Shown: in pieces, positions 1-64,000 of the stretch
Layout of the letters: each line of letters starts with the position of its first letter
Position numbering within the stretch: position 1 is the stretch's first letter
Source of the DNA: Escherichia coli
Lineage (GTDB): Bacteria; Pseudomonadota; Gammaproteobacteria; Enterobacterales; Enterobacteriaceae
Direction: 5' to 3' (one strand)
Length of the DNA stretch: 64,000 nucleotides
Assembly: GCF_046105845.1 (NCBI RefSeq)
Contig: NZ_CP151004.1
Program-made: the position numbers and the translations under genes
Notes under the pieces: generated by a model
Told to the model about the DNA's origin: nothing
Databases searched by the model: none
The model's input: the letters and a program-made list of their open reading frames with translations, nothing else

Positions 1-1226
<1,226 letters not shown>

Positions 1227-1409
1227 TCACAACCCGAAGATGTTTCTTTCGATTCATCATCGTGTTGCGAAAATTTGAGAGACTCACGAACAACTTTCGT
1301 TGTTCAGTGTTTCAATTTTCAGCTTGATCCAGATTTTTAAAGAGCAAAACTTCGCAGTGAACCTTTGCAGGTACACTCTGAAGTATTTTTTATTTAATCA
1401 CTACAGAGA

Positions 1410-1485
1410 TGGTGGAGCTATGCGGGATCGAACCGCAGACCTCCTGCGTGCAAAGCAGGCGCTCTCCCAGCTGAGCTATAGCCCC
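1410..1485 (-). tRNA. alaT: tRNA-Ala (anticodon UGC), 16S-23S spacer tRNA
   Basis: Reverse complement reads GGGGCTATAGCTCAGCTGGGAGAGCGCCTGCTTTGCACGCAGGAGGTCTGCGGTTCGATCCCGCATAGCTCCACCA, 76 nt with CCA end. Confidence 0.95.
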
Positions 1486-1527
1486 ATAACATGTAGTTAA
1501 AACCTCTTCAAATTTGCGGTGCAAATT

Positions 1528-1604
<77 letters not shown>

Positions 1605-1672
1605 GTAGAGGTTTTACTGCTCATTTTCATCAGACAATCTGTGTGAGCACTGCAAAGTACGCTTCTTTAAGG

Positions 1673-3214
<1,542 letters not shown>

Positions 3215-3338
3215 AAAAGTTTGATGCTCAAAGAATTAAACTTCGTAATGAATTACGTGTTCACTCTTGAGACTTGGTATTCATTTTTCGTCTTGCGACG
3301 TTAAGAATCCGTATCTTCGAGTGCCCACACAGATTGTC

Positions 3339-3357
3339 TGATAAATTGTTAAAGAGC
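3339..3357 (-). promoter_or_regulatory. rrn leader boxA antitermination element
   Basis: Reverse complement GCTCTTTAACAATTTATCA matches the rrn leader boxA sequence; lies between P2 and the 16S 5' end. Confidence 0.8.
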
Positions 3358-3395
3358 AGTGCCGCCTCGCTTTTTCTCAGCGGCGCGGGGTGTGC

Positions 3396-3423
3396 ATAAT
3401 ACGCTTTCCCGCTACAGAGTCAA
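3396..3423 (-). promoter_or_regulatory. rrn P2 promoter (-35 TTGACT, -10 TATTAT)
   Basis: Reverse complement of 3396-3430 reads AAATGCTTGACTCTGTAGCGGGAAAGCGTATTAT, matching the rrn P2 core promoter as I recall it. Confidence 0.75.
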
Positions 3424-3514
3424 GCATTTATTTTTGCTTTCTCTGCCGGAATTCTCAGGAGAACCCCGCTGACCCGGCGGCGTGTTTGCCGTTGTTCCGT
3501 GTCAGTGGTGGCGC

Positions 3515-3566
3515 ATTATAGGGAGTTATTCCGGCCTGACAAGAGGAAATTTAAAATAATTTTCTG
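3515..3566 (-). promoter_or_regulatory. rrn P1 promoter with upstream AT-rich UP element (-35 TTGTCA, -10 TATAAT)
   Basis: Reverse complement reads CCTCTTGTCAGGCCGGAATAACTCCCTATAATGCGCCACCACTG, the classic rrn P1 core; AT-rich UP-element-like tract at 3547-3566 immediately upstream. Confidence 0.8.
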
Positions 3567-3591
3567 ACCGCGCATTTTTTATTCTTTATGC

Positions 3592-4137
3592 TTATTTCAG
3601 CGTCGGTTTGTCGGTTAAATGGGCGATTTCTCGGGCGAAATTCGCCACCTGCTCCCAATCGGTATAGACAACTTCTTTGCGCGTATCCGTTTCACCGCCT
3701 GACATCTTCATAATTAACTTGATCATAAAACGGTCGTACCAGCGATAACGTGGGTAACGCAGCGCCCCGGCAATGACCGCGCAGCGATCGGGACGCCATT
3801 GTGAACTCATCAGAAACTTCCGCGCGTAGCTGTTAGTCTGTGGAGTACGCTTCTCCGGTTTACGCGCCACCAGGTTTACGGAGTAAAAGGCGCTCGGCAT
3901 CGAATTCAGCCGCGTCGCATGCTTTTTAACAAATTCCTGGAACGCAGAGTGGTAGTGACCATAGCGAATAGAAGCACCAATGACCACACGGTCATAGTTT
4001 TCCCATTGTGGTTCTTCAATGCGGTGCACATTGGCGACATCCGCCTGGATCCCCAGTTCTTTCAGTTCCGAAGCCAGGTAGGAGGCAATCTCGCGCGTTT
4101 GTCCGTCCCTTGTTGAGAAAAGAATTAATGTTTTCAC
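3592..4137 (-). CDS. hemG: protoporphyrinogen IX dehydrogenase (menaquinone-dependent), flavodoxin-like
   Basis: 181-aa ORF; translation ([25 protein letters not shown]...) recognised as HemG; length matches reference. Confidence 0.93.
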
Positions 4138-4148
4138 GTATTACTCCA

Positions 4149-5600
4149 TCATTCACGCCAGAAAGTCGGGGTAAAGAGCACCAGCAATGTAAAGACCTCG
4201 AGACGACCAAACAGCATGTTGGCAATCAGGATCCATTTAGCCACCGGGTTCATACTGGTAAAGTTATCAGCAACCACGCCAAGCCCTGGCCCCAGGTTAT
4301 TCAATGTCGCAACAACTGAGGCAAAGGCAGAAAAGTCATCCACGCCCGTGGCGATAATCGCCAGCATACTGACAATAAACACCAATGCATAGGCGGAGAA
4401 AAATCCCCAAACGGCTTCGAGGATACGTTCCGGCAGTGCGCGATTCCCCAGCTTAATGCTATAGACGGCGTTCGGATGCACCAGTCGTTTCAGCTCACGG
4501 TTCCCCTGCTTAAACAGCAGCAGGATGCGGATCACTTTCAGGCCACCGCCCGTTGACCCGGCGCAACCGCCGATAAAAGCTGAACATAAAAGCAGTACCG
4601 GCAAAAAGAGCGGCCAGCGGGCAATGCTGTCAGTCGTAAACCCGGCGGTTGTCGCCATCGATACCACCTGGAAAAACGCCTGGTTAATTGTCATCAGCGC
4701 CGAACTGTAGACATTATGAAACCACAGTACGAGTGTACAAATAACCACCAGCGTAAACTGTACGCCGATAAACATGCGAAATTCCGGATCGCGCCAATAA
4801 ACCTTCAGACTACGCCCACTTAACAGTGAAAAGTGCAGACCGTAGTTACAGCCGGAGATCAGCAGGAAGATAGCAATGATAGTGTTAATAGTCGGGCTAT
4901 CGAAATAACCGATACTGGCATCATGTGTCGAGAAGCCGCCAATAGCGATAGTCGCAAAGCTATGGCCGATGGCATCAAAGGCATCCATTCCGGCAAACCA
5001 CAACGCCAGCGCACAGGCGACGGTCAGCAAGACATAAATCAACCACAGGGTTTTCGCCGTTTCCGCAATTCGCGGGCGCATTTTGTTATCTTTCAGCGGG
5101 CCGGGCATTTCTGCACGATAGAGCTGCATCCCACCCACGCCGAGGATAGGCAGTATCGCAACCGCTAACACGATGATCCCCATCCCGCCAAACCATTGCA
5201 GCATCTGGCGATAAAAGAGGATGGCATGAGGGAGCGAATCCAGCCCCACCAGCGTAGTGGCCCCGGTGGTGGTCAGGCCAGAGAAAGATTCAAAAAACGC
5301 ATCGGTAATCGTGAGGTTCGGGCTTTCCGAGAAGATAAAAGGGAGCGCACCGACACTACCCAGTACGGTCCAGAACAGCACCACTATCAGAAACCCCTCA
5401 CGGGATTTCAGTTCGCCCTTCTCTTTGCGGTTCGGCCACCACAGCATAGAGCCAATGGCGAGGGCGACAAAAAAGGTCTGGGTAAAAGCGCGGCCCGCTC
5501 CATCCCGGTAGATGAGTGCTACCAGCCCAGGGATAATCATGGTCCCTGAAAATAAGATGACCAGTAGTCCAACGATTCGGGTAATGGCGCGAAAATGCAT
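4149..5600 (-). CDS. trkH: Trk system potassium uptake protein
   Basis: 483-aa polytopic membrane ORF recognised as TrkH; conserved trkH-hemG arrangement. Confidence 0.93.
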   Translation of the reverse strand: MHFRAITRIVGLLVILFSGTMIIPGLVALIYRDGAGRAFTQTFFVALAIGSMLWWPNRKEKGELKSREGFLIVVLFWTVLGSVGALPFIFSESPNLTITDAFFESFSGLTTTGATTLVGLDSLPHAILFYRQMLQWFGGMGIIVLAVAILPILGVGGMQLYRAEMPGPLKDNKMRPRIAETAKTLWLIYVLLTVACALALWFAGMDAFDAIGHSFATIAIGGFSTHDASIGYFDSPTINTIIAIFLLISGCNYGLHFSLLSGRSLKVYWRDPEFRMFIGVQFTLVVICTLVLWFHNVYSSALMTINQAFFQVVSMATTAGFTTDSIARWPLFLPVLLLCSAFIGGCAGSTGGGLKVIRILLLFKQGNRELKRLVHPNAVYSIKLGNRALPERILEAVWGFFSAYALVFIVSMLAIIATGVDDFSAFASVVATLNNLGPGLGVVADNFTSMNPVAKWILIANMLFGRLEVFTLLVLFTPTFWRE

Positions 5601-5638
5601 CTCTGCCGCTTCCTTAGTTCTGCAAAACGAAGTGGGGA

Positions 5639-6253
5639 TTATTCTTCAATCGCTAACAATTGCAATGAACCACGGCTAAAATCCGCCAGCTTTGCGGAAA
5701 ATTCAGCCACTTTCGCCGCCGGAAGCGCCACCCGCAGCAGAACGAATGCCTGATAATCACTGTTGATAATTTTGCCGTCACACTGCCCCAGCAACGCTTC
5801 AATGCCGGTTAACTGACTATATTCACATTGCAAAGTATATTCGGTTAATGGCGTCTTGCGTTGGGTCGTTAGCTGGCGCAGCGCCTGATTCACTCCGCCG
5901 CCATACGCTTTCACTAACCCACCGGTACCAAGCAATATGCCGCCGTAGTAGCGCACCACCACAGCGGTAATTTCCCCGACGCCGCTGCCCATTAGTTGGG
6001 CGAGCATCGGTTTACCGGCCGTTCCCGCCGGTTCCCCGTCGTCAGAGAAACCGAGCTGTTGAGAATCATCCGGCGCACCCGCCACCCACGCCACGCAATG
6101 GTGGCGGGCATCGGGGTGTTCTGCCCGCACCGATTCAACAAACGCTTTCGCCGCCTCAACGCCATCGGTATGCGCCAACATCGTTATGAAGCGGCTCTTT
6201 TTGATCTCTTCAACGACCGTGACTGGTGCCGCAGGAATTAACCAGCTTTCCAT
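5639..6253 (-). CDS. yigZ: IMPACT-family protein YigZ
   Basis: Translation [22 protein letters not shown]... recognised; start placed at second Met of the track ORF to give 204 aa; start overlaps pepQ stop (ATGA). Confidence 0.88.
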   Translation of the reverse strand: MESWLIPAAPVTVVEEIKKSRFITMLAHTDGVEAAKAFVESVRAEHPDARHHCVAWVAGAPDDSQQLGFSDDGEPAGTAGKPMLAQLMGSGVGEITAVVVRYYGGILLGTGGLVKAYGGGVNQALRQLTTQRKTPLTEYTLQCEYSQLTGIEALLGQCDGKIINSDYQAFVLLRVALPAAKVAEFSAKLADFSRGSLQLLAIEE

Positions 6254-7584
6254 CACGCCAGTTTCAGATCCCGGGTCATGTTTTCCACGTTGTTTTCGTG
6301 GATCACCACGTTGTCTTCGATACGAATGCCGCCGAACGGTTTCAGTGCTTCAATTTTCTGCCAGTTGAAGTGCTTGCTGAACTGCCCTTCACGCCACGGT
6401 GCCAGCAGCGATTCAATGAAGTAAATACCCGGTTCGATGGTTAACACCATGCCCGGCTGGAGAATACGGGTGCAGCGCAGGTACGGATATTTTGCCGGTG
6501 CCGCGAGGTGCGTACCGCTATCATCTTGCATAAAGCCAGCTACGTCATGCACCTGCAGGCCCAGCGGATGACCGATACCGTGCGGCATAAACGGTCCGGT
6601 GAGATCGTTTTCGACCATCGCTTCTTCACTCATATCGGTGATGATTTGATGTTTACGCAGCAATTTGGCGATGCGCTGATGGAACTGGATGTGGTAATCC
6701 ACATAGCTGACGCCTGCTTTCATGGTGGCGATCAGCGCCAGTTGTTCATCATTTACGTCTTTCACCAGCTGTGCGTAGTCGTTATCGCTTTTTGCCGACC
6801 AGGTACGGGTCAGGTCAGCCGCATAGCCGTTATATTCGGCCCCGGCATCCAGCAGGAAGCTGCGCATCTCTTCCGGTGCCTGATGGTCCAGTTTGGTGTA
6901 ATGCAACACCGCAGCGTGTTCGTTAAGCGCCACAATGTTGCTGTAAGGTACGTCGGTATCACGATGACCGGTCGCGGTCAGATAGGCAATGTTGATATCG
7001 AACTCGCTCATGCCAGAACGGAACGCTTCTTCTGCCGCGCGATGACCGTTGACCGCCATTTTCTGCGCTTCACGCATACAGGCCAGTTCGTACTCGGTTT
7101 TGAAGGAGCGATAGTAATGCAGGTAGTCGATCACCCCTTTCGGGTTGATATTGCTGGCCTCAATACCCAGTTGCAGCGCACGTTCCGGCACCGGACCGAT
7201 ATAACCGATATTGCCGCGCGCAGCAGTCAACAGACTACCAATGCCATCGGCTTTCGGCAGCGCGATCACTTCCACGTCTTCAGTCCAGAAAGAGGTCGGC
7301 AGCGGTTCGACGTTGTGCCAGTAATCAACCGGCAGATAGAACCACAGTTTCGGCTTGTTCACGCCATCCACCAGCAGCCAGCAGTTTGGCACCTGAGTTA
7401 CCGGCACCCACGCTTTGAATTGCGGGTTCACTTTAAACGGATAGGGATGATCGTCGAGAAAAACGTTGAACAGTTCGCCGGAGTGAATAAGTAACGCATC
7501 CAGCTTGAAGCGCGCCAGCGCATCGCGAGTCCGTTCTTGTAAGGTAGCTATATGATTTTTATAGAGTGAGGCCAGTGATTCCAT
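6253..7584 (-). CDS. pepQ: Xaa-Pro dipeptidase (prolidase)
   Basis: 443-aa ORF recognised as PepQ (M24 metallopeptidase); length matches reference. Confidence 0.93.
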
Positions 7585-7731
7585 TTTTTACCCTTCTGTT
7601 TTTTTGACCTTAAGTCTCCGCATCTTAGCACATCGTTCATCCAGAGCGTGATTTCTGCCGAGCGTGATCAGATCGGCATTTCTTTAATCTTTTATTTGCA
7701 TATTTTTAACACAAAATACACACTTCGATGC

Positions 7732-7748
7732 ATCTGGTACGACCAGAT
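7732..7748 (+). promoter_or_regulatory. FadR operator in fadBA promoter
   Basis: ATCTGGTACGACCAGAT is a near-perfect palindrome matching the FadR consensus (AnCTGGTCnGACCaGnT), about 25 bp upstream of the fadB ATG. Confidence 0.6.
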
Positions 7749-7773
7749 CACCTTGCGGATTCAGGAGACTGAC

Positions 7774-9963
7774 ATGCTTTACAAAGGCGACACCCTGTAC
7801 CTTGACTGGCTGGAAGATGGCATTGCCGAACTGGTATTTGATGCCCCAGGTTCAGTTAATAAACTCGACACTGCCACCGTCGCCAGCCTCGGCGAGGCCA
7901 TCGGCGTGCTGGAACAGCAATCAGATCTAAAAGGGCTGCTGCTGCGTTCGAACAAAGCAGCCTTTATCGTCGGTGCTGATATCACCGAATTTTTGTCTCT
8001 GTTCCTCGTTCCTGAAGAACAGTTAAGTCAGTGGCTGCACTTTGCCAATAGCGTGTTTAATCGCCTGGAAGATCTGCCGGTGCCGACCATTGCTGCCGTC
8101 AACGGCTATGCGCTGGGCGGTGGCTGCGAATGCGTGCTGGCGACCGATTATCGTCTGGCGACGCCGGATCTGCGCATCGGTCTGCCGGAAACCAAACTGG
8201 GCATCATGCCGGGCTTTGGCGGTTCTGTACGTATGCCACGTATGCTGGGCGCTGACAGTGCGCTGGAAATCATTGCCGCCGGTAAAGATGTCGGCGCGGA
8301 TCAGGCGCTGAAAATCGGTCTGGTGGATGGTGTAGTCAAAGCAGAAAAACTGGTTGAAGGGGCGATGGCGATTTTACGCCAGGCCATTAACGGCGACCTC
8401 GACTGGAAGGCGAAACGTCAGCCGAAGCTGGAACCGCTAAAACTGAGCAAGATTGAAGCCACCATGAGTTTCACCATCGCTAAAGGGATGGTCGCACAAA
8501 CGGCGGGGAAACATTATCCGGCCCCCATCACCGCAGTAAAAACCATTGAAGCGGCGGCCAGTTTTGGTCGTGAAGAAGCCTTAAATCTGGAAAACAAAAG
8601 TTTTGTCCCGCTGGCGCATACCAACGAAGCTCGCGCACTGGTCGGCATTTTCCTTAACGATCAATATGTAAAAGGCAAAGCGAAGAAACTCACCAAAGAC
8701 GTTGAAACCCCGAAACAGGCCGCTGTGCTGGGCGCAGGCATTATGGGTGGCGGCATCGCTTACCAGTCTGCGTGGAAAGGCGTACCGGTTGTCATGAAAG
8801 ATATCAACGACAAGTCGTTAACCCTCGGCATGACCGAAGCCGCGAAACTGCTGAACAAGCAGCTTGAGCGCGGCAAGATCGATGGTCTGAAACTGGCTGG
8901 CGTGATCTCCACGATCCACCCAACGCTCGATTACTCTGGTTTTGACCGCGTGGATGTTGTGGTAGAAGCGGTTGTCGAAAACCCGAAAGTGAAAAAAGCC
9001 GTACTGGCAGAAACCGAGCAGAAAGTACGCCCGGATACCGTGCTGGCGTCTAACACTTCAACCATTCCTATCAGCGAACTGGCCAACGCGCTGGAGCGTC
9101 CGGAAAACTTCTGCGGGATGCACTTCTTTAACCCGGTCCACCGAATGCCGTTGGTAGAAATTATTCGCGGCGAGAAAAGCTCCGACGAAACCATCGCGAA
9201 AGTTGTCGCCTGGGCGAGCAAGATGGGCAAAACGCCGATTGTGGTTAACGACTGCCCCGGATTCTTCGTTAACCGCGTGCTGTTCCCCTACTTCGCGGGT
9301 TTCAGCCAGCTGCTGCGCGACGGCGCGGATTTCCGCAAGATCGACAAAGTGATGGAAAAACAGTTTGGCTGGCCTATGGGTCCGGCATATCTGCTGGACG
9401 TTGTGGGCATTGACACCGCGCATCATGCCCAGGCTGTCATGGCAGCAGGCTTCCCGCAGCGGATGCAGAAAGATTATCGCGATACCATCGACGCGCTGTT
9501 TGATGCCAACCGCTTTGGTCAGAAGAACGGCCTCGGTTTCTGGCGTTATAAAGAAGACAGCAAAGGTAAGCCGAAGAAAGAAGAAGACGCCGTCGTTGAC
9601 GACCTGCTGGCAGAAGTGAGCCAGCCGAAGCGCGATTTCAGCGAAGAAGAGATTATCGCCCGCATGATGATCCCGATGGTCAACGAAGTGGTGCGCTGTC
9701 TGGAAGAAGGCATTATCGCCACTCCGGCAGAAGCGGATATGGCGCTGGTCTACGGCCTGGGCTTCCCTCCGTTCCACGGCGGCGCGTTCCGCTGGCTGGA
9801 CACCCTCGGTAGCGCAAAATACCTCGATATGGCACAGCAATATCAGCACCTCGGCCCGCTGTATGAAGTGCCGGAAGGTCTGCGTAATAAAGCGCGTCAT
9901 AACGAACCGTACTATCCCCCGGTTGAGCCAGCCCGTCCGGTTGGCGACCTGAAAACGGCTTAA
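7774..9963 (+). CDS. fadB: fatty acid oxidation complex alpha subunit (enoyl-CoA hydratase / 3-hydroxyacyl-CoA dehydrogenase)
   Basis: Translation from [32 protein letters not shown]... recognised as FadB (729 aa); track ORF is N-terminally over-extended, start set at ATG 7774. Confidence 0.93.
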
Positions 9964-11136
<1,173 letters not shown>

Positions 11137-11142
11137 CCACTT

Positions 11143-11255
11143 GCCGGATGCGGCGTGAACGCCTTATCCGGTCTACCGATCCGGCACCAATGTAGGCCTG
11201 ATAAGACGCGCCAGCGTCGCATCAGGCATCGTGCACCAATTGCCGGATGCGACAT
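11143..11255. repeat. REP/BIME cluster (about three REP units)
   Basis: GCCGGATGCGGCGTGAACGCCTTATCCGGTCTAC, GTAGGCCTGATAAGACGCGCCAGCGTCGCATCAGGC and a further GCCGGATGCGACAT unit: canonical enterobacterial repetitive extragenic palindromes. Confidence 0.8.
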
Positions 11256-11296
11256 AGATCTAAATGCCACTGAATAAAGTTTTAGTTGCCGTTCTT

Positions 11297-11321
11297 CCCG
11301 CCTGTCAGGGGCGGGTTTTTT
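11297..11321 (+). terminator. rho-independent terminator (fadBA operon end)
   Basis: GC-rich hairpin CCCGCCTGTCAGGGGCGGG followed by TTTTTT on the + strand; lies just beyond the fre stop on the other strand. Confidence 0.6.
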
Positions 11322-11326
11322 ATATC

Positions 11327-12028
11327 TCAGATAAATGCAAACGCATCGCCAAACAGGCGATCTTCCCGCGCATTACGCTCACTGCAAAACAGGTCACGGG
11401 CAATTTTCGCCATCTCAAAACGTCCGGCAATATAGATATCATGCTCTGCCAGCGTACCGTGATCCTGCAATACCGCCGTTAACACAGTGCCAGTACGCCC
11501 ACGCCAGCCCGCTTCCGGTTGTTCAACCACCGGCACCACTTGCAGACCAGGATGCTTAAGCGAAAGCGCCTCAAGCTCGGAGAGATCATAAAGATGCTGC
11601 TCTTCACGCCCGCCCCAGTAAATGGTGATATCACGGTTTGGGTTACGCGCCAGCGCCGTCAGCAAAATCGAGCGCGCATAAGAGAACCCGGTGCCACCCG
11701 CAATCAAAATCATCGGACGTTCTTCATCATCGCGCAGCCATGCCTCACCGTGCGGAATATCGACCACGATTTGATGATCTTTAAGAATGCGGTCCATGAC
11801 TGCTTTCGCGTAAAGGTTGATTTCAGAAGCGCCAATATGCAGCTCGATGAAACCTTTTTCATCCGGCGTCGAAGCCATTGAGAACGGACGTTTGTCGCGC
11901 TCATCCATCACTACCATCAAATACTGACCAGCACGAAAAGAAAAGGCCGCGTCTGGTACGATTCGGACACGATATACGGTATCCGTGATAGCTTCTACCG
12001 AGGTCACTTTACAGCTTAAGGTTGTCAT
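11327..12028 (-). CDS. fre: NAD(P)H-flavin reductase
   Basis: Translation [40 protein letters not shown]... recognised as Fre (233 aa); start set at internal Met of the track ORF. Confidence 0.92.
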
Positions 12029-12073
12029 GCGCTTTCTCTGTCGGATCGATAAATAGGGCAAAACAAACGCGCA

Positions 12074-13567
12074 TCAGGCGCTTTTACCGTTGTTAAAAAT
12101 AGCCAGTTCATCCCAGATGGCGTCAATATGCGCGACAACATCCGGATCTTTTTTGATGGGACGTCCCCATTCACGCTGGGTTTCCCCTGGCCATTTATTC
12201 GTGGCATCCAGCCCCATTTTTGAACCCAGCCCGGACACAGGCGAGGCAAAATCCAGATAATCAATAGGCGTATTTTCGACCAACACCGTGTCCCGCGCCG
12301 GGTCCATACGGGTGGTAATCGCCCAAATCACATCGTTCCAGTCGCGTGCGTTGACGTCATCATCGCAAACGATCACAAATTTAGTGTACATAAACTGGCG
12401 TAAGAACGACCAGACGCCCATCATGACGCGCTTCGCGTGTCCGGCGTACTGTTTTTTGATCGTCACTACCGCCAGGCGATAAGAGCAGCCTTCCGGCGGC
12501 AGGTAAAAATCGACAATTTCCGGGAACTGTTTTTGCAGAATCGGCACAAACACTTCGTTCAGTGCGACACCCAGCACCGCAGGTTCATCCGGCGGACGCC
12601 CGGTATAGGTGGAATGATAAATCGCATCTTCACGCTGGGTAATATGCGTCACAGTAAATACCGGGAAACTATCGACTTCGTTATAGTAACCGGTGTGGTC
12701 GCCATACGGCCCTTCCGGCGCAGTTTCGCCTTGTTCGATATACCCTTCCAGCACAATCTCCGCACTGGCGGGCACTTCAAGGTCATTGGAGATACACTTC
12801 ACCACTTCGGTCTTGGTGCCGCGCAGCAATCCGGCAAACGCATACTCTGAAAGCGTATCTGGAACGGGGGTGACTGCACCGAGAATTGTGGCGGGATCAG
12901 CACCCAGCGCCACAGAAACCGGGAAACGTTCGCCCGGATGCGCCGCACACCACTCATGGAAATCCAGCGCGCCGCCGCGATGCGACAACCAGCGCATAAT
13001 CAGTTTGTTTTTACCAATTAGCTGTTGACGATAAATACCCAGATTCTGCCGCTCTTTATGCGGGCCACGCGTCACGGTCAACCCCCAGGTAATCAGCGGC
13101 GCGGCGTCTTCCGGCCAGCAGGTCATAATGGGAATGCGATTGAGATCGACGTCATCGCCAGAGACGATTTTTTGTTGGCAGGGCGCACCACGCAGTCGCT
13201 TTGTCGGCATGTTCAATACCTGCTTAAACTGCGGCAGTTTATCAAACAGGTCGCGAAAACCTTTTGGCGGTTCAGGTTCCTTGAGAAAGGCTAATAATTT
13301 ACCGACTTCACGCAGCGCAGAAACATCTTCCTGCCCCATGCCCATCGCCACGCGCTTTGGCGTACCGAACAGGTTGCACAGCACCGGCATCGAGTAGCCT
13401 TTAGGGTTTTCGAACAACAGCGCAGGCCCACCGGCACGCAAAGTACGGTCAGCAATTTCAGTGATTTCCAAATGCGGATCCACCGGGAGCGTGATACGTT
13501 TTAGCTCACCCTGCTGTTCAAGCAGCGTCAAGAAGTCGCGTAAATCGTTATATTTCATGGCGTCCAT
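12074..13567 (-). CDS. ubiD: 3-octaprenyl-4-hydroxybenzoate decarboxylase
   Basis: 497-aa ORF recognised as UbiD; length matches reference. Confidence 0.94.
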
Positions 13568-13688
13568 TGTAGCCTCTTAATCTGCGCCCATTATACGGCG
13601 TTCATCTTTGCGATGCTGTAAATTTGTTAAATTAGCGTGAACTCTGACGGTATAACGCAAACTGGGGAATATAATTAACTTAGCGTAA

Positions 13689-15001
<1,313 letters not shown>

Positions 15002-15042
15002 CCTGTACTCCATATGACAACCGCCCTGATGGGCGGTTGAAT

Positions 15043-15819
15043 TTATTCTTCAGTTTTTTCGCTTTCTGCTTCCGCGTCGTTTTCTTCTTCCCGGTTTCGA
15101 CCCTTACCAACGTAAAAGCGTGAGAAGAAGACACCGATTTCAAACAGACAGTACATCGGGATCGCCAATAGCGTTTGCGAGAAGACATCCGGCGGCGTCA
15201 GCAACATCCCGACAACGAATGCACCAACCAGCACATACGGGCGTTTTTTGCGTAAGTCTTCTGGCGAGGTAATCCCCATCCAGCACAGCAGCACAATTGC
15301 CACCGGCACTTCAAAGGAGACACCAAACGCCATAAACAGCGCCATAACGAAGCTTAAATAGCTGGCGATGTCGGTGGATACCTGCACCCCTTCCGGCGCG
15401 GTATTGGCAAGGAAGCCAAATGCCAGCGGAAAGACCACAAAGTAGGCGAATGCCATGCCGATATAAAACAGCAGAGAGCTGGAAACCAGCAGCGGCACCA
15501 CCAGGCGACGTTCATGCTTATACAGCGCTGGGGCGATAAATGCCCACACCTGATAGAGAATCACCGGCGCTGACAGAATCAGCGACACCATAAAGGTCAG
15601 CTTGATCGGCGTAAAGAACGGCGAGGCCACGTCGGTGGCGATCATCGTTGAACCTTGCGGCAACTGCTTGATCAATGGCGCGGATACCAGGTGATAGATG
15701 TCATTGGCGAAATAGACCAGACACAGGAATATCACGATCACCGCGATAATGCAGTTCAGCAGACGCTTACGCAGCTCAATTAGATGCGTGATAAGCGGTT
15801 GAGTATCTTCTACAGACAT
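15043..15819 (-). CDS. tatC: twin-arginine translocase subunit TatC
   Basis: 258-aa multi-pass membrane ORF recognised as TatC. Confidence 0.94.
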
Positions 15820-15821
15820 GT

Positions 15822-16337
15822 TTACGGTTTATCACTCGACGAAGGGGAAGGTGCAGCGGTTTTCGGTTCAGCGTCCGCAGCAGGTTTTACCACCGGCTCT
15901 GGCGTGGTTTCTGGCTTCTGTTCCGGCGAACTGGCCTGCGTTTGTGCAGCGGCAGGCGTTACGCCCTCATGCGCAGCTTCATTATCTTTCACCACCGGGT
16001 TATGGATGGTGTGCGCTTCATCGCTCGCCTTTTCTGGATCGTTTGCAACGTAGGAACGCTTCATCGACTCCGCGGCCTGGCGTAGTTCATCCATCGACGC
16101 TTTCAGTTCGGGCGTCAGGTTAGTGAGGCTCGCCTTTTCAACCTTTTTCAGACTGTCCTGAAACTCCTGGAGTTTTAACTCCTGGGTCAGTTCGTTCTGC
16201 ACCGTTGTCGCCAGTGAACGCAACGCGCGAATCCAGCCCGCTACCGTTTTTACCGCCACAGGCAGTCGTTGCGGCCCCAGAACGACGAGGCCGATGATGA
16301 ACACCAATAGCAGTTCGCTAAAACCGATATCAAACAC
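15822..16337 (-). CDS. tatB: twin-arginine translocase subunit TatB
   Basis: 171-aa [29 protein letters not shown]... recognised as TatB. Confidence 0.94.
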
Positions 16338-16340
16338 GGA

Positions 16341-16610
16341 TTACACCTGCTCTTTATCGTGGCGCTTCGCGTCTTCTGTTTTAGCCTGTTCCTGATTCGT
16401 ATCCGCCTGCTTATCGGCGATAGTTTTCGCAGTAAAATCAGCATCCTGACTGGTTTTATCCTGCTTTGGTTCATCATCGCTCATTGCTTTTTTAAAGCCT
16501 TTGATCGACGCACCAAGATCGGAACCGATGGAGCCGAGCTTTTTGGTGCCAAAAAGCAGTACAACGATGACGGCAATAATCAATAACTGCCAAATACTGA
16601 TACCACCCAT
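16341..16610 (-). CDS. tatA: twin-arginine translocase subunit TatA
   Basis: Translation [48 protein letters not shown]... (89 aa) recognised as TatA; start at internal Met of track ORF. Confidence 0.92.
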
Positions 16611-16688
16611 ACATGTTCCTCTGTGGTAGATGATGATTAAACAAAGCCGCATTATACGTTACACGGCCCGCCTTGAGCGATGAAAAAA

Positions 16689-18931
<2,243 letters not shown>

Positions 18932-18944
18932 TTCCGGTCTCCTG

Positions 18945-19700
18945 TCAGAACTTATAACCACGATGCAGCGCCACAACCCCTGCCGTCAGATTGTAGTAGT
19001 CGACACTTTCGAATCCGGCATCCTGCATCATGGCTTTCAGGGTATCCTGATCGGGATGCATACGGATGGATTCTGCCAGATAACGGTAGCTGTCGGCGTC
19101 GTTCGCGACCAATGAGCCAATACGCGGCAGCACATGGAAGGAGTATGCATCATAGGCTTTGCTCAGCGGCTCGATAATTGGCTTCGAGAACTCAAGCACC
19201 AGCAGGCGGCCGCCGGGTTTCAGCACGCGATACATTGAACGCAGTGCTTTATCTTTGTCGGTGACGTTACGCAGACCAAACGAAATGGTGATGCAATCAA
19301 AGGTGTTATCCGGGAACGGCAGCGCCTCAGCGTTCGCTTGAACATACTCAACGTTGCCAATCACACCGATATTACGCAGCTTCTCGCGTCCCATTTTGAG
19401 CATGGATTCATTGATATCAGCAAGGACCACTTTGCCAGTTTCTCCGACCAGGCGGGAGAATTTCGCTGTCAGGTCGCCGGTGCCACCAGCCAGATCCAGC
19501 ACGGTCTGCCCACGGCGTACGCCGCTGCAATCAATCGTGAATCGCTTCCACAAACGATGAATACCGAATGACATCAAATCATTCATGACATCGTATTTTG
19601 ATGCCACGGAATGGAAAACGTGAGCGACCATATCCGCTTTTTGTTCCTTCGCGACGGTCTGAAAACCAAAGTGCGTCGTTTCTTGTGACTTATCCACCAT
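18945..19700 (-). CDS. ubiE: ubiquinone/menaquinone biosynthesis C-methyltransferase
   Basis: 251-aa ORF recognised as UbiE (SAM-dependent methyltransferase). Confidence 0.94.
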
Positions 19701-19794
19701 CTCAATGCCTGCTCATCAAAAAATTGTTCCAGAAGTGTAACAGATTGGGCGTCGATGCCCTAGATTTCTACCCGGCTTAACTACCCCCAATGGG

Positions 19795-21222
19795 CTAGCG
19801 CGACTGCTGATTATATTCATCATCGCGTTGATAAGCTTCATCATTCGGCTGCTCCGGAACCGACCGCAGTCGATACTCTTCATCCTGGCTCACCGCCTGT
19901 TCAGCCAAATCCGGATTAATCTCGCGTTTAATTTCTACCCCTAAACCGCGAAACGCTTCTGCCTGCGCCAGCACATTTCCGCGACCTGAAGAGAGTTTTT
20001 TCATTGCCTGGCGGTAGTTATCCTGCGCTTTGTCGAGACTTTGACCAATCGCTGACATGTCATCGACGAACAAACGCATCTTGTCGTACAGCTTGCTGGC
20101 ACGATCGGCGATTTGCTGGGCGTTGCGGCTTTGATGCTCATAACGCCACAGGTTGGCGATAGTGCGCAGCGCCACCAGCAGCGTAGTCGGGCTAACCAGC
20201 ATGATATTGTTTTTCAACGCTTCGGTGATCAGCTCCGGCTGGCGGTCAAGCGCCAGTAAAAAAGCGGGTTCAACGGGAATAAACATCAGCACGTAATCCA
20301 GGGTTCGCAGCCCCGGCAGCTGTTGATAATCTTTGCGTCCCAGCAAACGGATATGGTTACGCACCGACGCGATATGTTCCTGTAGCGCGCTTTCGCGGGT
20401 GTAGTCATCTTCGGCGTTGAAATAGCGTTCATAGGCGACCAGCGTCATTTTGGCGTCGATCACCACATCTTTTCCCTGCGGCAACCGCACGATGACATCC
20501 GGCTGCATCCGCGAGCGGGCGTCATTTTCGATGCTGACCTGGGTTTCATATTCATACCCTTCACGCAGACCGGAAGCCTCCAGCACACGCGTCAATACTA
20601 CCTCGCCCCAGTTGCCCTGGGTTTTATTGTCGCCTTTCAGCGCGCGCGTCAGGTTGATCGCTTCCTGAGCCATTTGCGCGTTGAGCTGCTGGAGATTGCG
20701 AATTTCGTGGGTCAGGGTATGACGTTCCTGTGCTTCTTTACCGAAGCTGTCCTGAACCTGACGGCGGAAACCGTCCAGTTGTTCACGTAGCGGCGACAAC
20801 AGGCTGTTCAGACTCTGACGGTTTTGCTCATCAACCCGGCGATTGCTGTGCTCAAAAATACGGTTGGCGAGGTTTTCAAACTGCTCACTGAGGCGCTGCT
20901 CGCTGTTAATCATCTGGCGAATTTTATCGTCAGCATGTTGCTGTGCGGCTTCCATCCGCGTGGTTACTTCACGCAGATCGGCCTCCAGAGAGGTGTTAAT
21001 ACTTTGCAGGCTGCGCACTTCGTTATTGAGTAACTCGCACTCAGCGCGCCAGTGCTCGCTTTGGGTAATTTGTTGTTTTGCCGCGCTTAACTCCGCGACC
21101 ATCTCTTCACGTTCAGCTAATTGCTCGGCTTTTTGCTGCGCATGTTGATAACTGGCAAACAGCCAGCCAATTGCCACACCCACCAACGCAATAACTGCGT
21201 AAACCATGATTGAGAAATCCAC
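19795..21222 (-). CDS. rmuC: DNA recombination protein RmuC
   Basis: 475-aa ORF with N-terminal membrane anchor and long coiled-coil segment, recognised as RmuC (YigN). Confidence 0.92.
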   Translation of the reverse strand: MDFSIMVYAVIALVGVAIGWLFASYQHAQQKAEQLAEREEMVAELSAAKQQITQSEHWRAECELLNNEVRSLQSINTSLEADLREVTTRMEAAQQHADDKIRQMINSEQRLSEQFENLANRIFEHSNRRVDEQNRQSLNSLLSPLREQLDGFRRQVQDSFGKEAQERHTLTHEIRNLQQLNAQMAQEAINLTRALKGDNKTQGNWGEVVLTRVLEASGLREGYEYETQVSIENDARSRMQPDVIVRLPQGKDVVIDAKMTLVAYERYFNAEDDYTRESALQEHIASVRNHIRLLGRKDYQQLPGLRTLDYVLMFIPVEPAFLLALDRQPELITEALKNNIMLVSPTTLLVALRTIANLWRYEHQSRNAQQIADRASKLYDKMRLFVDDMSAIGQSLDKAQDNYRQAMKKLSSGRGNVLAQAEAFRGLGVEIKREINPDLAEQAVSQDEEYRLRSVPEQPNDEAYQRDDEYNQQSR

Positions 21223-21312
21223 AACGCCTCCTGACGCAACAACTTACCCGCACAAAATAGAATTGTGCTGTACAAACGTCCAGTTGGAAAGGCATTTCCT
21301 GCGAGGCGCTAC

Positions 21313-21343
21313 GCAAAAATACAAAAGGCCGAACGCGTCGGCC
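21313..21343 (-). terminator. rho-independent terminator downstream of udp
   Basis: On the minus strand, hairpin GGCCGACGCGTTCGGCC followed by TTTTGTATTTTT; located 20 bp after the udp stop. Confidence 0.55.
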
Positions 21344-21362
21344 TTCAGACAGGAGAAGAGGA

Positions 21363-22124
21363 TTACAGCAGACGACGCGCCGCTTCCACCACGATTTTCA
21401 CCGCTTGGCTTTCAGTTTGTTTCATCGTCTCAGCATTCGGGATCTCTTGCTGGGTGCGGTTAACGATAACACCCGCTACCATACCGGCACGCAGGCCCTG
21501 ACTTGCACACATGGTCAGCAGGGTTGCAGATTCCATTTCATAGTTCATTACGCCCATCGCCTGCCACTCTTCCATAGAACCTTTAAAGTGACGAACTACG
21601 CGACCAGAGTAAGTATCGTAACGTTCCTGGCCTGGGTAGAAGGTATCAGAAGAAGCCGTCACGCCAACGTGAGTCGTCGCGCCAATGGATTTCGCCGCTT
21701 CAACCAGCGCAGTCGTACATTCGAAATCAGCGACAGCCGGGAATTCCAGCGGTGCGAAGTGCAAGCTCGCGCCATCCAGACGAACAGACGCCGTGGTAAC
21801 CAGGACATCGCCAACATTAATATGCGGCTGAATAGCGCCCGTTGTACCGATACGCAGGAAGGTGCGAATGCCCAGCTGTGCCAGCTCTTCAACAGCAATA
21901 GAGGTAGACGGGCCGCCGATACCGGTAGAGCAGACGATAACAGGTTTACCATCCAGCTCTGCACGCCAGGTGGTGAATTCGCGGTGAGATGCCAGCTTAA
22001 CCGGCTTATCCATCAGCGCGGCGATCTTTTCCACACGATCCGGGTCGCCAGGGACGATGGCAAGCGTAGCCCCTTGTAAATCGTTTTTAGTGAGGCCGAG
22101 ATGAAAAACATCAGACTTGGACAT
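21363..22124 (-). CDS. udp: uridine phosphorylase
   Basis: Translation [41 protein letters not shown]... (253 aa) recognised as Udp. Confidence 0.94.
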
Positions 22125-22385
22125 ATACAACTCCTCTGTGAATCGGTTTAGTCAGAAGAAGCAAAAAGACACTTTACCGAAGGGTTTAACATTTTTTCGT
22201 GATACTCATCACCATGACGCAAATGCGTTGCATAAATTTACCCATCAAAAGTGATGCAAATCACATAAATCACTCTTCATTCTGCAGGACTGCATAAAAG
22301 ATGAGCCGATTCAGGCAATGTGATTTGTTGCATGCTGACTATAGTTAACATTGCGCAACATTTTTATAAGGGTACGGAGAATACC

Positions 22386-23201
22386 ATGGCAACAACACAA
22401 CAATCTGGATTTGCACCTGCTGCATCGCCTCTCGCTTCGACCATCGTTCAGACCCCGGACGACGCGATTGTGGCAGGCTTCACCTCTATCCCTTCACAAG
22501 GGGATAACATGCCTGCTTACCATGCCAGACCAAAGCAGAGCGATGGCCCACTGCCAGTGGTCATTGTAGTGCAGGAAATTTTTGGCGTGCATGAACATAT
22601 CCGCGACATTTGTCGCCGCCTGGCGCTGGAGGGGTATCTGGCTATTGCACCTGAACTTTACTTCCGCGAAGGCGATCCGAATGATTTTGCCGATATCCCC
22701 ACGTTGCTTAGCGGTCTGGTAGCAAAAGTGCCTGACTCGCAGGTGCTGGCCGATCTCGATCATGTCGCCAGTTGGGCTTCCCGCAACGGCGGCGATGTTC
22801 ATCGTTTAATGATCACCGGATTCTGCTGGGGTGGGCGCATCACCTGGCTGTATGCCGCGCATAATCCACAGCTAAAAGCCGCAGTGGCGTGGTACGGCAA
22901 ACTGACAGGCGATAAGTCGCTGAATTCACCGAAACAACCTGTTGATATCGCAACCGATCTTAACGCGCCGGTTCTCGGCTTATATGGCGGTCAGGATAAC
23001 AGCATTCCGCAGGAGAGCGTTGAAACCATGCGCCAGGCGCTGCGGGCTGCTAATGCGAAAGCAGAGATTATCGTCTACCCGGATGCCGGACATGCATTCA
23101 ACGCTGATTATCGCCCGAGCTATCATGCCGAATCTGCGAAAGACGGCTGGCAGCGTATGCTGGAGTGGTTTAAGCGGTATGGTGGGAAGAAGTCGCTGTA
23201 A
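22386..23201 (+). CDS. ysgA: putative carboxymethylenebutenolidase / dienelactone hydrolase family protein
   Basis: Translation from MATTQQSGFAPAASPLAST... (271 aa) recognised as YsgA; start at internal Met of track ORF. Confidence 0.85.
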   Translation: MATTQQSGFAPAASPLASTIVQTPDDAIVAGFTSIPSQGDNMPAYHARPKQSDGPLPVVIVVQEIFGVHEHIRDICRRLALEGYLAIAPELYFREGDPNDFADIPTLLSGLVAKVPDSQVLADLDHVASWASRNGGDVHRLMITGFCWGGRITWLYAAHNPQLKAAVAWYGKLTGDKSLNSPKQPVDIATDLNAPVLGLYGGQDNSIPQESVETMRQALRAANAKAEIIVYPDAGHAFNADYRPSYHAESAKDGWQRMLEWFKRYGGKKSL

Positions 23202-23239
23202 TGAGAAAAGACCGGGTGGTATTACCACCCGGTTTGGAT

Positions 23240-25501
23240 TTACCCCCGACGCAAATTCTGCGCCGCCTGCACCATGTTCGCCAGTGCCGCGCGGGTTTCT
23301 GGCCAGCCGCGCGTTTTCAGGCCACAGTCCGGGTTGACCCACAGACGCTCTGCCGGAATGCGTTTTGCCGCTTTCTTCAGCAGGGCTTCAATCCATTCCA
23401 CGCTCGGTACGTTTGGCGAGTGAATGTCATAGACGCCTGGACCAATTTCATTTGGATAATCAAACTCTTCAAACGACTCCAGCAACTCCATGTCGGAACG
23501 CGAGGTTTCGATGGTGATGACGTCTGCGTCCAGCGCCGCAATCGAATCCATGATGTCGTTGAACTCGCAGTAACACATGTGAGTGTGGATTTGTGTGTCA
23601 TCTTTCGCCACGGCGGCGTTGATACGGAAAGCCTCCACGCCCCACTGGAGATAGGCATCCCAGTCGCTGCGACGCAGCGGTAAACCTTCGCGCAGCGCCG
23701 GTTCATCAATCTGGATGATGCCAATTCCAGCGGCTTCCAGGTCCGCCACTTCATCACGCAGCGCCAGCGCAATTTGTTTGGCGATGGTTTCACGGCTGAC
23801 ATCTTCACGCGGGAATGACCAGCAGAGTATGGTTACCGGCCCCGTCAGCATCCCTTTCACCGGTTTGTCAGTCAGCGATTGTGCATATTTCGCCCACTCC
23901 ACGGTAATTGGTGCCGGGCGGCTAACGTCACCAATGACAATCGGCGGCTTCACGCAGCGGGAACCGTAGCTCTGTACCCAACCGTTTTGCGTAAAGACAA
24001 AACCGTCGAGATGCTCGCCAAAGTATTCCACCATGTCATTACGCTCGGCCTCGCCATGCACCAGCACATCCAGACCTAAACGTTCCTGCTCAACAATGGC
24101 CTGCTTGATATGTTCCGCAATGCCCGTGCGGTAGTTGTTGGCGTCGAGATTACCCTTTTTGAAATCCAGACGCAGGGTACGAATTTCCGTGGTTTGCGGG
24201 AAAGAACCAATCGTGGTGGTCGGCCACGCGGGCAGTTTAAAACGCGCACGCTGGGCTTCAGCACGCACTTCATAGACATTCGCACGCTGACTGTCCTGAG
24301 CGGTGATCGCCGCCAGACGCTTTTCTACTGCCGGATTATGTACGCGGGTTGAGTGACGACGCGCCTGAATCGGGGCGCTCCACTCTGCCAGAGCTGCCGT
24401 GTCACCACTGTTCAGCGCATCGCGCAGCAGTGACAGTTCATGGCATTTTTGTAGGGCGAAGGCAAACCAGCTTTTCACTTCTGCATCAAGACGCGTTTCC
24501 ACGCTCAGGTCGATGGGGCTGTGCAGCAACGAGCAGGAAGATGCCACCCACAAATCACGTTTGCCGACAATGTCCTTAATTTGCGCATATTTCTCGGTAA
24601 GATCGGCGCGCCAGACGTTACGACCATTGATAAGACCCGCAGACAGTAGCCAGTCTGAAGGCAGACGCTTGTGCAGTTCAGCAACGTCATCTTTACCATG
24701 TACAAGGTCCACATGCAGCCCCTGAACAGGCAGCGCAGTAATCGTGTCGAGGTTTGGCGTTACGCCTTCAAAATAGGTAGTCAGCAGCAGTTTCACCTGG
24801 CCCTGGAGCGCGTCGTAAGCGGGGTTGTATGCGTCCAGCCACGCCTGCGGTAGTTCCAGTACCAGCGCTGGTTCGTCGATCTGTACCCACTCAATGCCGC
24901 GTTTTGCCAGTTCTGCCAGTACTTGCTGATAAACCGGCAGAATGTCGTTTAGCAGGCTCAGGCGGTCAAACTGTTCACCTTTCACTTTCCCAAGCCATAG
25001 GTAGGTAACCGGCCCCAGCAGCACAGGTTTCACCTTGTGGCCCAGCGCCAGCGCCTCGTCCACTTCCTCCAGCAGCTGCGTCCAGGTCAGTTTGAACTGC
25101 TGGCCTTTAACGAACTCCGGCACCATGTAGTGATAGTTGGTGTTAAACCATTTGGTCATTTCCGCTGCCGCCGCAGGTTCGCCAGTCGGCGCACGTCCAC
25201 GACCAATACGGAACAGGGTGTCGATATCTACCGAACCATCTTTGTTCTGATGACGCGCTGGAACGTTACCCAGCAGCAGACTGGTGGTCAGGACATGATC
25301 GTACCAGGCAAAATCGCCCACCGGCAGCAGGTCGATACCCGCTTGCTTTTGTTGATCCCAGTGACGGGCACGCAGTTCACGCCCTACTGCCAGCAGTTCT
25401 TCACGCGTGGAGTTCCCCGCCCAATAACTCTCTTGCGCTTTTTTCAGCTCGCGACGCAGGCCAACGCGAGGGAAACCGAGGGTGTGATTCAATATTGTCA
25501 T
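23240..25501 (-). CDS. metE: cobalamin-independent methionine synthase
   Basis: 753-aa [33 protein letters not shown]... recognised as MetE. Confidence 0.95.
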
Positions 25502-25634
25502 TTTTCTTCCTCTAATTATATGTAAATCCTATGGATTTTGAATTTAGGGAAGGCGGCAAGTTTATTCATCCCCGGGAGCTTACTGAAGTAAGTGACCGGG
25601 GTGAAGAAACGCAGCCAACGCACCATAAATTTAA

Positions 25635-25680
25635 AAGACGAAGGATTTTAGCCGTCCAGATGTTTACACATCCATAATTG
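25635..25680. promoter_or_regulatory. putative MetJ operator (tandem degenerate met boxes) in metE-metR divergent control region
   Basis: Tandem 8-bp units resembling the AGACGTCT met box (AGACGAAG, AGCCGTCC, AGATGTTT) in the 235-bp metE/metR intergenic region. Exact register uncertain. Confidence 0.3.
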
Positions 25681-25736
25681 GCGGTTACTGTATATTCCTC
25701 AAGCGCAAATTATTCATGCCGAAGTGAAGGACTTTC

Positions 25737-26690
25737 ATGATCGAAGTAAAACATCTGAAAACGCTACAAGCGTTGCGGAACTGCGGCTCGCTCGCAGCCG
25801 CTGCGGCGACGTTGCATCAAACGCAATCCGCCCTGTCTCACCAGTTTAGCGATCTGGAACAACGCCTTGGCTTCCGGCTATTTGTGCGTAAGAGCCAGCC
25901 GCTACGCTTTACACCGCAGGGAGAAATCCTGTTACAACTGGCAAACCAAGTGCTGCCGCAAATTAGCCAGGCACTGCAAGCCTGCAATGAACCGCAGCAG
26001 ACGCGCCTGCGCATCGCCATTGAGTGCCATAGCTGTATTCAGTGGCTGACGCCCGCATTAGAAAACTTCCATAAGAACTGGCCGCAGGTAGAGATGGATT
26101 TTAAATCGGGCGTGACGTTTGACCCGCAGCCTGCGTTGCAACAGGGCGAGCTGGATCTGGTGATGACGTCCGATATTCTGCCGCGCAGTGGCCTGCATTA
26201 TTCGCCGATGTTCGACTATGAAGTGCGTCTGGTATTGGCACCTGACCATCCACTGGCGGCGAAAACGCGTATTACACCGGAAGATCTCGCCAGCGAGACG
26301 CTGTTGATTTATCCGGTGCAGCGTAGTCGACTGGATGTCTGGCGGCATTTTCTTCAGCCAGCAGGCATCAGCCCGTCACTGAAAAGCGTCGATAACACCT
26401 TATTGTTGATTCAGATGGTTGCCGCACGGATGGGTATTGCCGCACTACCGCATTGGGTGGTGGAGAGTTTTGAACGCCAGGGTCTGGTGGTGACCAAAAC
26501 CCTGGGCGAAGGCTTGTGGAGCCGACTGTACGCCGCCGTGCGTGATGGCGAGCAGCGTCAGCCGATTACAGAAGCGTTTATTCGCTCAGCGCGCAATCAC
26601 GCCTGCGATCATCTGCCGTTTGTGAAGAGCGCGGAGCGACCCACTTACGATGCACCCACAGTGAGGCCAGGATCACCAGCGCGCCTGTAA
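25737..26690 (+). CDS. metR: LysR-family transcriptional activator MetR
   Basis: 317-aa [48 protein letters not shown]... recognised as MetR. Confidence 0.94.
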
Positions 26691-27477
26691 TAAACGTTGG
26701 CCAGTGCGGCTGTTGGTGCCAGATAGCCAGGTTTACCAGCAGCCCTGCCGGAACGTGCATATTATTCATAATGCCCAGCGTTCCGGCGTCCACCTGCGTC
26801 GCGCCGTAGTTCCACATAAAGTAGCCAATCCCGGAAGCCACCACGCCAAGAAACACCAGAATGCCCCATTGCAGCGTGGTTTGTGGCATTTTCTGCGCAT
26901 TTCCCAGCAAGAACCATGCAATCACCGCCACCAGGAACGCGCCAAGATAGAACCACGCAAATGCGTTATGCTGCGGCATCGGGCGAGTTTCCATCAGACG
27001 TTTGTAACCCACCATGCCGATGGCAAAAGTGATATTGGAGAGCTGCACCAGCAGCAGGCCAGTCCAGAAGTGGTCGGTGACCTGATCATAGCGAATAATC
27101 CCGGCACCAATCACCGCCAACAAGGCGCTAAAAGCATAGCCCCAGCGCAGACGGCGCTGACTCATGATGTCATAAATCAACGTGATGTAGAGCGGCGTCA
27201 GTACGGTGAACAGCAGCAGCTCGGAGACCGTCAGGTAGAGATAGGCGCGAAAACTCAGCATATACATCACGCCGAGCTGCATCGCGCCCACCAGCATATA
27301 CAGGCCGACCGTTTTCAGGCTATTGCCACGGGTACGCAGAAACGGCAGAAAAACGAGTGCCGCCAGGCCAACGCGCACCAGCACCGCAAAATAGCTATCG
27401 ACGTGCCCCGCAAGGTACTCGCCATAAAAGCTAAAGGAGAAGGCCCACAGAATCGTGGTGATGATAAGTAGCGCCAC
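26578..27477 (-). CDS. yigM: DMT-family membrane transporter YigM (biotin transporter)
   Basis: 299-aa ten-helix-type membrane ORF recognised as YigM; its 3' end overlaps the metR 3' end. Confidence 0.88.
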
Positions 27478-27552
27478 AATGGAAAACTCTTTGATTAACG
27501 AGTATCCATTGTAGCGAAGTATCAGGTTGACAACTGACCAAATAAAGAACGA

Positions 27553-28353
27553 TTACGATAAATAGAGCTTACGCAGATAATGCGGCACTGCGTCCTCGGC
27601 GTTAGTACCAATCACTTCCAGCTCCGGATGCAGATCTTTCAGACGCTGGTGCGCACTGCCCATAATGCAGCCTTTCCCCGCCATCGACAGCATTTCGGCG
27701 TCGTTCATGCCATCGCCAAAGGCAATGCAATCTTGCAGGCTGTAGCCCAGTTTCTTCGCCACCGCTTCCAGCGCATGACCTTTCGACACGCCGCCCGCCA
27801 TCACTTCCAGACAGGTTAAGGTAGAGAAACTGACGTTGACGCGATCGCCCCAGCGAGCGTTGATCGCCTGCTCCAGCGGCAGAAGTTGTTCATGGGAATC
27901 GCAGGTGAAGAACACTTTGCTGACGCCTTCCGGCTCCAGTAATCCCGGCTCATACAGCGCATATTTGAACACCGCTTCTTTAAAAAAGCGCATCTCTTCC
28001 GGGCGATGGCGATTCATAAACCATTCGTCGTCGCGATAAACGTTAGTAATGATGTCCGGATTGTCGTTGACTACGCCAAACAGATCGCTGGCAATATCGC
28101 GATCCAGGTTATGAGCAAAAATCAGATTGCCATCCAGATCGTGAACGCGCGCGCCATTGGAGGTAATCATGTAAGACTTAATCTCCAGATTATCGCGAAT
28201 TTGCCCCACATCAACGTGGTGACGACCGGTCGCAAACACAAAGTTGATGCCGCGCGCGGTGAGCAGCTTCAGAGTTTCTTTGGCGTAAGGGGATAACGTA
28301 TGGTCGGGAGAAAGTAACGTGCCATCTAAATCAGACGCAACAACCTGGTACAT
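27553..28353 (-). CDS. yigL: HAD-family sugar/pyridoxal phosphate phosphatase YigL
   Basis: Translation MYQVVASDLDGTLLSPDHTLSPYAKETLKLL... (266 aa) recognised; start at internal Met of track ORF, 7 nt after pldB stop. Confidence 0.9.
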   Translation of the reverse strand: MYQVVASDLDGTLLSPDHTLSPYAKETLKLLTARGINFVFATGRHHVDVGQIRDNLEIKSYMITSNGARVHDLDGNLIFAHNLDRDIASDLFGVVNDNPDIITNVYRDDEWFMNRHRPEEMRFFKEAVFKYALYEPGLLEPEGVSKVFFTCDSHEQLLPLEQAINARWGDRVNVSFSTLTCLEVMAGGVSKGHALEAVAKKLGYSLQDCIAFGDGMNDAEMLSMAGKGCIMGSAHQRLKDLHPELEVIGTNAEDAVPHYLRKLYLS

Positions 28354-28360
28354 AAGAAAT

Positions 28361-29383
28361 TTAAACCTCTGTAGAGCGGTTTCCGCTGGGTGAGTTATGC
28401 CTGTTGAAAAAATCAACGATGGCGTGGAGCGCGACTGAGCGCATTGCGTCCTTTTCAAAAAGGATCTCATGGTACGCACCTTTAATTACCAACGGCCGTC
28501 CTCCTTCGACAAGATGGCCCGCGGCAGTGCGGAGTTCACAAAAACGGTCGTGCATGCGGTTATCCACCACGCGTTCCTCTTCAGCTTGTAAGAGAAGCGT
28601 TGGCGTGGCGTCATCACCCGCACCGGCTAACACCTGTTCGCCAGCCAGAATACTTTCGCGTACCCAATGGTAGGTCGGCCCACCGACGCGAATCGTTGGG
28701 TCATCAGCATAAAAGCGTAAGTTACGTCGATATCGCTGTCTGCTGTGGGTCAGTACGTTGATAGCAAACGGCAACGCGCGCCAGCGCCCGGTGCCTATTG
28801 CATAGCCATCGCGGAAACGTGGATGCGCTTCGGCCCAGTTGAGGATCTGCCGTGCCATAAATGACGGCATACGAATCACGATCCCAAACATTGGCGCAGT
28901 TAGCGCAATAGCGTCACATACACCTGGATGGCGTTGCAGAAATAATGTGGAGATCGCACCGCCCATCGAATGTGCCAGTATATAGCGTTTACGCCACGGA
29001 CCGGGCTGAACCTCCTGTTGCCAGAATGCCGCCAGATCATCAACATAATCATTAAAGCGATTAACATGCCCGAGATGCGGATCGGCTAACAGGCGACCGG
29101 AACGTCCCTGCCCGCGATGGTCGATGATTAAGACATCAAACCCCAAATGGAACAGGTCATAGGCCAGTTCCGCATATTTTACGTAGCTCTCAATACGCCC
29201 CGGGCAGATGACTACCACCCGGTCATGGTGCTGTGCGCGAAAACGGACAAAGCGCACCGGAATGTCATCCACACCAGTAAATTCTGCTTCATCACGCTGA
29301 CGCCAGAAATCAGTCAGCGGTCCCATGGTAAAAGCAGCAAACGCGTTTTCTCTTGTTTCCCAGTCTTTTTGCTGCTGAAACAT
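28361..29383 (-). CDS. pldB: lysophospholipase L2
   Basis: 340-aa ORF recognised as PldB (alpha/beta hydrolase). Confidence 0.93.
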   Translation of the reverse strand: MFQQQKDWETRENAFAAFTMGPLTDFWRQRDEAEFTGVDDIPVRFVRFRAQHHDRVVVICPGRIESYVKYAELAYDLFHLGFDVLIIDHRGQGRSGRLLADPHLGHVNRFNDYVDDLAAFWQQEVQPGPWRKRYILAHSMGGAISTLFLQRHPGVCDAIALTAPMFGIVIRMPSFMARQILNWAEAHPRFRDGYAIGTGRWRALPFAINVLTHSRQRYRRNLRFYADDPTIRVGGPTYHWVRESILAGEQVLAGAGDDATPTLLLQAEEERVVDNRMHDRFCELRTAAGHLVEGGRPLVIKGAYHEILFEKDAMRSVALHAIVDFFNRHNSPSGNRSTEV

Positions 29384-29493
29384 CGGGTAATCTGCCTCTT
29401 AAACCACGTAAAATCGTTTTTTTAAGCGTGCCTGACACAACGCTGCGACAGTAGCGTATTGTGGCACAAAAATAGACACACCGGGAGTTCATC

Positions 29494-30114
29494 ATGACCT
29501 TAGAATGGTGGTTTGCCTACCTGCTGACATCGATCATTTTAAGCCTGTCGCCAGGCTCTGGCGCAATCAACACCATGACCACCTCGCTCAACCACGGTTA
29601 TCGCGGCGCGGTGGCGTCTATTGCTGGGCTTCAGACCGGACTGGCGATTCATATTGTGCTGGTTGGCGTGGGGTTGGGGACGCTATTTTCCCGCTCAGTG
29701 ATTGCGTTTGAAGTGTTGAAGTGGGCAGGCGCAGCTTACTTGATTTGGCTGGGAATACAGCAATGGCGCGCCGCTGGTGCAATTGACCTTAAATCGCTAG
29801 CCTCTACTCAATCGCGCCGACATTTGTTCCAGCGCGCAGTGTTTGTGAATCTTACCAATCCCAAAAGTATTGTGTTTCTGGCGGCGCTATTTCCGCAATT
29901 CATCATGCCGCAACAGCCGCAGCTGATGCAGTATATCGTGCTCGGCGTCACGACTATTGTGGTCGATATTATTGTGATGATCGGTTACGCCACCCTTGCT
30001 CAACGGATTGCTCTATGGATTAAAGGACCAAAGCAGATGAAGGCGCTGAATAAGATTTTCGGCTCGTTGTTTATGTTGGTGGGAGCGCTGTTAGCATCGG
30101 CGAGGCATGCGTGA
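29494..30114 (+). CDS. rhtB: homoserine/homoserine lactone efflux protein (LysE family)
   Basis: 206-aa membrane ORF recognised as RhtB. Confidence 0.93.
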
Positions 30115-30122
30115 AAAATAAT

Positions 30123-30152
30123 GTCGGATGCGGCGTAAACGCCTTATCCGAC
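30123..30152. repeat. REP element
   Basis: GTCGGATGCGGCGTAAACGCCTTATCCGAC, canonical REP palindrome between convergent rhtB and rhtC. Confidence 0.8.
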
Positions 30153-30175
30153 TTACTCTGATGACGCGTCTGGCA

Positions 30176-30796
30176 TCAACGCGAAATAATCAAATGAATG
30201 CCAAATCCGGCAAATAACGCCCCGGCAAAACCATCAATCCACTTCGCCAGACGTTGATAACCACGGCGCATTTGCGGCAGGGCAAACAGGCTGGCAACGA
30301 CGGTAAACCACGCCAGTGTTTCGATAATAATCAACGCGAAAATGCCCCAGCGCTCAGTGGTGCCGACGTTATCGCCGACAAACAGCGAGAATACCGAACC
30401 AAAGTAGATAATCGCTTTCGGATTGGCGAGATTGGTCAGTAAGCCTTTCAGGAAACTGCGCCCGCTTTTTGCCAGCTCAACCTGTGGTGCAGGCGCAGAA
30501 ACCGCCTCTTTTTTCAGTGCACCGCGTAGCATCTGGTAACCCATCCAGCAGAGATACAGGCCACCGCCCACCATAATCAGCGTATGCAGCCAGGCCATTT
30601 TTTCGATAATCAAATGTAGGCCAAGCAACGCAATCCCAGCCCAAACCATTACGCCGCAGGTAATGCCCAGCACGCCCATCATCGCTTCTTTACGGGAACG
30701 ACTGACAGCGGTCTGAGAGACAAAAAAGAAATCGGGACCGGGGCTCATAAGCGCCACAATGTGCACCATGGCGACGGTGAGGAATAACATCAACAT
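30176..30796 (-). CDS. rhtC: threonine efflux protein (LysE family)
   Basis: 206-aa membrane ORF recognised as RhtC. Confidence 0.93.
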   Translation of the reverse strand: MLMLFLTVAMVHIVALMSPGPDFFFVSQTAVSRSRKEAMMGVLGITCGVMVWAGIALLGLHLIIEKMAWLHTLIMVGGGLYLCWMGYQMLRGALKKEAVSAPAPQVELAKSGRSFLKGLLTNLANPKAIIYFGSVFSLFVGDNVGTTERWGIFALIIIETLAWFTVVASLFALPQMRRGYQRLAKWIDGFAGALFAGFGIHLIISR

Positions 30797-30859
30797 ACAT
30801 TAGACTCGCGGGGGAAACGTTTACGAAGTCTTCATCCTGGCACTTTTTTATGCTGCTGA

Positions 30860-32689
30860 CTACTCTTCGTCGTCACCATCGACATGCGCACGAATCAGCG
30901 CCATAAACGGTTTGCCAAAGCGTTCCAGCTTGCGCATACCAACGCCGTTAACGCTGAGCATTTCGCTGGCGGTGATCGGCATCTGTTCAGCCATCTCAAT
31001 CAAGGTCGCGTCGTTAAACACCACGTACGGCGGGACATTGCTTTCATCGGCAATCGATTTACGCAGTTTGCGTAATTTGGCGAACAGTTTGCGATCGTAG
31101 TTGCCGCCGAAGGATTTCTGCATCGCTTTCGGTTTGAGTGCCACGATACGTGGCACGGCAAGTTGCAAAGAGGATTCGCCGCGCAGCACCGGACGCGCAG
31201 CCTCTGTCAGTTGTAGGGCAGAATGCTGGGCAATATTTTGCGTCACCAGGCCGAGGTGAATCAGCTGGCGGATCACGCTCACCCAATGTTCATGGCTTTT
31301 ATCACGGCCCATGCCATAGACTTTCAGTTTGTCATGACCATAGTCGCGGATACGCTGGTTATTAGCGCCACGAATCACTTCCACCACATAACCCATCCCA
31401 AACCGCTGATTCACACGACCAATGGTGGAAAGGGCAATCTGAGCATCGGTTGAACCATCGTATTGTTTCGGCGGATCGAGGCAGATATCGCAGTTCCCGC
31501 ACGGCTCCTGCCGCCCTTCGCCAAAGTAGTTCAGCAGCACCAGACGACGGCAAGTTTGCGCTTCGGCAAACGCGCCCATCGCATTGAGTTTATGGCGCTC
31601 GATATCCTGCAATTGCCCCTGCGGCTTCTCTTCCAGACAACGGCGTAGCCACGCCATATCGGCCGGATCGTAAAACAGCATCGCTTCCGCGGGCAGGCCA
31701 TCACGCCCGGCGCGACCGGTTTCCTGATAATAGGATTCGATATTGCGCGGAATATCAAAATGCACCACGAAGCGAACGTTAGGCTTGTTGATGCCCATGC
31801 CGAACGCCACCGTCGCCACCACAATTTGCAGGTCATCGCGCTGGAATTTCTCCTGCACGTCGGCGCGAATATTATTTTCCAGCCCGGCATGATAGGCCGC
31901 CGCGCTAATTCCCTTGCTTTGCAGGCGCGCAGCGGTGTCTTCTACTTTCGCCCGGCTGTTGCAGTAAATAATCCCCGACTTACCGCGTTGTTCCTGCACG
32001 TAGCGCATCAACTGATCGAGCGGTTTGAATTTCTCCATCAGCATGTAGCGAATATTCGGACGGTCAAAACTGCTGATTTGAATCAGCGGATCGTTCAGCC
32101 CCAGCAGGCGCACGATATCCTGCCGCGTGGTGTCGTCGGCTGTGGCGGTCAGCGCCATAAACGGCAGCGTCGGGAACCGCTGGCGCAACTGACCGAGCGC
32201 GGCATATTCCGGGCGGAAATCGTGGCCCCATTGGGAGATACAGTGCGCTTCATCAACGGCTAATAACACCGGATTCCAGTGCGCCAGATGCTCAAGAAAG
32301 TTATCCAGCATCAGGCGTTCCGGGGCGATATAAAGCAGACGAATTTGCCCGGTGCGGCAGCCTGTCATCACTTCAAGTTGCTGTTCGCGGGTTTGCGTCG
32401 AGTTAAGGCACGCCGCCGCCACGCCGTTGGCTTGCAGTTGATCCACCTGATCTTTCATCAACGAAATCAGCGGTGAAACAACCACGGTAAGGCCGTTTAG
32501 CAATAAGGCAGGAATTTGATAGCAAAGGGATTTTCCGCCACCGGTGGGCATGACGACCAGGCAATCGCGACCGGAAAGCACAGTGTCGATAATTTCTTCC
32601 TGGCCGGGGCGAAACTGTTGGTAGCCAAAGGTTTCTTGTAAAACCTGTTTAGCTCCGGACTCCAGATTCAACACTTCCGCCTGCGCCAC
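30860..32689 (-). CDS. recQ: ATP-dependent DNA helicase RecQ
   Basis: Superfamily-2 helicase motifs (PTGGGKS, DEAH), zinc-binding and HRDC regions; start placed at the GTG giving [30 protein letters not shown]... (609 aa as in reference from memory). Confidence 0.92.
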
Positions 32690-32707
32690 ATTCACCCCGA
32701 TTGCCTG

Positions 32708-32738
32708 AAATAAAAACAGGCGCTATTTTCAGCGCCTG
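32708..32738 (-). terminator. putative rho-independent terminator downstream of pldA
   Basis: On the minus strand, hairpin CAGGCGCTGAAAATAGCGCCTG followed by TTTTTATTT; about 75 bp after the pldA stop. Confidence 0.45.
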
Positions 32739-32813
32739 CGCGAGAAACTGCAATGCTTTTAGTCTCTGAGAGGGTAATCCTGGATGCTGGATTCCAGATT
32801 TGACAACCATTCA

Positions 32814-33683
32814 TCAAAACAGGTCGTTTAGCATAACTCCCACACCAACGCGGGTCTGGTTGAAGTTATAGTCGATGAGCGATTCGCCGTAACCACTGTA
32901 AACCTGAGTATAAAGGCGCACATGTTTGGTGATCGGGTAACTTAAGCCTAACTCCGCACCACCGTAACCGGTGTTCCAGTTGTACTGCCCTTTCGCGCTC
33001 AGTACCGCATCACTGAGGTGATAGCCGATTTTAAGCTGGTAATAGCCCATATATTTGGTGATGTCCGGGTTATCGTCCGTATTCCCCACCACATACCACG
33101 GCTTCACCTCTACCAGCCAGTTACCGTTTTCTGCCATCAGGCGGGTATAAAGGCGGTTCCAGCTGCGGGAAGTCGGGTCTGAACGCCCGTTTGAGTCGTG
33201 GTTATAACCCATCTCCACATCGCGCAGCGTCCAACCTGCAAAACGGTAATCGGTGGCAAAACCGAGGAACAATTGCGGTTCGTAGTTGGTTTCACGAAAC
33301 GGTGAAGACTCTTCGCTATTGGACAGTTGCCACCAGGATTTTTGCGTATAAGACGCACCCAATACCGAGTTCGGGCCTAAAATCCCACGCCACAGCGGAA
33401 ATGCCAGGCTCAACTGAAACTTTACTTCATCCTTACGCGCATTTTCCGCCCAGTCGTAACTGGCAATCGCTTCTTTGTTCAGATCGCTGGTTTGGGTGTA
33501 GATGAGGTAGTTGGTGTCATAAGGATAGAGCGTGAACGGATTGTCATGCTCCTGCAGCATATTGGCGATAATACTGCCACGCACCGCAGGCGCGTCATGC
33601 ACCTCTTTCACCGTTGCCTCTTGTGCATATACTGCCATAGGCAACATAAACACCGGCAACAACCAGCCCTGCAGAGTCCGCAT
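32814..33683 (-). CDS. pldA: outer membrane phospholipase A
   Basis: 289-aa ORF with signal peptide, beta-barrel-type sequence ending ...NDLF, recognised as PldA (OMPLA). Confidence 0.94.
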   Translation of the reverse strand: MRTLQGWLLPVFMLPMAVYAQEATVKEVHDAPAVRGSIIANMLQEHDNPFTLYPYDTNYLIYTQTSDLNKEAIASYDWAENARKDEVKFQLSLAFPLWRGILGPNSVLGASYTQKSWWQLSNSEESSPFRETNYEPQLFLGFATDYRFAGWTLRDVEMGYNHDSNGRSDPTSRSWNRLYTRLMAENGNWLVEVKPWYVVGNTDDNPDITKYMGYYQLKIGYHLSDAVLSAKGQYNWNTGYGGAELGLSYPITKHVRLYTQVYSGYGESLIDYNFNQTRVGVGVMLNDLF

Positions 33684-33847
33684 CGGTCGTGTTCTCCGTA
33701 ACGAATTATTGATAAGGTGAATATTTTTCTGCGGGCTATTTTACATACTTAACTCCATAGCCGTTAGTTATCCCTTCCTAAAGTAGAAACCAACAACAAA
33801 GAAGCATAAAATCAACATTTCATTAACTAATGAAGTGTAAGGATGAT

Positions 33848-34315
33848 ATGTCTGCCGTACTGACCGCTGAACAAGCCCTGAAATTAGTGGGTGAGATGTT
33901 TGTTTATCACATGCCATTTAACCGCGCATTGGGGATGGAACTGGAGCGTTACGAAAAAGAGTTCGCACAGCTGGCCTTTAAAAATCAGCCAATGATGGTG
34001 GGTAACTGGGCGCAAAGCATTTTGCACGGCGGAGTCATTGCGTCGGCGCTGGATGTCGCCGCCGGTCTGGTGTGCGTGGGAAGTACCTTAACCCGCCACG
34101 AAACCATCAGTGAAGATGAACTACGCCAGCGGCTATCGCGGATGGGGACCATTGATCTTCGCGTTGATTATCTGCGCCCAGGCAGGGGCGAGCGTTTTAC
34201 TGCTACCAGTAGTCTGTTGCGGGCAGGCAATAAAGTCGCCGTCGCCCGCGTTGAATTACACAATGAAGAACAGCTTTATATTGCCAGCGCTACAGCCACC
34301 TATATGGTAGGTTGA
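33848..34315 (+). CDS. yigI: PaaI/4HBT-type acyl-CoA thioesterase YigI
   Basis: Translation [36 protein letters not shown]... (155 aa) recognised; start at internal Met of track ORF. Confidence 0.88.
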
Positions 34316-34366
34316 TAACGTAAAAGCAGGTAAACTGCTGTTACCAATTAAAAATGAGTATTCCCG

Positions 34367-35257
34367 ATGGATGCAAAACAAACGCGGCAGGGCGTATTAC
34401 TCGCTCTTGCCGCTTATTTTATTTGGGGTATTGCGCCAGCGTACTTCAAGCTGATTTACTACGTGCCCGCCGATGAGATCCTGACGCATCGCGTGATCTG
34501 GTCGTTTTTCTTTATGGTGGTGCTGATGAGCATTTGCCGCCAGTGGTCCTATTTAAAAACGCTGATTCAGACGCCACAGAAAATTTTTATGCTGGCAGTC
34601 TCTGCCGTGCTGATTGGTGGCAACTGGCTACTGTTTATCTGGGCGGTGAACAATCACCATATGCTGGAAGCGAGCCTTGGTTACTTTATTAACCCGCTGG
34701 TGAACATTGTGCTGGGGATGATTTTCCTCGGCGAGCGATTCCGCCGGATGCAATGGCTGGCGGTGATTCTGGCAATATGTGGCGTGTTGGTTCAGTTGTG
34801 GACTTTTGGTTCACTGCCGATTATCGCGCTGGGGCTGGCGTTTAGTTTTGCCTTCTACGGCCTGGTACGCAAGAAGATTGCTGTTGAAGCGCAAACCGGC
34901 ATGTTAATCGAAACTATGTGGTTGCTGCCCGTGGCGGCGATTTACCTGTTTGCTATTGCCGACAGCTCAACCAGCCATATGGGGCAAAACCCGATGTCAC
35001 TGAATTTACTGCTGATCGCCGCCGGGATTGTCACTACCGTACCGCTGTTGTGTTTTACTGCGGCTGCGACACGCCTGCGTCTCTCAACGTTAGGCTTTTT
35101 TCAGTACATTGGCCCGACGCTGATGTTCCTGCTGGCTGTGACGTTTTATGGTGAAAAACCGGGTGCCGATAAGATGGTGACCTTCGCCTTTATTTGGGTG
35201 GCGCTGGCAATTTTTGTGATGGATGCGATTTATACGCAGCGTAGAACGTCCAAATAA
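34367..35257 (+). CDS. rarD: DMT-family permease RarD
   Basis: 296-aa membrane ORF recognised as RarD. Confidence 0.92.
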   Translation: MDAKQTRQGVLLALAAYFIWGIAPAYFKLIYYVPADEILTHRVIWSFFFMVVLMSICRQWSYLKTLIQTPQKIFMLAVSAVLIGGNWLLFIWAVNNHHMLEASLGYFINPLVNIVLGMIFLGERFRRMQWLAVILAICGVLVQLWTFGSLPIIALGLAFSFAFYGLVRKKIAVEAQTGMLIETMWLLPVAAIYLFAIADSSTSHMGQNPMSLNLLLIAAGIVTTVPLLCFTAAATRLRLSTLGFFQYIGPTLMFLLAVTFYGEKPGADKMVTFAFIWVALAIFVMDAIYTQRRTSK

Positions 35258-35315
35258 AAAATAAATATATTCTGAAAAAATATGCCGACTCTTGCATGAG
35301 AGTGGGCATATTGCC

Positions 35316-35693
35316 ATGCTGACAGGAGACTCACATAAGAAAGGCAGAATTTCCAGACGTCGTTGTATATTTTCATTTGCTTTAATAAATTTCATTTTTG
35401 CCTTTCTTATTATCTTTTTTAACGATGGGGACGCAGGTTTTCTTGTTATTGTCTCTACCAACGCACTCCATTATCTCGTCATCAACATAAATTGCCAACG
35501 ACTCCGTGATAGTGGTTTCATATATATAAAAACTTATGTTTTTGGTACATTAGCAGTATATATCATCTCTATCATCACAATGATAGCCGAACATTTTGAT
35601 TGTTCAGGCAATGGTTCGATGATTTTTTTGATTTGTTATTTTTCCACTTTCAGTATGCTAATGCTTGCACCTACTGATTCATCAAAACAATAG
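35316..35693 (+). CDS. yigG: small inner membrane protein YigG
   Basis: AT-rich ORF encoding a hydrophobic protein ([35 protein letters not shown]...); first ATG used because the track start at 35292 is a TTG. Start uncertain. Confidence 0.65.
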
Positions 35694-35706
35694 TTATGGA
35701 GTATTT

Positions 35707-36087
35707 ATGAGTAAGGAATATATGAACGATGGTTCATTAAGTGAAAAATGGAAATACCGATTTAATTTTTATGATCAACATGGCTTTCCTGGATTCTGGG
35801 GGGCAACACCAGAATATAAAGCAGCATTTAAAACATTAAAAGTAAGACAACGATTAACTATTCAAATGAATTTCATTGCTTTCTTCTGTTCCTGGATCTA
35901 TTTATTTGTTCTGGGATTATGGAAAAAAGCAATTATAGTTCTATTACTTGGCATTCTATCTCTATTTGTTGGTGCACTAATTGGCGTTAACATTCTGGGA
36001 ATTGCCGTAGCAGCCTATGTTGCTGTTAACACGAACAAATGGTTTTATGAGAAAGAGGTAAAAGGGTTAAATACCTGGAGCCTTTGA
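35707..36087 (+). CDS. yigF: small inner membrane protein YigF
   Basis: ATG with GGAG ribosome-binding site about 11 nt upstream; 126-aa hydrophobic protein MSKEYMNDGSLSEKWKYRFNFYDQHGFPGFWG... recognised as YigF. Confidence 0.75.
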   Translation: MSKEYMNDGSLSEKWKYRFNFYDQHGFPGFWGATPEYKAAFKTLKVRQRLTIQMNFIAFFCSWIYLFVLGLWKKAIIVLLLGILSLFVGALIGVNILGIAVAAYVAVNTNKWFYEKEVKGLNTWSL

Positions 36088-36093
36088 ATAACA

Positions 36094-36129
36094 GGTGGCT
36101 TAGCCAGGCTAAGCCACCGCCTTCTTTTT
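36094..36129 (+). terminator. hairpin terminator between convergent yigF and corA
   Basis: Stem-loop GGTGGCTTAGCCAGGCTAAGCCACC followed by GCCTTCTTTTT on the + strand; overlaps the corA stop codon. Confidence 0.5.
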
Positions 36130-37078
36130 ACAGCCAGTTCTTGCGCTTAAAGTACAGATACGGTGCCAGGCCCGCGAGGATCATAAAGATAATCGCGCCA
36201 GGGTAGCCGAAACTCCACTTCAGTTCCGGCATAAACTCAAAGTTCATCCCGTAGCTGGAAGCAACCAGCGTTGGCGGCAGGAACACGACGGATACCACCG
36301 AGAAGATTTTGATGATGCGGTTCTGCTCGATGTTGATAAAGCCCATCGCCGCCTGCATCAGGAAGTTCACCTTCTGGAACAGAGATTCGTTATGCGGCAG
36401 CAGGGATTCGATATCTCGCAGGATTTCACGCGCCTGCTCCAGCTGCCCGCCCGGTAAACGCGCCTTACGCACCAGGAAGTTGAGCGCACGCTGGGTATCC
36501 ATCAGACACAGGCGAACTTTCCAGCCGATATCTTCCAGTTCCGCCAGCGTGGAGAGCGCCTCGTCGTACTCATCGCCCTGATGCCCTTCCATAATTACCC
36601 GGCTCAACTGCTCCAGGTCGCTGTAGATATTTTCAATTTCATCTGCCAACTGTTCGATTTTGGTTTCGAACAGATCCAGCAGCAGCTCGTAGGCGTTACC
36701 GTCCACCATTGACTGGCTACGGGCACGCATACGATACAGACGGAATGCAGGCAGTTCACGCTCACGCAGAGTAAACAGACGACCATCACGGATGGTAAAT
36801 GCCACAGTGGAGTTACCGGCGTGATCTTCCGCATCTTCAAAGAAGAAGAAGGAGTGAATATGCAGGCCGTCATCGTCTTCAAAGAAACGTGCCGATGCTT
36901 CGATGTCTTCCAGTTCCGGGCGGGTTGCCAGGCTCTGACCAAGTTCAGATTGTACGCGCAGTCGCTCGTCGTCGTCCGGTTCGACAAGATCAATCCATAC
37001 TGCATTTACAAGGGGTTGTGACTCTTCGACTTCCAGCCGGGTCAGTCGGTTATTTTCCAGTTGAAATGCGCTCAGCAT
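36128..37078 (-). CDS. corA: magnesium/cobalt/nickel transporter CorA
   Basis: Translation [31 protein letters not shown]... ending ...[40 protein letters not shown] (316 aa) recognised as CorA, including GMN motif. Confidence 0.94.
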
Positions 37079-37447
37079 GACCGGGACTCCCAATGCTTAA
37101 AATATCGGACAGTTCGGTGGGCACACAGAAACAAATTGGGTTTCAGACCATTAAACAGCCTGACTCAGCGCGACGGGAAAAATTGAGGTCGCTGACAACC
37201 GCTAAGGCTATCAGCAAAAAGGGATAGCCTTAGGAGTTGATCCTGGATGACAGGATAGTGAGCCAGTATCTACTGGGTGTGTCCAAGGCGAATGTCCTCT
37301 TAGAGTGATCGTGCGCGCATGTTACGCCAGCAAAATTTTGCCGTCAACACGCAACAGAACACCACAGAACAATAGTTGAACTTCGCGCTTTTTGGTACTC
37401 GTCAAGGTCGCTAACAGGATAAAAAAATCCCACATCCAGGACCTATA

Positions 37448-38212
37448 ATGGCGCATCGGCTACTCATTGGTAAAGGAATGATCACCTTGAATCTCAAACG
37501 GATTTTTCTCACCCTCACCTTACTTCCCTTATTTGCTGTTGCCGCTGATGATTGCGCACTCTCAGATCCGGCGCTGACCGTACAGGCGTATACCGTTAAT
37601 CCTCAAACAGAGCGGGTGAAAATGTACTGGCAAAAAGCCAATGGCGAAGCGTGGGGAACGTTACATGCTCTGCTGGCGGATATTAATAGTCAGGGTCAGG
37701 TGCAGATGGCAATGAACGGCGGCATCTATGATGAAAGCTATGCGCCGCTCGGTTTGTACATCGAAAACGGTCAGCAGAAGGTGGCGTTAAATCTCGCTTC
37801 AGGTGAAGGGAATTTCTTTATTCGTCCTGGCGGCGTGTTTTATGTCGCGGGAGATAAAGTCGGCATCGTTCGTCTGGATGCCTTTAAAACCAGTAAAGAG
37901 ATTCAGTTTGCGGTGCAGTCAGGGCCAATGTTATTAGAAAACGGCGTAATTAATCCGCGTATTCATCCCAACGTCGCCTCACGTAAAATTCGTAACGGTG
38001 TTGGGATTAATAAACAAGGGAACGCCGTGTTTTTGTTGAGCCAGCAGGCGACAAATTTTTATGATTTTGCCTGTTATGCCAAAGCGAAACTGAACGTTGA
38101 GCAGTTGCTTTATCTTGATGGCACAATTTCACATATTTATATGAAAGGCGGGGCAATCCCGTGGCAACGCTATCCTTTTGTCACCATGATTTCCGTCGAG
38201 CGGAAAGGTTAA
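37448..38212 (+). CDS. yigE: DUF2233-family (phosphodiester glycosidase-like) protein YigE, predicted exported
   Basis: 254-aa ORF divergent from corA, with signal-peptide-like N-terminus; recognised as YigE. Domain assignment from memory. Confidence 0.8.
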   Translation: MAHRLLIGKGMITLNLKRIFLTLTLLPLFAVAADDCALSDPALTVQAYTVNPQTERVKMYWQKANGEAWGTLHALLADINSQGQVQMAMNGGIYDESYAPLGLYIENGQQKVALNLASGEGNFFIRPGGVFYVAGDKVGIVRLDAFKTSKEIQFAVQSGPMLLENGVINPRIHPNVASRKIRNGVGINKQGNAVFLLSQQATNFYDFACYAKAKLNVEQLLYLDGTISHIYMKGGAIPWQRYPFVTMISVERKG

Positions 38213-38294
38213 GCATTATACACTCGAGGAGGCCAGACAAACTGGGACTGGCTACACAGCTGGAAAATCATCAGATAAATGAAGGGAAACAAAA

Positions 38295-39197
38295 ATGAAA
38301 AAAACGCTCGCAACGTTATTTTTATTAACGTGTCTGGGATCATCATCCGCCTATGCGGATAACGCTTTGATTTTACAAACTGATTTTAGCCTGAAAGATG
38401 GTGCCGTCTCGGCGATGAAAGGGGTCGCATTCGGCGTTGACCATAATCTTAAAATCTTTGATTTAACACACGAAATTCCACCGTATAACATCTGGGAAGG
38501 CGCTTATCGCCTGTATCAGACTGCCAGTTACTGGCCGCAAGGTTCGGTGTTTGTTAGCGTGGTCGATCCGGGCGTAGGCACTGACCGTAAATCGGTAGTG
38601 CTGAAAACCAAAAACGGTCAGTACTTCGTTTCACCAGATAACGGTACGCTCACTTTGGTGGCACAAACTCTGGGTATTGATAGCGTCCGGGAAATCGACG
38701 AAAAAGCTAACCGCCTGAAAGGTTCTGAAAAGTCATATACCTTCCACGGTCGTGACGTGTATGCCTACACCGGTGCGCGTCTGGCTTCCGGGGCGATTAC
38801 GTTCGAACAGGTGGGGCCAGAGCTTCCTGCAAAAGTTGTCGAACTTTCTTATCAGAAAGCAAAAGCAACAAAAGGTGAAGTGAAGGGCAATATCCCGATT
38901 CTCGATATTCAGTACGGCAACGTCTGGAGCAATATCAGCGACGAGTTGCTGAATCAGGCAGGAATCAAACTCAACGACACGTTGTGTGTGACCATTTCCG
39001 AAGGTTCCCAGCAAAAATACGCAGGGAAAATGCCGTATGTCGCAAGTTTCGGCGATGTGCCGGAAGGCCAGCCGATGGTGTATCTGAACAGCTTATTGAA
39101 TGTTTCCGTGGCGCTGAATATGGATAATTTCGCGCAGAAACATCAGGTTGCATCTGGTGCTGACTGGAATATTGATGTGAAGAAGTGCGCTAAGTAA
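38295..39197 (+). CDS. SAM hydroxide adenosyltransferase family protein (DUF62; fluorinase/chlorinase-like fold) with N-terminal signal peptide
   Basis: 300-aa ORF with GAAGGGA ribosome-binding site 8 nt upstream of ATG. Signal peptide MKKTLATLFLLTCLGSSSAYA|DN, then family motifs LILQTDFSLKDGAVSAMKGV and FHGRDVYAY. Not part of the K-12 gene order as I recall it. Confidence 0.75.
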   Translation: MKKTLATLFLLTCLGSSSAYADNALILQTDFSLKDGAVSAMKGVAFGVDHNLKIFDLTHEIPPYNIWEGAYRLYQTASYWPQGSVFVSVVDPGVGTDRKSVVLKTKNGQYFVSPDNGTLTLVAQTLGIDSVREIDEKANRLKGSEKSYTFHGRDVYAYTGARLASGAITFEQVGPELPAKVVELSYQKAKATKGEVKGNIPILDIQYGNVWSNISDELLNQAGIKLNDTLCVTISEGSQQKYAGKMPYVASFGDVPEGQPMVYLNSLLNVSVALNMDNFAQKHQVASGADWNIDVKKCAK

Positions 39198-39206
39198 GGG
39201 GCTGAT

Positions 39207-39237
39207 GCGGAATGCGGTGTGGCGCACCGCATTCCGC
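39207..39237. other. perfect 13-bp inverted repeat (stem-loop) between convergent DUF62 gene and uvrD
   Basis: GCGGAATGCGGTG-tggcg-CACCGCATTCCGC; no flanking T-run on either strand. Confidence 0.6.
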
Positions 39238-39241
39238 AACG

Positions 39242-41404
39242 TCACACCGTCTCCAACCGGGCGTAAGCCGCCACCAGCCATTTAATACCCTGGCCCTGGA
39301 ACGCCACCTGCAAACGGCTATGCTCACCGCTGCCTTCCATATTGACGATGGTGCCTTCACCAAACTTAGCGTGGCGTACGCGCTGGCCGAGCTTGTAGCT
39401 GCTGTCGTTCTCGACCATCGGCGTACCCATCCGTTGATGGCTGACCGGGCGGCTTACCGTGGCGCGCAGGCGCACCTCTTCCACACACTCTTCCGGCAGC
39501 TCGCCGATAAAGCGCGACGGGCGATGGTAAACCTCTTTGCCATACAAACGGCGAGTTTCCGCGTAGGTCAGCGTCAGTTTCTGCATCGCGCGGGTTACGC
39601 CAACGTAGGCCAGACGGCGTTCTTCTTCCAGACGTCCGCCTTCATCCAGCGACATCTGGCTTGGGAACATGCCTTCTTCCATACCAACGATAAACACCTG
39701 CGGGAACTCCAGCCCTTTCGCCGAGTGTAGCGTCATCAACTGCACCGCATCCTGCCAGGTATCCGCCTGCCCCTCGCCCGCTTCCAGTGCCGCATGGGAG
39801 AGGAACGCCTGCAGCGGCATTAAATCTTCGTCTTCTTCGTTGTAGCTGAACTGGCGCGTCGCCGTCACCAGTTCCTCTAAGTTTTCGATACGCGTCTGTC
39901 CTTTTTCGCCCTTCTCCTGCTCGTACATGGTGCGCAGGCCGGAGTCTTTAATGACCCGGTCAGTCTGTACATGCAGCGGCATATCGGCAGTTTCCTGCGC
40001 TAAGGCGTCGATCAGTTCCATAAACCGTTGCAAGGCACTGGCAGCACGTCCGGCGAGGGCTTTTTCCTGCAACAGTTCACGACATGCCTGCCAGAGTGTT
40101 AACTGACGATCGCGCGATGTCTGACGTACCACGTCCAGCGTCCGGTCACCAATACCCCGCGTTGGCGTATTCACCACGCGCTCAAAGGCCGCGTCGTCGT
40201 TGCGGTTGGCAATCAGGCGCAGATATGAGAGCGCGTCTTTGATTTCCTGACGTTCGAAGAAGCGCATCCCGCCGTAAATACGGTACGGCATACTCGCCTG
40301 CAACAGTGCTTCTTCCAGCACGCGCGACTGGGCGTTGCTGCGGTAGAGAATGGCGCACTCGGCGAGCGCCCCGCCGTTGTCCTGCCAGGTCTTGATACGG
40401 TTAACCACAAAACGCGCTTCGTCGAGTTCGTTAAAAGCGCAATAGAGGGAAATCGGCTCACCGTCCGCGCCATCGGTCCACAGTTTTTTACCCAGACGCC
40501 CGTTGTTGTTTTCAATCAGGGCGTTAGCGGCGCTCAGAATATTGCTGGTAGAGCGGTAGTTTTGCTCCAGACGAATAGTTTCGGCACCGGGGAAATCATT
40601 AAGGAAACGCTGAATATTCTCCACCTGCGCCCCGCGCCAGCCGTAGATTGACTGGTCGTCATCGCCAACGATCATCACTTTGCCGGTGTCGCCCGCCAGC
40701 AGGCGGATCCACGCGTACTGAATGTTGTTGGTATCCTGGAATTCGTCCACCAGGATGTTAGTAAAACGTTCGCGGTAGTGTTGCAGGATATGCGGCTTGT
40801 TAAGCCACAACTCGTGAGCACGTAGCAGCAGCTCGGCGAAGTCCACCAGGCCCGCGCGGTCACACGCTTCCTGATACGCCTGATACACCTTCTGCCAGGT
40901 CTGCTCCACCGGATTACCGTAGCTTTGAATATGATGTGGACGCAGGCCTTCATCTTTCTGGCTGTTGATGTACCACATTGCCTGGCGCGGCGGCCACTGC
41001 TTCTCGTCGAGGTTCATCGCCTTGATTAGGCGTTTGAGCAGGCGTAGCTGGTCCTCGCTGTCGAGGATCTGAAAATCCTGCGGCAGATTGGCGTCCATAT
41101 GGTGCGCACGCAGCAGACGGTGCGCCAGCCCGTGGAAGGTGCCGACCCACATGCCGCCCTGGCTGGTGCCCATCAGCTGCCCGATACGATGACGCATCTC
41201 CGCCGCCGCTTTGTTGGTAAACGTTACCGCCATAATCGAGTATGGCGAGCAGTTTTCCACGCTCATCAGCCAGGCGATACGATGCACCAATACGCGCGTC
41301 TTACCACTGCCCGCGCCCGCCAGCACCAGAAGGTTGCTGCGTGGCGCGGCCACCGCTTCGCGCTGTTTGTCATTAAGGCTGTCGAGCAGGTAAGAAACGT
41401 CCAT
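39242..41404 (-). CDS. uvrD: DNA helicase II (UvrD)
   Basis: Translation from MDVSYLLDSLNDKQREAVAAPRSNLLVLAGAGSGKTRVLVHRIAWL... (720 aa) recognised as UvrD; track ORF is over-extended upstream by 62 codons. Confidence 0.94.
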   Translation of the reverse strand: MDVSYLLDSLNDKQREAVAAPRSNLLVLAGAGSGKTRVLVHRIAWLMSVENCSPYSIMAVTFTNKAAAEMRHRIGQLMGTSQGGMWVGTFHGLAHRLLRAHHMDANLPQDFQILDSEDQLRLLKRLIKAMNLDEKQWPPRQAMWYINSQKDEGLRPHHIQSYGNPVEQTWQKVYQAYQEACDRAGLVDFAELLLRAHELWLNKPHILQHYRERFTNILVDEFQDTNNIQYAWIRLLAGDTGKVMIVGDDDQSIYGWRGAQVENIQRFLNDFPGAETIRLEQNYRSTSNILSAANALIENNNGRLGKKLWTDGADGEPISLYCAFNELDEARFVVNRIKTWQDNGGALAECAILYRSNAQSRVLEEALLQASMPYRIYGGMRFFERQEIKDALSYLRLIANRNDDAAFERVVNTPTRGIGDRTLDVVRQTSRDRQLTLWQACRELLQEKALAGRAASALQRFMELIDALAQETADMPLHVQTDRVIKDSGLRTMYEQEKGEKGQTRIENLEELVTATRQFSYNEEDEDLMPLQAFLSHAALEAGEGQADTWQDAVQLMTLHSAKGLEFPQVFIVGMEEGMFPSQMSLDEGGRLEEERRLAYVGVTRAMQKLTLTYAETRRLYGKEVYHRPSRFIGELPEECVEEVRLRATVSRPVSHQRMGTPMVENDSSYKLGQRVRHAKFGEGTIVNMEGSGEHSRLQVAFQGQGIKWLVAAYARLETV

Positions 41405-41462
41405 TGGCACCGCCGCGTAAAAATAGGTTGGGCGGAGAAGCGCAACGCCCTCCGCCAAAAAG

Positions 41463-41478
41463 CTGGGTATATATACAG
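41463..41478 (-). promoter_or_regulatory. LexA (SOS) box in uvrD promoter
   Basis: Reverse complement CTGTATATATACCCAG matches the CTGT-N8-ACAG LexA consensus; about 60 bp upstream of the uvrD start, just downstream of the yigB stop. Confidence 0.65.
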
Positions 41479-41487
41479 ATTTGCTGA

Positions 41488-42204
41488 TTATATCAGCGAG
41501 GTCAGAGATGCCAACCGGGAAATTTCCAGATGCGGGAGTAAACGGCTGTCCCAGGTTTGCATCAGATCGCCATTTTCCGGTCTGATCCAACAGGCCTGCA
41601 TTCCGCTGCGAATTGCCCCACCCACGTCAGTGGTGAGATCATCCCCGACATGTAAGATCTCGCCGATCGGCACGTTGAGTTTTTCCGCCGCCAGGAAGTA
41701 CATATCGCTGAACGGTTTTGAGCGCCCGTGCGGGCCAGCACGCAGCACAAACTCAAAATAATCCCCCAAACCAAACAGTTCCGGCTGGGCGTTACCGTTG
41801 GTGATCGCCACCAGCGGCCATTTCTTCGCCAGCTGTTTTAAGGTGTCGTGGGTTTGCTGCGGGACATCGATTCGGCTGCGCCATTTGGCAAAGTTGATCA
41901 TTGCTGCGTGTGCGCCTGCACTGGCTTCTTCGGCACTCAGCCCGGCGTCGAGCATGGCTTGTTCAATCGAACGAAAACGCCAGCGCGTCACGTCGTGATA
42001 AATCTCGGGTTCCGCTTCCCGTACCGCCTGGCGCAGGCGTTGCAGATCTTCATTCTGGAAGCTGCGCAGCGCCGGATGATAATTTTGCACAAAGGTAAGC
42101 GCCTCTCGCTCGGTGCGCAAAATCACCGGACGGTTATCGTAAAGGGTATCATCCAGGTCAAAGGTGAGCGCCGAGATGCGCCTCAAAGGCCGGTAAAAAC
42201 GCAT
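41488..42204 (-). CDS. yigB: HAD-family phosphatase YigB (5-amino-6-(5-phospho-D-ribitylamino)uracil phosphatase)
   Basis: 238-aa ORF with HAD motifs (DLDDTL near N-terminus) recognised as YigB. Confidence 0.9.
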
Positions 42205-43100
42205 TATTTCCCCCGTTTGGCGCGTGGATGCGCCGCATCGTACACCGAGGCAAGGTGTTGAAAATCAAGATGAGTATAGATTTGCGTGGTGGAGAGGTTG
42301 GCATGACCCAGCAGCTCCTGCACACCACGAAGTTCGCCGCTCGACTCCAGCATATGCGTAGCGAACGAGTGACGTAATTTATGCGGGTGAACGTGATTAT
42401 TCAGCCCTTGTTTGATGCCCCATTCGGCAAAGCGTTTCTGCACATTACGCGCGGAGATACGCTTGCCCAGTTTCGACAGAAAAAGCGCGTCGTCTTCGCT
42501 ACCAAACAGGTCGCGCAAATCAAGCCAGTGCTCAATCCACGCCACAGCGTTGCGACCAATCGGCAGGCGGCGCTCTTTGCTGCCTTTTCCCATCACCCAC
42601 ACTTCACCAGACTCCAGGTCGAGGTGTTTGATATCGAGCCCCACCAGTTCGGAAAGACGCAGACCCGCGCCGTACATCACTTCCAGCATTGCCCGATCGC
42701 GCACGGCGAGGGGATCGTTGATATCAATATCCAGCAGCCGATTCATATCATCGACGTCGATGTTTTTCGGCAGATGACGCGGCGCTTTCGGTGCCGAAAC
42801 ACCTTTCGCCGGGTTGGCTTTGAGTTCGTTCTGGCTGACCAGCCAGTCAAAAAAGCTACGTAGCGCAGAAAGCCGTAACGCCAGACTTGCAGCTCCCAGC
42901 CCTTTACGGCGACTGCGTACAGCGAAATTGCGCACCATCGTCACATCACATTGCTGCCAGCTTTGCAGGCCGTTTTCACTGGCAAAATTGATGATCGCCT
43001 CAAGCTGACGCTGATAGTTAAGCAGGGTTATCGGGCTAAGCTGACGCTCCACGCTCAGATAACGTAGGTAGCGTTCTACATCGGTGTGTAAATCGGTCAT
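42204..43100 (-). CDS. xerC: tyrosine site-specific recombinase XerC (chromosome dimer resolution)
   Basis: 298-aa ORF with tyrosine recombinase motifs (...[40 protein letters not shown]...) recognised as XerC; conserved dapF-yigA-xerC-yigB context. Confidence 0.94.
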
Positions 43101-43804
43101 ACGCGTTCAATCCAACGCTCCAGAAGCTCCGGCAACATCAGCGCAATTTCATGAAGTAACTGCGTTCCCTGCCCTTGTTGATAGTGACTGGCATCGCGAC
43201 TAGTAAACAGCACAACACCCAAATCAGCATCGCTTCCCAGCATCGACATCGCCACCGATCCCACCGCTTTCGCTTCCGGTAGCACCACCAGAAGCTCCGG
43301 TCCGTTAAGCGGCCCCAGATAGTGCTGTTCCTGCCCCAGACGCTGAATACGCAGCGGTTCGAAAGACTGACGGCTTAATGCCAGATAAGTGTGGTTCGAC
43401 GGCGCACCTAAGCGCCAGCGATCCGGAAACAGGCGCAGACTCGCACCTGCCAGCCCTAAATCACGCGCCCAGCGATGGAAACGCATCAGCATATCGTCGA
43501 GACTACTGGCGGCGGTGAGACTGCGCTGCAGGTAGAGTAGACGATAAAACAGGCCTTCGTTGGCGATTGCCTGTTCCATCAACAGCGCCATGTTCTCTTC
43601 CAGAACATGAATATGATTACGTGCGCGGGCCATGTGCCACTCGACCAACGAAACGGTGCCGCGTACCGGATGCGGCACACGTATCGCTTCTACTGCGCGC
43701 GCATTGCGGATAAAAAACTCAGGATTTTTAATCAGATAATCGACAACCGCCCGGTCATCAAGCTCCGTGAGTGTTTCCTGCAGTTCTTCCCCTGGTTGCT
43801 TCAT
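43097..43804 (-). CDS. yigA: DUF484-family protein YigA
   Basis: 235-aa ORF recognised as YigA; overlaps dapF stop and xerC start (operon). Confidence 0.9.
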
Positions 43805-44625
43805 AGATGAATAAATCCGTCGTAGACATGTACCGCCGGGCCAGTCATATATAACGGGTGACCCGGACCTTTCCAGGCGATATCAAGACGACCGCCAGGG
43901 AGTTCCACGCGTACTTCTTCGGCCAGCAAACCTTGCTGAATCCCTACCGCCACCGCCGCACACGCGCCGCTGCCGCAGGCCTGGGTTTCTCCTGCCCCAC
44001 GCTCATAAACGCGTAAACGAATATGCTCGCGCTTAACCACTTGCATAAAACCGATATTGGCGCGCTCCGGAAAACGCTCGTGGCTTTCCAGAACAGGACC
44101 AAGCGTTTCTACCGCCGCGGTATCGACATCATCGACCTGAATCACGCAATGCGGATTTCCCATCGACACCACGCCGCATAAGATTGTCTGCTCGGCGGCG
44201 CGCATAATATAGGTCTTTTCCGCTTTGTTAGCGCGAAACGGCACGGCGGAAGGTTCGAAGTTGGGCTCGCCCATGTTTACGCGAACCAGATCATCATCGG
44301 TGACGGTCAGAACCATCCGCCCGTTGGCGGTGCTGACGCGGATATCGCGCTTATTGGTCAGCCCTTTCAGGCGCACAAAACGGGCAAAGCAGCGTGCGCC
44401 GTTGCCGCACTGCGCCACTTCACTGCCATCAGCATTGAAAATGCGATAGTGAAAATCCAGTTCAGGATCATACGGTGGCTCAACCACCAGCAGTTGGTCA
44501 AACCCTACCCCCAGGTGCCGATCCGCCAGGCGACGAATCAGCTCCGGTGAAAAAAAGACATTCTGCGTTACCGCGTCGACGACCATAAAATCGTTGCCAA
44601 GGCCATGCATTTTCGAGAACTGCAT
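43801..44625 (-). CDS. dapF: diaminopimelate epimerase
   Basis: Translation [46 protein letters not shown]... (274 aa) recognised as DapF. Confidence 0.94.
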
Positions 44626-44661
44626 CATTTACTCCAATCACGCGGGTACAGAAACTGACTT

Positions 44662-44865
44662 TTAGTAATTCACCTGGGATGGACCATCGCCAGTGGCGCG
44701 GTCGTTTTTATCCGGCACTGTGGATTGCGTTTGCGTCTCTACCGATTTGGTCGGCGGCGGTGCGTTTTTATCTGCAGGCGGGAAATAGAGCGGACCTTTC
44801 AGACCGCAGCCCGTCAGGCTGAAGAGAGTAAGTAATACAGTGAGTGCCTTAAACACGTTTTTCAT
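44662..44865 (-). CDS. yifL: small lipoprotein YifL
   Basis: 67-aa ORF with lipoprotein signal (LTLFSLTGC lipobox) recognised as YifL. Confidence 0.85.
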   Translation of the reverse strand: MKNVFKALTVLLTLFSLTGCGLKGPLYFPPADKNAPPPTKSVETQTQSTVPDKNDRATGDGPSQVNY

Positions 44866-45053
44866 TATGGATTGCCTGTAAAGTTCATCGCTTTCTGCTT
44901 TCTATCATCGCAGGAGAAGGCGTAAAAGCAAGCGTTTAGCGACTCTTTATGAAGTCTGAAAAATGAGGAAATACTGCGAGTATAACGCTTACACGTGGCG
45001 ATTTATGTTTTGCTGGTAGTTTCGTGATCGTCACCTCGCGCCAGGATGGCTTT

Positions 45054-45287
45054 ATGCACTATCGCAATGTGATTTCTTTGTTGGCTTGTTCGTTGTTTTT
45101 ATCGTCGGCATGGGGATGTCGGCTTGATGAGCCTGAACATAATATTTACCAGAAACAGGGAAAAGGCGTGGTGTATTTGCACCCTTATGAAAAGACCAAT
45201 CTTTCGCTATATAGAGACATTATTATTCCGTTGACAGATGAATCATGCCGGAACGCAGCCGCAGAGGTGCAAACTTTGAAGCCCTGA
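45054..45287 (+). CDS. hypothetical small exported/lipoprotein-like protein (possibly the reference yzcX)
   Basis: 77-codon ORF with AGGA ribosome-binding site about 8 nt upstream of ATG; N-terminus MHYRNVISLLACSLFLSSAWGC resembles a signal/lipoprotein peptide. Real-gene status unverified. Confidence 0.35.
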   Translation: MHYRNVISLLACSLFLSSAWGCRLDEPEHNIYQKQGKGVVYLHPYEKTNLSLYRDIIIPLTDESCRNAAAEVQTLKP

Positions 45288-45334
45288 CCCCATGCCGCTA
45301 TACTGCCGCCATCACTTAAAAACAGGATACAACA

Positions 45335-45655
45335 ATGAACGACAGTGAATTTCATCGCCTGGCTGATCAACTCTGGCTGACCATTGAAGAGCGTCTGGAC
45401 GACTGGGATGGCGATAGCGATATCGACTGCGAAATCAACGGCGGTGTACTGACCATTACCTTTGAGAACGGTAGCAAAATCATTATCAACCGTCAGGAAC
45501 CGCTGCACCAGGTGTGGCTGGCAACCAAACAGGGCGGCTACCATTTTGATATGAAAGGCGATGAGTGGATTTGCGATCGTAGCGGCGAAACCTTCTGGGA
45601 TTTGCTGGAACAGGCGGCAACGCAGCAAGCGGGTGAAACAGTCAGTTTCCGCTAA
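45335..45655 (+). CDS. cyaY: frataxin homologue CyaY
   Basis: 106-aa [59 protein letters not shown]... recognised as CyaY. Confidence 0.94.
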
Positions 45656-45694
45656 TATTACATGCCGGATAAGCTTCGCTTTCCGGCACGCTCA

Positions 45695-48241
45695 TCACGA
45701 AAAATACTGCTGTAATAGCGGCGTATCGTGATCCTGATTGGCAGGCGGCATGTTGCCAATCGATTTGGTGCGGAACGGAATCACCTGTTCACGACCATCA
45801 ACCTTCACAATCTGATAGAACTGCGGCAGGTTGAAGTTGATGAAGCTTGAGCCGTAGGTAAAACGGTCGTGCGATGACGAGTAGAAGCGACTGACGTCAC
45901 GCACCAGCTCCTCTTTGCTGCCTTCGCAGTGGTGATACACCTCAACCCGGTTGCTTTCGTCGAGAATGTAGATATTAAAGCCATTCTCGTCTTGCGTTTC
46001 TTCGAAGAAGAACTGGATGATCCCTTCGCTGGCAAAGCCGTCCACCACCGCCGGTAATTTGACGTGATTGGTTTCAACCTGCACTGACAGGCCGTGCAGT
46101 TTGTTATGCGAAATAGCGCCATAAAACTCGATGGCATTTTCTAGTTTCTGTACCGATACATTCAGGCGCTCGAAGAATAAGCCCCAGGTTTGACCAGAAA
46201 CGCGCAGCGCCTTGAAGCGCCCGGTTTCATGGCGGGTGCTGGAAAGACGCAGTTCAATGCACTCAGAAACCAGTTGCTGCACGCGAGTACGGATTAATCC
46301 GCGCAGATGCTGGCTGTAGCAGAAGACTTCCACGCTATCTGGCGGTGCGGCGTCCTGATGCATTTTACCGAGAATGGTTTTCAGGGCTTCGATCATCGAC
46401 TGCTCGCCGTTGAAGTGCAACGTACGCACTTCGTTCCACGAGTTGCGGTACAGCAGGTCCACGCTACCTACCAGGCAATTTTGATTCTCGCCAAAGCTGA
46501 AGACGTCCAGCTTACGGAAATCAAAATGCACCACCTGATTGCGGAACGCAGCTGTCGGGTCATATTCCAGGTTAACGATAATCGCCAGATGGCGAATTTC
46601 ACACGGGCTGTAGAGCGCTTTTGGCGTCGGTGCAGGCAGGCGCAGCGGGAAATGGTGTGACACATCGGCGACCATCTCCTGCAACTTAGGCAAATCGACA
46701 ATGCCGTTGCCTTTAATATACAAGCGGGTACGCGAGGTCAGCAGGCCGTTAAACCATGCCCACGCCACCAGTTTATTCAGGTAACGGTTATATTCCAGCG
46801 GCTGATGGCTGATGATCGACTCAATATTTGGCGCGCGGTTATACAGATACCAACCTGAACGGTTAGCCCGGCCCGGCGGCACATAAATAAAGGTCAGATT
46901 CGGTTCCGAGAGATCGGGTGAAATCTGCGGGTTTACCAGCGTCACTTTACCCGGCAATGCTTCAAACGCGGCATACAGCTTACGCGTCAGCACGCCGATA
47001 TCCTGCGGACTGGCGGAGACGCTAAGGTTATTGCGGCGCGCAAAGCGAATCAGATTACGGTAGCTCTGCATCATCGCGTCGAGCAACTCGTTGTGCGCCT
47101 CACGTACCTGATCAATCTTCCAGTTAGCGCGGTTATCGAGCATTGCCAGACGAGCATCGTCCCATTCCCACTCTTTCACTAACTGGGTTAGCACTTCACG
47201 ACGCCAGCCTACGCAGGCGCGTTCACGGCTGAGTTTTTCGCACACTTTTAAATAGAAGCAGCGGCGTACTAAATCCAGACGGGTGAAATCTTCAATCGCC
47301 GTCAGGTATTCAGTAACACGCTCCAGCATCATGCAGTAAGGATCGAGGCCAAACGACACAATCTCGCCGTCGTGCAAACGCTGTTTGATATCTTTCGCCA
47401 GCAGACGTGGGTTCGGGTATTCCCAGGAATAGGCTTCCAGCAGCAGTGTTTTCAGCACCGCTTTGTATGGGGAATCGATACTCTTGTAGAGCTGCCAAAG
47501 GCTGGCACCAAAGTACTCTTCAGCAGAAAGCGAGCTTAAGCCACCGAGATCCAGCCATTCATTTGGCGTCAGCACGCCCTGCGCGTAAAGCGTCATCACA
47601 TAGTCGTCGTAATGCTCTTCTTCGTCGCACGGCACCATATTCCACAGAATACGCTTACCAGCGAGACGCACGGCGGTACGGTAAAATTCGTCAAGCAGCA
47701 GTATATGCTGGGTGGAGCCACAATCTTCGCCCCCCAGGCTGCCGCTTTCATTATGACGGAAGCGGTTTTCATCAATCAGGAAGAAGCTAACTTCCACGCC
47801 CAGCGAGGCGGCCCAGCTTTCCAGCAGGCTGCATTTACGTTGTAGTAACTGGCGCTCTTCGCTATCAAGCCAGGATTGATGACAGACCCAGATATCCAGG
47901 TCAGAGGAACAACTTTGCCCTACGGACGAGGTGCTGCCCATGGTGTATACACCAGTAATTGGAAGCTCACCTTTCGGCGGATCCTGTACTGACATTCCAC
48001 GATACAGTTCAAGCTCGTTCAGGTAGTGGCGTTGAGTTTCATCAGGCGTGTAAAGGCAAATGCCTTTGGGAACGTTACCATCAAGGTAACCCGGCATTAG
48101 CGGATGGTGATAGTGCAACAATGTCGGCAGTAGACTGTAGACCTGTTGGAATGCAGGCCCCATAGCAGCAAGCGCGCGATCCACACGCAATTGATTTATG
48201 GCATCCAGTCTCTGTTTCAGAGTCTCAATATAGAGGTACAA
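45695..48241 (-). CDS. cyaA: adenylate cyclase (class I)
   Basis: 848-aa ORF recognised as CyaA; initiation codon at 48239-48241 is TTG on the coding strand, as known for E. coli cyaA. Confidence 0.94.
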
Positions 48242-48627
48242 GACGTATCGCCTGATTTGCTACCCGTCATGACTGTGATTCCGCCAACATCAACGGTAAC
48301 ACGCGGCATTCGGGATATTTCGTATGTCAAAGGTAACCGTTACCACTTTTCGCGCCTGGTTTTTTTAGTTTCACGACGAAAAAATGGTCTAAAACGTGAT
48401 CAATTTAACACCTTGCTGATTGACCGTAAAGAAAGATGCGCTACATACAAGTGTAGCACCGTTTATTCTCTGTAAATTCCTTATTACGACGGCGTGAAAC
48501 GCCTGTCAGGATCCACTGCCAGACCTCATTTTACGGTTTGCGCAGGCGTCTACGTTTCACCACAACACTGACATCGCTCTGGCAAGGATGTTAGGATGGA
48601 CCACGGATGATAATGACGGTAACAAGC

Positions 48628-49569
48628 ATGTTAGACAATGTTTTAAGAATTGCCACACGCCAAAGCCCACTTGCACTCTGGCAGGCACACTATGTCAAAG
48701 ACAAGTTGATGGCGAGCCATCCGGGCCTGGTCATTGAACTGGTACCGATGGTGACGCGCGGCGATGTGATTCTTGATACGCCGCTGGCGAAAGTAGGCGG
48801 AAAAGGCTTATTTGTAAAAGAGCTGGAAGTCGCGCTCCTCGAAAATCGCGCCGATATCGCCGTACATTCAATGAAAGATGTGCCGGTTGAATTCCCGCAA
48901 GGTCTGGGGCTGGTCACTATTTGCGAGCGTGAAGATCCTCGCGATGCCTTTGTGTCCAATAACTATGACAGTCTGGATGCGTTACCGGCAGGCAGTATCG
49001 TCGGGACGTCCAGTTTACGTCGCCAGTGCCAACTGGCTGAACGCCGCCCGGATCTGATTATCCGCTCCCTGCGCGGCAACGTCGGCACTCGCCTGAGCAA
49101 ACTGGATAACGGCGAATACGATGCCATCATTCTTGCCGTAGCCGGACTAAAACGTTTAGGTCTGGAGTCACGCATTCGCGCCGCGTTGCCACCCGAGATT
49201 TCTCTTCCGGCGGTAGGACAAGGTGCGGTGGGCATTGAATGCCGCCTTGATGATACACGCACTCGCGAGCTGCTTGCCGCGCTGAATCACCACGAAACTG
49301 CACTGCGCGTTACCGCAGAACGCGCCATGAATACCCGTCTCGAAGGCGGATGTCAGGTGCCAATTGGTAGCTACGCCGAGCTTATTGATGGCGAAATCTG
49401 GCTGCGTGCGCTGGTCGGCGCGCCGGACGGTTCGCAGATTATTCGCGGTGAACGCCGCGGTGCGCCGCAAGATGCCGAACAAATGGGGATTTCGCTGGCA
49501 GAAGAGCTACTGAATAACGGCGCGCGCGAGATCCTTGCTGAAGTCTATAACGGAGACGCCCCGGCATGA
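48628..49569 (+). CDS. hemC: porphobilinogen deaminase (hydroxymethylbilane synthase)
   Basis: Translation [35 protein letters not shown]... (313 aa) recognised; start at internal Met of track ORF. Confidence 0.93.
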
Positions 49570-50306
49570 GTATCCTGGTCACCCGCCCGTCTCCCGCTGG
49601 AGAAGAGTTAGTGAGCCGTCTGCGCACACTGGGGCAGGTGGCCTGGCATTTTCCGCTGATTGAGTTTTCTCCGGGTCGACAATTACCGCAACTTGCTGAT
49701 CAACTGGCAGCGCTGGGGGAGAGGGATCTGTTGTTTGCCCTCTCGCAACACGCGGTTGCTTTTGCCCAATCACAGCTGCATCAGCAAGATCGTAAATGGC
49801 CCCGACTACCTGATTATTTCGCCATTGGACGCACCACCGCACTGGCGCTACATACCGTAAGCGGACAGAAGATTCTCTACCCACAGGATCGGGAAATCAG
49901 CGAAGTCTTGCTACAATTACCTGAATTACAAAATATTGCGGGCAAACGTGCGCTGATATTACGTGGCAATGGCGGTCGTGAGCTAATTGGGGATACCCTG
50001 ACGGCGCGCGGTGCTGAGGTCACTTTTTGTGAATGTTATCAACGATGCGCAATCCATTACGATGGTGCAGAAGAAGCGATGCGCTGGCAATCCCGCGAGG
50101 TGACGACGGTCGTTGTTACCAGCGGTGAAATGTTGCAGCAACTCTGGTCGCTGATCCCACAATGGTATCGTGAGCACTGGTTACTACGCTGTCGACTATT
50201 GGTCGTCAGTGAGCGTTTGGCGAAACTCGCCCGGGAACTGGGCTGGCAAGACATTAAGGTCGCCGATAACGCTGACAACGATGCGCTTTTACGGGCATTA
50301 CAATAA
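49566..50306 (+). CDS. hemD: uroporphyrinogen-III synthase
   Basis: 246-aa ORF recognised as HemD; start overlaps hemC stop (ATGA). Confidence 0.93.
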
Positions 50307-50327
50307 CTCTCATAACAGGAAGCCATA

Positions 50328-51527
50328 ATGACGGAACAAGAAAAAACCTCCGCCGTGGTTGAAGAGACCAGGGAGGCCGTGGACACCACGTCACAACCTG
50401 TCGCAACAGAAAAAAAGAGTAAGAACAATACCGCATTGATTCTCAGCGCGGTGGCTATCGCTATTGCTCTGGCGGCGGGCGTCGGTTTGTATGGCTGGGG
50501 TAAACAACAGGCCGTCAATCAGACCGCCACCAGCGATGCCCTGGCTAACCAACTTACGGCACTGCAAAAAGCCCAGGAGAGCCAAAAAGCCGAGCTGGAA
50601 GGCATTATCAAGCAACAAGCTGTACAGCTTGAGCAGGCGAATCGTCAGCAAGAAACGCTGGCAAAACAGCTGGATGAAGTCCAACAAAAGGTCGCGACTA
50701 TTTCCGGCAGCGATGCTAAAACCTGGCTGCTGGCTCAGGCTGATTTCCTGGTGAAACTCGCCGGACGGAAGCTGTGGAGCGATCAGGACGTCACGACCGC
50801 TGCAGCGTTGCTGAAAAGTGCAGACGCCAGCCTGGCGGATATGAATGACCCGAGTCTGATTACCGTTCGTCGGGCAATTACCGATGATATCGCCAGCCTT
50901 TCTGCGGTATCGCAGGTGGATTATGACGGCATCATCCTTAAGCTTAATCAGCTTTCAAATCAGGTAGATAACCTGCGTCTGGCTGATAATGACAGCGATG
51001 GTTCGCCGATGGATTCCGACGGTGAAGAGCTTTCCAGTTCCATCAGCGAATGGCGTATCAATCTGCAAAAAAGCTGGCAGAACTTTATGGACAACTTCAT
51101 TACGATTCGCCGTCGTGATGACACCGCCGTACCACTGTTAGCGCCGAATCAGGATATCTATCTGCGCGAAAATATTCGCTCCCGCCTGCTGGTCGCGGCA
51201 CAAGCCGTACCGCGTCATCAGGAAGAGACTTATCGCCAGGCGCTGGAGAATGTCTCCACTTGGGTACGTGCTTACTACGATACTGATGATGCCACCACCA
51301 AAGCGTTCCTCGACGAGGTGGACCAGTTAAGCCAGCAAAATATCTCGATGGATCTCCCGGAAACCCTGCAAAGCCAGGCGATGCTGGAAAAACTGATGCA
51401 GACTCGCGTGCGTAACCTGCTGGCACAACCGGCAGCGGGGACAACGGAAGCTAAACCTGCACCTGCACCTGCACCTGCACCTGCACCGCAAGCTGATACT
51501 CCGGCAGCCGCGCCGCAAGGAGAATAA
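50328..51527 (+). CDS. hemX: HemX, membrane-anchored coiled-coil protein (putative uroporphyrinogen-III C-methyltransferase annotation)
   Basis: 399-aa ORF recognised as HemX; contains a (Pro-Ala) repeat near the C-terminus encoded by a hexanucleotide tandem repeat. Confidence 0.92.
51456..51485 (+). repeat. hexanucleotide tandem repeat (CCTGCA)x5 inside hemX
   Basis: Five perfect CCTGCA copies at 51456-51485 followed by a degenerate CCGCAA; encodes [11 protein letters not shown]. Confidence 0.9.
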
Positions 51528-51529
51528 CC

Positions 51530-52726
51530 ATGCTAAAAGTGTTATTGCTCTTTGTGTTGCTGATTGCGGGGATAGTGGTTGGCCCGATGATTGCCGGACA
51601 CCAGGGTTACGTGCTGATCCAGACCGACAACTACAATATTGAAACCAGCGTCACTGGCCTGGCGATTATTTTGATTCTGGCAATGGTAGTGCTGTTTGCC
51701 ATTGAGTGGCTACTGCGGCGGATCTTCCGCACAGGCGCACACACCCGTGGGTGGTTTGTCGGACGTAAGCGTCGCCGTGCGCGTAAGCAGACCGAACAGG
51801 CGCTGCTGAAACTAGCGGAAGGCGATTATCAGCAAGTTGAAAAGCTGATGGCGAAAAATGCCGATCACGCGGAACAACCGGTGGTGAACTATTTGCTGGC
51901 TGCCGAAGCCGCGCAACAACGTGGTGATGAAGCACGCGCCAACCAACATCTGGAACGCGCAGCGGAGCTGGCCGGCAATGACACCATTCCGGTAGAAATC
52001 ACCCGTGTACGTCTGCAACTGGCCCGTAATGAAAACCATGCTGCACGCCACGGCGTGGATAAGCTGCTGGAAGTTACGCCACGCCATCCAGAAGTATTAC
52101 GTCTGGCGGAACAGGCGTATATCCGCACAGGTGCATGGAGTTCGCTGCTGGATATCATCCCATCAATGGCGAAAGCCCATGTTGGTGATGAAGAACATCG
52201 TGCAATGCTGGAACAACAGGCATGGATTGGCCTGATGGATCAGGCGCGTGCCGATAACGGTAGCGAAGGTTTGCGTAACTGGTGGAAAAACCAAAGCCGG
52301 AAAACGCGTCATCAGGTGGCGTTGCAGGTGGCAATGGCGGAACATCTTATTGAATGTGACGATCATGATACTGCCCAGCAAATTATCATCGACGGCCTGA
52401 AACGCCAGTATGACGATCGCCTACTGCTGCCGATCCCGCGTCTGAAAACCAATAACCCGGAACAGCTGGAAAAAGTGCTGCGCCAACAGATCAAAAACGT
52501 GGGCGATCGCCCGCTGTTGTGGAGCACACTGGGTCAGTCGCTGATGAAGCACGGAGAATGGCAGGAAGCATCGCTCGCCTTCCGCGCAGCGCTGAAACAA
52601 CGTCCGGACGCCTACGATTACGCATGGCTTGCCGACGCGCTGGACAGACTGCACAAACCAGAAGAAGCTGCAGCGATGCGCCGCGACGGTTTGATGTTAA
52701 CGTTGCAGAACAACCCGCCACAGTAG
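51530..52726 (+). CDS. hemY: HemY, TPR-repeat inner membrane protein of the hem operon
   Basis: 398-aa ORF recognised as HemY; starts 3 bp after hemX stop. Confidence 0.93.
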   Translation: MLKVLLLFVLLIAGIVVGPMIAGHQGYVLIQTDNYNIETSVTGLAIILILAMVVLFAIEWLLRRIFRTGAHTRGWFVGRKRRRARKQTEQALLKLAEGDYQQVEKLMAKNADHAEQPVVNYLLAAEAAQQRGDEARANQHLERAAELAGNDTIPVEITRVRLQLARNENHAARHGVDKLLEVTPRHPEVLRLAEQAYIRTGAWSSLLDIIPSMAKAHVGDEEHRAMLEQQAWIGLMDQARADNGSEGLRNWWKNQSRKTRHQVALQVAMAEHLIECDDHDTAQQIIIDGLKRQYDDRLLLPIPRLKTNNPEQLEKVLRQQIKNVGDRPLLWSTLGQSLMKHGEWQEASLAFRAALKQRPDAYDYAWLADALDRLHKPEEAAAMRRDGLMLTLQNNPPQ

Positions 52727-52736
52727 TTCTTTCTCA

Positions 52737-52758
52737 CCCGGAGGCAAGCACCTCCGGG
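52737..52758 (+). terminator. putative hairpin terminator after hemY
   Basis: CCCGGAGGCAAGCACCTCCGGG stem-loop 10 bp after the hemY stop; weak T-tract (ACCTTTCTG), so efficiency uncertain. Confidence 0.35.
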
Positions 52759-52773
52759 ACCTTTCTGATACAT

Positions 52774-52980
52774 AAAAAAACGCCTGCTCTTATTACGGAG
52801 CAGGCGTTAAAACAGGTCTGTATGACAACAAGTGGGTGCTTCACTCAACGTTGTGTCCATGGTGTCTGATGAGGCATAAGCGACATCTGTCAGTGGACGA
52901 TAAGCACCGTAAACGGCTCTGCGTCATTCCGGAGTTTATGAGGCACTAAGGCGAACATAAGAGATGGAATGAGCATCTAC
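52774..52980 (-). ncRNA. glmZ: GlmZ small regulatory RNA (SraJ/RyiA), activator of glmS translation
   Basis: Minus-strand sequence from GTAGATGCTCATTCCATCTCTTATGTTCGCC... to the terminator hairpin AACGCCTGCTCCGTAATAAGAGCAGGCGTTTTTTT matches GlmZ as I recall it; lies in the hemY-aslA intergenic region where glmZ is known to map. Confidence 0.85.
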
Positions 52981-52986
52981 TCGTTT

Positions 52987-52992
52987 ATTATG
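52987..52992 (-). promoter_or_regulatory. candidate -10 element of glmZ promoter
   Basis: Reverse complement CATAAT sits 7-12 nt upstream of the GlmZ 5' end. Confidence 0.35.
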
Positions 52993-53404
52993 CCACAGAG
53001 AACCGGGAAATAACATCCCTTAACACTTGTTATGAGATAATTCTGTAATCCTCTTTGCTTCCTGAGTAATAACTTCCTGAGTGAATATTTCTCCTGCGCA
53101 CGATTCTACACATATATATAATGAATAATAAAAGTCATTCAATTAATAACATATATATTAATTGCCGTTAAAACTAAAAACAGCATCAATAATCAACGCG
53201 ATATAACATCACCGCCTTACATATCACCTGCGCCAGAGGTAGGATTGAAAACGCTCTCCTGATTTTCCAATTCATTTTCTGGATAAATAAATAATTTATT
53301 TTTATCACTATTATTTATGCAATCATCCTGTCAGGGAGAGGGATCTCAATTATCAATGCTTAATTACGTCAACATTTTGACGACATGAAACCGGAGCATT
53401 TTGC

Positions 53405-55060
53405 ATGGAATTTTCGTTTTCACCCAAACTTCTTGTTGTGGCTGTCGCCGCCGCTCTTCCACTCATGGCCAACGCAGCAGATACCCCGTCAACCGCCACC
53501 GCACGCAAAGGCTTTGCCGGATACGATCACCCAAACCAGTATCTGGTTAAACCGGCGACCACTATTGCCGACAACATGATGCCGGTGATGCAGCATCCTG
53601 CACAAGACAAAGAAACCCAGCAGAAGCTGGCAGAACTTGAGAAAAAAACCGGTAAGAAACCGAACGTGGTTGTTTTCTTGCTGGATGATGTGGGCTGGAT
53701 GGATGTTGGCTTTAACGGCGGCGGCGTGGCGGTGGGTAACCCTACACCAGATATCGACGCCGTTGCCAGCCAGGGGCTGATTTTAACTTCGGCGTATTCT
53801 CAACCGAGTTCTTCCCCAACCCGCGCCACGATTCTTACCGGGCAATACTCCATCCACCACGGCATTCTGATGCCGCCAATGTACGGGCAACCGGGCGGTC
53901 TGCAAGGGTTAACCACTCTGCCGCAGTTGCTGCACGATCAGGGCTACGTCACTCAGGCCATCGGGAAATGGCATATGGGGGAAAACAAAGAGTCGCAGCC
54001 GCAGAACGTTGGCTTTGATGATTTCCGCGGTTTTAACTCGGTATCCGATATGTATACCGAATGGCGTGATGTTCACGTCAACCCGGAAGTCGCCCTGAGC
54101 CCGGATCGTTCTGAATACATCCAAAAACTGCCGTTCAGCAAAGATGACGTTCATGCCGTGCGCGGCGGTGAACAGGAAGCCATTGCCGACATTACGCCGA
54201 AATATATGGAAGACCTGGATCAACGCTGGATGGAATATGGCGTTAAGTTCCTCGACAAGATGGCGAAGAGCGATAAGCCTTTCTTCCTCTACTACGGCAC
54301 TCGCGGCTGTCACTTCGATAACTACCCAAATGCGAAATATGCGGGTAGCTCTCCGGCGCGCACCTCTTACGGCGACTGCATGGTGGAGATGAACGATATC
54401 TTCGCCAATCTGTATAAAGCACTGGAGAAAAACGGTCAGCTTGATAACACGCTGATTGTGTTCACCTCTGATAACGGTCCGGAAGCCGAAGTTCCGCCGC
54501 ACGGTCGCACACCGTTCCGCGGTGCGAAAGGTTCTACATGGGAAGGCGGCGTTCGTGTGCCAACCTTCGTTTACTGGAAAGGCATGATCCAACCGCGTAA
54601 ATCTGACGGTATTGTCGATCTGGCGGATCTCTTCCCAACCGCGCTGGATCTGGCGGGGCATCCTGGAGCGAAAGTGGCGAATTTAGTGCCGAAAACCACC
54701 TTTATCGATGGTGTGGACCAGACATCCTTCTTCCTGGGAACAAATGGTCAGTCTAACCGTAAGGCCGAGCACTACTTCCTCAACGGCAAACTTTCTGCTG
54801 TGCGTATGGATGAGTTCAAGTATCACGTCCTGATCCAGCAACCGTACGCGTATACCCAGAGCGGGTATCAGGGTGGATTCACCGGTACAGTAATGCAAAC
54901 GGCGGGATCGTCGGTGTTTAACCTGTACACCGATCCGCAGGAAAGCGACTCCATCGGCGTGCGCCATATCCCAATGGGTGTACCGCTACAGACCGAAATG
55001 CATGCGTATATGGAGATCCTGAAAAAATATCCACCACGCGCGCAGATTAAATCTGATTAA
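53405..55060 (+). CDS. aslA: arylsulfatase-family sulfatase AslA
   Basis: 551-aa ORF with signal peptide and sulfatase signature ([19 protein letters not shown]-x-P-x-R type motif), recognised as AslA. Confidence 0.93.
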
Positions 55061-55096
55061 GCCGGCGCTATCGCTACATCGGGCCACACTGACCTT

Positions 55097-55126
55097 GCCG
55101 GATGCGGCGTGAACGCCTTATCCGGC
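55097..55126. repeat. REP element
   Basis: GCCGGATGCGGCGTGAACGCCTTATCCGGC between convergent aslA and aslB. Confidence 0.8.
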
Positions 55127-55138
55127 AATCAACCGCAG

Positions 55139-55163
55139 GCGGCCACAAAATGGCCGCTTTTTT
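55139..55163 (+). terminator. rho-independent terminator after aslA (overlaps aslB stop)
   Basis: Hairpin GCGGCCACAAAATGGCCGC followed by TTTTTT. Confidence 0.55.
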
Positions 55164-56397
55164 ACTTATTCACCACCATCAAATGCGCCTGCATAATGTC
55201 GCTGGCCGGACGACCGTGCGCCAGCAAATCAGCCATTGCTTTAAGATATGGCGGTAGATGGCGGAAATAACGCTGATACCCGGCACACAAATAATTCAGC
55301 CCAGGTTTGCCGCTGGCATCGAGCATAAAGCGGTGTTTCGGACAGCCTCCCCAGCACGCTTTTAACACGTTGCAACTGCGACACTGCGCCGGTAACTGCT
55401 TAAATTTATCTTCACCAAACACCTGCTGTTGCGGGGAGTCTACCATTTCTGCAATTGTCTGCTGAAGCATATTCCCCAGTCGATATTGCGGATAAACATA
55501 GTGATCGCAGGCGTAAACGTCGCCGTTGTGTTCAACAATCACCGAGCGCCCACAGGTTGGCTGATGATGGCAAACCGCTCCTGGCGCACCGACAAAATTG
55601 GCAAACGCCCATTCGATATTCATCACGAAAATCTTGCCGACGTCGCGTTTGATCCAGTGGTCGAATATCGCCACCAAAAATTCACCGAACTCCTCGGGGT
55701 GTACCGACCATTCCGTCAGTTTGCCCTGAATATCGCCGGGAGCATGTAGCTTAAGTCCAGCATGAACAGCCGTTTCATCAGCCAGGCGTTCGACCACAGG
55801 AATAAACTGGATAAACTCAACGCCTGCATCACACAGAAAATCATAGATTTGCAAAGGTTGTAACGCACAGGTGCGATTAACGCAGACCAGCACGTTATAG
55901 TCGACATGATGTTTTTGCAGGAGCATCAGGGCACGCATCACCAGCTTATGCGTTGGTCTGCCGCCTTTGGTCACGCGATATTGATTGTGGATCTCAGCCG
56001 GACCATCCAGCGATAACCCAACAAGAAAATGATTTTCTGCCAGAAATGCACACCATTCGTCATCAAGCAGCACGCCATTAGTCTGGAAGCTGTTACTTAT
56101 CTTCCTGCCAGCACCATATTTCGCCTGTAGCGCCACGGCACGGCGGTAAAAATCCAGCCCGAGTAACGTTGGTTCGCCACCCTGCCAGGTAAAAGCCACT
56201 TCGTTTTGGGTTTCGCTGGCAGCGATATAGTGACGGACATACGCTTCCAGCGTGTCATCGTCCATATGCGTGACTGGCTTTTCGCTGTAAAGGGATTGTT
56301 TTTCGAGATAAAAACAGTAGTCACAGTTCAGATTACAATCGGAACCGCTCGGTTTCGCCATCACATGAAAAGCACGCGTTGGAACCTGTTGCAGCAT
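55162..56397 (-). CDS. aslB: anaerobic sulfatase-maturating enzyme homologue (radical SAM)
   Basis: Translation MLQQVPTRAFHVMAKPSGSDCNLNCDYCFYLEK... (411 aa) with CxxxCxxC radical-SAM motif recognised as AslB; start at internal Met of track ORF. Confidence 0.9.
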   Translation of the reverse strand: MLQQVPTRAFHVMAKPSGSDCNLNCDYCFYLEKQSLYSEKPVTHMDDDTLEAYVRHYIAASETQNEVAFTWQGGEPTLLGLDFYRRAVALQAKYGAGRKISNSFQTNGVLLDDEWCAFLAENHFLVGLSLDGPAEIHNQYRVTKGGRPTHKLVMRALMLLQKHHVDYNVLVCVNRTCALQPLQIYDFLCDAGVEFIQFIPVVERLADETAVHAGLKLHAPGDIQGKLTEWSVHPEEFGEFLVAIFDHWIKRDVGKIFVMNIEWAFANFVGAPGAVCHHQPTCGRSVIVEHNGDVYACDHYVYPQYRLGNMLQQTIAEMVDSPQQQVFGEDKFKQLPAQCRSCNVLKACWGGCPKHRFMLDASGKPGLNYLCAGYQRYFRHLPPYLKAMADLLAHGRPASDIMQAHLMVVNK

Positions 56398-56542
56398 GGT
56401 CGCTCCTTGCCTGAAGTCATCCTTCAATAAGTTAAGGGCGAAATCATACCGTGGCGCAATGAGTTATTACGGGCGTTTATTGCGAAGGGAAGTGACGAAA
56501 TGCACAGAAAACAAAAAACCCCGCCGAAGCGGGGTTCAAAAT

Positions 56543-56619
56543 TGGTCGGCGAGAGAGGATTCGAACCTCCGACCCACTGGTCCCAAACCAGTTGCGCTAC
56601 CAAGCTGCGCTACTCGCCG
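56543..56619 (-). tRNA. proM: tRNA-Pro (anticodon UGG)
   Basis: Reverse complement CGGCGAGTAGCGCAGCTTGGTAGCGCAACTGGTTTGGGACCAGTGGGTCGGAGGTTCGAATCCTCTCTCGCCGACCA. Confidence 0.93.
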
Positions 56620-56661
56620 AAATACTGCTTTTTGAATTTTTAGTTCAATTCTTTAAAGTCG

Positions 56662-56748
56662 TGGTGCGAGGGGGGGGACTTGAACCCCCACGTCCGTAAG
56701 GACACTAACACCTGAAGCTAGCGCGTCTACCAATTCCGCCACCTTCGC
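56662..56748 (-). tRNA. leuT: tRNA-Leu (anticodon CAG)
   Basis: Reverse complement GCGAAGGTGGCGGAATTGGTAGACGCGCTAGCTTCAGGTGTTAGTGTCCTTACGGACGTGGGGGTTCAAGTCCCCCCCCTCGCACCA, 87 nt class II tRNA. Confidence 0.93.
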
Positions 56749-56768
56749 ATTGTCACAACTTCTAATAA

Positions 56769-56845
56769 TGGGGTGGCTAATGGGATTCGAACCCACGACA
56801 ACTGGAATCACAATCCAGGGCTCTACCAACTGAGCTATAGCCACC
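56769..56845 (-). tRNA. hisR: tRNA-His (anticodon GUG)
   Basis: Reverse complement GGTGGCTATAGCTCAGTTGGTAGAGCCCTGGATTGTGATTCCAGTTGTCGTGGGTTCGAATCCCATTAGCCACCCCA, includes the extra 5' G typical of tRNA-His. Confidence 0.93.
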
Positions 56846-56902
56846 ACTACAAATCTTGTTACGCGGTATTACTACCACCGCAGCTCAAGCGCCGGGACTA
56901 AA

Positions 56903-56979
<77 letters not shown>

Positions 56980-57081
56980 TTAGCGCCGTTGCGGGGGTGG
57001 ATAATACGGACTTCCCACCCCTCTGTCTAGTCCCTTTTTAAATAAATTGCGCGTTTGGTTACGGTTTGTGCGTTTTGCTGC

Positions 57082-58467
57082 TTATTCCTCCAGTTTATGC
57101 GCTTTACCGTGGCGATTAAGCCCAAAAACTTTATAAATCGCCGTCACCGCCAGCATAAAGATGATGCCGACAAACAGCGACATACGCGTATCTTCATTAA
57201 AGTACATGCCGATCAAAACGCAAATCAGGAATGCCATTGTTACGTAGTTGGCCCACGGGAACAGGATTGAGCGGAACGGATGGCTGGCAATCGCCGCTTT
57301 ATGCGCACGACGAAAACGCAGCTGGCTTATCAATATCACAAACCATGGCACCATCCCCGGAAGCACGCTGGCACTGTAGACGTAGACAAACACACGCTGC
57401 GGATTGGGAATGACGTAGTTCAGGCATGAGCCAATTAACAGGATAGCAATAGATACTGCCACACCCGCAACCGGTACGCCGTGACGGGAAACTTTCGCCA
57501 TCGCCGCCGGTAACTGACGGTTTTTCGCCAGTGCGTAGAGCATACGTCCGCAACTGTACATGCCGCTGTTACAGCCAGAGAGCGCAGCCGTCAGCACCAC
57601 AAAGTTGATTATGCCCGCCGCTGCGGTAATGCCGATTTTGGCGAAAGTCAGTACGAACGGGCTACCGTTGCTGCCTATTTCATTCCACGGGAAGATAGTA
57701 ACGATAACGAAAATCGCGCCTACGTAGAAAATCAGGATCCTCCACAGCACTTTGCCTACTGCACTGCGCAGCGTCACCTGCGGATTCTTCGCTTCACCGG
57801 CCGTAATGCCAATCAGCTCCACGCCCTGGTAGGACGCCACCACAATACACAGAGCGGTCAGGAACCCTTTCCAGCCACCCGCAAAGAAACCGCCATGCTC
57901 TGTGAGATTGCTAAAACCAATCGACTGCCCGCCATTGCCAAAGCCAAAGAAAATCACGCCCAGGCCAATGACAATCATCACGATAATCGTGGTGACTTTG
58001 ATCATCGCGAACCAGAACTCGATTTCGCCGTACAACCTCACCGCAGCCAGATTCGCCAACGCCACCAGCGCCACCGCGATCAATGCGGGTATCCACTGCG
58101 CCATCTCCGGGAACCAGAACTGGACATAAACGCCAATGGCGGTGATTTCTGAGATCCCCACCGCCATCCACATAAACCAGTAAGACCAGGCGGTGAGATA
58201 GCCAAAAAACGGGCTCATATAACGATGCGCATAAACGGCGAACGAACCGGTAACCGGTTCGAGGAACAACATTTCGCCCATTGAACGCATGATGAAAAAG
58301 ACGAACAGCCCGGCGATGATATAGGCCAACAATACGGATGGCCCGGCCCATTTCAGGGTACTGGCGGCCCCCATAAACAGGCCGACGCCAATGGTGCCCC
58401 CCAGGGCGATGAGTTCGATATGTCGAGCTTCCAGCCCACGCTGTAGCTCTGGTTTGTTATCTGCCAT
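57082..58467 (-). CDS. yifK: APC-family amino acid permease YifK
   Basis: 461-aa twelve-helix-type permease ORF recognised as YifK. Confidence 0.92.
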
Positions 58468-58601
58468 AAATCCTCGTGTTGTGTTTGCATGCTTTCCGGT
58501 GTTACCGGTTATCGTTATGGGTACATCGAGTGTTGCGAATGTTTTCGTAATTCAGGAGAAATGGCAAATAAAGCATTAAAAATTTGAATGCTTTGTGTAA
58601 T

Positions 58602-58639
58602 AAAAAAGCAGGAAGGCGACGAAGTGACCACTTCGTCGC
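58602..58639 (-). terminator. putative terminator at the end of the wec (ECA) operon
   Basis: On the minus strand, hairpin GCGACGAAGTGGTCACTTCGTCGC followed after 8 nt by TTTTTTATT; about 20 bp downstream of the wecG stop. Confidence 0.4.
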
Positions 58640-58657
58640 TTTACAGAGAGAGGAAAA

Positions 58658-59398
58658 TCAGAGGTTGCCGGTGTAATGCCAGCGTAAATAACGCAGCAAA
58701 CGAAGCTGACGCTTAATGCGGCTCGGCTGCGAAAGCAGGCGGTAGAGCCACTCCAGCCCCAGCGTTTGCCAGATTTTCGGTGCACGTTTTACGTGACCGG
58801 TGAAAACATCATAAGTCCCGCCAACGCCCATATACAGCGCATCTGGATGCACCAGACGGCAGTCGCGCATGAAGATCTCCTGCTTTGGCGATCCCATCGC
58901 AACGGTGACGATTTGCGCTCCGCTGGCATGAATGCGTTCAAACAGCATCTGACGCTGCTCGGGTTTAAAATAACCATCCTGACTGCCAACGATATTCACA
59001 TTCCACTGGTTGCGTAGTTTAGCTTCAGTTTGCGCCAGCACTTCAGGTTTACCGCCCACAAGAAATACCGGTGTCCCTTCTTTGCCTGCGCGCGCCATCA
59101 GCTCTTCCCAGAGATCGGCCCCTGCAACGCGGGAAACCTGCGCCTGCGGGTACTTTTTACGTACTGAACGTACAACGCTGATGCCATCCGCATATTTAAA
59201 TTCGGCAGCGTTAATTAACTCCCGGACCTCGGCGTTATCTTCAATGGTCAGCATTTTTTCGGCATTAATGGCAACCAGCGTTCCCTGCTTAAGCTGCCCG
59301 TCAGCGAACAGATAATCGAGGGCGTGCTGCATATCACGCCAACCAATCAACTGTAAGCCACGCAGCGTATAGGTCGGTGCCGTGGTGTTGTTATTCAT
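58658..59398 (-). CDS. wecG: UDP-N-acetyl-D-mannosaminuronic acid transferase (ECA biosynthesis)
   Basis: 246-aa ORF recognised as WecG (RffM). Confidence 0.92.
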
Positions 59399-59400
59399 TG

Positions 59401-60753
59401 TTATCCTTCAACCTGCGTCCGGAGCGATGATTTTGTTCGTTTATGAATGAGTCCGGCGCTTTCAAAAAGCCAGTACAACAGTTTTGCGATCATCAGACAT
59501 GCGCCGAAGACCACGATAAAAAAGACTACGCGTGAGACAAACGAATCCAGCCCTTCACGCGCCAGCACGATCATATTGAAGATCGCCCCAAAGCAGAAAC
59601 TATGCAATATCGCAGCCTTATAGCGATTAGTCTCGCGGTTGCCCAGCTCATACAGCCAGTCGAACCATTTGATGATCAGGCCAACCACAATCGCCCCGAG
59701 CGGGATGAACAACGCGCCGCCCATCACCACCAGTGAGCCTATAAGCGTAGGCGAGATCGCCAGCCCGGAGTGGTTATTCAGCACTTCCCAGGTAAAGTAG
59801 TTGGCGGAGTTCAGTACCATACTCGGGCGACCCGGCCACAGCCAGGAAGGGATAAAGACATAGAAATCGCGGACAATGGGAGCCAGACCCTGGAAGTCGA
59901 TGTTGTCGTAGTTCTGCAACAGCAATGCCAGATTCTCCCACGGCGAAAAGGTATCGCGGGTGAGATAGAGAAACGTATAGAACGCTTCATCGCCGCTCAC
60001 ATTCATTCCATAACGTTTTAGCGCCAGCCAGAACATGCCCACAATCCCCAGCACGCCCGCCGCCGCCAGCATCCACAACGAAATCCAGCCGCGAATAATG
60101 CCAATAAACAGGAAGATAGCGAATGCGATGATGATATTGGCGCGAGTGCCGCCGACAATCATATAAGTCAGCAAGCCAAAGGCGACCGTGCTGACGAGGA
60201 AAAACAGCCACGCTTTGCTGTCCTGGCGCAGAAAGTAGACCACCAGCATCGCCGGGATGAAAAAGTAAAAGAAGCGTTTTAACGCCACGCCGGAGACTTC
60301 ACTGGAGAAGATCTGACTGTAGGAGTTAAGCCGGAACAGCAAAAAGCCGTTGTGCATGAAGAAGATGCCGACGCTTACCAGCGCGATGCCCATCAGGATC
60401 ACCCACGTAAGATTGGTCTCCACGCGGTTCATGGTAAACAGCGGACGGCGCGGTACATCAGCAACGCGTTTGCGTAGGCGGGTTTTGTAGGTGACATAGT
60501 AAACCGCGTAGAAACAGCCCGCAGAAAGCAACGCCTGCAACAAGATTTCTGGCGGCGCGACACCAACATCAAAGCGAAATACCAGCACGCTGGTCAGCGG
60601 GAAGCCGAAGAAAAAGGTGAGCAAAAACAGCAATGAAAAGAAGACATTGAAGTTAAAACGCACACGGCGAAACTCAAACCAGGTCAGCGTGGCAATAAAC
60701 AGCGTGCAGAGCAGCCAGACAACAAACAGGCCACTGAATTGCAGCAGACTCAT
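59401..60753 (-). CDS. wzyE: enterobacterial common antigen polymerase
   Basis: 450-aa polytopic membrane ORF recognised as WzyE. Confidence 0.92.
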
Positions 60754-61829
60754 GCAACCTCCCCGGCGGCAATAGCCAACGCCCGCTGCCAGCCTTGCAG
60801 ATAGTTCGGGCTAAAGAAGGCAATGGTGTTTTTATCCACCGACGCCAACTGGCGCTGCGCTTCACGCACAATATCCTCGTTGAGATCGTCGGTAGTAAAC
60901 AGCACCGGTAAATGCTGTTCCGTCATATCCTGCCAGAACGGATTTTCCCGGTTAAGCACACAAGGAATGCCCGCCTGAATCAGTAAGCACAGCGTACCAA
61001 TGCCCTGCTGGCGGGCAAAAATAAAGTAACCAAGATCGCACTGACGAAGTAACGTCAGATAGGCGTCAAATTCCAGTTTTTCGCTCAAAACTTGCAGATT
61101 TTCTTCGCTGAATAACTCCAGCCCCGCCTGACGAACGTCCTCGATGTACGCTTCGTTATTAGGCGGATATCCCATCGGCACCACCACTTTTACCGTATCG
61201 CCAAATTGCTGATGAACGGCGCGCAAGGCAGCAATATGCTCATTGCTGCGGTCGCCGGAGTTCCCCACCAGAATGGTCATTTTCCCTTCACGTTGCCGAT
61301 CGTTCGCCATCGTATTGAGAGAAGGATCCATCCGCGTCGGGAAGTACAGCAGTTCGCCCCGCACCTTTGGGTGCGTTTTGGCAAAAAAGCTCAAATCACC
61401 GCGGGTGGCAAATACACAGCCGACTCGCTTTTGCGCCAGGCGACGTAGTGGGTAAAAAAGCTTATATCTCAAGCCACTGGAAAGCTCGTACAGGTCTGCC
61501 CCCCAGATATGCCAGTAAAACTGGCTGGGCTTAATGCCACCACTCAGCAGAGCCAGCCACAGTGTGGGATTGAACTGACCGTGGAAGAAAAAACGCTGCT
61601 GACGGTTAGCTTTTGCTTTCGCGATGACCGCTTCCGCCAGCGATTTTTTCCCAGGGAAAAATTGCACAGAAAGCGTCGGACAGCTATCACTTAAGCCGTC
61701 GTCCTTGCCAACAACCATAAACTCGCGCGCGTGCTCGCTCGTCGCGGCCAGCGCGTCATTGAAAAACCGCAAAACGGTTCGGTTATGGTGAGGGATATCC
61801 GATCCCAGTACGTGAATCAGTACAGTCAT
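60750..61829 (-). CDS. wecF: TDP-N-acetylfucosamine:lipid II N-acetylfucosaminyltransferase
   Basis: 359-aa ORF recognised as WecF; overlaps wzyE start and wzxE stop. Confidence 0.92.
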
Positions 61830-63076
61830 GCCCGCCTACGCCAGAGTAAAAACACGCCACAACAAAGAGAAAAATAGACGATATAGGTTGCCATATAGGC
61901 CTGCGCCGCGCCCAGTGCACCATGCGCAGGGATTAGCCAGTGGGCAAATACCATCAATAAAGTGAACTGGCTGACTTCCGCCAGAATATAAAACCGCAGT
62001 GACGCTTTGGCGATCACCAGATAACCAAAGACATAAGCGCCCACTTTTAACACATCACCCACTAACTGCCAGGCAAAGAGATCGCGCATAGCGGTAAATT
62101 TATTCGACAACAGCAGCCAGATAGCAAAATCACGCAGCAACCAGACGGTAAAACTCGCCGCCGCCACTGCCGGTAAGACGAATTTCAGCGATTTAACCAC
62201 TTCCCGGGTGATATCGCGCTTTTCCGTTAGCCGCGACAACGTGGGCAGCAAATATACGCTGAACGATGCCGTAATAAATTGCAGGTAGGCATCGGAAATA
62301 CTGCTCACCCCTTGCCAGATCCCCACCTCATCCCAGCTATACTGCGCCGCCAGCAGTTTACGCATCATGATGTAAGCAACAGGCAAGGTCACCGACGTAA
62401 TCAACGCCATGAGCGTAAATTTGCTCAACTGCCCTGCCAGACCGTTATCCCAGCTGGGTTTCAGATAGCTTAACGGGATGACACCACGTTTGATCAACAT
62501 GATGGCGGCAGGAATTACCACCAGCGCGGGAATCAGCGCCAGACCCAGCAACGCCCCTTTATAACCGCCCAAACGGTAACTGACGTAGTACGCGAGAACG
62601 CCAATCAGGCTGCCAACAATCAGAGATAACGCATTACCTGCGGCATCGCGAAAGCCTTTCATCAACGCCAGTAACAGGTTGCCCCAGGCGATCCCCATTT
62701 GCACCAACGCCACTAAACGTACCAGTCCCTGATAGTCGGTATTACCAAACAATCCCTGGCTGATTGGCGCTGCTGCCAGCACAAAAACCAGCGCCATCAG
62801 CGTAGAGAAGCCAAGTACCATCGCTGATGAAGTGCCGACCACGCGGCGCAGCTGCTGCGGATTATCATGGTACTGAGCAACGTATTTGGTTACGCCATTA
62901 AAGATGCCCGCCCCGGCAAGCACGCCGAGCACGGTAATCAACTGGCGGAAATTTGCCGCCAGCCCAAGCCCCGCCGGACCAAATGACACCGCCAGCAACT
63001 TACCGACCAGTAACCCGGCACCAATCTTGACCAGTGTACTGGCCGCCGTCCACAAGGACGCTTTTGCCAACGACAT
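61826..63076 (-). CDS. wzxE: ECA lipid III flippase
   Basis: 416-aa polytopic membrane ORF recognised as WzxE. Confidence 0.92.
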
Positions 63077-63077
63077 A

Positions 63078-64000
63078 TCAGGAGAAGTAGTTCAACAAAG
63101 TCGCAATTACCGTACGCTGATTGACGGGCGACAGGTTGTAGAACAGCGGCAGGCGCAGCAGGCGCTCGCTCTCTTTGGTGGTGTAGCGATCTTCACCGTG
63201 GAACTCACCAAAGCGTTCCCCCGCAGGGCAACCGTGCAGCGGAATGTAATGGAACACCGCCATGATTTCCGCTTCTTTCAGAAAGTTAATCAACGCGCTC
63301 CGGTCATCAATATCCCGCAGTTTAATGTAGAACATATGCGCGTTCTGCACGCAGCCATCGGGAATCGACGGCAGCTCGATACGCCCGGCTTTCGCCAGAG
63401 GTGCTAACGCATCGTAGTAGTTTTGCCACAGCGCCAGACGTTGCTGATTGATACGATCCGCTGCTTCCAGTTGCGCCCACAGGTACGCAGCTTGCAGATC
63501 GGACATCAAATAGCTGGAGCCAATATCGCGCCAGGTATATTTATCGACCTGACCACGGAAGAACTGGCTGCGGTTTGTGCCTTTTTCACGGATGATCTCG
63601 GCTCGTTCGATCAACGCTTTATCGTTAATCAGCGTCGCGCCGCCTTCACCGCCCGCCGTGTAGTTTTTGGTTTCATGGAAGCTAAAGCAGCCAATATGAC
63701 CAATGGTTCCCAGTGCACGCCCTTTGTAAGTGGACATCACGCCCTGAGCGGCATCTTCTACCACAAACAGATTATGCTTTTTCGCCAACGCCATAATGGT
63801 GTCCATTTCGCAGGCCACGCCCGCGTAATGCACCGGCACGATAACGCGCGTTTTGTCGGTGATCGCCGCTTCAATCAACGTTTCGTCGATGTTCATGGTG
63901 TCCGGGCGAACATCCACAAAGACGATTTTTGCGCCACGCAGCACAAAGGCATTGGCGGTGGAGACAAAGGTGTAGCTCGGCATGATCACTTCATCGCCAG
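63078..64000 (-). CDS. wecE: TDP-4-oxo-6-deoxy-D-glucose transaminase, 3' (C-terminal) part; 5' end lies beyond the window
   Basis: Open frame runs to the window edge; translation (...VHYAGVACEMDTIMALAKKHNLFVVEDAAQGVMSTYKGRALGTIGHIGCFSFHETKNYTAGGEGGA...) recognised as the DegT/aminotransferase WecE. Confidence 0.9.
   Translation of the reverse strand, partial: GDEVIMPSYTFVSTANAFVLRGAKIVFVDVRPDTMNIDETLIEAAITDKTRVIVPVHYAGVACEMDTIMALAKKHNLFVVEDAAQGVMSTYKGRALGTIGHIGCFSFHETKNYTAGGEGGATLINDKALIERAEIIREKGTNRSQFFRGQVDKYTWRDIGSSYLMSDLQAAYLWAQLEAADRINQQRLALWQNYYDALAPLAKAGRIELPSIPDGCVQNAHMFYIKLRDIDDRSALINFLKEAEIMAVFHYIPLHGCPAGERFGEFHGEDRYTTKESERLLRLPLFYNLSPVNQRTVIATLLNYFS

Follow-up and report, generated by a model that had tools for sequence, protein, structure and literature searches.

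Where does the control region of an rRNA operon end when a protein-coding gene lies directly in front of it, and has the promoter left a mark on that gene? The question is raised by the junction between hemG and the rrnA operon in a stretch of 64 kb of Escherichia coli DNA, which is referred to here as the window. In the initial annotation of this stretch, the upstream activating region of the rrn P1 promoter was proposed to run into the last codons of hemG, so that the same DNA would serve the protein and the promoter. We examined the locus, the Fis sites of the promoter, their conservation across Enterobacteriaceae, and the corresponding regions of the other rrn operons.

The hemG-rrnA junction and its promoters

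The gene order and the annotations match those of MG1655, in which trkH, hemG (4034608-4035153) and rrsA (4035531) follow one another, and therefore the window holds the trkH-hemG-rrnA locus of E. coli in reverse orientation, on its − strand. The hemG coding sequence (3592..4137, − strand) encodes 181 aa from a GTG start to a TAA stop at 3592-3594, as given by the ORF list, NCBIfam, RefSeq and the MG1655 annotation. Its product matched the NCBIfam equivalog NF008316 at 333.3 bits (cutoff 142) over residues 1-176 of 181, and by this equivalog match above the cutoff it is a menaquinone-dependent protoporphyrinogen IX dehydrogenase. The last 5 residues of HemG lie outside the profile, which comprises 177 positions. 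Upstream of hemG, the ORF list contains a 483-aa ORF on the − strand. Downstream, the 16S rRNA (rrsA; Rfam RF00177, 1577 bits) occupies 1673..3214 (− strand), 292 nt downstream of the P1 +1, and the 5' part of the 23S rRNA occupies 1-1226 (− strand, Rfam); two tRNAs were also found by Rfam in the rrn part of the window. The Rfam scan further matched StyR-44, a known rrn spacer element, at 1234-1342 (− strand, 125 bits), between tRNA-Ala and the 23S rRNA. In the whole window, it matched the small RNA 'Erse' at 18326-18577 (− strand, 320 bits), GlmZ at 52774-52980 (− strand, 218 bits) and four clustered tRNA genes at 56546-56979 (− strand).

When complete E. coli genomes were searched with a 1-kb query, a match was obtained in 5425 of 5426, and the RefSeq annotations at the matched positions are trkH, hemG and 16S rRNA. 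A 95-bp region was single-copy in 5425 of the 5426 genomes and at least 99% identical in 4227 of these. The 1-kb stretch at 3200-4200 showed 95-99% identity to most E. coli genomes and reached at least 99% with only 33 records. Its best matches were soil and environmental isolates, in contrast to the P1 upstream region, which is that of K-12. Judging from these sequence comparisons, the source strain appears to belong to a lineage that has been sequenced less commonly.

A consensus scan placed the core of rrnA P1 at 3515..3542 on the − strand, with the −35 hexamer TTGTCA (3537-3542), a spacer of 16 bp and the −10 hexamer TATAAT (3515-3520), matching the consensus at 11 of 12 positions. The −10 hexamer is followed by a GCGC discriminator (TATAATGCGCC) identical to that of rrnB P1, and the intergenic UP element (AGAAAATTATTTTAAATTTCCT; 3544..3565, −59..−38, − strand) is also the same as that of rrnB P1. 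Thus, both the A/T-rich UP element and the GCGC discriminator that mark an rrn P1 promoter were found. The core, the discriminator and the UP element are letter-for-letter those of K-12 rrnA, rrnB and rrnC. When we compared the window with MG1655 rrnA, the two were identical from −175 to +6, and the hemG neighbour with its stop at −86 and all four Fis sites were the same, leaving no difference between K-12 and the window in the P1 upstream region. Since the P1 core is that of K-12 rrnB and rrnA, we took the +1 of rrnA P1 to be the A at 3506, nine bases past the −10, after rrnB P1. In the numbering used here, position −N is window coordinate 3506+N and rests on this +1 assigned by homology. The second promoter, rrnA P2, was placed by a promoter scan at 3396..3423 (− strand; TTGACT, 16-bp spacer, TATTAT), and the P1-P2 tandem with a leader of 292 nt to the 16S start at 3214 fits the rrn layout, in which the leader is about 290 nt.

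On this numbering, the hemG TAA stop lies at −88..−86, 49 bp away from the −35 hexamer, in agreement with the distance of about 50 bp given in the initial annotation. A hairpin scan of 3200-4300, including the interval from the hemG stop to P1 (3543-3591), detected no terminator-like hairpin. Since a terminator is absent between hemG and P1, hemG and trkH transcripts may read into rrnA, which would be read-through of a weak trkH-hemG transcript.

Fis sites and the hemG reading frame

It is accepted that the UP element is bound by the RNA polymerase alpha subunit's C-terminal domain (PMC4696680). Fis sites lie upstream of the UP element in all seven rrn operons and act via contacts with the alpha C-terminal domain (PMC4696680). 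In the gel shifts of Maeda et al., a probe of about 500 bp carrying the rrnA promoter showed the number of Fis sites reported before (PMC4696680). We took the positions of the rrnA sites from the EcoCyc Fis sites as re-listed, and thus second-hand, in Table S3 of PMC3547798, where U00096.2 coordinates are used; the offset from U00096.2 to U00096.3 is 1977. The coordinate mapping is valid because the rrnB entries land at the classical positions −71, −102 and −143. In the same table, several 15-bp sites of rrnC, rrnG and rrnD stand one base off the G-N13-C anchor register (rrnC site I, for example, is catalogued at −70 and fits at −71), and one rrnG entry has garbled start and end coordinates.

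All four catalogued rrnA sites are on the − strand of the window. Site I (GAATAAAAAATGCGC; 3570-3584, −71; EcoCyc 4033184-98) is located in the intergenic spacer. Site II (GACGCTGAAATAAGC; 3590-3604, −91; EcoCyc 4033164-78) lies over the hemG stop codon and runs from the third base of Pro178 through the codons of Thr179-Leu180-Lys181 and the TAA stop into 2 nt of the spacer. Site III (GCCCATTTAACCGAC; 3610-3624, −111; EcoCyc 4033144-58) is wholly within hemG and reads in frame as the codons GCC CAT TTA ACC GAC (Ala172-His-Leu-Thr-Asp176). Site IV (GGCGAATTTCGCCCG; 3632-3646, −133; EcoCyc 4033122-36) covers hemG codons 164-169 and is weak and half-site-like. Each of the four starts with G at −7 of the site, and the spacing from site to site is 20, 20 and 22 bp, about two helical turns. 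Because the co-directional hemG gene ends at −86 without a terminator, sites II-IV fall within its end. The initial annotation had extended the overlap to the UP element and the Fis sites alike; it stands for sites II-IV, but the UP element (3544-3565) and the main activating site I (3570-3584) are in the spacer. The rrnA P1 Fis sites were reportedly footprinted by Hirvonen et al. in 2001.

The published Fis rules call for G at −7 or C at +7, a purine (R) at −3 and a pyrimidine (Y) at +3, no A at −4 or T at +4, and an AT-rich centre (PMC3547798). When we scanned −60..−194 with the strict rules, three matches were found, at −71, −111 and −123, where the background rate in the 64-kb window, 0.0018 per position, predicts about 0.2-0.3 matches over the stretch. 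Site I is a perfect match, with G-N13-C, −3R/+3Y and an AT centre. Both the G at −7 and the C at +7 are present in sites I, II and III, and site IV has the −7 G only. Sites I and III satisfy −3R, +3Y, the exclusion rule and the AT centre. Site II satisfies +3Y, the exclusion rule and the AT centre and has C at −3, and site IV, among −3R, +3Y and the AT centre, has −3R only; the exclusion rule is unbroken at all four sites. The match at −123 is an additional predicted Fis-like 15-mer (GCCCGAGAAATCGCC; 3622-3636, − strand), which was found by the rules and by the matrix described below and is absent from the EcoCyc list.

We also scored the region with a symmetric position weight matrix (PWM) built from 20 catalogued sites in the six other K-12 rrn P1 regions, with rrnA excluded. 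With a degenerate motif and a matrix built on only 20 sites, the scores were 8.5 for site I (p=0.0003), 7.5 for site III (p=0.0008), 6.9 for the −123 15-mer (p=0.0015) and 6.1 for site II (p=0.0028), the p values being relative to background. The positions −71, −91, −111 and −123 were thus all at p<=0.003, and about 0.3 such positions per 100 are expected by chance. Site IV scored −1.9 in its catalogued register at −133 (p=0.17) and 4.5 at −134 (p=0.0095). Since operon duplication has left rrnA site I with a right half homologous to that of rrnB and rrnC site I, the matrix is tested in a truly independent way only by the sites inside hemG. An additive energy matrix based on the Kd values of 58 in-vitro oligomers was considered and set aside, since these values clearly depart from additivity: a change in one half-site is tolerated, and symmetric changes abolish binding. 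The initial annotation had named a PWM scan of 3560-3660 as a check on its proposal, and an interval empty of Fis-like sites as the result that would refute it; the interval is not empty, because both the rule scan and the PWM scan find sites there.

Based on these observations, we are confident that the region is the normal upstream activating region of rrnA P1 and that the 3' end of hemG contains Fis sites II-IV. For this strain, Fis occupancy and the share of each site in activation are matters that we infer from the literature or by reasoning. RNA polymerase would occupy the core promoter (3515-3542) with its alpha C-terminal domains on the UP element (3544-3565), and Fis dimers would occupy the phased 15-bp sites at −71, −91, −111 and −133, with the dimer at site I touching the polymerase alpha subunit and thereby stimulating initiation. 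The last 18 codons of hemG and its stop would then carry two readings, one as codons and one as Fis sites. This conflict is solved cheaply, in that site II lies in a hypervariable and probably dispensable C-terminal tail, and the anchors of sites II and III are at wobble positions or are supplied by conserved Ala GCN, His/Gln CAN and Leu TTA codons.

In rrnB, the sites upstream of site I add little to activation. It could be argued that the overlap at hemG is merely positional, activation coming from the UP element and site I, and that the Fis-like sequences within the gene are incidental and of no selective value. The UP element and site I are indeed wholly within the 49-bp spacer, site I gives most of the Fis effect in rrnB studies, and site IV is a poor motif match. 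Whether the hemG sequences are incidental is a question on which the comparison among species bears directly.

Conservation of the sites at the hemG 3' end

One genome per species was scanned, which gave 80 Enterobacteriaceae loci, or 81 sequences with the window, from genera including Escherichia, Salmonella, Citrobacter, Enterobacter, Raoultella, Kosakonia and Buttiauxella. An rrn P1 promoter was found directly after hemG in every one of the 80 loci, and most contigs stop at P1, as expected for a repeated operon. All 74 sequences that were long enough have 595 bp between the hemG start and the P1 −35, with no indels. The length of HemG is 176, 177, 180, 181 or 183 aa and varies solely by in-frame shifts of the stop codon. 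In the longest form, of 183 aa, the stop codon is at −82..−80, and in none of the species examined does hemG extend to the UP element. The last 7 or so residues of HemG are hypervariable. A tail that is hypervariable and free of indels fits a putative need to hold the Fis sites in helical register with P1.

For this comparison, a PWM match was defined as a score of at least 6. Matches at exactly −71, −91 and −111 were present in 96%, 71% and 72% of species, respectively, and of the roughly 1970 positions in hemG and trkH these three rank highest. The density of matches was 0.020 per position in −160..−80, compared with 0.0048 over the remainder of hemG and 0.0035 over trkH. At −133, the position of site IV, a match was found in no species among the 80, and site IV is not conserved outside Escherichia. 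The −123 15-mer was matched in 11% of species, and we rejected it as an extra site, as it is uncatalogued and E. coli-specific. Further PWM matches were seen at 3706-3735 (−206, −218 and −222; hemG codons about 137-143) in 25-49% of the 80 species, in an AT-rich stretch that codes for FMIKLIMKM. These could be extra distal Fis sites, comparable with those that rrnE and rrnH have at −170 and −181, or an effect of amino-acid composition.

The conserved columns are those of the Fis motif. In site I, −78 is G in 100% and −64 is C in 99% of sequences, −74 is a purine throughout, A is absent from −75 and T from −67. In site II, the G at −98 (−7 of the site, 3604) is conserved in 96% and the C at −84 (+7, 3590) in 100%, and in site III the G at −118 is conserved in 100% and the C at −104 (+7, 3610) in 98%. 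Because site II is represented by 67 distinct 15-mers and site III by 61, this conservation is not mere recent ancestry.

Two of these anchors, −98 and −104, are the third positions of hemG codons 178 and 176. Codon 178 takes the forms TCG, TAG, ACG, CCG, GCG, TTG, ATG and CAG and ends in G in 78 of the 81 sequences, and codon 176 is represented by 14 different codons for about 12 amino acids and ends in C in 79 of the 81. Among the 40 variable codons of hemG, defined as those in which the major amino acid accounts for less than 70%, the third base is most conserved in codons 176 and 178 (0.98 and 0.96, respectively; median 0.57). Leu174 is encoded by TTA in 66 of the 71 sequences that code for Leu at this position, compared with a share of 9% for TTA among the Leu codons elsewhere in hemG. 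In addition, 19 of the 22 HemG forms of 177 aa end in TAG, a rare stop, so that the −7 G of site II is retained. Bases of the regulatory motif are thus conserved beyond the need of the protein at codons 176 and 178, at the TTA of Leu174 and at the TAG stops. When blanket synonymous identity was calculated for codons 164-181, it was 0.50-0.54, with no excess over the gene mean of 0.51. The regulatory constraint is real, but this negative test and the unconserved site IV limit it to a small number of anchor bases in sites II and III.

These data bear on the merely positional overlap from both sides. The lack of blanket synonymous constraint over codons 164-181 and the lack of conservation of site IV are what incidental sequences would show. 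However, sites II and III keep their positions in 71-72% of the 80 species in spite of 61-67 distinct sequences, their G and C anchors occupy wobble or non-coding positions and are conserved at 96-100% while the amino acids vary, and not a single indel occurs in the variable tail. We therefore regard a purely positional overlap as unlikely.

The conservation at the hemG 3' end might instead reflect the protein, its codon usage or a signal at the 3' end of the mRNA, such as a terminator or a processing site, rather than Fis. Part of site III is in fact fixed by the protein, in that Ala172 (GCN), His/Gln173 (CAN) and the second base of Leu174 set key bases of the site, and the codon usage of the family is GC3-rich and favours C and G in third positions. 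Such a constraint does not account for codon 176, which ends in C in nearly all sequences with its 14 codons, or for codon 178, which ends in G even where it is the TAG stop, and the rare TTA at Leu174 runs against the codon bias. The conserved columns also reproduce the Fis pattern, that is, G-N13-C, R and Y at ±3, and no A at −4 or T at +4. As no terminator-like hairpin was found between hemG and P1, an RNA signal at the 3' end fails to account for the conservation as well. We consider this explanation very improbable.

Finally, the conserved region might serve a factor other than Fis, such as H-NS, Lrp or a component that co-localises rrn operons. H-NS and Lrp have been reported at rrn promoters too, and Gaal et al. 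showed that the region of the rrnD Fis sites together with P1 is needed for rrn co-localisation even without Fis (PMC5110994). Against this, the match of the conserved columns is specific to the Fis motif, the catalogue lists the sites under Fis, and the data gave no sign of a second motif. It is thus scarcely probable that the conservation is due to another factor in place of Fis, and by analogy with the work of Gaal et al. there is a small chance that a second factor also reads the rrnA upstream DNA.

Taken together, conservation of third positions at the Fis anchors in 81 sequences shows that these bases of the reading frame are under constraint, which supports the proposal that the same DNA is both coding and regulatory. 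Based on these observations, we suggest that in Enterobacteriaceae the Fis-site array of rrnA P1 has probably shaped the evolution of the HemG C-terminal tail, whose residues and length drift while the DNA register, the wobble anchors, the TTA codon and the TAG stop are kept.

Other rrn operons and the meaning of the overlap

The rrnB P1 promoter resembles rrnA P1 in that the core and the UP element are identical, site I is at −71 and a co-directional gene lies upstream. This gene, murI, ends at −82, and sites II and III of rrnB, the textbook case (−102 and −143), are inside murI, as rrnA sites II-IV are in hemG. The two operons differ in that rrnB has three sites spaced by 31 and 41 bp, whereas rrnA has four spaced by 20, 20 and 22 bp, and in the upstream gene, the sequence beyond about −70 being unrelated. 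In rrnH, the stop codon of gmhB, at −77, is touched by site I, and gmhB contains the sites at −91, −134 and −181. By eye, no terminator hairpin was seen in the K-12 murI-rrnB and gmhB-rrnH intervals. In rrnG, on the contrary, a hairpin terminator (about −146..−119) comes after the end of clpB at −152, and the Fis sites are intergenic. The neighbours of rrnC, rrnD and rrnE are divergent (yieP, yrdA and purH, starting at −189, −189 and −331, respectively), and there is no coding overlap in −60..−150. The preceding gene thus houses Fis sites in three of the seven K-12 rrn operons (rrnA, rrnB and rrnH), and the overlap at hemG is not special, because the same overlap is present at rrnB with murI and at rrnH with gmhB.

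The arrangement itself is already known, being catalogued in EcoCyc from published footprinting and present in essentially every E. coli genome. A literature search on hemG, rrnA and Fis together returned nothing relevant, and PMC5371410, a paper on RNase III, names hemG-rrsA for leader processing only. In the papers searched, we found no description of the codon-level signature made up of the wobble anchors, the TTA codon and the TAG stop. This signature is a small extension of the known arrangement and involves no new mechanism, and beyond correct annotation the overlap matters little. It does mean that recoding, deleting or tagging the hemG 3' end also alters activator sites of an rRNA operon, and the same caution applies to murI at rrnB and gmhB at rrnH. 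For the family, the footprint seen across species is a clean, small example of regulatory constraint acting on wobble positions and on a stop codon.

Follow-up and report, generated by a model that had tools for sequence, protein, structure and literature searches.

REP sequences at convergent gene junctions of the window

The window analyzed here, a stretch of 64,000 nucleotides (64 kb) of Escherichia coli DNA, is syntenic with ~3.975-4.038 Mb of E. coli K-12 in the reverse orientation and carries a cluster of REP palindromes between fadA and fre, along with single copies between rhtB and rhtC and between aslA and aslB (Table 1). Genes are named as in the annotations of matching E. coli genomes, and the start of fre was placed at MTTLSCKV, which gives a gene of 702 nt, the same as in K-12. 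All of the REP units are located between the stop codons of convergent genes, within intergenic gaps of 190 bp (fadA/fre), 61 bp (rhtB/rhtC), and 101 bp (aslA/aslB). An earlier sequence-only reading of the window had placed REP palindromes at three convergent gene junctions, and this description was correct for each of the three gene pairs.

Table 1. Coordinates of the REP units, the sequences associated with them, and the flanking convergent genes.
Feature	Positions	Strand	Remarks
fadA (3-ketoacyl-CoA thiolase)	9973-11136	+	ORF; annotation in matching E. coli genomes
Y-type REP	11143-11176	+	GCCGGATGCGGCGTGAACGCCTTATCCGGT followed by CTAC; 1 mismatch to consensus; head-plus-tail scan; DNA/RNA hairpin
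Tail-to-tail linker, 15 nt	11177-11191		CGATCCGGCACCAAT; identical in K-12; no IHF motif
Z2-type REP	11192-11227	-	Reads GCCTGATGCGACGCTGGCGCGTCTTATCAGGCCTAC on the - strand and GTAGGCCTGATAAGACGCGCCAGCGTCGCATCAGGC on the + strand; GTAG at 11192-11195 (+)
Head-to-head linker, 14 nt	11228-11241		ATCGTGCACCAATT
Truncated Y head, 13 nt	11242-11254	+	GCCGGATGCGACA; no 3' arm, runs straight into unique sequence
Intrinsic-terminator-like hairpin and T run	11297-11321	+	Found by terminator scan; ends 5 nt short of the fre stop codon
fre (NAD(P)H-flavin reductase)	11327-12028	-	ORF; annotation; convergent partner of fadA
rhtB	29494-30114	+	Convergent with rhtC
Single Y-like REP	30123-30156	+	GTCGGATGCGGCGTAAACGCCTTATCCGAC followed by TTAC; in the rhtB/rhtC gap; identical in K-12
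rhtC	30176-30796	-	Convergent with rhtB
REP-derived perfect palindrome	39207-39237		GCGGAATGCGGTG...CACCGCATTCCGC; convergent SAM-hydrolase gene/uvrD junction, between the two stop codons
aslA	53405-55060	+	Convergent with aslB
Single Y REP	55097-55130	+	Perfect 30-nt consensus, followed by AATC rather than CTAC; between aslA and aslB
Intrinsic-terminator-like hairpin and T run	55137-55163	+	Follows the single REP; overlap between T run and aslB stop codon
aslB	55162-56427	-	Convergent with aslA

The 30-nt Y consensus GCCGGATGCGGCGTGAACGCCTTATCCGGC was scanned over the 64-kb window with up to three mismatches allowed, and it matched at 11143-11172 (one mismatch), 30123-30152 (three mismatches), and 55097-55126 (none), all on the plus strand and at no other site. 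At the same tolerance, the consensus found no match in 100 dinucleotide-preserving shuffles of the window. A pattern search of this kind was the check that the sequence-only reading had proposed for itself, and it returned exactly the three sites claimed, both single REPs among them. A 13-nt head pattern located a further, inverted head at 11215-11227 and an extra head at 11242-11254. For the inventory of full REP units, both strands were searched with a head-plus-tail mismatch scan, which recovered four units in noncoding DNA in the 64 kb, including the inverted Z2 unit, and no fifth full unit outside of coding sequence. The REP/BIME cluster that had been claimed at 11143-11255 is therefore borne out by both scans and by the shuffled controls, and since it comprises a Y unit, a Z2 unit, and half of another Y unit, the coordinates given for it were accurate. 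Two matches inside genes were rejected as chance occurrences, one to head plus tail at 8274-8306 within fadB and one to the head, with a single mismatch, at 10634-10646 within fadA; the chance expectation for such 13-mer matches is 0.76 per window.

The setting of these junctions is that of an E. coli chromosome. The earlier reading took the repeats to confirm an enterobacterial chromosome, and the Escherichia origin is confirmed, as the window found a match in every one of 5,426 complete E. coli genomes except one. Between 4000 and 28000, the best identity among these 5,426 complete RefSeq genomes is 98.7%, with full synteny, and, judged by this best identity over 24 kb, the source is an Escherichia lineage absent from the set, which may be a divergent E. 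coli or Shigella. The window begins with the end of an rrn operon (1-3214; a partial 23S gene, two tRNAs, and 16S, with a StyR-44 match at 1234-1342) and also contains EsrE inside ubiJ (18326-18577), GlmZ (52774-52980), and a cluster of four tRNA genes (56546-56979; argX-hisR-leuT-proM in K-12), all on the minus strand, and these other RNA genes are as expected from the synteny with K-12.

The fadA-fre cluster and its family assignment

The terms Y, Z2, and BIME-2 follow the nomenclature of Gilson and Bachellier. REPs are imperfect palindromes of 30-40 nt with a GTAG foot and occur as types y, z1, and z2 (Ton-Hoang et al. 2012, PMC3333891). Their mosaic arrangements are of two kinds, with BIME-1 consisting of z1 and y joined by a long L linker that often contains an IHF site, and BIME-2 consisting of z2 and y separated by short linkers, arranged in tandem in a number that varies between strains (PMC3333891). 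At the fadA-fre junction, the first REP stem begins 6 nt after the fadA stop codon, and the plus-strand orientation of this Y unit is the one that Ton-Hoang et al. refer to as "iREP" (PMC3333891). The Z2 unit has no mismatches in either head or tail and is identical to the first Z2 unit of the K-12 array, and the linker that follows it, ATCGTGCACCAATT, precedes full Y units in K-12 with one base changed. Because K-12 has a complete Y unit after the same linker, the 13-nt head that ends the cluster in the window is a real remnant; it has no fold of its own (DNA folding of 11242-11254) and, as it forms no hairpin, it is counted as a remnant rather than as a unit. A stump of this kind terminates the array in every fadA-fre allele examined and marks the boundary of the BIME. 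RNA folding of the fadA 3' UTR (11177-11252, plus strand) predicts that UUGCCGGAUGCG of the stump pairs with CGAUCCGGCA of the first linker, giving an outer stem around the Z2 hairpin. On this model, the truncated Y head may not be structurally inert. The hairpin and T run located beyond the stump are kept in all six of the six alleles compared and likely constitute the end of the fadBA transcript.

The palindromes are consistently capable of forming hairpins. As DNA, the four full units of the window fold with energies of -9.3 to -13.4 kcal/mol (z = -2.7 to -5.1), the Z2 unit doing so at -11.6 kcal/mol (z = -3.9), and on either strand the 200-nt region 3' of fadA is much more stable than its shuffles (z = -5.2 and -4.6). 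The four units were aligned with six units from the same region of K-12, which were called by the same scan, as the RefSeq K-12 record contains no REP repeat_region features. The consensus of these ten units has 13 base pairs, 5 of which show compensatory double changes, such as G-C to T-A in the Z2 unit and C-G to T-A at the second stem pair of the unit at 30123. An internal mismatch is retained as well, with GC in columns 8-9 opposite TT in columns 24-25 in 9 units, the tenth, from K-12, having CT, and column 9 is unpaired in every fold. The foot that characterizes REPs is intact in the cluster, as CTAC at 11173-11176 and GTAG at 11192-11195, and only partly kept in the single units, which have TTAC at 30153-30156 and AATC at 55127-55130.

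A 601-bp query containing the cluster matched at a median of 30 places per genome and at 145,223 places in total across 5,425 E. coli genomes, these being copy numbers of other E. coli genomes, as the source genome was counted only within the 64-kb window. With tens of copies per genome, the palindromes belong to a dispersed repeat family. The cluster also has the features by which a BIME-2 is recognized, namely Y units on the plus strand alternating with Z2 on the minus strand, short linkers of 15 and 14 nt, and a number of pairs that differs between strains, and, judged by its sequence, it is a minimal BIME-2 made up of one Y-Z2 pair and a truncated Y head.

Variation of the junctions between strains

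The fadA-fre gap occurs in several lengths. It measures 190 bp, with one Y-Z2 pair, in the window and in strain Z1323HEC0462; 180 bp in Ecol_AZ162, which also has one pair, in a different allele; 271 bp in MS20674 and 282 bp in APEC O18, each with two pairs; and 380 bp in K-12, with three. Among 59 genomes sampled at regular intervals along the ranking of matches, one pair was found in 37, two in 16, and three in 6. The allele of the window corresponds to the distal part of that in APEC O18, and, compared with K-12, its sequence looks like the product of a deletion between the second Y head and the terminal stump. Variability between strains is itself a known property of BIMEs (PMC3333891).

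The junctions with single REPs differ among genomes in other ways. At rhtB-rhtC, where the REP starts 8 nt after the rhtB stop codon, the query was only partly covered in ~12% of E. coli genomes, and in the one example inspected, Ecol_244, the gap (30115-30175 in the window) is filled by a gene of ~1 kb for an Rpn-family recombination-promoting nuclease, with no REP at either edge of this gene. At aslA-aslB, where the REP starts 36 nt after the aslA stop codon, K-12 and IAI39 have a BIME-1 (REP, L linker, and Y), and the Y unit of the window (within 55040-55165) is the exact reverse complement of the Y of those two strains; its right flank is shared with them, and its left flank is not. In strain 2017.09.02CC, this junction is occupied by a perfect, fused hairpin. 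The 3' end of aslA is unmatched in about a third of genomes, and in the one of these that was inspected, aslA breaks off after ~46 codons, where it is fused to the L linker. Because their feet are degraded to TTAC and AATC, the two single units may no longer be substrates of a RAYT, and they may be inert.

The list of REP sites given by the sequence-only reading stands at these three junctions and was incomplete, as it omitted the REP-derived hairpin at a fourth convergent junction (39207-39237). This perfect palindrome folds as RNA at about -32 kcal/mol (z = -4.7) and is homologous to the head of a K-12 REP unit at yigE-uvrD. The adjoining gene, located between yigE and uvrD in the segment 38295-39237 that also includes the palindrome, encodes a 300-aa SAM hydroxide adenosyltransferase/SAM hydrolase (PF01887 and PF20257), whose N terminus looks by eye like a signal peptide, and is found in 2,413 of the 5,426 complete E. 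coli genomes. K-12 does not have the SAM-hydrolase gene and instead carries a BIME-1-like REP pair at yigE-uvrD.

The sites are genuine and ordinary E. coli REP repeats, an already known and textbook architecture. The sequence-only reading had called this ordinary core-genome architecture, which is right for the shared position of the repeats and for the kind of architecture, and not for its structure, as copy number and unit type vary between strains at each of the three junctions. That reading had also listed such repeats as occasional targets of IS insertion, and no IS insertion was found at these REP sites in the window.

Alternative readings, proposed roles, and relation to known systems

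Several other explanations for the palindromes were weighed. G+C-rich hairpins at the 3' ends of convergent genes would also be expected if these were simply Rho-independent terminators rather than dispersed repeats, and ~40% of REPs between convergent genes are reported to overlap predicted bidirectional terminators (10.64898/2026.03.23.713779). The shared trait does not extend beyond the 3'-end hairpin, however, as no REP unit is followed by a T run, and the terminator scan selected separate hairpins at 11297-11321 and 55137-55163 and nothing at the REP of 30123-30156. Tens of copies per genome would likewise not be expected of independent terminators, and we consider this explanation very unlikely. 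There is practically no chance that the matches are accidental palindromes or parts of small unannotated ORFs. Mechanically called ORFs do overlap the cluster, with one of 45 aa at 11133-11270 on the minus strand and one of 40 aa at 11155-11277 on the plus strand, but the absence of matches in the 100 shuffles, the presence of multiple copies across 5,425 genomes, and the compensatory changes in the stems all argue against this view. In addition, the ~91-98 bp by which the array changes length is not divisible by three, so any reading frame through it would be destroyed.

Two more readings concern the type of element. A BIME-1 (or RIP, composed of a Z1 unit, an L linker with an IHF site, and a Y unit) shares both the REP family and the kind of location with the window, and it is found in other strains at junctions nearby: K-12 and IAI39 have a REP, an L linker (…GCTGCAATTTATTGAATTTGCA…), and a Y at aslA-aslB, and K-12 yigE-uvrD also holds the BIME-1-like pair. 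The proposal that the fadA-fre cluster is an element of this type that recruits IHF is nonetheless scarcely credible. The second unit is Z2 rather than Z1, with no Z1 unit at any position of the window, the linkers are just 15 and 14 nt, the L-linker motif GCTGCAATTTATTGAATTTGCA has no match in the whole window with up to three mismatches, and the IHF consensus WATCAANNNNTTR has none in 11100-11330, whereas the IHF site belongs to the L linker of BIME-1 (PMC3333891). With neither an L linker nor an IHF motif, IHF binding is not expected at the copies in the window. The last reading is that the cluster encodes an RNA of the naRNA4 (REP325) type, which in the model of Qian et al. 2015 (PMC4550694) bridges REP cruciforms with HU and condenses the chromosome. 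No Rfam family covers the REPs of the window at gathering thresholds, and in a relaxed scan naRNA4 (RF02564) was the sole resemblance, with 43.4 bits at 11195-11271 on the minus strand (E = 1e-6) compared with a gathering score of 59.5. The K-12 fadA-fre array has naRNA4 matches of 92.1 and 80.2 bits, both above the gathering score, though it is not REP325. The Rfam model is effectively a generic BIME-2 unit (Y hairpin, linker, and Z2 hairpin), and, since it describes a single Y-linker-Z2 unit, the match reflects family resemblance and not a distinct gene. The score of the window falls below the threshold because the first hairpin of the model, its Y half, is aligned to the truncated Y head, while the Z2 half aligns almost perfectly; with only one pair and a truncated head, the allele of the window has no intact head-to-head Y-linker-Z2 unit. 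REP325 itself differs in having six repeats inside the yjdMN operon, as opposed to one pair at a convergent junction, and a study that shares an author with the original one found no measurable nucleoid compaction by REP325/naRNA4 (10.64898/2026.03.23.713779). An naRNA4-type role for the cluster is thus highly improbable.

The best overall explanation, which we hold with high confidence, is that the palindromes belong to the REP family of E. coli, with a minimal BIME-2 at fadA-fre, for which dispersal, RNA-level, and gyrase-related roles are inferred. The functional steps considered for this strain are all borrowed from K-12. For dispersal, REP units would have been spread and amplified by RAYT/TnpA-REP. 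The REP-associated Y1 transposase acts on single-stranded BIMEs, requires GTAG and the mismatch in the stem, and cleaves at iREP and linker sites (PMC3333891). No RAYT gene is present in the window, and none is listed in the syntenic K-12 region at 3.974-4.034 Mb.

As RNA, the REPs would form part of the transcribed fadBA 3' UTR, and their placement within the fadA 3' UTR is indicated by the separate intrinsic terminator downstream, at 11297-11321. Transcripts of fre would meet the same palindromes in antisense, as part of the fre 3' UTR, because the hairpin at 11297-11315 has no U run in the fre direction. Within these UTRs, the hairpins would block 3'-to-5' exonucleases and so shield the upstream mRNA, and would partly terminate transcription, in part in a Rho-dependent manner, with raised levels of the flanking convergent transcripts. 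A dual action of REPs as terminators and stabilizers has been argued to be their primary function (bioRxiv 10.64898/2026.03.23.713779). The same study found REPs in 207 of 704 convergent intergenic regions, both flanking genes then being more highly expressed, and reported that REP effects are strongly context-dependent (10.64898/2026.03.23.713779). A REP stem located less than 16 nt after a stop codon is described as stalling terminating ribosomes (Liang et al. 2015, as cited in PMC12306157). By their distances of 6 and 8 nt, the REPs after fadA and rhtB fall within the class reported to slow translation termination, and the aslA REP, at 36 nt, falls outside of it.

At the DNA level, the Y/Z2 pair would be a site of gyrase binding and cleavage that is independent of transcription. 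Gyrase cleavage sites are over-represented in BIME-2, mostly in y units (Sutormin et al. 2019, PMC6379681). Table DS3 of that study lists "fadA>-<fre" as a BIME-2 of 280 bp in a K-12 derivative, with counts of 0 for Cfx, 1 for RifCfx, 0 for Micro, and 3 for Oxo; this 280-bp allele therefore had no cleavage under ciprofloxacin or microcin, and most short BIME-2 intervals in the table are without a cleavage site (PMC6379681). The sequence-only reading had described the palindromes as sites of interaction with both DNA gyrase and IHF. The gyrase part of this claim holds by way of the published K-12 allele of the locus, and the IHF part fails, as neither the consensus nor the L linker is present. 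By analogy, then, the most likely roles of the cluster would be to block mRNA decay or to act as a partial terminator, and to serve as a gyrase target.

Beyond annotation, the significance of these repeats is slight: they mark the window as Escherichia chromosome, and they flag 3' UTRs that likely bear RNA-stabilizing or terminating hairpins along with a gyrase site. They do illustrate how, at junctions that are otherwise syntenic, the REP/BIME sites are what varies: strains differ there in the number and type of units, in their orientation, and even in which genes lie nearby. This is relevant to the current proposal that REPs adjust expression while genes and promoters stay the same. The REP content of a strain's junctions might even act as a heritable noncoding dial that alters the stability of the fadBA and fre mRNAs, read-through, or supercoiling relative to K-12, an idea that we regard as speculative and rather unlikely. 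The features that would make up such a dial are the single Y-Z2 pair at fadA-fre in place of two or three, the lone inverted Y that replaces the BIME-1 at aslA-aslB, and the perfected hairpin beside the extra SAM-hydrolase gene at yigE-uvrD. If the idea were true, contraction to one pair would leave no intact naRNA4-like unit and would take away most of the target for gyrase.

Among known systems, the REPIN/RAYT elements of, for example, Pseudomonas consist of inverted pairs of REPs that form a larger hairpin and are presumed to be nonautonomous and dependent on one RAYT gene per genome; their consensus differs between species. A trait reminiscent of REPINs is seen in the window, where the predicted RNA or single-strand fold pairs the truncated head with the first linker around Z2, while the window itself differs in having no RAYT gene. 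The closest counterpart is the BIME-2 of E. coli, which the cluster resembles in its Y unit with an opposing Z2, its short linkers, its GTAG/CTAC foot, and its extragenic location at a 3' junction. Compared with the BIME-2 at the same locus in K-12, which has three pairs, the allele of the window has one pair and a truncated Y head.

Follow-up and report, generated by a model that had tools for sequence, protein, structure and literature searches.

The locus at which metR and bioP (also named yigM) converge in Escherichia coli raises the question of why two genes on opposite strands should share 113 bp of coding sequence at their 3′ ends, and of whether such an overlap is a selected device or a frozen accident. 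The locus was analysed within a single window, i.e., the whole stretch of 64,000 nucleotides of E. coli DNA under study (contig NZ_CP151004.1), and in its homologues across Enterobacterales and beyond. The evidence described below makes it very probable that the overlap is a frozen accident and not a device, ordinary in kind, though unusually long and old.

In the window, metR, which encodes the LysR-type regulator of methionine synthesis, occupies positions 25737–26690 of the + strand (317 aa), and bioP, which encodes an EamA/DMT-family biotin transporter (RefSeq, "bioP: biotin transporter"), occupies positions 26578–27477 of the − strand (299 aa, with a GTG start); both assignments are based on the open reading frame (ORF) listing, Pfam, and RefSeq. 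From the ORF coordinates, the convergent coding overlap common to both strands is 26578–26690. The first-pass annotation had placed the end of metR (+) at 26690 and that of yigM (−) at 26578, with an overlap of approximately 113 bp, and these ends are exact to the base in the ORF coordinates and in RefSeq. The order of the neighbourhood is metE/metR/yigM (bioP)/yigL/pldB, with 98.9% identity to complete E. coli genomes, and the metR–bioP region is present in 5,422 of 5,426 complete E. coli genomes at 95–99% identity. In the RefSeq annotation of K-12 MG1655, bioP is located at 4011076–4011975 and metR at 4011863–4012816, and the RefSeq annotation of strain 1190 arranges the two genes as in MG1655. 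The K-12 metR/bioP overlap (b3828/b3827) is thus the same locus with the same 113 bp, without structural difference, in another Escherichia strain.

The two frames are in phase 123:132, as derived from the coordinates and then checked in the table of per-site diversity: position 1 of metR codons faces position 1 of bioP codons, position 2 of metR faces position 3 of bioP, and position 3 of metR faces position 2 of bioP, and residue m of BioP and residue n of MetR have their first base in common if m + n = 582. The overlap is divided into three zones. In zone A (26643–26687), the variable MetR tail (residues 303–317) faces the conserved last transmembrane (TM) helix of BioP (residues ~264–279). 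Zone B (26628–26642) comprises BioP residues 280–284 (VAPRS) and MetR residues 298–302 (SAERP) and is constrained in both proteins. In zone C (26581–26627), the variable BioP tail (residues 285–299) faces the conserved end of the MetR core (residues 282–297). Each stop codon lies against conserved residues of the partner. The bioP stop (TAA, 26578–26580, − strand) is the reverse complement of the junction between MetR Phe281 and Ile282 (TTT/ATT) and is TAA in 81 of 81 sequences, and the metR stop (TAA, 26688–26690, + strand) is the reverse complement of the junction between BioP Ile263 and Thr264 (ATY/A). metR terminates in a tandem TAA TAA (26688–26693), and its stop is TGA in approximately one quarter of the species, a TAA/TGA switch that is synonymous in BioP Ile263.

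MetR carries an HTH_1 domain at residues 5–63 and a LysR_substrate domain at residues 86–288 in Pfam, and these domains, together with metE on the opposite strand at 23240–25501, i.e., divergent from metR, identify it as MetR. Its residues 1–92 are identical to PDB 5fo5 (the chain named MetR; E. coli MetR DNA-binding domain), and PDB 4ab5, the regulatory domain of Neisseria meningitidis MetR, aligns to residues 87–296, with homology stopping at 296. The structure prediction for MetR was unusable (mean pLDDT of 45.7). BioP carries EamA in two stretches, the last of which ends at residue 275, and its AlphaFold2 model is a helical bundle (pLDDT of 84.8, pTM of 0.81) in which the last TM helix falls within the overlap and residues 286–299 have a pLDDT below 50. 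Identity to the K-12 proteins is 99.4% for MetR and 99.3% for BioP, and for the latter this identity, the EamA repeats, and the model mark a membrane protein built of EamA repeats, an orthologue of E. coli YigM. Furthermore, both genes are under purifying selection, with nucleotide diversity (π) lower at codon position 2 than at position 1 and far lower at either than at position 3.

An artefact of annotation or ORF calling, in which one of the proteins ends upstream of the overlap, could draw on the observation that the Pfam domains do not reach far into the overlap, if at all (LysR_substrate to 288, EamA to 275). However, neither frame is interrupted by an earlier stop, whether in the window or in 5,422 E. 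coli genomes, both stops keep their positions across families, and the overlap contains the last TM helix of BioP; deletion of that DNA together with metR abolishes BioP function (Côté et al., 2016; PMC5120140). The artefact is effectively refuted. The first-pass annotation had made its reading conditional on both full-length ORFs being real, and this is borne out by stops at unchanged positions in Yersinia and in 70 of 80 species of Enterobacteriaceae, in addition to the effect of the metR deletion on BioP. metR and bioP form a convergent overlapping gene pair insofar as both genes are genuine, their 3′ coding ends overlap, and their stops are conserved in homologues. We hold with high confidence that both are genuine, functional genes, including their translation to the annotated stops.

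The physical overlap also bears on the genetics of the locus. Deletions of the Keio design run from codon 2 up to the seventh-last codon. A Keio ΔmetR allele would presumably remove BioP from approximately residue 271, in the second half of the last TM helix, and a Keio ΔyigM allele would presumably remove MetR from approximately residue 289 onward, so that ΔyigM phenotypes need equal caution. The loss of BioP from a Keio-style ΔmetR fits the phenotype of metR deletion, which shows synthetic lethality with bioA and sensitivity to MAC13772, an inhibitor of BioA, both effects having been ascribed to disruption of yigM with loss of biotin uptake (Côté et al., 2016, mBio; PMC5120140). Biotin transport by BioP/YigM is a result from the literature (PMC5120140 and its correction); the author correction to Côté et al. 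(2016) states that YigM was first identified as the biotin transporter by Ringlstetter (2010) and Finkenwirth et al. (2013). The metR/yigM overlap was also remarked in print in the same article and is already known, being annotated in RefSeq K-12 and published (Côté et al., 2016), and, as far as the literature was searched, the constraint analysis and the phylogenetic spread presented here are absent from that work.

The spread of the overlap was obtained by scanning a collection of species-representative genomes with BioP, which yielded the 80 closest Enterobacteriaceae species (BioP identity of 81–99%); a first homologue search gave only close Enterobacteriaceae, and outgroups were reached through a search of representatives at 50% identity and a further homologue search. 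In each of the 80 species the two genes are neighbours that converge, and the 1,741-bp unit bounded by their start codons is free of indels throughout. The overlap measures 113 bp with the standard stops in 70 species, 116 bp in seven (MetR with one additional codon), 98 bp in two (L022 and L041; MetR five codons shorter), and 68 bp in one (L033; a nonsense codon at BioP residue 285). In Yersinia, the overlap is again 113 bp with identical geometry, and in the three Pectobacteriaceae loci it measures 95–98 bp (95 bp in Pectobacterium and Sodalis, 98 bp in a Dickeya-like contig).

Other lineages have the two genes apart. In Serratia marcescens, metR and bioP are adjacent and separated by 36 bp, in Gibbsiella the gap is 327 bp, and in Erwinia toletana a DUF1456 gene lies between them. 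In these three lineages BioP comprises 286–287 aa and ends 4–5 residues past the conserved WV(A/I)(P/G), and MetR keeps its variable tail (312–314 aa in total). Outside Enterobacterales, BioP homologues have short basic tails and do not neighbour metR, as in Vibrio and Microbulbifer (~50% identity, 292–294 aa), and in this sample BioP of 299 aa was found only where bioP runs into metR. Natural truncations of BioP are known in addition, one cluster, of a Salmonella serovar (66 member sequences), having 285 aa and another (42) having 284 aa, and the total length of MetR ranges from 311 to 318 aa across homologues, with 311–314 aa in several lineages. An earlier end of one of the proteins in homologues, which the first-pass annotation had named as what would refute its reading, is not seen in the main lineage; the shorter BioP and MetR of some lineages do show that the tails can be lost. 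An over-extended ORF was considered as a separate candidate class and rejected, the shorter forms occurring only with physically separated genes or lineage-specific nonsense changes.

The accepted family tree of Enterobacterales was used for polarity. On this tree, the 113-bp geometry common to Yersinia and Enterobacteriaceae suggests that the overlap arose once, long ago, and that the genes were separated afterwards in the Serratia/Gibbsiella group and in Erwinia; the overlap would then be ancestral and the separation derived. The gene inserted in E. toletana may be an example of a route of separation. A duplication relic in Serratia and Erwinia was sought by local alignment, which performed no better than shuffled sequences, and an antisense frame in Serratia (…QTADDRRR…), which resembles a relic of the BioP tail, is only the antisense translation of conserved MetR. 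Persistence over such a time would be equally expected of a selected regulatory overlap, and this observation counts against a purely passive reading.

Where selection acts within the overlap was assessed from per-site π in 81 sequences. Outside the overlap, π at codon positions 1, 2, and 3 is 0.118, 0.049, and 0.414 in bioP and 0.081, 0.033, and ~0.38 (0.380–0.384) in metR. In zone A, π at position 3 of BioP codons, which is position 2 of MetR codons, is 0.430 versus 0.414 outside (54th percentile of 15-codon windows). Because the silent sites of BioP are normally diverse opposite the MetR tail, the tail (residues 303–317) is not detectably constrained and drifts as freely as these sites permit. 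In zone B, third-position π is 0.104 in metR (1st percentile of 5-codon windows) and 0.060 in bioP (under all 5-codon windows outside the overlap), and an invariant block of 13 nt (26631–26643) lies at this zone. In zone C, π at MetR position 2 is 0.032, as elsewhere in metR, and π at MetR position 3, which is BioP position 2, is 0.278 versus 0.384 outside (5.7th percentile); the BioP tail (residues 285–299) mostly tracks silent changes in MetR, and its own constraint is weak at most. Dual constraint is clear only at approximately five codons (26628–26642) and at the Glu299-TAA end of bioP, and in the rest of the overlap one gene is constrained and its partner is passive. The protein alignments follow the same division, MetR being conserved through …HLPFV(K/R)(S/N)AERP and unalignable beyond it, including between families, and BioP being conserved through …SLWVHRxWVAP(R/H)S and variable beyond it.

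The end of bioP is a detail at odds with a purely passive overlap. The third positions of MetR Phe281 and Ile282, which set the second base of the bioP stop and of the Glu299 codon, are invariant in 81 of 81 sequences; outside the overlap, invariance is seen at only 14 of 280 MetR third positions (5%), and at further conserved Phe and Ile codons of MetR π is 0.07–0.54. The Glu-stop end of BioP is also found in Yersinia, Pectobacterium, and the Dickeya-like contig. On the basis of the invariant third positions and the silent diversity at the 5.7th percentile, some selection on the exact end of BioP, or on an RNA feature there, is likely.

These features could also be taken to indicate that dual coding itself was selected and that both tails are functional, the acidic/basic tail of BioP in membrane insertion or regulation and the Pro-rich tail of MetR in oligomerisation. 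The invariance of the BioP Glu-TAA end despite available synonymous alternatives in MetR and the mildly reduced silent diversity of MetR opposite the BioP tail are consistent with such functions, and so is the fact that MetR retains a tail of comparable length in lineages with separate genes. However, second positions of the MetR tail evolve at the neutral rate of BioP silent sites, and this tail is unalignable between families and varies in the length of the whole protein. The BioP tail, for its part, is missing in Serratia, Gibbsiella, Erwinia, a Salmonella serovar, and L033, and it is the segment modelled at a pLDDT below 50. Selected dual coding is therefore considered very unlikely. The shorter BioP and MetR of some lineages make the tails look largely dispensable, and they are probably dispensable in E. 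coli itself.

The length of the overlap was compared with chance expectation in the 46 long ORFs of the window, using the antisense frame in which codon position 1 is opposite position 1 (123:132). Stops occur in this frame at 4.3% per codon, the median open run is 16 codons, and the probability of a run of at least 15 codons being open is ~0.52 and of at least 17 codons ~0.47. The tails of MetR and BioP past their conserved cores measure 15–17 codons. [quoted passage not shown]

This origin agrees with what is known of the class. Lillo and Krakauer (2007; PMC2174442) counted 58 convergent overlaps in E. coli, reported phase 123:132 as the commonest among convergent overlaps of at least 5 nt (49%), and described the usual origin of convergent overlaps as loss or shift of a stop codon followed by read-through to the next stop, a model that fits the chance-length tails of metR and bioP. 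As in other convergent overlapping pairs, the 3′ ends of two genuine genes overlap on opposite strands in phase 123:132, whereas metR/bioP differs in its length (113 bp versus a typical 4 nt) and is unusually old and stable, without indels in 80 species and with the same geometry in Yersinia.

The remaining question is how transcription of the two genes ends and whether their antisense relationship is put to use. The first-pass annotation had stated that no room is left for terminators between the genes, and this is so: the intergenic space is zero, and no intrinsic-terminator-like site is found in or near the overlap (26400–27000). The lone terminator-like match in 25500–27700 is located at 26291, inside metR, and such matches are fewer than in shuffled sequences. 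No bidirectional intrinsic terminator, i.e., a GC-rich hairpin with an A-tract and a U-tract between or just past the stops, was recognized, and an Rfam scan of 25400–27700 returned nothing within the overlap. With neither intergenic space nor an intrinsic terminator, the transcripts must end inside the partner gene. The antisense transcription across both 3′ ends that had been claimed holds insofar as an mRNA encoding either full-length protein must be complementary to the other mRNA over at least 113 nt; termination is possible inside the partner.

For the bioP-sense strand, such termination is documented. Adams et al. (2021, eLife; PMC7815308, supplementary file 2) list a Rho termination region at MG1655 4011704 (+), which corresponds to approximately 26849 on the − strand of the window when transferred through the indel-free K-12 alignment. 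Reads at this region amount to 98 upstream and 21 downstream in untreated cells and to 300 and 326 with bicyclomycin (Rho score of 5.07, p = 1.3e-12), as measured in 800-nt windows, so that the resolution is hundreds of nucleotides (PMC7815308). The bicyclomycin-dependent read-through in these data implies that Rho curbs the passage of bioP-sense transcription into metR, where it would be antisense. In the same study (PMC7815308), a curated Term-seq 3′ end is listed for neither metR nor bioP, and no Rho region is listed on the metR strand. Of the published data sets on 3′ ends, dsRNA, and excludons that were consulted, this study alone had a relevant entry, and the literature searched yielded no direct evidence for the 3′ end of the metR mRNA, for double-stranded RNA at the locus, or for the C-terminal peptides.

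Folding predicts two hairpins of the bioP-sense RNA (− strand) inside metR, at 26524–26563 and 26475–26508, i.e., 15–100 nt past the bioP stop, neither of them followed by a U-tract. The RNA 3′ of the stops is more structured than in shuffled sequences (z = −2.7 for metR, −3.2 for bioP). Over 81 species, 94.2% of the cells of the hairpins are paired versus 93.8% in column shuffles, with a change on both sides in only six cells, and pairing is 94% on the − strand versus 79% and 89% on the + strand, a comparison in which the structure itself was derived from the − strand.

These data bear on the reading in which the overlap is a selected device of the excludon or antisense type, where polymerase collision or RNase III cleavage would make the expression of either gene antagonize that of the other. 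The locus resembles excludons in that the genes are convergent neighbours, at least 113 nt of mRNA complementarity is required, and a terminator is absent between them. It differs in that an excludon is recognized by overlapping transcripts and reciprocal regulation that have been demonstrated, usually involving long UTRs, whereas metR and bioP overlap in coding sequence, and neither reciprocal regulation nor RNase III dependence was found for them in the literature searched. Such a device could explain why the overlap is kept in at least three families of Enterobacterales, and Rho-dependent control of the bioP-sense strand (PMC7815308), the missing terminator, and the structured, well conserved bioP-sense hairpins inside metR would suit it. 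However, the Serratia/Gibbsiella group and E. toletana separated the genes and kept both, the persistence of the overlap is explained by the mechanical difficulty of undoing it, and conservation of the hairpins is no better than in column shuffles. Moreover, metR, yigM, and bioP are not named in the supplementary tables examined of a p19 dsRNA-capture study, which is no more than an absence of evidence, and reciprocal expression data for metR and bioP were not found in the literature searched. A selected device is unlikely in our estimation. A narrower version, in which read-through from bioP is gated by Rho and the hairpins and the invariant Glu-TAA serve as 3′-end or processing signals that set the dose of antisense on metR, is judged distinctly improbable. 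Transcriptional interference between metR and bioP may occur, and antisense pairing probably has no important regulatory role.

Biotin synthesis consumes SAM, and a metabolic rationale for a link between methionine and biotin is therefore imaginable. If the regulatory device were true, methionine/SAM status would be linked to biotin uptake; nothing found demands such a link.

Under the favoured reading of a frozen accident, the history of the locus may be pictured as follows. Two functional genes would have come to lie tail to tail, with cores that abut and share approximately five codons or ~15 nt (BioP residues 280–284 and MetR residues 298–302). [quoted passage not shown] The tails thus acquired or kept (MetR 303–317 and BioP 285–299) are variable, probably largely dispensable, and mostly dictated by synonymous sites of the partner, and transcripts must end inside the partner gene, on the bioP strand in a Rho-dependent manner. 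Once formed, the overlap would be hard to undo, as an indel would shift the frame of both genes and separation would require insertion or duplication at the junction. An arrangement so hard to undo would persist, as it does in Enterobacteriaceae, Yersinia, and Pectobacteriaceae, and be resolved only in a few lineages.

For work on E. coli and its relatives, the finding means that an edit in the last ~113 bp of metR or bioP, whether by deletion, transposon, or CRISPR, strikes both genes. Genetic screens have already been confounded in this manner, a metR deletion having been scored as a biotin-uptake hit (PMC5120140). The chief value of the locus is this warning for genetics at metR–bioP, together with a tidy case of how little dual coding a 113-bp overlap may contain. 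For evolution, it indicates that a long convergent overlap can last for a very long time with little dual coding, the conserved cores sharing only ~15 nt.

The convergent genes metR (+, 25737-26690) and bioP (yigM; -, 26578-27477) share 113 bp of coding sequence, and the end of the bioP reading frame is located within metR codons. Within 26578-26583, positions 26579 and 26582, the third positions of the MetR codons Phe281 and Ile282, respectively, display zero variation across the 81 species of Enterobacteriaceae aligned over the bioP-metR unit, and these third positions set the TAA stop codon and the last codon (Glu299) of bioP. Outside the overlap, only 5% of MetR third positions are invariant. 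On the bioP strand, the corresponding sequence, GAATAAA, is an invariant motif. The bioP stop codon is additionally flanked on both sides by a 14-nt inverted repeat (arms at 26540-26553 and 26589-26602), of which the arms are 86% complementary and separated by a 35-nt spacer.

Naturally shortened forms of BioP have been found in relatives. The protein is cut to 285 aa in P0072, a homologue cluster from Salmonella serovar Gaminara comprising 66 member sequences, and to 284 aa in P0075, a cluster of 42 member sequences (locus L033); both truncations are natural nonsense changes located directly after the conserved core. Furthermore, in Erwinia toletana, bioP and metR are split by an inserted DUF1456 gene (158 aa; locus L088, 3410-3886), whereas the two genes overlap in related families. 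A Dickeya-like Logan contig (locus L083, 556-1455) encodes a BioP homologue (P0123) with a scrambled internal segment, corresponding approximately to alignment columns 214-253, which are conserved in all relatives; the sequence suggests a pair of compensating frameshifts, which would mean that the contig was misassembled here or that the gene is decaying.

Two additional features were observed on the plus strand. An ORF of 255 aa (26704-27471), in a frame different from that of metR, is antisense to nearly all of bioP; most likely it is a shadow ORF, as a gene for a hydrophobic protein can give rise to on its opposite strand. Between metE and metR, the region 25527-25645 (+) matches the full length of the Rfam model V_AS5 (Vibrio antisense RNA AS5) below threshold (28.7 bits versus a gathering score of 96; E = 0.002), and this match may reflect conserved metE-metR regulatory sequence instead of an RNA gene.

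Downstream of the bioP stop codon, two hairpins are predicted in the bioP-sense RNA (minus strand, 26475-26563; individually 26524-26563 and 26475-26508) inside the metR coding region. The hairpins are 94% paired over the 81 species, and pairing is higher on the minus strand than on the plus strand; covariation across these species was not above that of shuffles. The hairpins could be 3′-end or processing structures or a mere by-product of the conserved coding sequence.

Follow-up and report, generated by a model that had tools for sequence, protein, structure and literature searches.

The AT-rich yigG-yigF pair of Escherichia coli, an accessory cassette that alternates with others between rarD and corA

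Promoter islands, in the definition of the Ozoline group, are stretches of ≥300 bp unusually crowded with promoter-like start points. In E. coli, 78 promoter islands have been listed, for instance at yjgL, yhiL, and the waa genes (PMC3661553). In the same study, yigF/yigG of K-12 constitutes promoter island 4000528_663, which H-NS occupied in every ChIP data set (Table 1 of PMC3661553) and which was called foreign by two methods. Moreover, an H-NS-repressed intragenic promoter lies inside K-12 yigG (PMC7229825), and yigF-yigG is silenced under a small extended protein-occupancy domain (10.1101/2020.01.29.924811, Fig 7C). Further K-12 sources on H-NS, promoter islands, protein occupancy, and RNA polymerase SELEX are PMC3946193 and PMC5493296. 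In other words, the AT-rich, H-NS-silenced yigG-yigF pair of E. coli is already described. The pair shares with other H-NS-silenced E. coli islets a low GC content, dense -10-like elements, H-NS occupancy (in the K-12 orthologue), a low transcript output, and a predicted foreign origin. Unlike them, it spans a mere 0.87 kb with two genes and is devoid of mobility genes, and its position is conserved across genera, whereas many other islets sit in prophages or larger islands.

Two other systems come close. The DUF3289 (YPO3983 family)/DUF943 pair, i.e., a colicin-M-like effector of the T6SS with the cognate immunity protein (Mol Syst Biol 2024, PMC11148199), is, like yigGF, a two-gene cassette with both genes on the same strand and 31-36% GC, found in the same slot. 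The families are unrelated, however: the DUF3289/DUF943 pair consists of a 282-aa soluble toxin and a 165-aa membrane immunity protein, for which experiments have demonstrated both toxicity and rescue (PMC11148199). YhaH and YhaI, two inner-membrane DUF805 proteins of E. coli, resemble YigG in length (118-126 aa) and in their multi-pass membrane topology, and share with it a basic G(R/K)xSRR motif before TM1 and an RRL(H/R)D(S/T)G motif after TM2. Unlike them, YigG scores under the Pfam DUF805 cut-off, belongs to a tiny family, and is always paired with a DUF2628 protein.

Here, we analysed the locus in a window of E. coli DNA (the whole stretch studied, 64 kb). Near-identical E. coli loci carry the RefSeq names rarD, yigG, yigF, and corA, and the window has the same gene order, rarD/corA flanks, AT-richness, and terminator hairpin as yigG (b3818)-yigF (b3817) of K-12 MG1655, to which its block is 96.7% identical in nucleotides. 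It differs from K-12 MG1655 in that its yigG has no canonical ribosome-binding site and lacks the start codon and eight codons. The features are as follows.

34367..35257, plus strand: rarD, EamA-family transporter, core gene and left flank (GC 0.507, GC3 0.62; from the ORF and the annotation of near-identical loci).
35258..36127, no strand: the AT-rich islet as a whole, bounded by the stop codons of rarD and corA (GC 0.348).
35279..35312, plus strand: hairpin just past the rarD stop, preceded by an A-run (fold -20 kcal/mol, z -4.9).
35316..35693, plus strand: yigG, a rare allele with a 39-bp in-frame deletion (from the ORF, NCBIfam PRK11371 at 224 bits, and alignments).
35339..35340, plus strand: point at which the 39 bp are missing in comparison with K-12 and the loci L001 and L002 (from alignments).
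35694..35706, plus strand: yigG-yigF spacer of 13 nt with the yigF ribosome-binding site GGAG at 35698-35701 (from the sequence).
35707..36087, plus strand: yigF, 126 aa, DUF2628 protein (from Pfam PF10947, hydropathy, and dN/dS of 0.05-0.15).
36094..36118, no strand: hairpin between the convergent yigF and corA, with a perfect 11-bp stem and a 3-nt loop (from folding and a repeat search).
36128..37078, minus strand: corA, Mg/Co transporter, core gene and right flank (GC 0.53).

An earlier note, counting by eye, had put the G and C content of 35290-36090 at roughly one third, against about half in rarD and corA. The computed values agree: 34.3% in the block, compared with 50.7% in rarD, 53.4% in corA (36128-37093), and 0.525 in the whole window, so that the block lies far under its flanks and not within a few percent of them. 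Indeed, only 0.19% of the 801-bp stretches of the window are at or below the GC of the block, which stands about 5.3 SD under their mean (0.525, SD 0.034); the lowest of all (GC 0.335) starts at 35252, and 35001-36000 (0.376) is the sole 1-kb bin under 0.46. Codon usage goes the same way, with a GC3 of 0.30 in yigG and 0.28 in yigF against 0.62 in the flanks, while GC2 (0.35-0.36) is near that of the flanking genes (0.33-0.41). Hence, the AT-richness reflects more than the amino-acid content of membrane proteins: the composition of the block is of a foreign type at synonymous sites.

The islet is also the maximum of the window for -10-like hexamers (19.5 per kb versus 4.0 per kb in the rest) and holds 13.8 AT-only runs of at least 8 nt per kb, compared with 1.9 per kb in the remainder. 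A strict two-hexamer (-35/-10) promoter scan gave 2 sites versus 3.5 expected from composition-preserving shuffles, i.e., no excess, so the promoter-island character would follow from AT content and not exceed it. That the block is an H-NS-silenced islet, as the earlier note had suggested, is supported for this window by analogy, through the K-12 orthologue and its published ChIP data, intragenic promoter, and occupancy domain. From this K-12 work, H-NS would coat the region and keep it silent together with its many spurious promoters.

The two genes nearly abut, as had been noticed: yigG stops with a TAG at 35691-35693 and the yigF ATG lies at 35707, five bases downstream of GGAG. The two positions, 35693 and 35707, are 14 apart; the intervening bases number 13. 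This 13-nt spacing is common to the E. coli loci and Superficieibacter, and in a distant homologous pair the genes overlap by 4 nt. The hairpin at 35279..35312, which read on the minus strand would have a U-run after its stem, likely acts on the left border of the islet as a terminator or an insulator; allele B, a deeply diverged yigGF allele of E. coli, retains the stem via an A-U to G-C change. The hairpin at 36094..36118 is terminator-like for both strands and moves along with the yigGF cassette: the same one follows yigF in BL21, and a different one follows DUF943. An Rfam scan of 34000-38000 (E ≤1) returned nothing except a chance miRNA match, and ORF and Pfam analysis revealed no toxin-like ORF within 35258-36127.

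The yigG allele of the window is peculiar. Its 39-bp deletion takes out the canonical ribosome-binding site (AAGGA) together with the ATG and the eight N-terminal codons (MLRIFIPT), leaving a longest ATG-initiated frame of 125 aa; a TTG at 35292 would yield 133 aa. The exact 125-aa product is rare (only 2 contigs in the whole collection), and the deletion was not seen in any complete E. coli genome among the full-length matches listed. The haplotype of the window at 35290-35400 agrees with the yigG remnant of strains devoid of yigGF. Judging from the sequence, the deletion probably cripples yigG in this window.

The description of both products as small and hydrophobic is borne out by hydropathy. 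YigF scores 40.7 bits against DUF2628 (PF10947; gathering cut-off 23, E 3.4e-10, profile positions 9-91 of 93), and its hydropathy profile predicts about 50 cytoplasmic residues at the N-terminus and then a transmembrane hairpin of two helices. Its AF2 model, built from a 9-sequence alignment, was too poor for use (pLDDT 58.6). YigG of K-12 is modelled as a four-helix inner-membrane protein (AF2, pLDDT 86.6), and this model had no PDB match in Foldseek at E <5 and none among the BFVD viral structures. All 14 of the 14 YigG family members match DUF805 (PF05656), the scores shown all being under the cut-off of 25.7 (best score 22.1 bits; best E 2.2e-6; 12.6 bits for the window allele); one homologue bears a precomputed PF05656 tag and another the UniRef name 'DUF805'. 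When the YigG family was compared with YhaH/YhaI by hhalign, the two shared motifs were aligned, with a probability of 17.9% and an E of 1.3e-3. An hhalign probability of 18% makes the link of YigG to DUF805 a weak one, insufficient for assigning it to that family. A profile search of 1.84 billion proteins found only 23 representatives; each of them is YigG-like, and canonical DUF805 proteins are absent from the set. Purifying selection acts on both genes (dN/dS of 0.14-0.27 for yigG and 0.05-0.15 for yigF), which are real genes; their ORF length and the motifs GxISRR, QRLRDSG, and NKWFYEKEVKG are kept across genera. A PADLOC scan (E ≤0.1) gave no defence-system match for YigG, YigF, or the proteins of the alternative cassettes.

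Presence and absence of the pair were surveyed in 5426 complete E. coli genomes, a segment being counted as present when covered at ≥80%. The distribution is patchy: yigGF is present in 2963 genomes (~55%), 565 of which carry allele B (~77% nucleotide identity), and absent from ~45%. The DUF3289/DUF943 cassette, found in 2627 genomes of the 5426, either replaces yigGF at the rarD-corA slot or follows it in tandem, and an O157-type segment is present in 1431; the window does not contain the DUF3289/DUF943 cassette. The alternative cassettes of the slot have a GC content of 31-36%. More precisely than in the earlier note, the block can be described as one cassette among several that alternate here. 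In many lineages the cassette is deleted, and in the BL21 lineage yigG has an internal stop.

Across the representative genomes of 100,044 species, no more than 14 loci turned up, of which 9 are enterobacterial. Every YigG-like gene found, in several enterobacterial genera, is directly followed by a yigF-like (DUF2628) gene adjoining the corA 3' end. The rarD-corA slot holds the pair in Escherichia, Superficieibacter, Atlantibacter, Salmonella, and other Enterobacteriaceae, down to 45% amino-acid identity, which argues that the occupancy of the slot is old; it is compatible with ancient vertical inheritance and many losses too. In Atlantibacter, two cassettes are separated by corA' and rarD' fragments; E. 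whittamii retains yigG-yigF-DUF943 without a toxin gene; and the DUF2628 genes of Pseudomonas stand alone, in unrelated contexts.

The alleles are much deeper than the genes around them. Between the K-12 allele and allele B, dS reaches 0.70 for yigG and 1.25 for yigF, against 0.17 for rarD and 0.11 for corA, i.e., a divergence within E. coli 4-12 times that of the flanks. Moreover, in E. coli R9 the allele B block and its E. albertii counterpart share 99-100% of their nucleotides, compared with 89-95% for the adjacent corA, and such sequence identity indicates that one allele has passed recently between E. albertii and E. coli. Hence, the proposal of an old, horizontally acquired block stands, carried by GC3, the patchy presence, the slot shared across genera, and the allele identical to that of E. 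albertii. Within the block and next to it, ORF analysis and a repeat search detected neither an integrase nor a transposase, and no terminal repeats or att-like sites; as insertion scars, only short chance matches and the two hairpins came up. A xenogeneically silenced islet need not carry such features. Since signatures of mobile elements are lacking, homologous recombination in the rarD and corA flanks is the most likely route of cassette exchange. The last 147 bp of corA are duplicated in strains with two tandem cassettes, and the corA'/rarD' fragments are copies of 147-264 bp of the flanking genes. When the K-12-type corA 3' end was considered as a derivative of a duplicated corA', pairwise identities over the 147 bp did not point clearly either way.

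Several other readings of the block have to be weighed. Its low GC could be a by-product of small, hydrophobic proteins rich in Ile, Phe, Leu, Lys, and Asn, encoded by ordinary, vertically inherited core genes, and the similarity of GC2 to that of the flanks would fit. Yet the deficit is greatest at synonymous third positions, even in comparison with rarD, which itself encodes a 10-TM membrane protein; AT-richness is just as marked in the non-coding parts of the islet (GC 0.339) and extends to the alternative cassettes; and nearly half of the complete genomes do without the block. GC3 and the presence/absence pattern refute this reading, to which we attach next to no credence. It is also very improbable that the ORFs are non-functional, persisting by chance in a decaying AT-rich spacer or pseudogene remnant. 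The silence of the K-12 locus under standard conditions, the BL21 stop, the lost yigG start codon of the window, and the many cassette deletions would speak for such a decay, whereas dN/dS is well under 1 for both genes across deep divergences, ORF length, spacer, and motifs are retained across genera, and the YigG model is confident. Salmonella 'yigG' deletion phenotypes (PMC3579871) point the same way; we count them as weak evidence, since the deleted gene may have been yigF. Indeed, the 82% identity to K-12 quoted in that study fits YigF (84%) better than any YigG value, and the YigG searches, including that of the 1.84 billion representatives, returned no protein source-named as Salmonella. 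A recent insertion between rarD and corA of E. coli by a mobile element (IS, integron-like, phage, or integrative island) can be evoked from the foreign composition, from the IS1 insertions and rearrangements at the locus in some strains, and from the duplicated corA 3' fragments, which look like target duplications. The block and its borders show none of the repeats or mobility enzymes of such elements, however, its slot is the same in divergent genera, and the corA'/rarD' copies fit Campbell-type recombination better than transposition; we hold such an insertion to be highly unlikely.

Pore-forming-colicin immunity proteins are small inner-membrane proteins, and so are YigG and YigF. The latter two could form a competition or protection module, for instance an orphan membrane immunity against a bacteriocin or a T6SS effector that targets membranes, or a phage-exclusion pair, and be one of several 'warfare' cassettes held at the slot by balancing selection. 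The cassette indeed shares its slot with a validated effector/immunity pair of the colicin-M-like type, and the two mostly exclude each other; the alleles, deeper than their flanks, are common across species; presence is polymorphic; and E. whittamii keeps the genes, with DUF943, in a toxin-less arrangement. Against this, no toxin gene adjoins yigGF in the K-12-type arrangement, PADLOC gave no match, selection is purifying and not diversifying, the Pseudomonas DUF2628 genes are solitary, and DUF2628, DUF805, PF10947, and PF05656 are absent from the supplements of the T6SS effector-immunity study (PMC11148199). We consider this combined reading unlikely. In its broadest form, equally doubtful to us, the rarD-corA slot would be a long-lived 'armoury' of the Enterobacteriaceae, where AT-rich, H-NS-silenced two-gene cassettes, yigG-yigF as a protection module among them, would be maintained by balancing selection and traded between species. 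If so, yigG-yigF would be a membrane-embedded immunity or exclusion system against a membrane-targeting toxin or phage, and would compete with or complement the DUF3289/DUF943 pair instead of being its bystander.

The explanation that we favor, and hold to be very probably right, identifies the block as the yigG-yigF operon, a cassette of the accessory genome, rich in AT, that occupies a slot bounded by two core genes, rarD and corA. The cassettes of this slot would be swapped through homologous recombination in these two genes, and two slot alleles would occasionally be stacked when a circularised fragment integrates in a Campbell-type event, which would leave the corA' and rarD' fragments present in some genomes. 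YigG (four TM) and YigF (N-terminus inside, two TM) may act together as a small inner-membrane complex, a suggestion that we judge evenly balanced. This complex would be made only once silencing lifts and could have an accessory envelope or protective role; any specific role is less than an even prospect.

For the most part, these results confirm textbook xenogeneic silencing, i.e., a tiny foreign-type cassette amid core genes and coated, in K-12, by H-NS, to which the comparative picture of the slot adds modest value. They show that yigG-yigF is not a core 'y-gene' pair but belongs to a set of several cassettes alternating at a single hot slot, and that the K-12 annotations at this locus do not carry over to about 45% of E. 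coli strains. The comparison of the slot gives a concrete handle on two orphan families of membrane proteins, DUF2628 and the DUF805-like YigG.

The GC content of 300-bp sliding windows falls from ~0.51-0.53 in rarD to 0.32-0.36 at ~35300-36100, and rises again to 0.52-0.55 in corA. The features concerned are the following:

Whole window: GC 0.525
rarD: stop at 35257; GC 0.507
35258-36127: islet, from the rarD stop to the corA stop; GC 0.348
35279-35312: left edge, hairpin following the rarD stop; fold -20 kcal/mol, z -4.9
35290-36090: yigG-yigF block; GC 0.343
35693: stop of the yigG ORF
35707-36087: yigF, from its ATG (GGAG ahead) to its end
36094-36118: right edge, between the convergent yigF and corA; perfect 11-bp-stem hairpin, terminator-like on both strands
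corA: GC 0.534

The earlier note had described this block as strongly AT-rich, and the computed gap with both flanking genes goes far beyond a few percent; the yigG stop and yigF start that it gave are both correct. Indeed, among the window's 801-bp stretches, just 0.19% have a GC content equal to or below that of the block. The block lies ~5.3 SD under their mean, their minimum (0.335) starts at 35252, and its 1-kb bin is the only one below 0.46 GC in the window. That this AT-richness merely comes from encoding membrane proteins is ruled out by the GC3 (0.30 in yigG and 0.28 in yigF vs 0.62 in rarD, whose product is itself a polytopic membrane protein, and 0.63 in corA), by a GC2 that is alike in these two genes and in the flanking ones, and by the non-coding leader of the islet, which is as AT-rich as the genes. 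Elsewhere, a dip to 0.39 GC at 33700-33999 corresponds to the divergent pldA-yigI intergenic region, a short and ordinary-looking promoter region.

The silencing by H-NS that had been suggested for this islet is a published fact for the K-12 orthologue, the block being 96.7% identical to that of K-12. In K-12, yigF/yigG figures among 78 "promoter islands", is bound by H-NS in every ChIP study compared, and is predicted to be of foreign origin by two methods (PMC3661553, Table 1). Moreover, yigG contains an intragenic promoter that is H-NS-repressed and AT-tract-dependent (PMC7229825), IPOD-HR reveals a small extended protein-occupancy domain that silences yigF-yigG (10.1101/2020.01.29.924811, Fig 7C), and SELEX peaks of RNA polymerase holoenzyme lie at or inside yigF/yigG. 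In the window, the islet shows the top density of -10-like hexamers (19.5 per kb vs 4.0 elsewhere) and a ~7x enrichment in AT-only runs of 8 or more. Composition accounts for this promoter density, since a strict two-hexamer promoter scan of the islet gave no excess over composition-preserving shuffles. The second-highest hexamer density, at 52600-53770 (13 per 870 bp, stretches starting 52601-52901), overlaps the ~680 bp that separate two long ORFs (52727-53404); GC in the 53001-54000 bin is 0.463.

The window carries the chromosomal run pldA-yigI-rarD-yigG-yigF-corA-ysgD-yigE (megablast, 5426 complete E. coli genomes). Both yigG and yigF are real genes under purifying selection, with dN/dS values (Nei-Gojobori, for divergences within E. 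coli up to intergeneric ones) of 0.14-0.27 for yigG and 0.05-0.15 for yigF, and with conserved motifs and gene lengths. Their products had been proposed to be small membrane proteins, and hydropathy agrees, giving four hydrophobic segments in YigG and, in YigF, a two-helix hairpin preceded by ~50 N-terminal residues that form a charged region. The AF2 model of YigG is a confident four-helix bundle (pLDDT 86.6, pTM 0.77) with no informative structural neighbour in the PDB or viral structure sets; that of YigF is poor (pLDDT 58.6). YigF matches Pfam DUF2628 above threshold. The sole match of YigG is the NCBIfam equivalog PRK11371, and its family comprises 23 representatives at E <=1e-3 among 1.84 billion. 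All 14 YigG members tested match Pfam DUF805, every score shown being below threshold. YigG shares two motifs (GxxSRR before TM1 and RRL(H/R)D(S/T)G after TM2) with YhaH/YhaI, which are bona fide DUF805 proteins; profile-profile comparison aligns both motifs, at 18% probability only. Hence, YigG is DUF805-like and at most a candidate member of DUF805.

In this window, yigG itself is altered. Compared with K-12, another E. coli locus (L001) and the divergent allele B, 39 bp are gone at 35339/35340, and with them the ribosome-binding site (AAGGA), the canonical start ATG, and eight codons (conserved MLRIFIPT). The frame is open back to an upstream ATG at 35316, which is immediately preceded by a stable hairpin and has no ribosome-binding site ahead in the sequence. 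The haplotype of 35290-35400 is that of the yigG remnant found in strains without yigGF, and in this remnant a nearly identical deletion spans 38 bp. In the whole collection, 2 contigs only encode exactly this 125-aa product, and the deletion was not found in complete E. coli genomes among the full-length matches listed. We infer from these alignments that this yigG is a recombinant allele, probably poorly translated; yigF keeps its own ribosome-binding site intact. In BL21/T7Express, yigG is an annotated pseudogene with an internal stop (L005:1595-1975), another independent hit on this gene, and yigF is intact.

The rarD-corA interval is polymorphic among the 5426 complete E. coli genomes:

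yigGF covered over at least 80%: 2963
of these, allele A-like: ~2400
of these, allele B (~77% nucleotide identity; e.g., strain R9, O25b:H4): 565
first 111 nt of the block only (to 35400), then DUF3289 and DUF943: ~990
O157-type segment, then a corA 3' fragment (corA') and DUF3289/DUF943: 1431
BL21-type tandem yigG-yigF-corA'(147 bp)-DUF3289-DUF943-corA: ~200, derived by subtraction (2627 - ~994 - 1431) rather than by direct count

All these cassettes have a GC content of 31-36%. The O157-type segment (L003:1802-2700) lacks yigF; it contains an unannotated 128-aa YigG-like ORF (L003:2314-2700) and, on the opposite strand, a 104-aa hydrophobic membrane ORF (L003:1802-2116). DUF3289/DUF943 has been shown by experiment to be a colicin-M-like toxin with its immunity protein, and is a candidate T6SS effector pair (PMC11148199). 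In the BL21 lineage, the tandem cassettes (L005:2410-4075) are separated by the duplicated corA 3' fragment. In Atlantibacter, a rarD 3' fragment (rarD') is found in addition. Both tandems resemble a Campbell-type stacking of two slot alleles. The Atlantibacter order is rarD-yigG-yigF-corA'-rarD'-DUF3289-DUF943-corA (L018:4429-6474, L027:5432-7459), which could result from the Campbell-type integration of a circularised alternative allele of the slot via corA homology. Recombination between corA' and corA would presumably then cause the loss of either cassette. In E. whittamii (L024:5001-5975), a DUF943 immunity-type gene lies within ~105 bp after yigF, with neither the DUF3289 toxin gene nor a corA fragment, an orphan-immunity-like arrangement. 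As for the edges, the right hairpin moves with yigGF, and DUF943 is followed by a different one. The left hairpin shows a compensatory A-U to G-C stem change in allele B; as, on the plus strand, an A-run precedes it and no U-run follows, it would better terminate antisense transcripts exiting the islet.

The two alleles are deeply divergent. Between the K-12 allele and allele B, dS reaches 0.70 in yigG and 1.25 in yigF vs 0.17 in rarD and 0.11 in corA. YigF of allele A shares 83-85% identity with the Salmonella and Superficieibacter proteins, as opposed to 70% with its allele B counterpart in E. coli. The latter and E. albertii YigF are 99% identical. The allele B block of E. coli R9 is 99-100% identical in nucleotides to its E. 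albertii counterpart (yigF block, L002:2216-2665 vs L026:1-450) but the adjoining corA only 89-95%, direct evidence of a recent interspecies exchange. The metagenomic YigG protein P0006 is a chimera, identical to allele B in its N-terminal half and to allele A in its C-terminal half (alignment A2), implying intragenic recombination. Because a repeat search found no IS, integrase, or terminal repeats flanking the block, the exchange was likely mediated by homologous recombination within the conserved flanks.

Beyond E. coli, a DUF2628 gene (126-130 aa) directly follows every YigG-like gene that can be placed on a contig, from a 4-nt overlap to a gap of ~50 nt, and the pair adjoins the corA 3' end in all placeable loci. 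These belong to Escherichia species, Superficieibacter electus, Atlantibacter subterranea, other Enterobacteriaceae genomes, and metagenomic contigs. Representative genomes of 100,044 species yielded 14 loci only. This arrangement is kept even when LacI and enolase-superfamily enzyme genes are inserted between rarD and the pair. In some Salmonella contigs, yigF lies beside corA; Pseudomonas DUF2628 genes are found alone, at other places. In the taxa with the pair, its GC content is always lower than that of its flanks (0.33-0.48 vs 0.52-0.58). The pair thus has a long history in this slot, is fast-evolving and often lost, and has not drifted to host composition. The old horizontal acquisition put forward in the earlier note is supported by the shared slot, the foreign-type GC3, and the alleles common to E. 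coli and E. albertii. The strict pairing and tight spacing suggest a joint action of YigG and YigF in the inner membrane. Deletion of Salmonella "yigG", which may be either gene of the pair, is reported to cause attachment and chlorine-stress phenotypes (PMC3579871).

Taken together, we consider well supported the reading of yigG-yigF as an accessory, AT-rich cassette that H-NS silences and that is exchanged through homology in its flanks. That it also acts as a competition or protection module seems improbable to us. Its DUF3289/DUF943 company in the slot, its deep trans-species alleles, and its presence/absence polymorphism would fit such a role, but no toxin gene is adjacent to yigGF, PADLOC gave no match, the T6SS effector-immunity tables do not include it, and both genes are under purifying selection. 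The core of our preferred reading, an AT-rich H-NS-silenced islet, is already in the K-12 literature. The comparative additions are useful and will not surprise a specialist: alternative cassettes for a single slot, one of them a colicin-M-like effector/immunity pair, and likewise interspecies allele sharing, an obligate YigG-YigF pairing, and, in this window, a rare start-codon deletion.

Follow-up and report, generated by a model that had tools for sequence, protein, structure and literature searches.

The closest described relatives of the protein considered here are the DUF62 proteins PH0463, MJ1651, the Thermotoga maritima homologue (PDB 2zbu) and StDUF62, together with the SAM-dependent halogenases SalL, ClA1/ClA2 and the fluorinase FlA. 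The hydrolases of this family are typified by an Asp-Arg-His triad, which is defined in PMC4859513 along with the ribose/adenine contacts D16 and N215 (FDAS numbering); the seven SAM contacts of the fluorinase are given in PMC12080486. The purpose of the DUF62 SAM hydrolases is debated. The only role proposed is the cytoplasmic repair of (R)-SAM, and a recent paper doubts that this accounts for all members, arguing that the physiological role of some DUF62 enzymes may be unknown (PMC12120602).

The window analysed here is a stretch of 64,000 nucleotides of Escherichia coli DNA (NZ_CP151004.1) with a GC content of 52.5%. Between yigE and the convergent uvrD it contains a real gene at 38295..39197 (+ strand), with an ATG start and 300 codons, which encodes a member of the SAM hydroxide adenosyltransferase / SAM-dependent halogenase family and is the orthologue of Helicobacter pylori HP0709. 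The open reading frame is as given in the initial annotation, as is its Shine-Dalgarno-like GAAGGGA (38281..38287, + strand), although the latter is found 7 nt and not 8 nt 5′ of the ATG; it falls within the approximately 27 bp of upstream sequence that can still be aligned with H. pylori (the blastn alignment begins at 38268). The gene, an 82-bp leader and 18 bp downstream make up a strain-variable segment at 38213..39215 (no strand assigned). A blastn comparison with the K-12 locus reveals that homology breaks off precisely with the yigE stop codon (38212) and restarts at 39216, the counterpart of these 1003 bp being an unrelated 120 bp with a REP sequence, in which no remnant of the gene was found at a word size of 7. 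In MG1655 a gene-free interval of 146 bp separates yigE from uvrD, so the predicted absence from K-12 is borne out. Family membership of the protein is already annotated in RefSeq.

The GC and GC3 contents of the gene (47.6% and 51.5%) are close to those of yigE (47.1% and 49.0%) and unlike those of uvrD (58.1% and 70.5%). The earlier remark that its composition resembles the flanks thus holds for the former neighbour and fails for the latter. A promoter scan of the 82-bp spacer revealed no sigma-70 consensus, which would fit either co-transcription with yigE or an unrecognised promoter. A functional link to yigE was considered and rejected, since the two are adjacent only in Escherichia and H. 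pylori carries the gene without yigE; nor did PADLOC return a match for the protein or YigE that would indicate a role in defence. Between the gene and uvrD lies a strong hairpin (39200..39243, no strand assigned) with a predicted RNA folding energy of -30.5 kcal/mol (z -5.8; 0/200 shuffles as stable). It has no T-run and was not called by the consensus terminator scan, and its distal half is kept in K-12.

Pfam analysis reveals an N-terminal SAM_HAT_N domain (PF01887, E 4.9e-53; residues 26-174, 38370..38816, + strand) and a C-terminal SAM_HAT_C domain (PF20257, E 3.9e-18; residues 198-291, 38886..39167, + strand). The family assignment had originally been made from the peptides LILQTDFSLKDGAVSAMKGV (residues 25-44) and FHGRDVYAY (residues 150-158), both of which are present, and is confirmed by the strong PF01887 match. 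The first domain holds D30, D35, Y64, the triad and the PDNG motif, P114-D-N-G-T-L being the counterpart of PxNGL; the second carries LDIQYGN, the counterpart of IDxxFGN (D204, Y207, N209), and F252. N116 does not vary among 154 relatives, and the 150 of them that have a residue at the position of D30 all have Asp there (4 gaps). In the PDB, phmmer matches 2zbu (E 1.3e-43) as well as SalL, PH0463, MJ1651 and fluorinases, identity to solved members being only 31-37%. The AlphaFold2 monomer model (pLDDT 92, pTM 0.87) predicts an α/β/α N-domain and a β C-domain. In Foldseek this model matches 2zbu, 6rz2, 7ccg, 2wr8 and 1rqp (T. maritima DUF62, SalL, ClA1, PH0463 and FDAS, respectively) with TM scores of 0.80-0.89 and probability 1.0, the next unrelated fold having E > 0.01. 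The superposition on fluorinase, SalL and PH0463 that had been proposed as a check is thus obtained with the model.

Alignment by phmmer to PH0463 (1wu8/2wr8) places its D68/R75/H127 residue for residue on D91 (codon 38565-38567), R98 (38586-38588) and H151 (38745-38747, all + strand). In 154 close relatives these are conserved as Asp in 148, Arg in 141 and His in 128; SalL has Tyr72, Thr79 and Tyr130 at the same positions. Of the seven SAM contacts listed for the fluorinase, six are kept (D35, Y64, D204, Y207, N209 and F252), among them the two aspartates pairing with the methionine moiety. Judged by these residues the protein is of the hydrolase type and does not have a halogenase configuration, a choice that had previously been left open.

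The feature that distinguishes this protein from PH0463, MJ1651, 2zbu and StDUF62, with which it has both domains, the fold, the motifs, the triad and most SAM contacts in common, is a cleavable-looking signal peptide, which the initial annotation had overlooked. By inspection, residues 1-21 (38295..38357, + strand) satisfy the criteria for a Sec signal, namely a basic n-region (K2K3), a hydrophobic h-region of 7-15 residues (TLATLFLLTCLG; the hydrophobic core is of 12 residues) and small residues at -3 and -1 in a c-region SSSAYA, with cleavage predicted at AYA|DN (A19-Y-A21 | D22; MKKTLATLFLLTCLGSSSAYA|DN). The solved cytoplasmic homologues begin to align only at residues 24-28, and none possesses the extension. 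Every one of the approximately 80 orthologues closest to the protein, which come from more than ten phyla (including Proteobacteria, Bacteroidota, Verrucomicrobiota, Synergistota, Firmicutes, Fusobacteriota, Thermotogota and Planctomycetota), has a comparable one. The 150 best representatives were scored with a Kyte-Doolittle criterion (10-residue window, at least 2.0); 105 could be scored clearly, and 62 of these had a signal-like extension. Close relatives with no such signal (51% identity, P0128, P0129) are interleaved with exported ones, so export is not a clean clade character. A further feature is the pair Cys231 (codon 38985-38987) and Cys298 (codon 39186-39188; pair 38985..39188, + strand), a candidate disulfide that co-varies: of 154 relatives 32 have both, none has Cys231 alone, four have only the C-terminal Cys and 118 have neither. 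On these grounds the protein is probably a periplasmic hydrolase, placed outside the compartment in which every characterised member acts, and not a cytoplasmic (R)-SAM repair enzyme. In the literature covered, outside ChemBioChem PMC7736106 and PMC2692205, which may mention signal peptides, nothing was found on export of a DUF62 protein or SAM hydrolase.

The reading that we prefer, and to which we would give about an even chance, is that of a Sec-dependent, exported periplasmic hydrolase of the SAM hydroxide adenosyltransferase family that would serve in the salvage of extracellular SAM. The precursor would be exported and cut after Ala21, and the mature protein of 279 residues would adopt the two-domain SAM_HAT fold, presumably, by analogy with its relatives, as a trimer with active sites at the subunit interfaces. 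Water or hydroxide activated by Asp91-Arg98-His151 would then attack C5′ of an adenosyl-sulfonium compound by an SN2 mechanism, with S-adenosylmethionine as the likeliest substrate, yielding adenosine and L-methionine. At an extracytoplasmic site the enzyme would not serve to repair cytoplasmic (R)-SAM; more likely it would convert extracellular SAM (or a close 5′-activated adenosine), which cannot be imported, into two compounds that can. Export as such, assembly into a trimer, the nature of the substrate and a role in salvage are what we infer here, and salvage of SAM as adenosine plus methionine is our best guess of what the enzyme does. Enterobacteria possess periplasmic enzymes for scavenging nucleotides and nucleosides, namely UshA, CpdB, AphA and RNase I. 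These exported hydrolases convert non-transportable nucleotide derivatives into importable nucleosides, much as proposed here by analogy; they differ in that they have no relation to this protein in sequence or fold and hydrolyse phosphoesters, whereas the present reaction would be an SN2 cleavage of the C5′-S bond. The initial statement that no function is established for the family in enterobacteria agrees with our literature search, which found no paper on its function in these bacteria.

The strongest competitor keeps the export and the fold and changes the substrate, which might be a different 5′-activated adenosine encountered outside the cell, such as decarboxylated SAM (dcSAM), a nucleoside antibiotic of the 5′-O-sulfamoyl-adenosine type or adenosylcobalamin, with a role in detoxification or cofactor processing in place of salvage. 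The NCBIfam (R)-SAM hydrolase equivalogs NF058624 and NF053629 match at only 131.5 and 116.9 bits, far under their cut-offs of 350 and 470, and the protein may thus differ from the characterised enzymes in its substrate. Arg270, which binds the methionine carboxylate in the halogenases, is replaced by Leu267, and the subfamily has highly conserved blocks of its own (DGAVSAMKGVAFGV, NIWE.AYRL.QT..YWP and NRL.GSEKSYTFHGRD). The fusion partners seen among relatives are varied extracytoplasmic hydrolases (Y_phosphatase3, alpha/beta hydrolase, M15 peptidase), and the doubts already raised about the role of some DUF62 enzymes (PMC12120602) point the same way. Against this, conservation extends to both aspartates holding the amino group of the methionine and to the adenine/ribose contacts, and the cytoplasmic T. 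maritima homologue likewise has no Arg270 (it has DSA), so this residue appears to be halogenase-specific. As none of the candidate substrates has direct support, we consider a substrate other than SAM possible though rather unlikely.

That the protein is an ordinary cytoplasmic (R)-SAM hydrolase engaged in metabolite repair (as StDUF62, MJ1651 and the Saci and Hvo SAMH proteins), its N-terminus being an artefact of start annotation or a non-functional signal, seems to us improbable. It would agree with the sole role shown biochemically for hydrolase-type DUF62 proteins, with the intact triad and with the top NCBIfam matches being the two (R)-SAM hydrolase models, both of whose cut-offs are nevertheless missed widely. 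The ATG at 38295, however, is the only start with a good ribosome-binding site, the next in-frame Met (M41) lies inside the conserved core beyond the essential D30, and the 21 N-terminal residues are conserved between Escherichia and H. pylori. All close orthologues carry signal-like extensions of unrelated sequence, some of them with lipoboxes, so that the cytoplasmic site implicit in an (R)-SAM hydrolase does not appear to be matched; the co-varying Cys pair argues in the same direction. A SAM-dependent halogenase (chlorinase) making 5′-chloro-5′-deoxyadenosine in a chloride-rich setting is very improbable: the SalL fold (TM 0.85), the shared SAM-binding scaffold, Gly152 at the position of SalL Gly131 and the Prokka-style name 'adenosyl-chloride synthase / salL' used for HP0709 in H. 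pylori papers would favour it, whereas the hydrolase triad stands at the Tyr/Thr/Tyr positions of SalL, Val89 takes the place of SalL Tyr70, FDAS Thr80 and Ser158 (the latter also at the Gly152 position) and Arg270 are missing, the match to the fluorinase model TIGR04507 reaches 83.9 bits where its cut-off is 400, triad-bearing DUF62 hydrolases show no halogenation (PMC4859513; PMC12120602), and the locus is outside a biosynthetic gene cluster, with no gene of a downstream pathway close by.

The nearest relative outside Escherichia, also overlooked initially, is HP0709 (jhp0648), which appears to be very widespread in H. pylori. It too has 300 amino acid residues, with approximately 91% protein identity over the full length (92.7% in the mature region) and approximately 85% DNA identity; its signal peptide is homologous, and the Cys pair is present in it as well. 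The next relatives, from Aeromonas, Edwardsiella, Neisseriales and Pasteurellaceae, reach 76.7% or less in the mature region. The chromosomal context of HP0709 is unrelated (rsmH-HP0708 / HP0709 / hom OMP gene HP0711), and DNA homology is limited to the coding sequence, approximately 27 bp before it and 5 bp after it. In complete 1.7-Mb H. pylori chromosomes the gene is found between uvrA/rsmH and hom/rpoN; these native flanks rule out contamination as the source of the matches. Its GC content there is 42.9% versus 38% in the flanks. In a simple neighbour-joining tree, drawn without support values, the Helicobacter clade is nested among the Gammaproteobacteria, which points to inter-phylum transfer. 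As seen in these sequence comparisons, the relationship between the Escherichia and Helicobacter genes is that by which horizontal transfer is recognised; a literature search on this relationship found nothing. H. pylori depends on exogenous methionine and purines. HP0709 itself has been recorded in the literature only as an uncharacterised match in gastric-cancer GWAS, where its alleles are associated with cancer risk, as a component of outer-membrane vesicles and as a seroreactive antigen. The last two records speak for export, although the vesicle proteomes are also rich in cytoplasmic proteins, the list in question including ribosomal proteins.

Within E. coli the gene is present in 2413 of 5426 complete genomes, and 3012 have the K-12-type empty site, which substantiates the earlier description of strain-variable content within a syntenic core. 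The carriers include a BL21-derived strain (BAP1), O157:H7 and ST131. Query coverage is at least 80% in all but one of the carriers (2412/2413), and a single pseudogene copy was seen. Two divergent Escherichia lineages, with approximately 94-95% DNA identity over the block, hold the gene at the same site, from which it follows that it is old in the genus; with a dS of 0.26-0.30 between alleles within Escherichia, this agrees with the initial opinion that it was not recently acquired. Whether compared with other alleles or with the H. pylori orthologue, the gene has a dN/dS ratio of 0.03-0.06, and it is under strong purifying selection. No other family member was found at this locus in either E. 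coli or Shigella, and both this gene and HP0709 belong to the set of relatives with a signal-like extension.

Should the preferred reading hold more generally, exported DUF62 enzymes would form a widespread class that has gone unrecognised, cleaving SAM outside the cytoplasm and so harvesting it from the environment or host as methionine and adenosine, one gene having passed from an enterobacterium of the Escherichia lineage to the common ancestor of H. pylori and H. acinonychis and become fixed as HP0709. Taken as a single claim this is speculative, and we think it unlikely to hold in all its parts. Many close relatives carry secretion signals that do not suit cytoplasmic repair, which suggests that the family has another role outside the cytoplasm, one open to direct testing, and E. 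coli offers natural strains with the gene (BAP1, O157:H7, ST131) and without it (K-12). A DNA identity of 85% between an Escherichia gene and one of H. pylori, whose phyla share the human gut and stomach, is an unusually clear case of cross-phylum transfer, and it also opens a way towards the function of a GWAS locus of H. pylori that is so far uncharacterised.

The gene neighbourhood was surveyed by clustering all open reading frames in 85 loci and naming 20 adjacent same-strand neighbours. These are heterogeneous (glgA, xseA, sbcB, fldB, tpx, dnaJ, ligA, an RND pump, TonB receptors, an NCS1 permease and GGDEF proteins among them), and in the 85 loci no operon partner is conserved beyond a genus; genomic context thus supports no pathway in earnest. 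Weak hints of scavenging are an RNase T2-like gene adjoining the gene in Aeromonas, an NCS1 nucleobase permease and TonB-dependent receptors adjoining it in some taxa, and the co-upregulation of a methionine-transporter gene in H. pylori biofilm.

The ORF at 38295–39197 on the plus strand is a real and intact gene of 300 codons beginning with ATG; its ribosome-binding site (GAAGGGA) is present, with a spacing of 7 nt to the start codon rather than the 8 nt reported in the initial annotation. The identification made there was correct. Pfam PF01887 matches residues 26–174 (E 4.9e-53), and a second family domain, PF20257, is found at residues 198–291 (E 3.9e-18). This assignment to the SAM hydroxide adenosyltransferase (SAM_HAT) family is already known, the RefSeq name being “SAM hydrolase/SAM-dependent halogenase family protein”; “acetolactate synthase,” which persists in UniRef and in older GenBank records, is a propagated misannotation. 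At least 1000 public contigs encode the identical protein sequence (38295–39194). As anticipated, the gene is absent from MG1655, where yigE and uvrD are convergent and separated by 146 bp. Alignment with the K-12 locus breaks off precisely with the yigE stop (38212) and restarts at 39216, the counterpart of the 1003 bp in the window being 120 unrelated bases including a REP sequence. Lack of a significant PF01887 match and the same gene at the MG1655 site had been named as grounds for rejection; neither applies. The composition (47.6% GC, GC3 51.5%), said to resemble the flanks, resembles yigE but not uvrD.

A phmmer search recovers all solved family members, namely 2zbu (1.3e-43), SalL (1e-35), PH0463 (1e-33), MJ1651, and the fluorinases. 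The AlphaFold2 model (pLDDT 92, pTM 0.87), built from an alignment of relatives, superimposes on solved family structures, among them the fluorinase, SalL, and PH0463 proposed for comparison at the outset, with TM scores of 0.80–0.89; no unrelated structure scored better than E 0.01. The family is defined by the motifs PxNGL and IDxxFGN together with D16 and N215; hydrolases are marked by the D68-R75-H127 triad of PH0463, and halogenases by T80/S158 (FDAS) or Y70/G131 (SalL) (PMC4859513). The protein contains PDNGTL, LDIQYGN, and D30, and its D91, R98, and H151 align exactly under the PH0463 triad. SalL, in contrast, possesses Tyr, Thr, and Tyr at these positions, and its Tyr70 corresponds to Val89 in the present protein. 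Six of the seven fluorinase SAM contacts listed in PMC12080486 are kept; the exception is Arg270, here Leu267, which is likewise missing from the cytoplasmic T. maritima homologue. The intact triad, the differences from SalL, and the retained contacts identify the protein, at the level of sequence, as a hydrolase-type SAM_HAT member.

By inspection, residues 1–21 (MKKTLATLFLLTCLGSSSAYA) have the tripartite (n, h, c) make-up of a Sec signal peptide, and the alignments of solved homologues begin only at residues 24–28. In a species-level scan all of the approximately 80 closest loci carry a basic-then-hydrophobic extension, unrelated in sequence, ahead of the ALVxQTDFGLKDG core; these derive from Aeromonas, Edwardsiella, Pasteurellaceae, Neisseriales, Bacteroidota, Verrucomicrobiota, Synergistota, Tissierellia, Fusobacteriota, Thermotogota, and Planctomycetota. 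The family comprises 8752 representatives with E ≤ 1e-3. Its 150 best 50%-identity representatives divide into 62 with the extension, 12 of which have a lipobox, 43 without it, 13 ambiguous cases, and 32 fragments. Cys231 and Cys298 occur together in 32 relatives and are both missing from 118, with Cys231 alone in none and the C-terminal Cys alone in four, counts which are not phylogenetically independent. This co-occurrence fits a candidate disulfide formed in an oxidising compartment. The Helicobacter pylori orthologue, HP0709 (jhp0648), is seroreactive and has been detected in outer membrane vesicle (OMV) proteomes, the latter being weak support for export because ribosomal proteins also feature in OMV lists. 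The protein is probably periplasmic, on inspection-level evidence, and we consider an exported hydrolase-type SAM_HAT protein very likely. As far as we could find, an export signal common to a large group of relatives is new. The N-terminus of YigE (37448–38212; DUF2233, “phosphodiester glycosidase family”), for which no family matched in NCBIfam or PADLOC, is also signal-peptide-like, and the two adjacent genes on the same strand thus appear to encode exported hydrolases.

Given the conserved triad, the SAM contacts, and the export signal, we propose that the protein might function as a periplasmic adenosine-forming hydrolase of extracellular SAM or a close analogue, which would yield adenosine and methionine, both importable; we rate this as an even chance. 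E. coli is not known to have a SAM importer, and H. pylori is dependent on exogenous methionine and purine salvage. That the substrate is some other 5′-activated adenosine seems rather unlikely. A cytoplasmic (R)-SAM repair enzyme is improbable; scores against the (R)-SAM hydrolase equivalog models are 131.5 (cut-off 350) and 116.9 (cut-off 470), so that the protein does not count as an equivalog of the (R)-SAM hydrolases already characterised. A chlorinase, facing the departures from SalL, is scarcely credible.

For the proposed periplasmic hydrolase, genomic context is of little help, no gene neighbours being conserved across phyla. An RNase T2-like gene close to the orthologue in Aeromonas, an NCS1 permease in one Synergistaceae MAG, and TonB-dependent receptors in two Bacteroidota are scattered occurrences that would fit uptake or scavenging. 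Some relatives are fused to other exported hydrolases (Y_phosphatase3, alpha/beta hydrolase, and M15 peptidase). The Aeromonas gene (L009, 6625–7455; L020, 5964–6620; L017, 5268–5900) encodes a secreted RNase T2/RNase I-like protein, recognized by eye from the motifs HGLWPQ...HEWEKHGTC; in several species it directly follows the orthologue, and in other Aeromonas a protein of about 1015 residues intervenes. Fusions of 650–665 residues in Fervidobacterium MAGs (L072, 4938–6887; L079, 4878–6872) combine a signal peptide and SAM_HAT_N with a pair of SAM_HAT_C domains, and end in a Y_phosphatase3 domain bearing the CX5R motif HCVEGKDRAG. The M15 domain in other relatives is a D-Ala-D-Ala dipeptidase. 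No signal of a role in defence systems was found.

Of 5426 complete E. coli genomes, 2413, including O157:H7, ST131, and one BL21 derivative, carry the variable segment (38213–39215) as a single chromosomal copy, and 3012 have the K-12-type junction. Since the two states cover essentially all genomes, this is a presence/absence polymorphism with two alleles at one site, which upholds the strain-variable status first suggested. One genome carries a frameshifted copy. The gene occupies the same site in two GTDB species representatives, whose yigE-uvrD blocks share no more than 93.7% and 95% identity with that of the window, and dS among Escherichia alleles reaches 0.26–0.30 with dN/dS of 0.03–0.04. 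No E. albertii, E. fergusonii, or Salmonella representative is among the 80 best loci (down to 55% identity, in a scan based on peptide seed patterns). In our reading, the gene has long been part of the E. coli/cryptic-clade lineage, and we infer, as to direction, that the K-12-type state arose later by deletion. The clean two-state polymorphism and the evidence of an old gene are new as far as we could find.

Outside Escherichia and Shigella the best matches are 300-residue proteins from H. pylori and H. acinonychis (approximately 90% identity); a single 90%-identity cluster contains 2579 sequences. In complete H. pylori chromosomes HP0709 is flanked by rsmH-HP0708 on one side and by a hom outer-membrane-protein gene and HP0711 on the other. 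The DNA identity between the window and H. pylori genes is 84.5–84.8% (0.91, 0.96, and 0.67 by codon position), with dS 0.85, dN 0.051, and dN/dS 0.06, and homology is limited to the coding sequence with short margins of about 27 bp before it and 5 bp after it. GC content in the H. pylori copy is 42.9% against about 38% in its flanks, and GC3 is 45% against 30–43% in its neighbours. The next relatives do not exceed 76.7% identity over the mature region. In a neighbour-joining tree without support values the Helicobacter clade is sister to that of Escherichia, both lying among Gammaproteobacteria (Edwardsiella, Pasteurellaceae, Aeromonas, and Thorsellia). Sequence comparison thus indicates transfer into the H. 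pylori/H. acinonychis ancestor from an Escherichia-related gammaproteobacterium or from a common unsampled donor, and this transfer is new as far as we could find. HP0709 is known as a gastric-cancer GWAS hit with “conflicting annotations” (PMC6090961), the same conflict as that over “acetolactate synthase”; as a reported sero-marker; as “salL,” upregulated in biofilm along with metI; and as a landmark adjoining the hom locus and a hotspot of prophage insertion (PMC11321410). Our literature search found it only in these roles and as an OMV protein, and no paper found treated its origin or export. Downstream of HP0709 (four loci, L002–L005; gene at 6001–6903) the hom-family gene is present or absent by strain, as is a Fic-domain gene.

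The surrounding rarD-dapF block (34545–45393) is, as a whole, only approximately 96–97% identical to MG1655, its minimum (89%) being the 400 bp at the far end of the alignment (44945–45344); dS to K-12 is 0.16 for uvrD and 0.06 for yigE. From this divergence the region belongs to a divergent haplotype. Between the gene and the convergent uvrD lies a hairpin at 39200–39243 (−30.5 kcal/mol, z −5.8), which the terminator scan missed because it has no T-run; its uvrD-proximal half is kept in K-12, where the REP element forms the other side. The ORF list gives uvrD at 39242–41590 on the minus strand (782 residues from TTG at 41590). The K-12 start aligns to ATG 41404 (720 residues), so the 782-residue form is an ORF-calling artefact.

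Follow-up and report, generated by a model that had tools for sequence, protein, structure and literature searches.

The locus and its gene model

The window, a stretch of 64,000 nucleotides of Escherichia coli DNA, carries between yigE and uvrD a gene (38295-39197) whose product is labelled in RefSeq as 'SAM hydrolase/SAM-dependent halogenase family protein'. The locus comprises the following features.

37448 to 38212, + strand: yigE, the upstream co-directional neighbour (Pfam NAGPA phosphodiester glycosidase PF09992, E 2.6e-18; N-terminus …MITLNLKRIFLTLTLLPLFAVA/ADD)
38213 to 39205 (approximate), + strand: presence/absence cassette between yigE and uvrD, delimited by alignment with a K-12-type genome
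38283 to 38287, + strand: Shine-Dalgarno-like AGGGA, 7 nt 5' of ATG 38295, read from the sequence
38295 to 39197, + strand: complete ORF (300 aa plus stop, from the ORF listing) for the predicted precursor of an exported SAM hydroxide adenosyltransferase (DUF62) family protein, hereafter the SAM_HAT gene
39207 to 39237, no strand assigned: perfect 13-bp inverted repeat (GCGGAATGCGGTG-5 nt-CACCGCATTCCGC) between the stops of the SAM_HAT gene and the convergent uvrD

ATG 38295 is the only workable start of the SAM_HAT gene. It is the next start codon 3' of an in-frame TGA at 38280-38282, and the AGGGA motif ahead of it falls within the segment over which alignment with the Helicobacter pylori gene extends (window 38269-39203). 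Just two further in-frame starts are found between this ATG and the conserved domain, and both were rejected: TTG at codon 25 is without a Shine-Dalgarno sequence, and ATG at codon 41 would remove the invariant Asp30 together with the first beta-strand. The N-terminal sequence given in the preliminary description of this DNA matches the translation of bases 38295-38360 (MKKTLATLFLLTCLGSSSAYAD), and the mis-annotated start that it had named as one possible refutation of its reading is not supported, given the upstream stop and the single workable start.

The gene is accessory in E. coli. While all but one of the complete E. coli genomes (5425 of 5426) have yigE, the SAM_HAT gene is found in 2413 (44%), in one copy (median 1 in a DNA-level search), and yigE occurs with or without it alongside. 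To our knowledge it is the only family member in Escherichia, the search made here having been at the DNA level. In the alignment with the K-12-type genome, identity ends directly after the yigE stop and resumes near 39220; where the cassette would lie, K-12 instead shows ~146 bp of spacer that includes a REP-like element. In both E. coli and Shigella the gene serves as a presence/absence marker.

It had been suggested that yigE, correctly placed 82 bp upstream (its end is at 38212), and the SAM_HAT gene form a small periplasmic module. The near-universal presence of yigE as against 44% for the SAM_HAT gene, and the lack of adjacency in Helicobacter and other genera, speak against this proposal. 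A promoter and terminator scan of 37050-39450 gave counts that did not differ from those of shuffled sequences and nothing in the yigE spacer. With no terminator detected between them, the two genes may be co-transcribed in Escherichia, which would be a local arrangement. The inverted repeat at 39207-39237 is a possible shared transcript-end hairpin; it has no T-run, and the terminator scan made no call there. No conserved operon partner emerged from the H. pylori locus, three metagenomic loci or all-against-all neighbour clustering in 80 genome loci. The sole recurrent neighbour cluster in this clustering consisted of antisense ORFs overlapping the SAM_HAT gene itself, and no neighbour family common to the 38 genera was found. 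This absence of a conserved neighbour argues for a stand-alone function.

An N-terminal Sec signal peptide

The N-terminal part of the ORF divides into a signal peptide and the mature protein.

38295 to 38357, + strand: signal peptide codons 1-21 (MKKTLATLFLLTCLGSSSAYA), with n/h/c architecture and A-x-A; predicted signal peptidase I cut between Ala21 and Asp22
38358 to 39194, + strand: predicted mature enzyme, residues 22-300, from the domain matches and the AlphaFold2 model

By inspection and by a simple rule, the segment has the features of a substrate of Sec and signal peptidase I, namely a positively charged n-region (MKK), an uncharged h-region of ~10-15 residues (TLATLFLLTCLG) and a c-region (SSSAYA, followed by DN) with small residues, here Ala, at -3 and -1. 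The N-terminal 21-25 residues are an appendage to the fold, since residue 26 is where the Pfam SAM_HAT_N match starts, and order in the AlphaFold2 model does not set in before residue 24 (pLDDT ~50 for residues 1-20). When the 48 long ORFs of the window were screened with a crude signal-peptide rule, PldA, the 38295 protein and two polytopic membrane proteins were flagged and HemY was marked as transmembrane-like. No soluble cytoplasmic protein among these 48 ORFs was flagged, yet YigE and a 551-aa ORF at 53405 were missed, so that the rule is specific but not sensitive. YigE does begin with a signal-like segment, as stated in the preliminary description, although the rule passed over it. The signal segment of the 38295 protein is no chance feature.

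The signal peptide has been kept while its sequence diverged, as seen in Helicobacter (…SSVHA/DN, …SSVYA/DN), Aeromonas (…IAAA/NE) and other genera. Its dN/dS is 0.37 as compared to 0.044 for the mature part, which is under strong purifying selection; signal character was thus retained despite the faster change. Two other types of export signal were considered and rejected. A Tat signal peptide, with its S/T-R-R-x-F-L-K motif, does not fit the n-region MKK, which has no RR. A lipoprotein (signal peptidase II) reading of Cys13, which would call for a lipobox [LVI][ASTVI][GAS]C, is at odds with Thr at -1 in L-L-T-C and with the replacement of this residue by His in H. acinonychis and by Gln in H. 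pylori SA213A and its absence from Aeromonas; Cys13 is therefore not a lipobox cysteine.

Export signals across relatives

Of 80 relatives, drawn from 38 named genera, almost every one has a matching hydrophobic extension at its N-terminus (signal peptide or lipobox), a result which together with the n/h/c layout and the AxA motif bears out the classical signal peptide recognised earlier. Represented among these relatives are Proteobacteria, Bacteroidota, Verrucomicrobia, Synergistetes, Fusobacteria, Thermotogota and the monoderm Tissierellia. Among the nearest 130 representatives of 50%-identity clusters whose sequence takes in the N-terminus, the length ahead of Asp30 has a bimodal distribution. 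In 51 it does not exceed 20 residues, 74 possess an extended hydrophobic segment bearing a signal peptidase I or lipobox site, and five are ambiguous. True lipoboxes are present in some distant relatives. A single exported clade was rejected, as exported and cytoplasmic types are interleaved, with at least 10 switches, in a neighbour-joining tree that is rough (a distance method, deep branches). The types differ in cysteine content, with a median of one cysteine per domain in the exported type versus four in the cytoplasmic type (Mann-Whitney p = 2e-5).

The mature 38295 protein has exactly two cysteines.

38985 to 38987, + strand: codon of Cys231, proposed disulfide partner, in strand 229-236 of the AlphaFold2 model; co-occurs with Cys298
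39186 to 39188, + strand: codon of Cys298, proposed disulfide partner, after the last strand (288-297) of the AlphaFold2 model; co-occurs with Cys231

Across the relatives both cysteines are present in 34 and neither in 46, and one alone was never found, a pattern which suggests that the two form a disulfide. The pair is restricted essentially to one proteobacterial clade, and its perfect co-occurrence may therefore reflect few evolutionary events.

The only family member with localisation data is HP0709 of H. pylori (UniProt O25413), the orthologue of the 38295 protein. It has 300 aa encoded by 903 nt, is 90% identical at the amino-acid and 85% at the nucleotide level, and shares the layout of the signal peptide, the triad and the Cys pair. 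Its genomic setting is different, as it lies between HP0708 and homA and has no yigE. It goes by the names 'conserved hypothetical protein' and 'adenosyl-chloride synthase'. In the exoproteome of H. pylori 26695, its spectral counts were 0, 1, 1, 6 and 17 in the supernatant, 0, 1, 0, 1 and 0 in cytoplasm/periplasm, and 2, 1, 3, 5 and 3 in the membrane fraction (PMC4773364, Tables S2 and S4). Supernatant enrichment reached a log2 value of 5.1 at 48 h (Bonferroni p = 1.4e-5), and MudPIT counts of 3 and 9 vs 1 and 0 gave a log2 value of 4.5 (p = 0.010), for a protein that is of low abundance, significant at late time points only and outside the authors' 74 putative secreted proteins (PMC4773364). 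The OMV list that contains HP0709 also has ribosomal proteins. Human antibodies recognise HP0709, and a GWAS found in it an SNP associated with gastric cancer.

We consider export of the 38295 protein highly probable. Its location outside the cytoplasm is well supported by signal conservation across phyla, the co-varying Cys pair, cysteine depletion and the supernatant enrichment of HP0709. Residence in the cytoplasm, where the protein could reach the SAM pool of the cell itself, does not agree with the signal peptide, the Cys pair and the proteomics of the orthologue, all of which point outside the cytoplasm.

Fold, family and catalytic residues

Two short motifs of the mature protein carry the catalytic triad.

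38565 to 38588, + strand: codons 91-98 (DPGVGTDR) with triad residues Asp91 and Arg98, aligned to VVDYGVGTSRK of 2zbu; (nearly) invariant in relatives
38745 to 38756, + strand: codons 151-154 (HGRD) with triad residue His151, plus Asp154, aligned to FHGRD of 2zbu

The protein belongs to the SAM_HAT/DUF62 superfamily, both of whose domains it has in essentially full length. PF01887 SAM_HAT_N covers residues 26-174 (model 2-145 of 145, E 4.9e-53) and PF20257 SAM_HAT_C residues 198-291 (model 1-83 of 84, E 3.9e-18). The AlphaFold2 model has a pLDDT of 92, and Foldseek gave a TM(target) of 0.90 to the Thermotoga maritima DUF62 structure 2zbu; the fold also matches SalL and FlA, with TM about 0.8-0.9. 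Pfam and Foldseek thus confirm the SAM-utilising enzyme fold proposed at the outset.

D91, R98 and H151 align with D/R/H of 2zbu and with Y/T/Y of SalL, which on sequence grounds places the protein in the hydrolase subclass, as a His-Arg-Asp triad sets hydrolases apart from halogenases (PMC10491745). All three catalytic positions, whose conservation the preliminary description had wished to see checked by alignment, are present and conserved in relatives. Position 151 is His in 75 of the 80 genome relatives and Phe in the remaining five, all Synergistetes. The family-invariant residues D30, N116, D154 and N213 are also intact. When 51 relatives of the exported type were set against 33 of the cytoplasmic type, no position in the conserved core proved group-specific; only A280 separates them, and it lies outside known motifs. 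The 38295 protein is only a family-level relative of the NCBIfam (R)-SAM hydrolase equivalogs, scoring 131.5 bits against a cut-off of 350 for NF058624 and 116.9 against 470 for NF053629. Nor does it belong to the halogenases, in which a dehydrating halide pocket takes the place of the triad, as it has the triad and scores 83.9 bits with the fluorinase model TIGR04507 (cut-off 400).

Activity on a SAM-type sulfonium is fairly probable. The different substrate or non-catalytic binding role that had been put forward to reconcile fold and location finds no support in the intact triad and invariant residues or in the core positions compared, and the simplest reading would be that the same chemistry acts on extracellular SAM. 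The DUF62 enzymes characterised so far turn over slowly and favour the (R)-epimer, and one group questions whether hydrolysing SAM is what they do physiologically at all (PMC12120602).

A proposed model for SAM breakdown outside the cytoplasm

We propose that the SAM_HAT gene encodes a Sec-exported DUF62 enzyme that works outside the cytoplasm and scavenges external SAM, an explanation which, taken whole, has about an even chance of being right. It builds on the signal peptide, fold, triad, Cys pair and orthologue localisation, which come from the present analysis or from cited data. From these we infer that the precursor would cross the inner membrane via Sec and be cut by signal peptidase I after Ala21 (AYA/DN), and that the ~30-kDa mature protein would fold in the periplasm, with Cys231 and Cys298 oxidised to a disulfide. 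It would then assemble as a trimer like its relatives; DUF62 relatives are trimers with active sites at the subunit interfaces. The Asp91-Arg98-His151 triad would activate water for attack on C5' of SAM, or of its R-sulfonium epimer, taken from the environment, and adenosine and L-methionine would be released for uptake.

E. coli has no SAM import, and adenosine and methionine can both be imported; it is because the products but not SAM can be taken up that we propose the role of a scavenging hydrolase. In this it would resemble the 5'-nucleotidases and phosphatases of the periplasm. UshA 5'-nucleotidase, CpdB, AphA and AnsB are Sec-exported soluble enzymes that turn non-importable compounds into importable nucleosides or amino acids; the analogy is one of role only, as their folds and chemistry are unrelated. 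HP0709 would do likewise in H. pylori, which requires external methionine and purines, with part of it passing into the medium. That scavenging is what the enzyme does physiologically is plausible, although we place it somewhat below an even chance. The export signal and the large set of exported relatives make it probable that the enzyme degrades SAM outside the cytoplasm and does not serve to repair the SAM pool within the cell.

Alternative explanations

An exported enzyme could also act on another extracellular substrate, such as decarboxylated SAM, another adenosyl-sulfonium, microbial 5'-halo-5'-deoxyadenosines or an adenosyl-cofactor, and the SAM annotation would then be misleading. The compartment is wrong for the known role of the family, the scores are well under the (R)-SAM hydrolase equivalog thresholds, the exported proteins are just 30-35% identical to characterised enzymes, and even the substrate on which DUF62 enzymes act physiologically is in doubt (PMC12120602). 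However, the triad and all family-invariant residues are kept, no core position splits exported from cytoplasmic types, no special-pathway genes occur among the neighbours, and SN2 attack at C5' needs a good leaving group, which leaves mostly sulfonium or halide candidates (PMC10491745). Taken together, another substrate seems unlikely. The same conserved residues bear on the idea of a non-catalytic periplasmic binding or structural protein that merely keeps the fold. This idea from the preliminary description is in line with the very low turnover of the family's enzymes (PMC12120602), but D91, R98, H151, D30, N116, D154 and N213 are conserved under a dN/dS of 0.044, a water-activating triad would be needless for a binding-only role, and no ABC transporter genes are adjacent, which makes it very unlikely in our view.

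The presence of HP0709 in the culture supernatant rather raises the question of an action on other cells, be it production of the immunomodulator adenosine or depletion of extracellular SAM, directed at the host or at competitors. Recognition of HP0709 by human antibodies, its gastric-cancer-associated GWAS SNP and the accessory nature of the gene in E. coli (44% of genomes) would fit such a function. Yet serology and GWAS are silent on function, no secretion-system or effector-type neighbours were found in the 80 genome loci, and exported-type relatives are abundant in host-free soil and water bacteria (Chitinophaga, Dyadobacter, Verrucomicrobia, Aeromonas); we regard this function as quite unlikely. 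The supernatant data also weigh on the opposite proposal, in which the protein is not exported, its hydrophobic N-terminus being either the result of a wrongly called start or a membrane anchor left uncleaved with the enzyme on the cytoplasmic side, where it would carry out routine (R)-SAM clean-up. Translation from the TTG at codon 25 might conceivably give a protein of the cytoplasmic type, but this codon has no Shine-Dalgarno sequence and an in-frame stop lies just 5' of the first ATG. In nearly every relative, across 38 genera and in many cases with a lipobox, the extension stays in frame and retains its character; the positive charge ahead of the h-region predicts an N-in, C-out topology; an oxidising compartment would suit both the cysteine statistics and the Cys pair; and HP0709 is depleted from the soluble cellular fraction. 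This proposal is largely refuted, and we hold it to be extremely improbable.

Relation to known enzymes and implications

The DUF62 enzymes Pyrococcus horikoshii PH0463, T. maritima 2zbu, Methanocaldococcus jannaschii MJ1651, Salinispora tropica StDUF62 and Sulfolobus acidocaldarius Saci0719 have the common SAM_HAT_N plus SAM_HAT_C fold and share with the 38295 protein the Asp-Arg-His water-activating triad and the family-invariant ligand-site residues. They have no signal peptide and were studied as cytoplasmic damage-control enzymes, whereas the 38295 protein has a predicted cleavable Sec signal and a conserved Cys pair and is 30-35% identical to them. The chlorinase SalL and the fluorinase FlA have the same fold and SN2 adenosyl-transfer logic as the 38295 protein but, as halogenases, lack the triad, SalL having Tyr, Thr and Tyr at the D91, R98 and H151 positions; the neighbour survey found no halometabolite pathway genes near the SAM_HAT gene. 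The phage T3-type SAMase also degrades SAM, with a fold unrelated to that of the 38295 protein; it is a cytoplasmic, anti-restriction SAM lyase that yields MTA and homoserine lactone (PMC7877911), and the SAM_HAT gene has no relationship to it.

The conflict noted earlier between an exported location and the cytoplasmic role of the family is genuine, as the sole proposed role is cytoplasmic (R)-SAM damage control. A literature search combining signal peptide, periplasm or secretion with DUF62 or SAM hydrolase returned no paper on exported DUF62 enzymes. Several 'DUF62' matches in the literature concerned DUF62xx families, e.g., DUF6260.

DUF62 enzymes are widespread and their physiological role is unsettled; clean-up of (R)-SAM inside the cell was proposed and is doubted by at least one recent paper (PMC12120602). 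This role cannot apply to a large set of DUF62 relatives, because they are exported. It is possible, though still doubtful, that Gram-negative and Gram-positive bacteria harbour a broad, previously undescribed set of DUF62 enzymes that work in the periplasm or the medium and whose true substrate or purpose is not (R)-SAM repair but the dedicated harvest of environmental SAM as a source of purine and methionine, or an action on other cells through production of adenosine or removal of SAM. Hydrolysis of external SAM would open a route to a non-importable compound as a source of adenosine and methionine, which would be relevant to gut and gastric colonisers. HP0709 has turned up in exoproteome, serology and GWAS studies without a functional explanation. 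If such a broad set of extracellular enzymes exists, HP0709 released by H. pylori would be a host-interaction factor, and the finding would bear on the purpose of DUF62 enzymes.

Locus and reading frame

The SAM_HAT gene, a 300-codon ORF on the plus strand, lies between yigE and the convergent uvrD, the gene order being rarD, yigG/yigF, corA, yigE, SAM_HAT, uvrD, yigB, xerC, dapF. RefSeq annotates the ORF as a member of the SAM hydroxide adenosyltransferase (DUF62) family; older records wrongly say 'acetolactate synthase'.

38295-39197, + strand, SAM_HAT ORF of 300 codons

Its N-terminus had been read exactly in the preliminary description (38295-38360, MKKTLATLFLLTCLGSSSAYAD). An in-frame TGA (38280-38282) precedes ATG 38295, the first start codon after that stop, and AGGGA lies upstream at a spacing of 7 nt. 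The only other in-frame starts ahead of the conserved domain are TTG at codon 25, which lacks a Shine-Dalgarno sequence, and ATG at codon 41, which would cost the invariant Asp30 and the first strand; both argue against a misannotated start with the true start further downstream. An out-of-frame ATG is located at 38279, and A-runs flank the SAM_HAT start (38279-38305, CAAAAATGAAAAAAACG). Through a length difference of 1 nt, the upstream ATG is in frame in some genomes, where it leads to annotated variants of 305-306 aa (MKGNK…), which may stem from sequencing error or homopolymer slippage and would have a longer n-region only. The stretch 35200-36100, which covers the two small membrane-protein-like ORFs yigG and yigF, is markedly AT-rich (GC 31-37% versus ~52%) and looks foreign by composition.

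Fold and enzyme class

The chemistry of the SAM_HAT family is already known, and the SAM-utilising fold noticed at the outset was recovered by Pfam over both domains (SAM_HAT_N, residues 26-174, E 5e-53; SAM_HAT_C, residues 198-291, E 4e-18). By sequence, the closest relatives of solved structure are the Thermotoga maritima DUF62 structure 2zbu (E 1e-43), the chlorinases ClA1 and SalL, PH0463, MJ1651 and fluorinases. An AlphaFold2 model built from a 53-sequence alignment (mean pLDDT 92) matched the SAM_HAT family alone in Foldseek, with TM(target) of 0.90 to 2zbu and 0.90-0.92 to SalL and ClA1. Since residues 1-20 have a pLDDT of ~50 and the first strand begins only with residue 24, residues 1-21/25 form an appendage to a SAM_HAT fold that is itself complete and ordinary.

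In pairwise alignment, D91 and R98 lie in VVDPGVGTDRK and H151 in TFHGRD, corresponding to VVDYGVGTSRK and TFHGRD in 2zbu. In SalL, the aligned residues are Tyr, Thr and Tyr. Because this triad, said to define DUF62 hydrolases versus halogenases (PMC10491745), matches 2zbu and differs from SalL, the protein is, judged by its residues, of the hydrolase and not the halogenase type. Scores did not reach the NCBIfam cut-offs for the (R)-SAM hydrolase equivalogs (131 bits versus 350, 117 versus 470) or for fluorinase (84 versus 400).

Evidence for a signal peptide

The signal peptide was judged from comparative and published evidence. A simple rule that asks for a charged n-region, a hydrophobic window of 8 residues and small residues at -3/-1 was run on the window's 48 long ORFs. 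It flagged the true exported protein PldA, the SAM_HAT protein and the polytopic inner-membrane proteins TrkH and RarD, marked HemY as transmembrane-like and flagged no soluble cytoplasmic protein. The rule is insensitive, missing YigE and a 551-aa ORF at 53405, the latter also with a signal-like N-terminus.

A HMMER search identified 8752 family members among 1.84 billion cluster representatives. In the 130 with an N-terminus out of the closest 150, the number of residues preceding invariant Asp30 is bimodally distributed: 51 have at most 20, typically 8-13, and start with M-x-x-x-[LIV]-V-F-Q-[ST]-D-F-G, 74 have at least 25, in which a hydrophobic core is combined with a lipobox or a site of the A-x-A type, and five are ambiguous. 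A scan of one genome per species yielded 80 relatives with 55-98% identity, including Aeromonas (~25 species), Edwardsiella, Thorsellia, Pasteurellaceae and Neisseriales at 65-76%, and Bacteroidota, Verrucomicrobia, Synergistetes, Fusobacteria, Thermotogota, Planctomycetota and monoderm Tissierellia at 55-66%. Nearly all 80 have an N-terminal signal peptide. Comparison of the window gene with its Helicobacter pylori orthologue gave a dN/dS of 0.37 over codons 1-21 and of 0.044 over the mature part, and the n/h/c architecture with the …[AV]-x-A|[DN]N site is retained. Functional signal peptides usually evolve in this way, fast in sequence but with their architecture kept. The signal peptide proposed in the preliminary description is upheld. 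A lipoprotein signal was rejected because Cys13 is unconserved (H. acinonychis has His, H. pylori SA213A has Gln and Aeromonas lacks the residue) and preceded by Thr, and a Tat signal because the N-terminus lacks a twin arginine. Some exported relatives (two Fervidobacterium MAGs, P0161, P0204 and P0239) have ~430-670 aa, with extra sequence C-terminal to the SAM_HAT domains.

Cysteine content points independently to an oxidising compartment. The domain holds fewer cysteines in exported-type than in cytoplasmic-type relatives (median 1 versus 4, Mann-Whitney p = 2e-5), and C231 and C298 are the only two in the mature E. coli protein. Across 80 full-length sequences (the window protein plus 79 genome relatives) these co-occur without exception: 34 have both (Escherichia, Helicobacter, Aeromonas, Pasteurellaceae, Neisseriales, Thorsellia, Edwardsiella and one Desulfobacterales MAG) and 46 have neither, most of the latter without any cysteine. 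The pattern looks like that of a structural disulfide, with the caveat that the pair is largely limited to one clade.

The Helicobacter pylori orthologue HP0709

The closest relatives beyond Escherichia/Shigella are, unexpectedly, those of H. pylori and H. acinonychis (~90% amino-acid identity). The H. pylori locus reads uvrA, omp15, rsmH, HP0708, the SAM_HAT orthologue, homA, an HD-domain gene and rpoN; locus order and a GWAS table identify the orthologue as HP0709 (O25413). Identity between the two genes (38269-39203 in the window, 6001-6903 in the H. pylori locus) is ~90% for protein and 85% for DNA, the similarity being limited to the ORF and ~26 nt upstream (dS ~0.85). GC content of the gene is intermediate in both hosts (47.6% versus 52.5% for the window; 42.9% versus 38% for the H. 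pylori locus). Since the next relatives (Aeromonas, Edwardsiella, Pasteurellaceae) are gammaproteobacteria, sequence comparison suggests that the gene passed into the H. pylori lineage from an enterobacterial-type donor.

Snider et al. list HP0709 in supplementary tables on strain 26695 (PMC4773364; merged 1D LC-MS/MS, supernatant depleted of OMVs). Counts at 12, 24, 30, 36 and 48 h were 0, 1, 1, 6 and 17 in the supernatant, 0, 1, 0, 1 and 0 in soluble cytoplasm/periplasm and 2, 1, 3, 5 and 3 in membranes, with a log2 enrichment of 5.1 at 48 h (Bonferroni p = 1.4e-5). MudPIT gave 3 and 9 in the supernatant versus 1 and 0 (log2 4.5 at 36 h, p = 0.010). Typical cytoplasmic proteins, SecA and PdxJ among them, had negative enrichment (PMC4773364). 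As HP0709 is of low abundance and absent from the authors' 74 putative secreted proteins (PMC4773364), this enrichment is supportive rather than decisive for export. HP0709 is also present in an OMV proteome, an unspecific list that includes ribosomal proteins, and is recognised by human sera, with anti-HP0709 antibodies forming part of a serological panel. A bacterial GWAS found a gastric-cancer-associated non-synonymous SNP at nt 145 (Asp in 'safe', Asn in 'risk' strains), i.e., codon 49, which is Asp49 of the window protein (GVDHNL); in the model, this residue lies on the surface, in the loop that follows helix 37-48.

Relation to yigE

YigE (37448-38212) has a NAGPA/DUF2233 phosphodiester glycosidase domain (Pfam NAGPA) and, as previously noted, a signal-like N-terminus; with the start as annotated, the n-region is unusually long, and a start at Met11 (MITLNLKR…) would produce a textbook signal peptide. 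The reported 82-bp distance to the SAM_HAT gene is correct, as yigE ends at 38212. Read-through is possible, since no terminator-like hairpin or convincing promoter was found in this spacer. The proposed periplasmic module of the two genes, however, is not supported by their distribution: of 5426 complete E. coli genomes, 5425 have yigE and uvrD and 2413 the SAM_HAT gene.

38213-39205, presence/absence cassette directly after the yigE stop codon, relative to the K-12-type strain HST04

In K-12-type genomes, a ~146-bp spacer that contains a palindromic REP-like element separates yigE from uvrD and takes the place of this ~1-kb cassette. A perfect 13-bp inverted repeat with a 5-nt loop (39207-39237) sits exactly between the SAM_HAT and convergent uvrD stop codons; it has a T-run on neither strand, and its right arm overlaps sequence common to the K-12 spacer. 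The window protein is 99% identical to the Shigella version. HP0709 has different neighbours, clustering of all neighbouring ORFs in 80 loci revealed no neighbour family common across genera, and three metagenomic loci had no shared neighbours. The SAM_HAT gene behaves as a stand-alone unit.

Substrate, mechanism and alternatives

Export had been taken to imply a different substrate or a non-catalytic binding role. In 51 exported-type and 33 cytoplasmic-type full-length relatives, the strongly conserved positions are all common to both types; among them are D30, G43, D56, H59, VDPGVG with D91, R98, PDNG with N116, F150, G152-R153-D154 and N213. Most sequences of either type have H151, and A280 is the sole exported-group-specific position. 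Alignment of the catalytic residues showed D91 and R98 to be invariant in the 80 genome relatives and H151 to be replaced, by Phe, in five Synergistetes sequences alone. The mature part is under strong purifying selection, and exported and cytoplasmic forms interleave in a rough neighbour-joining tree with at least 10 switches, indicating that the signal was repeatedly gained or lost on an otherwise unchanged enzyme. We conclude that the protein is predicted to be catalytic with the standard pocket; a subtle specificity change is possible.

The precursor would be exported via Sec, cleaved after Ala21, folded oxidatively with a C231-C298 disulfide and then assembled like its relatives. SAM_HAT family members are trimers with interfacial active sites. 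Trimers are mentioned for DUF62 enzymes (PMC12120602). SAM or its (R)-epimer would reach the periplasm from outside, and triad-dependent attack of water on C5' would yield adenosine and L-methionine. E. coli is not known to take up SAM, although it can import nucleosides and methionine; H. pylori depends on methionine from outside and lives on purine salvage. With this, a scavenging role, parallel to periplasmic nucleotidases and asparaginase, would be coherent. Of this picture, the fold, the triad, the signal, the Cys pair and the localisation of the orthologue are shown, and the substrate, the disulfide, the cleavage site and the physiological role are inferred.

This scavenging of SAM competes with a different extracellular adenosyl substrate, which the shared conserved core does not favour, and with a role directed at host or competitor cells through adenosine production or SAM depletion, for which the supernatant enrichment and serum recognition of HP0709 might speak. 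A non-catalytic binder is poorly supported given the conserved triad. Also poorly supported is a protein that is not exported at all: it would fit the proposed cytoplasmic biology of the family, and conflicts with the conserved signal and the cysteine pattern.

The biology proposed for DUF62 enzymes is cytoplasmic (R)-SAM removal (bioRxiv 10.1101/2025.08.29.672840; PMC10491745), a role that is contested (PMC12120602). A literature search of incomplete coverage found no mention of signal peptides, periplasm or secretion for the family. We rate the SAM_HAT gene as representing an extracytoplasmic branch of SAM hydroxide adenosyltransferases. Its moderate interest lies in what it may say about the purpose of DUF62 enzymes, and it lends itself readily to testing.
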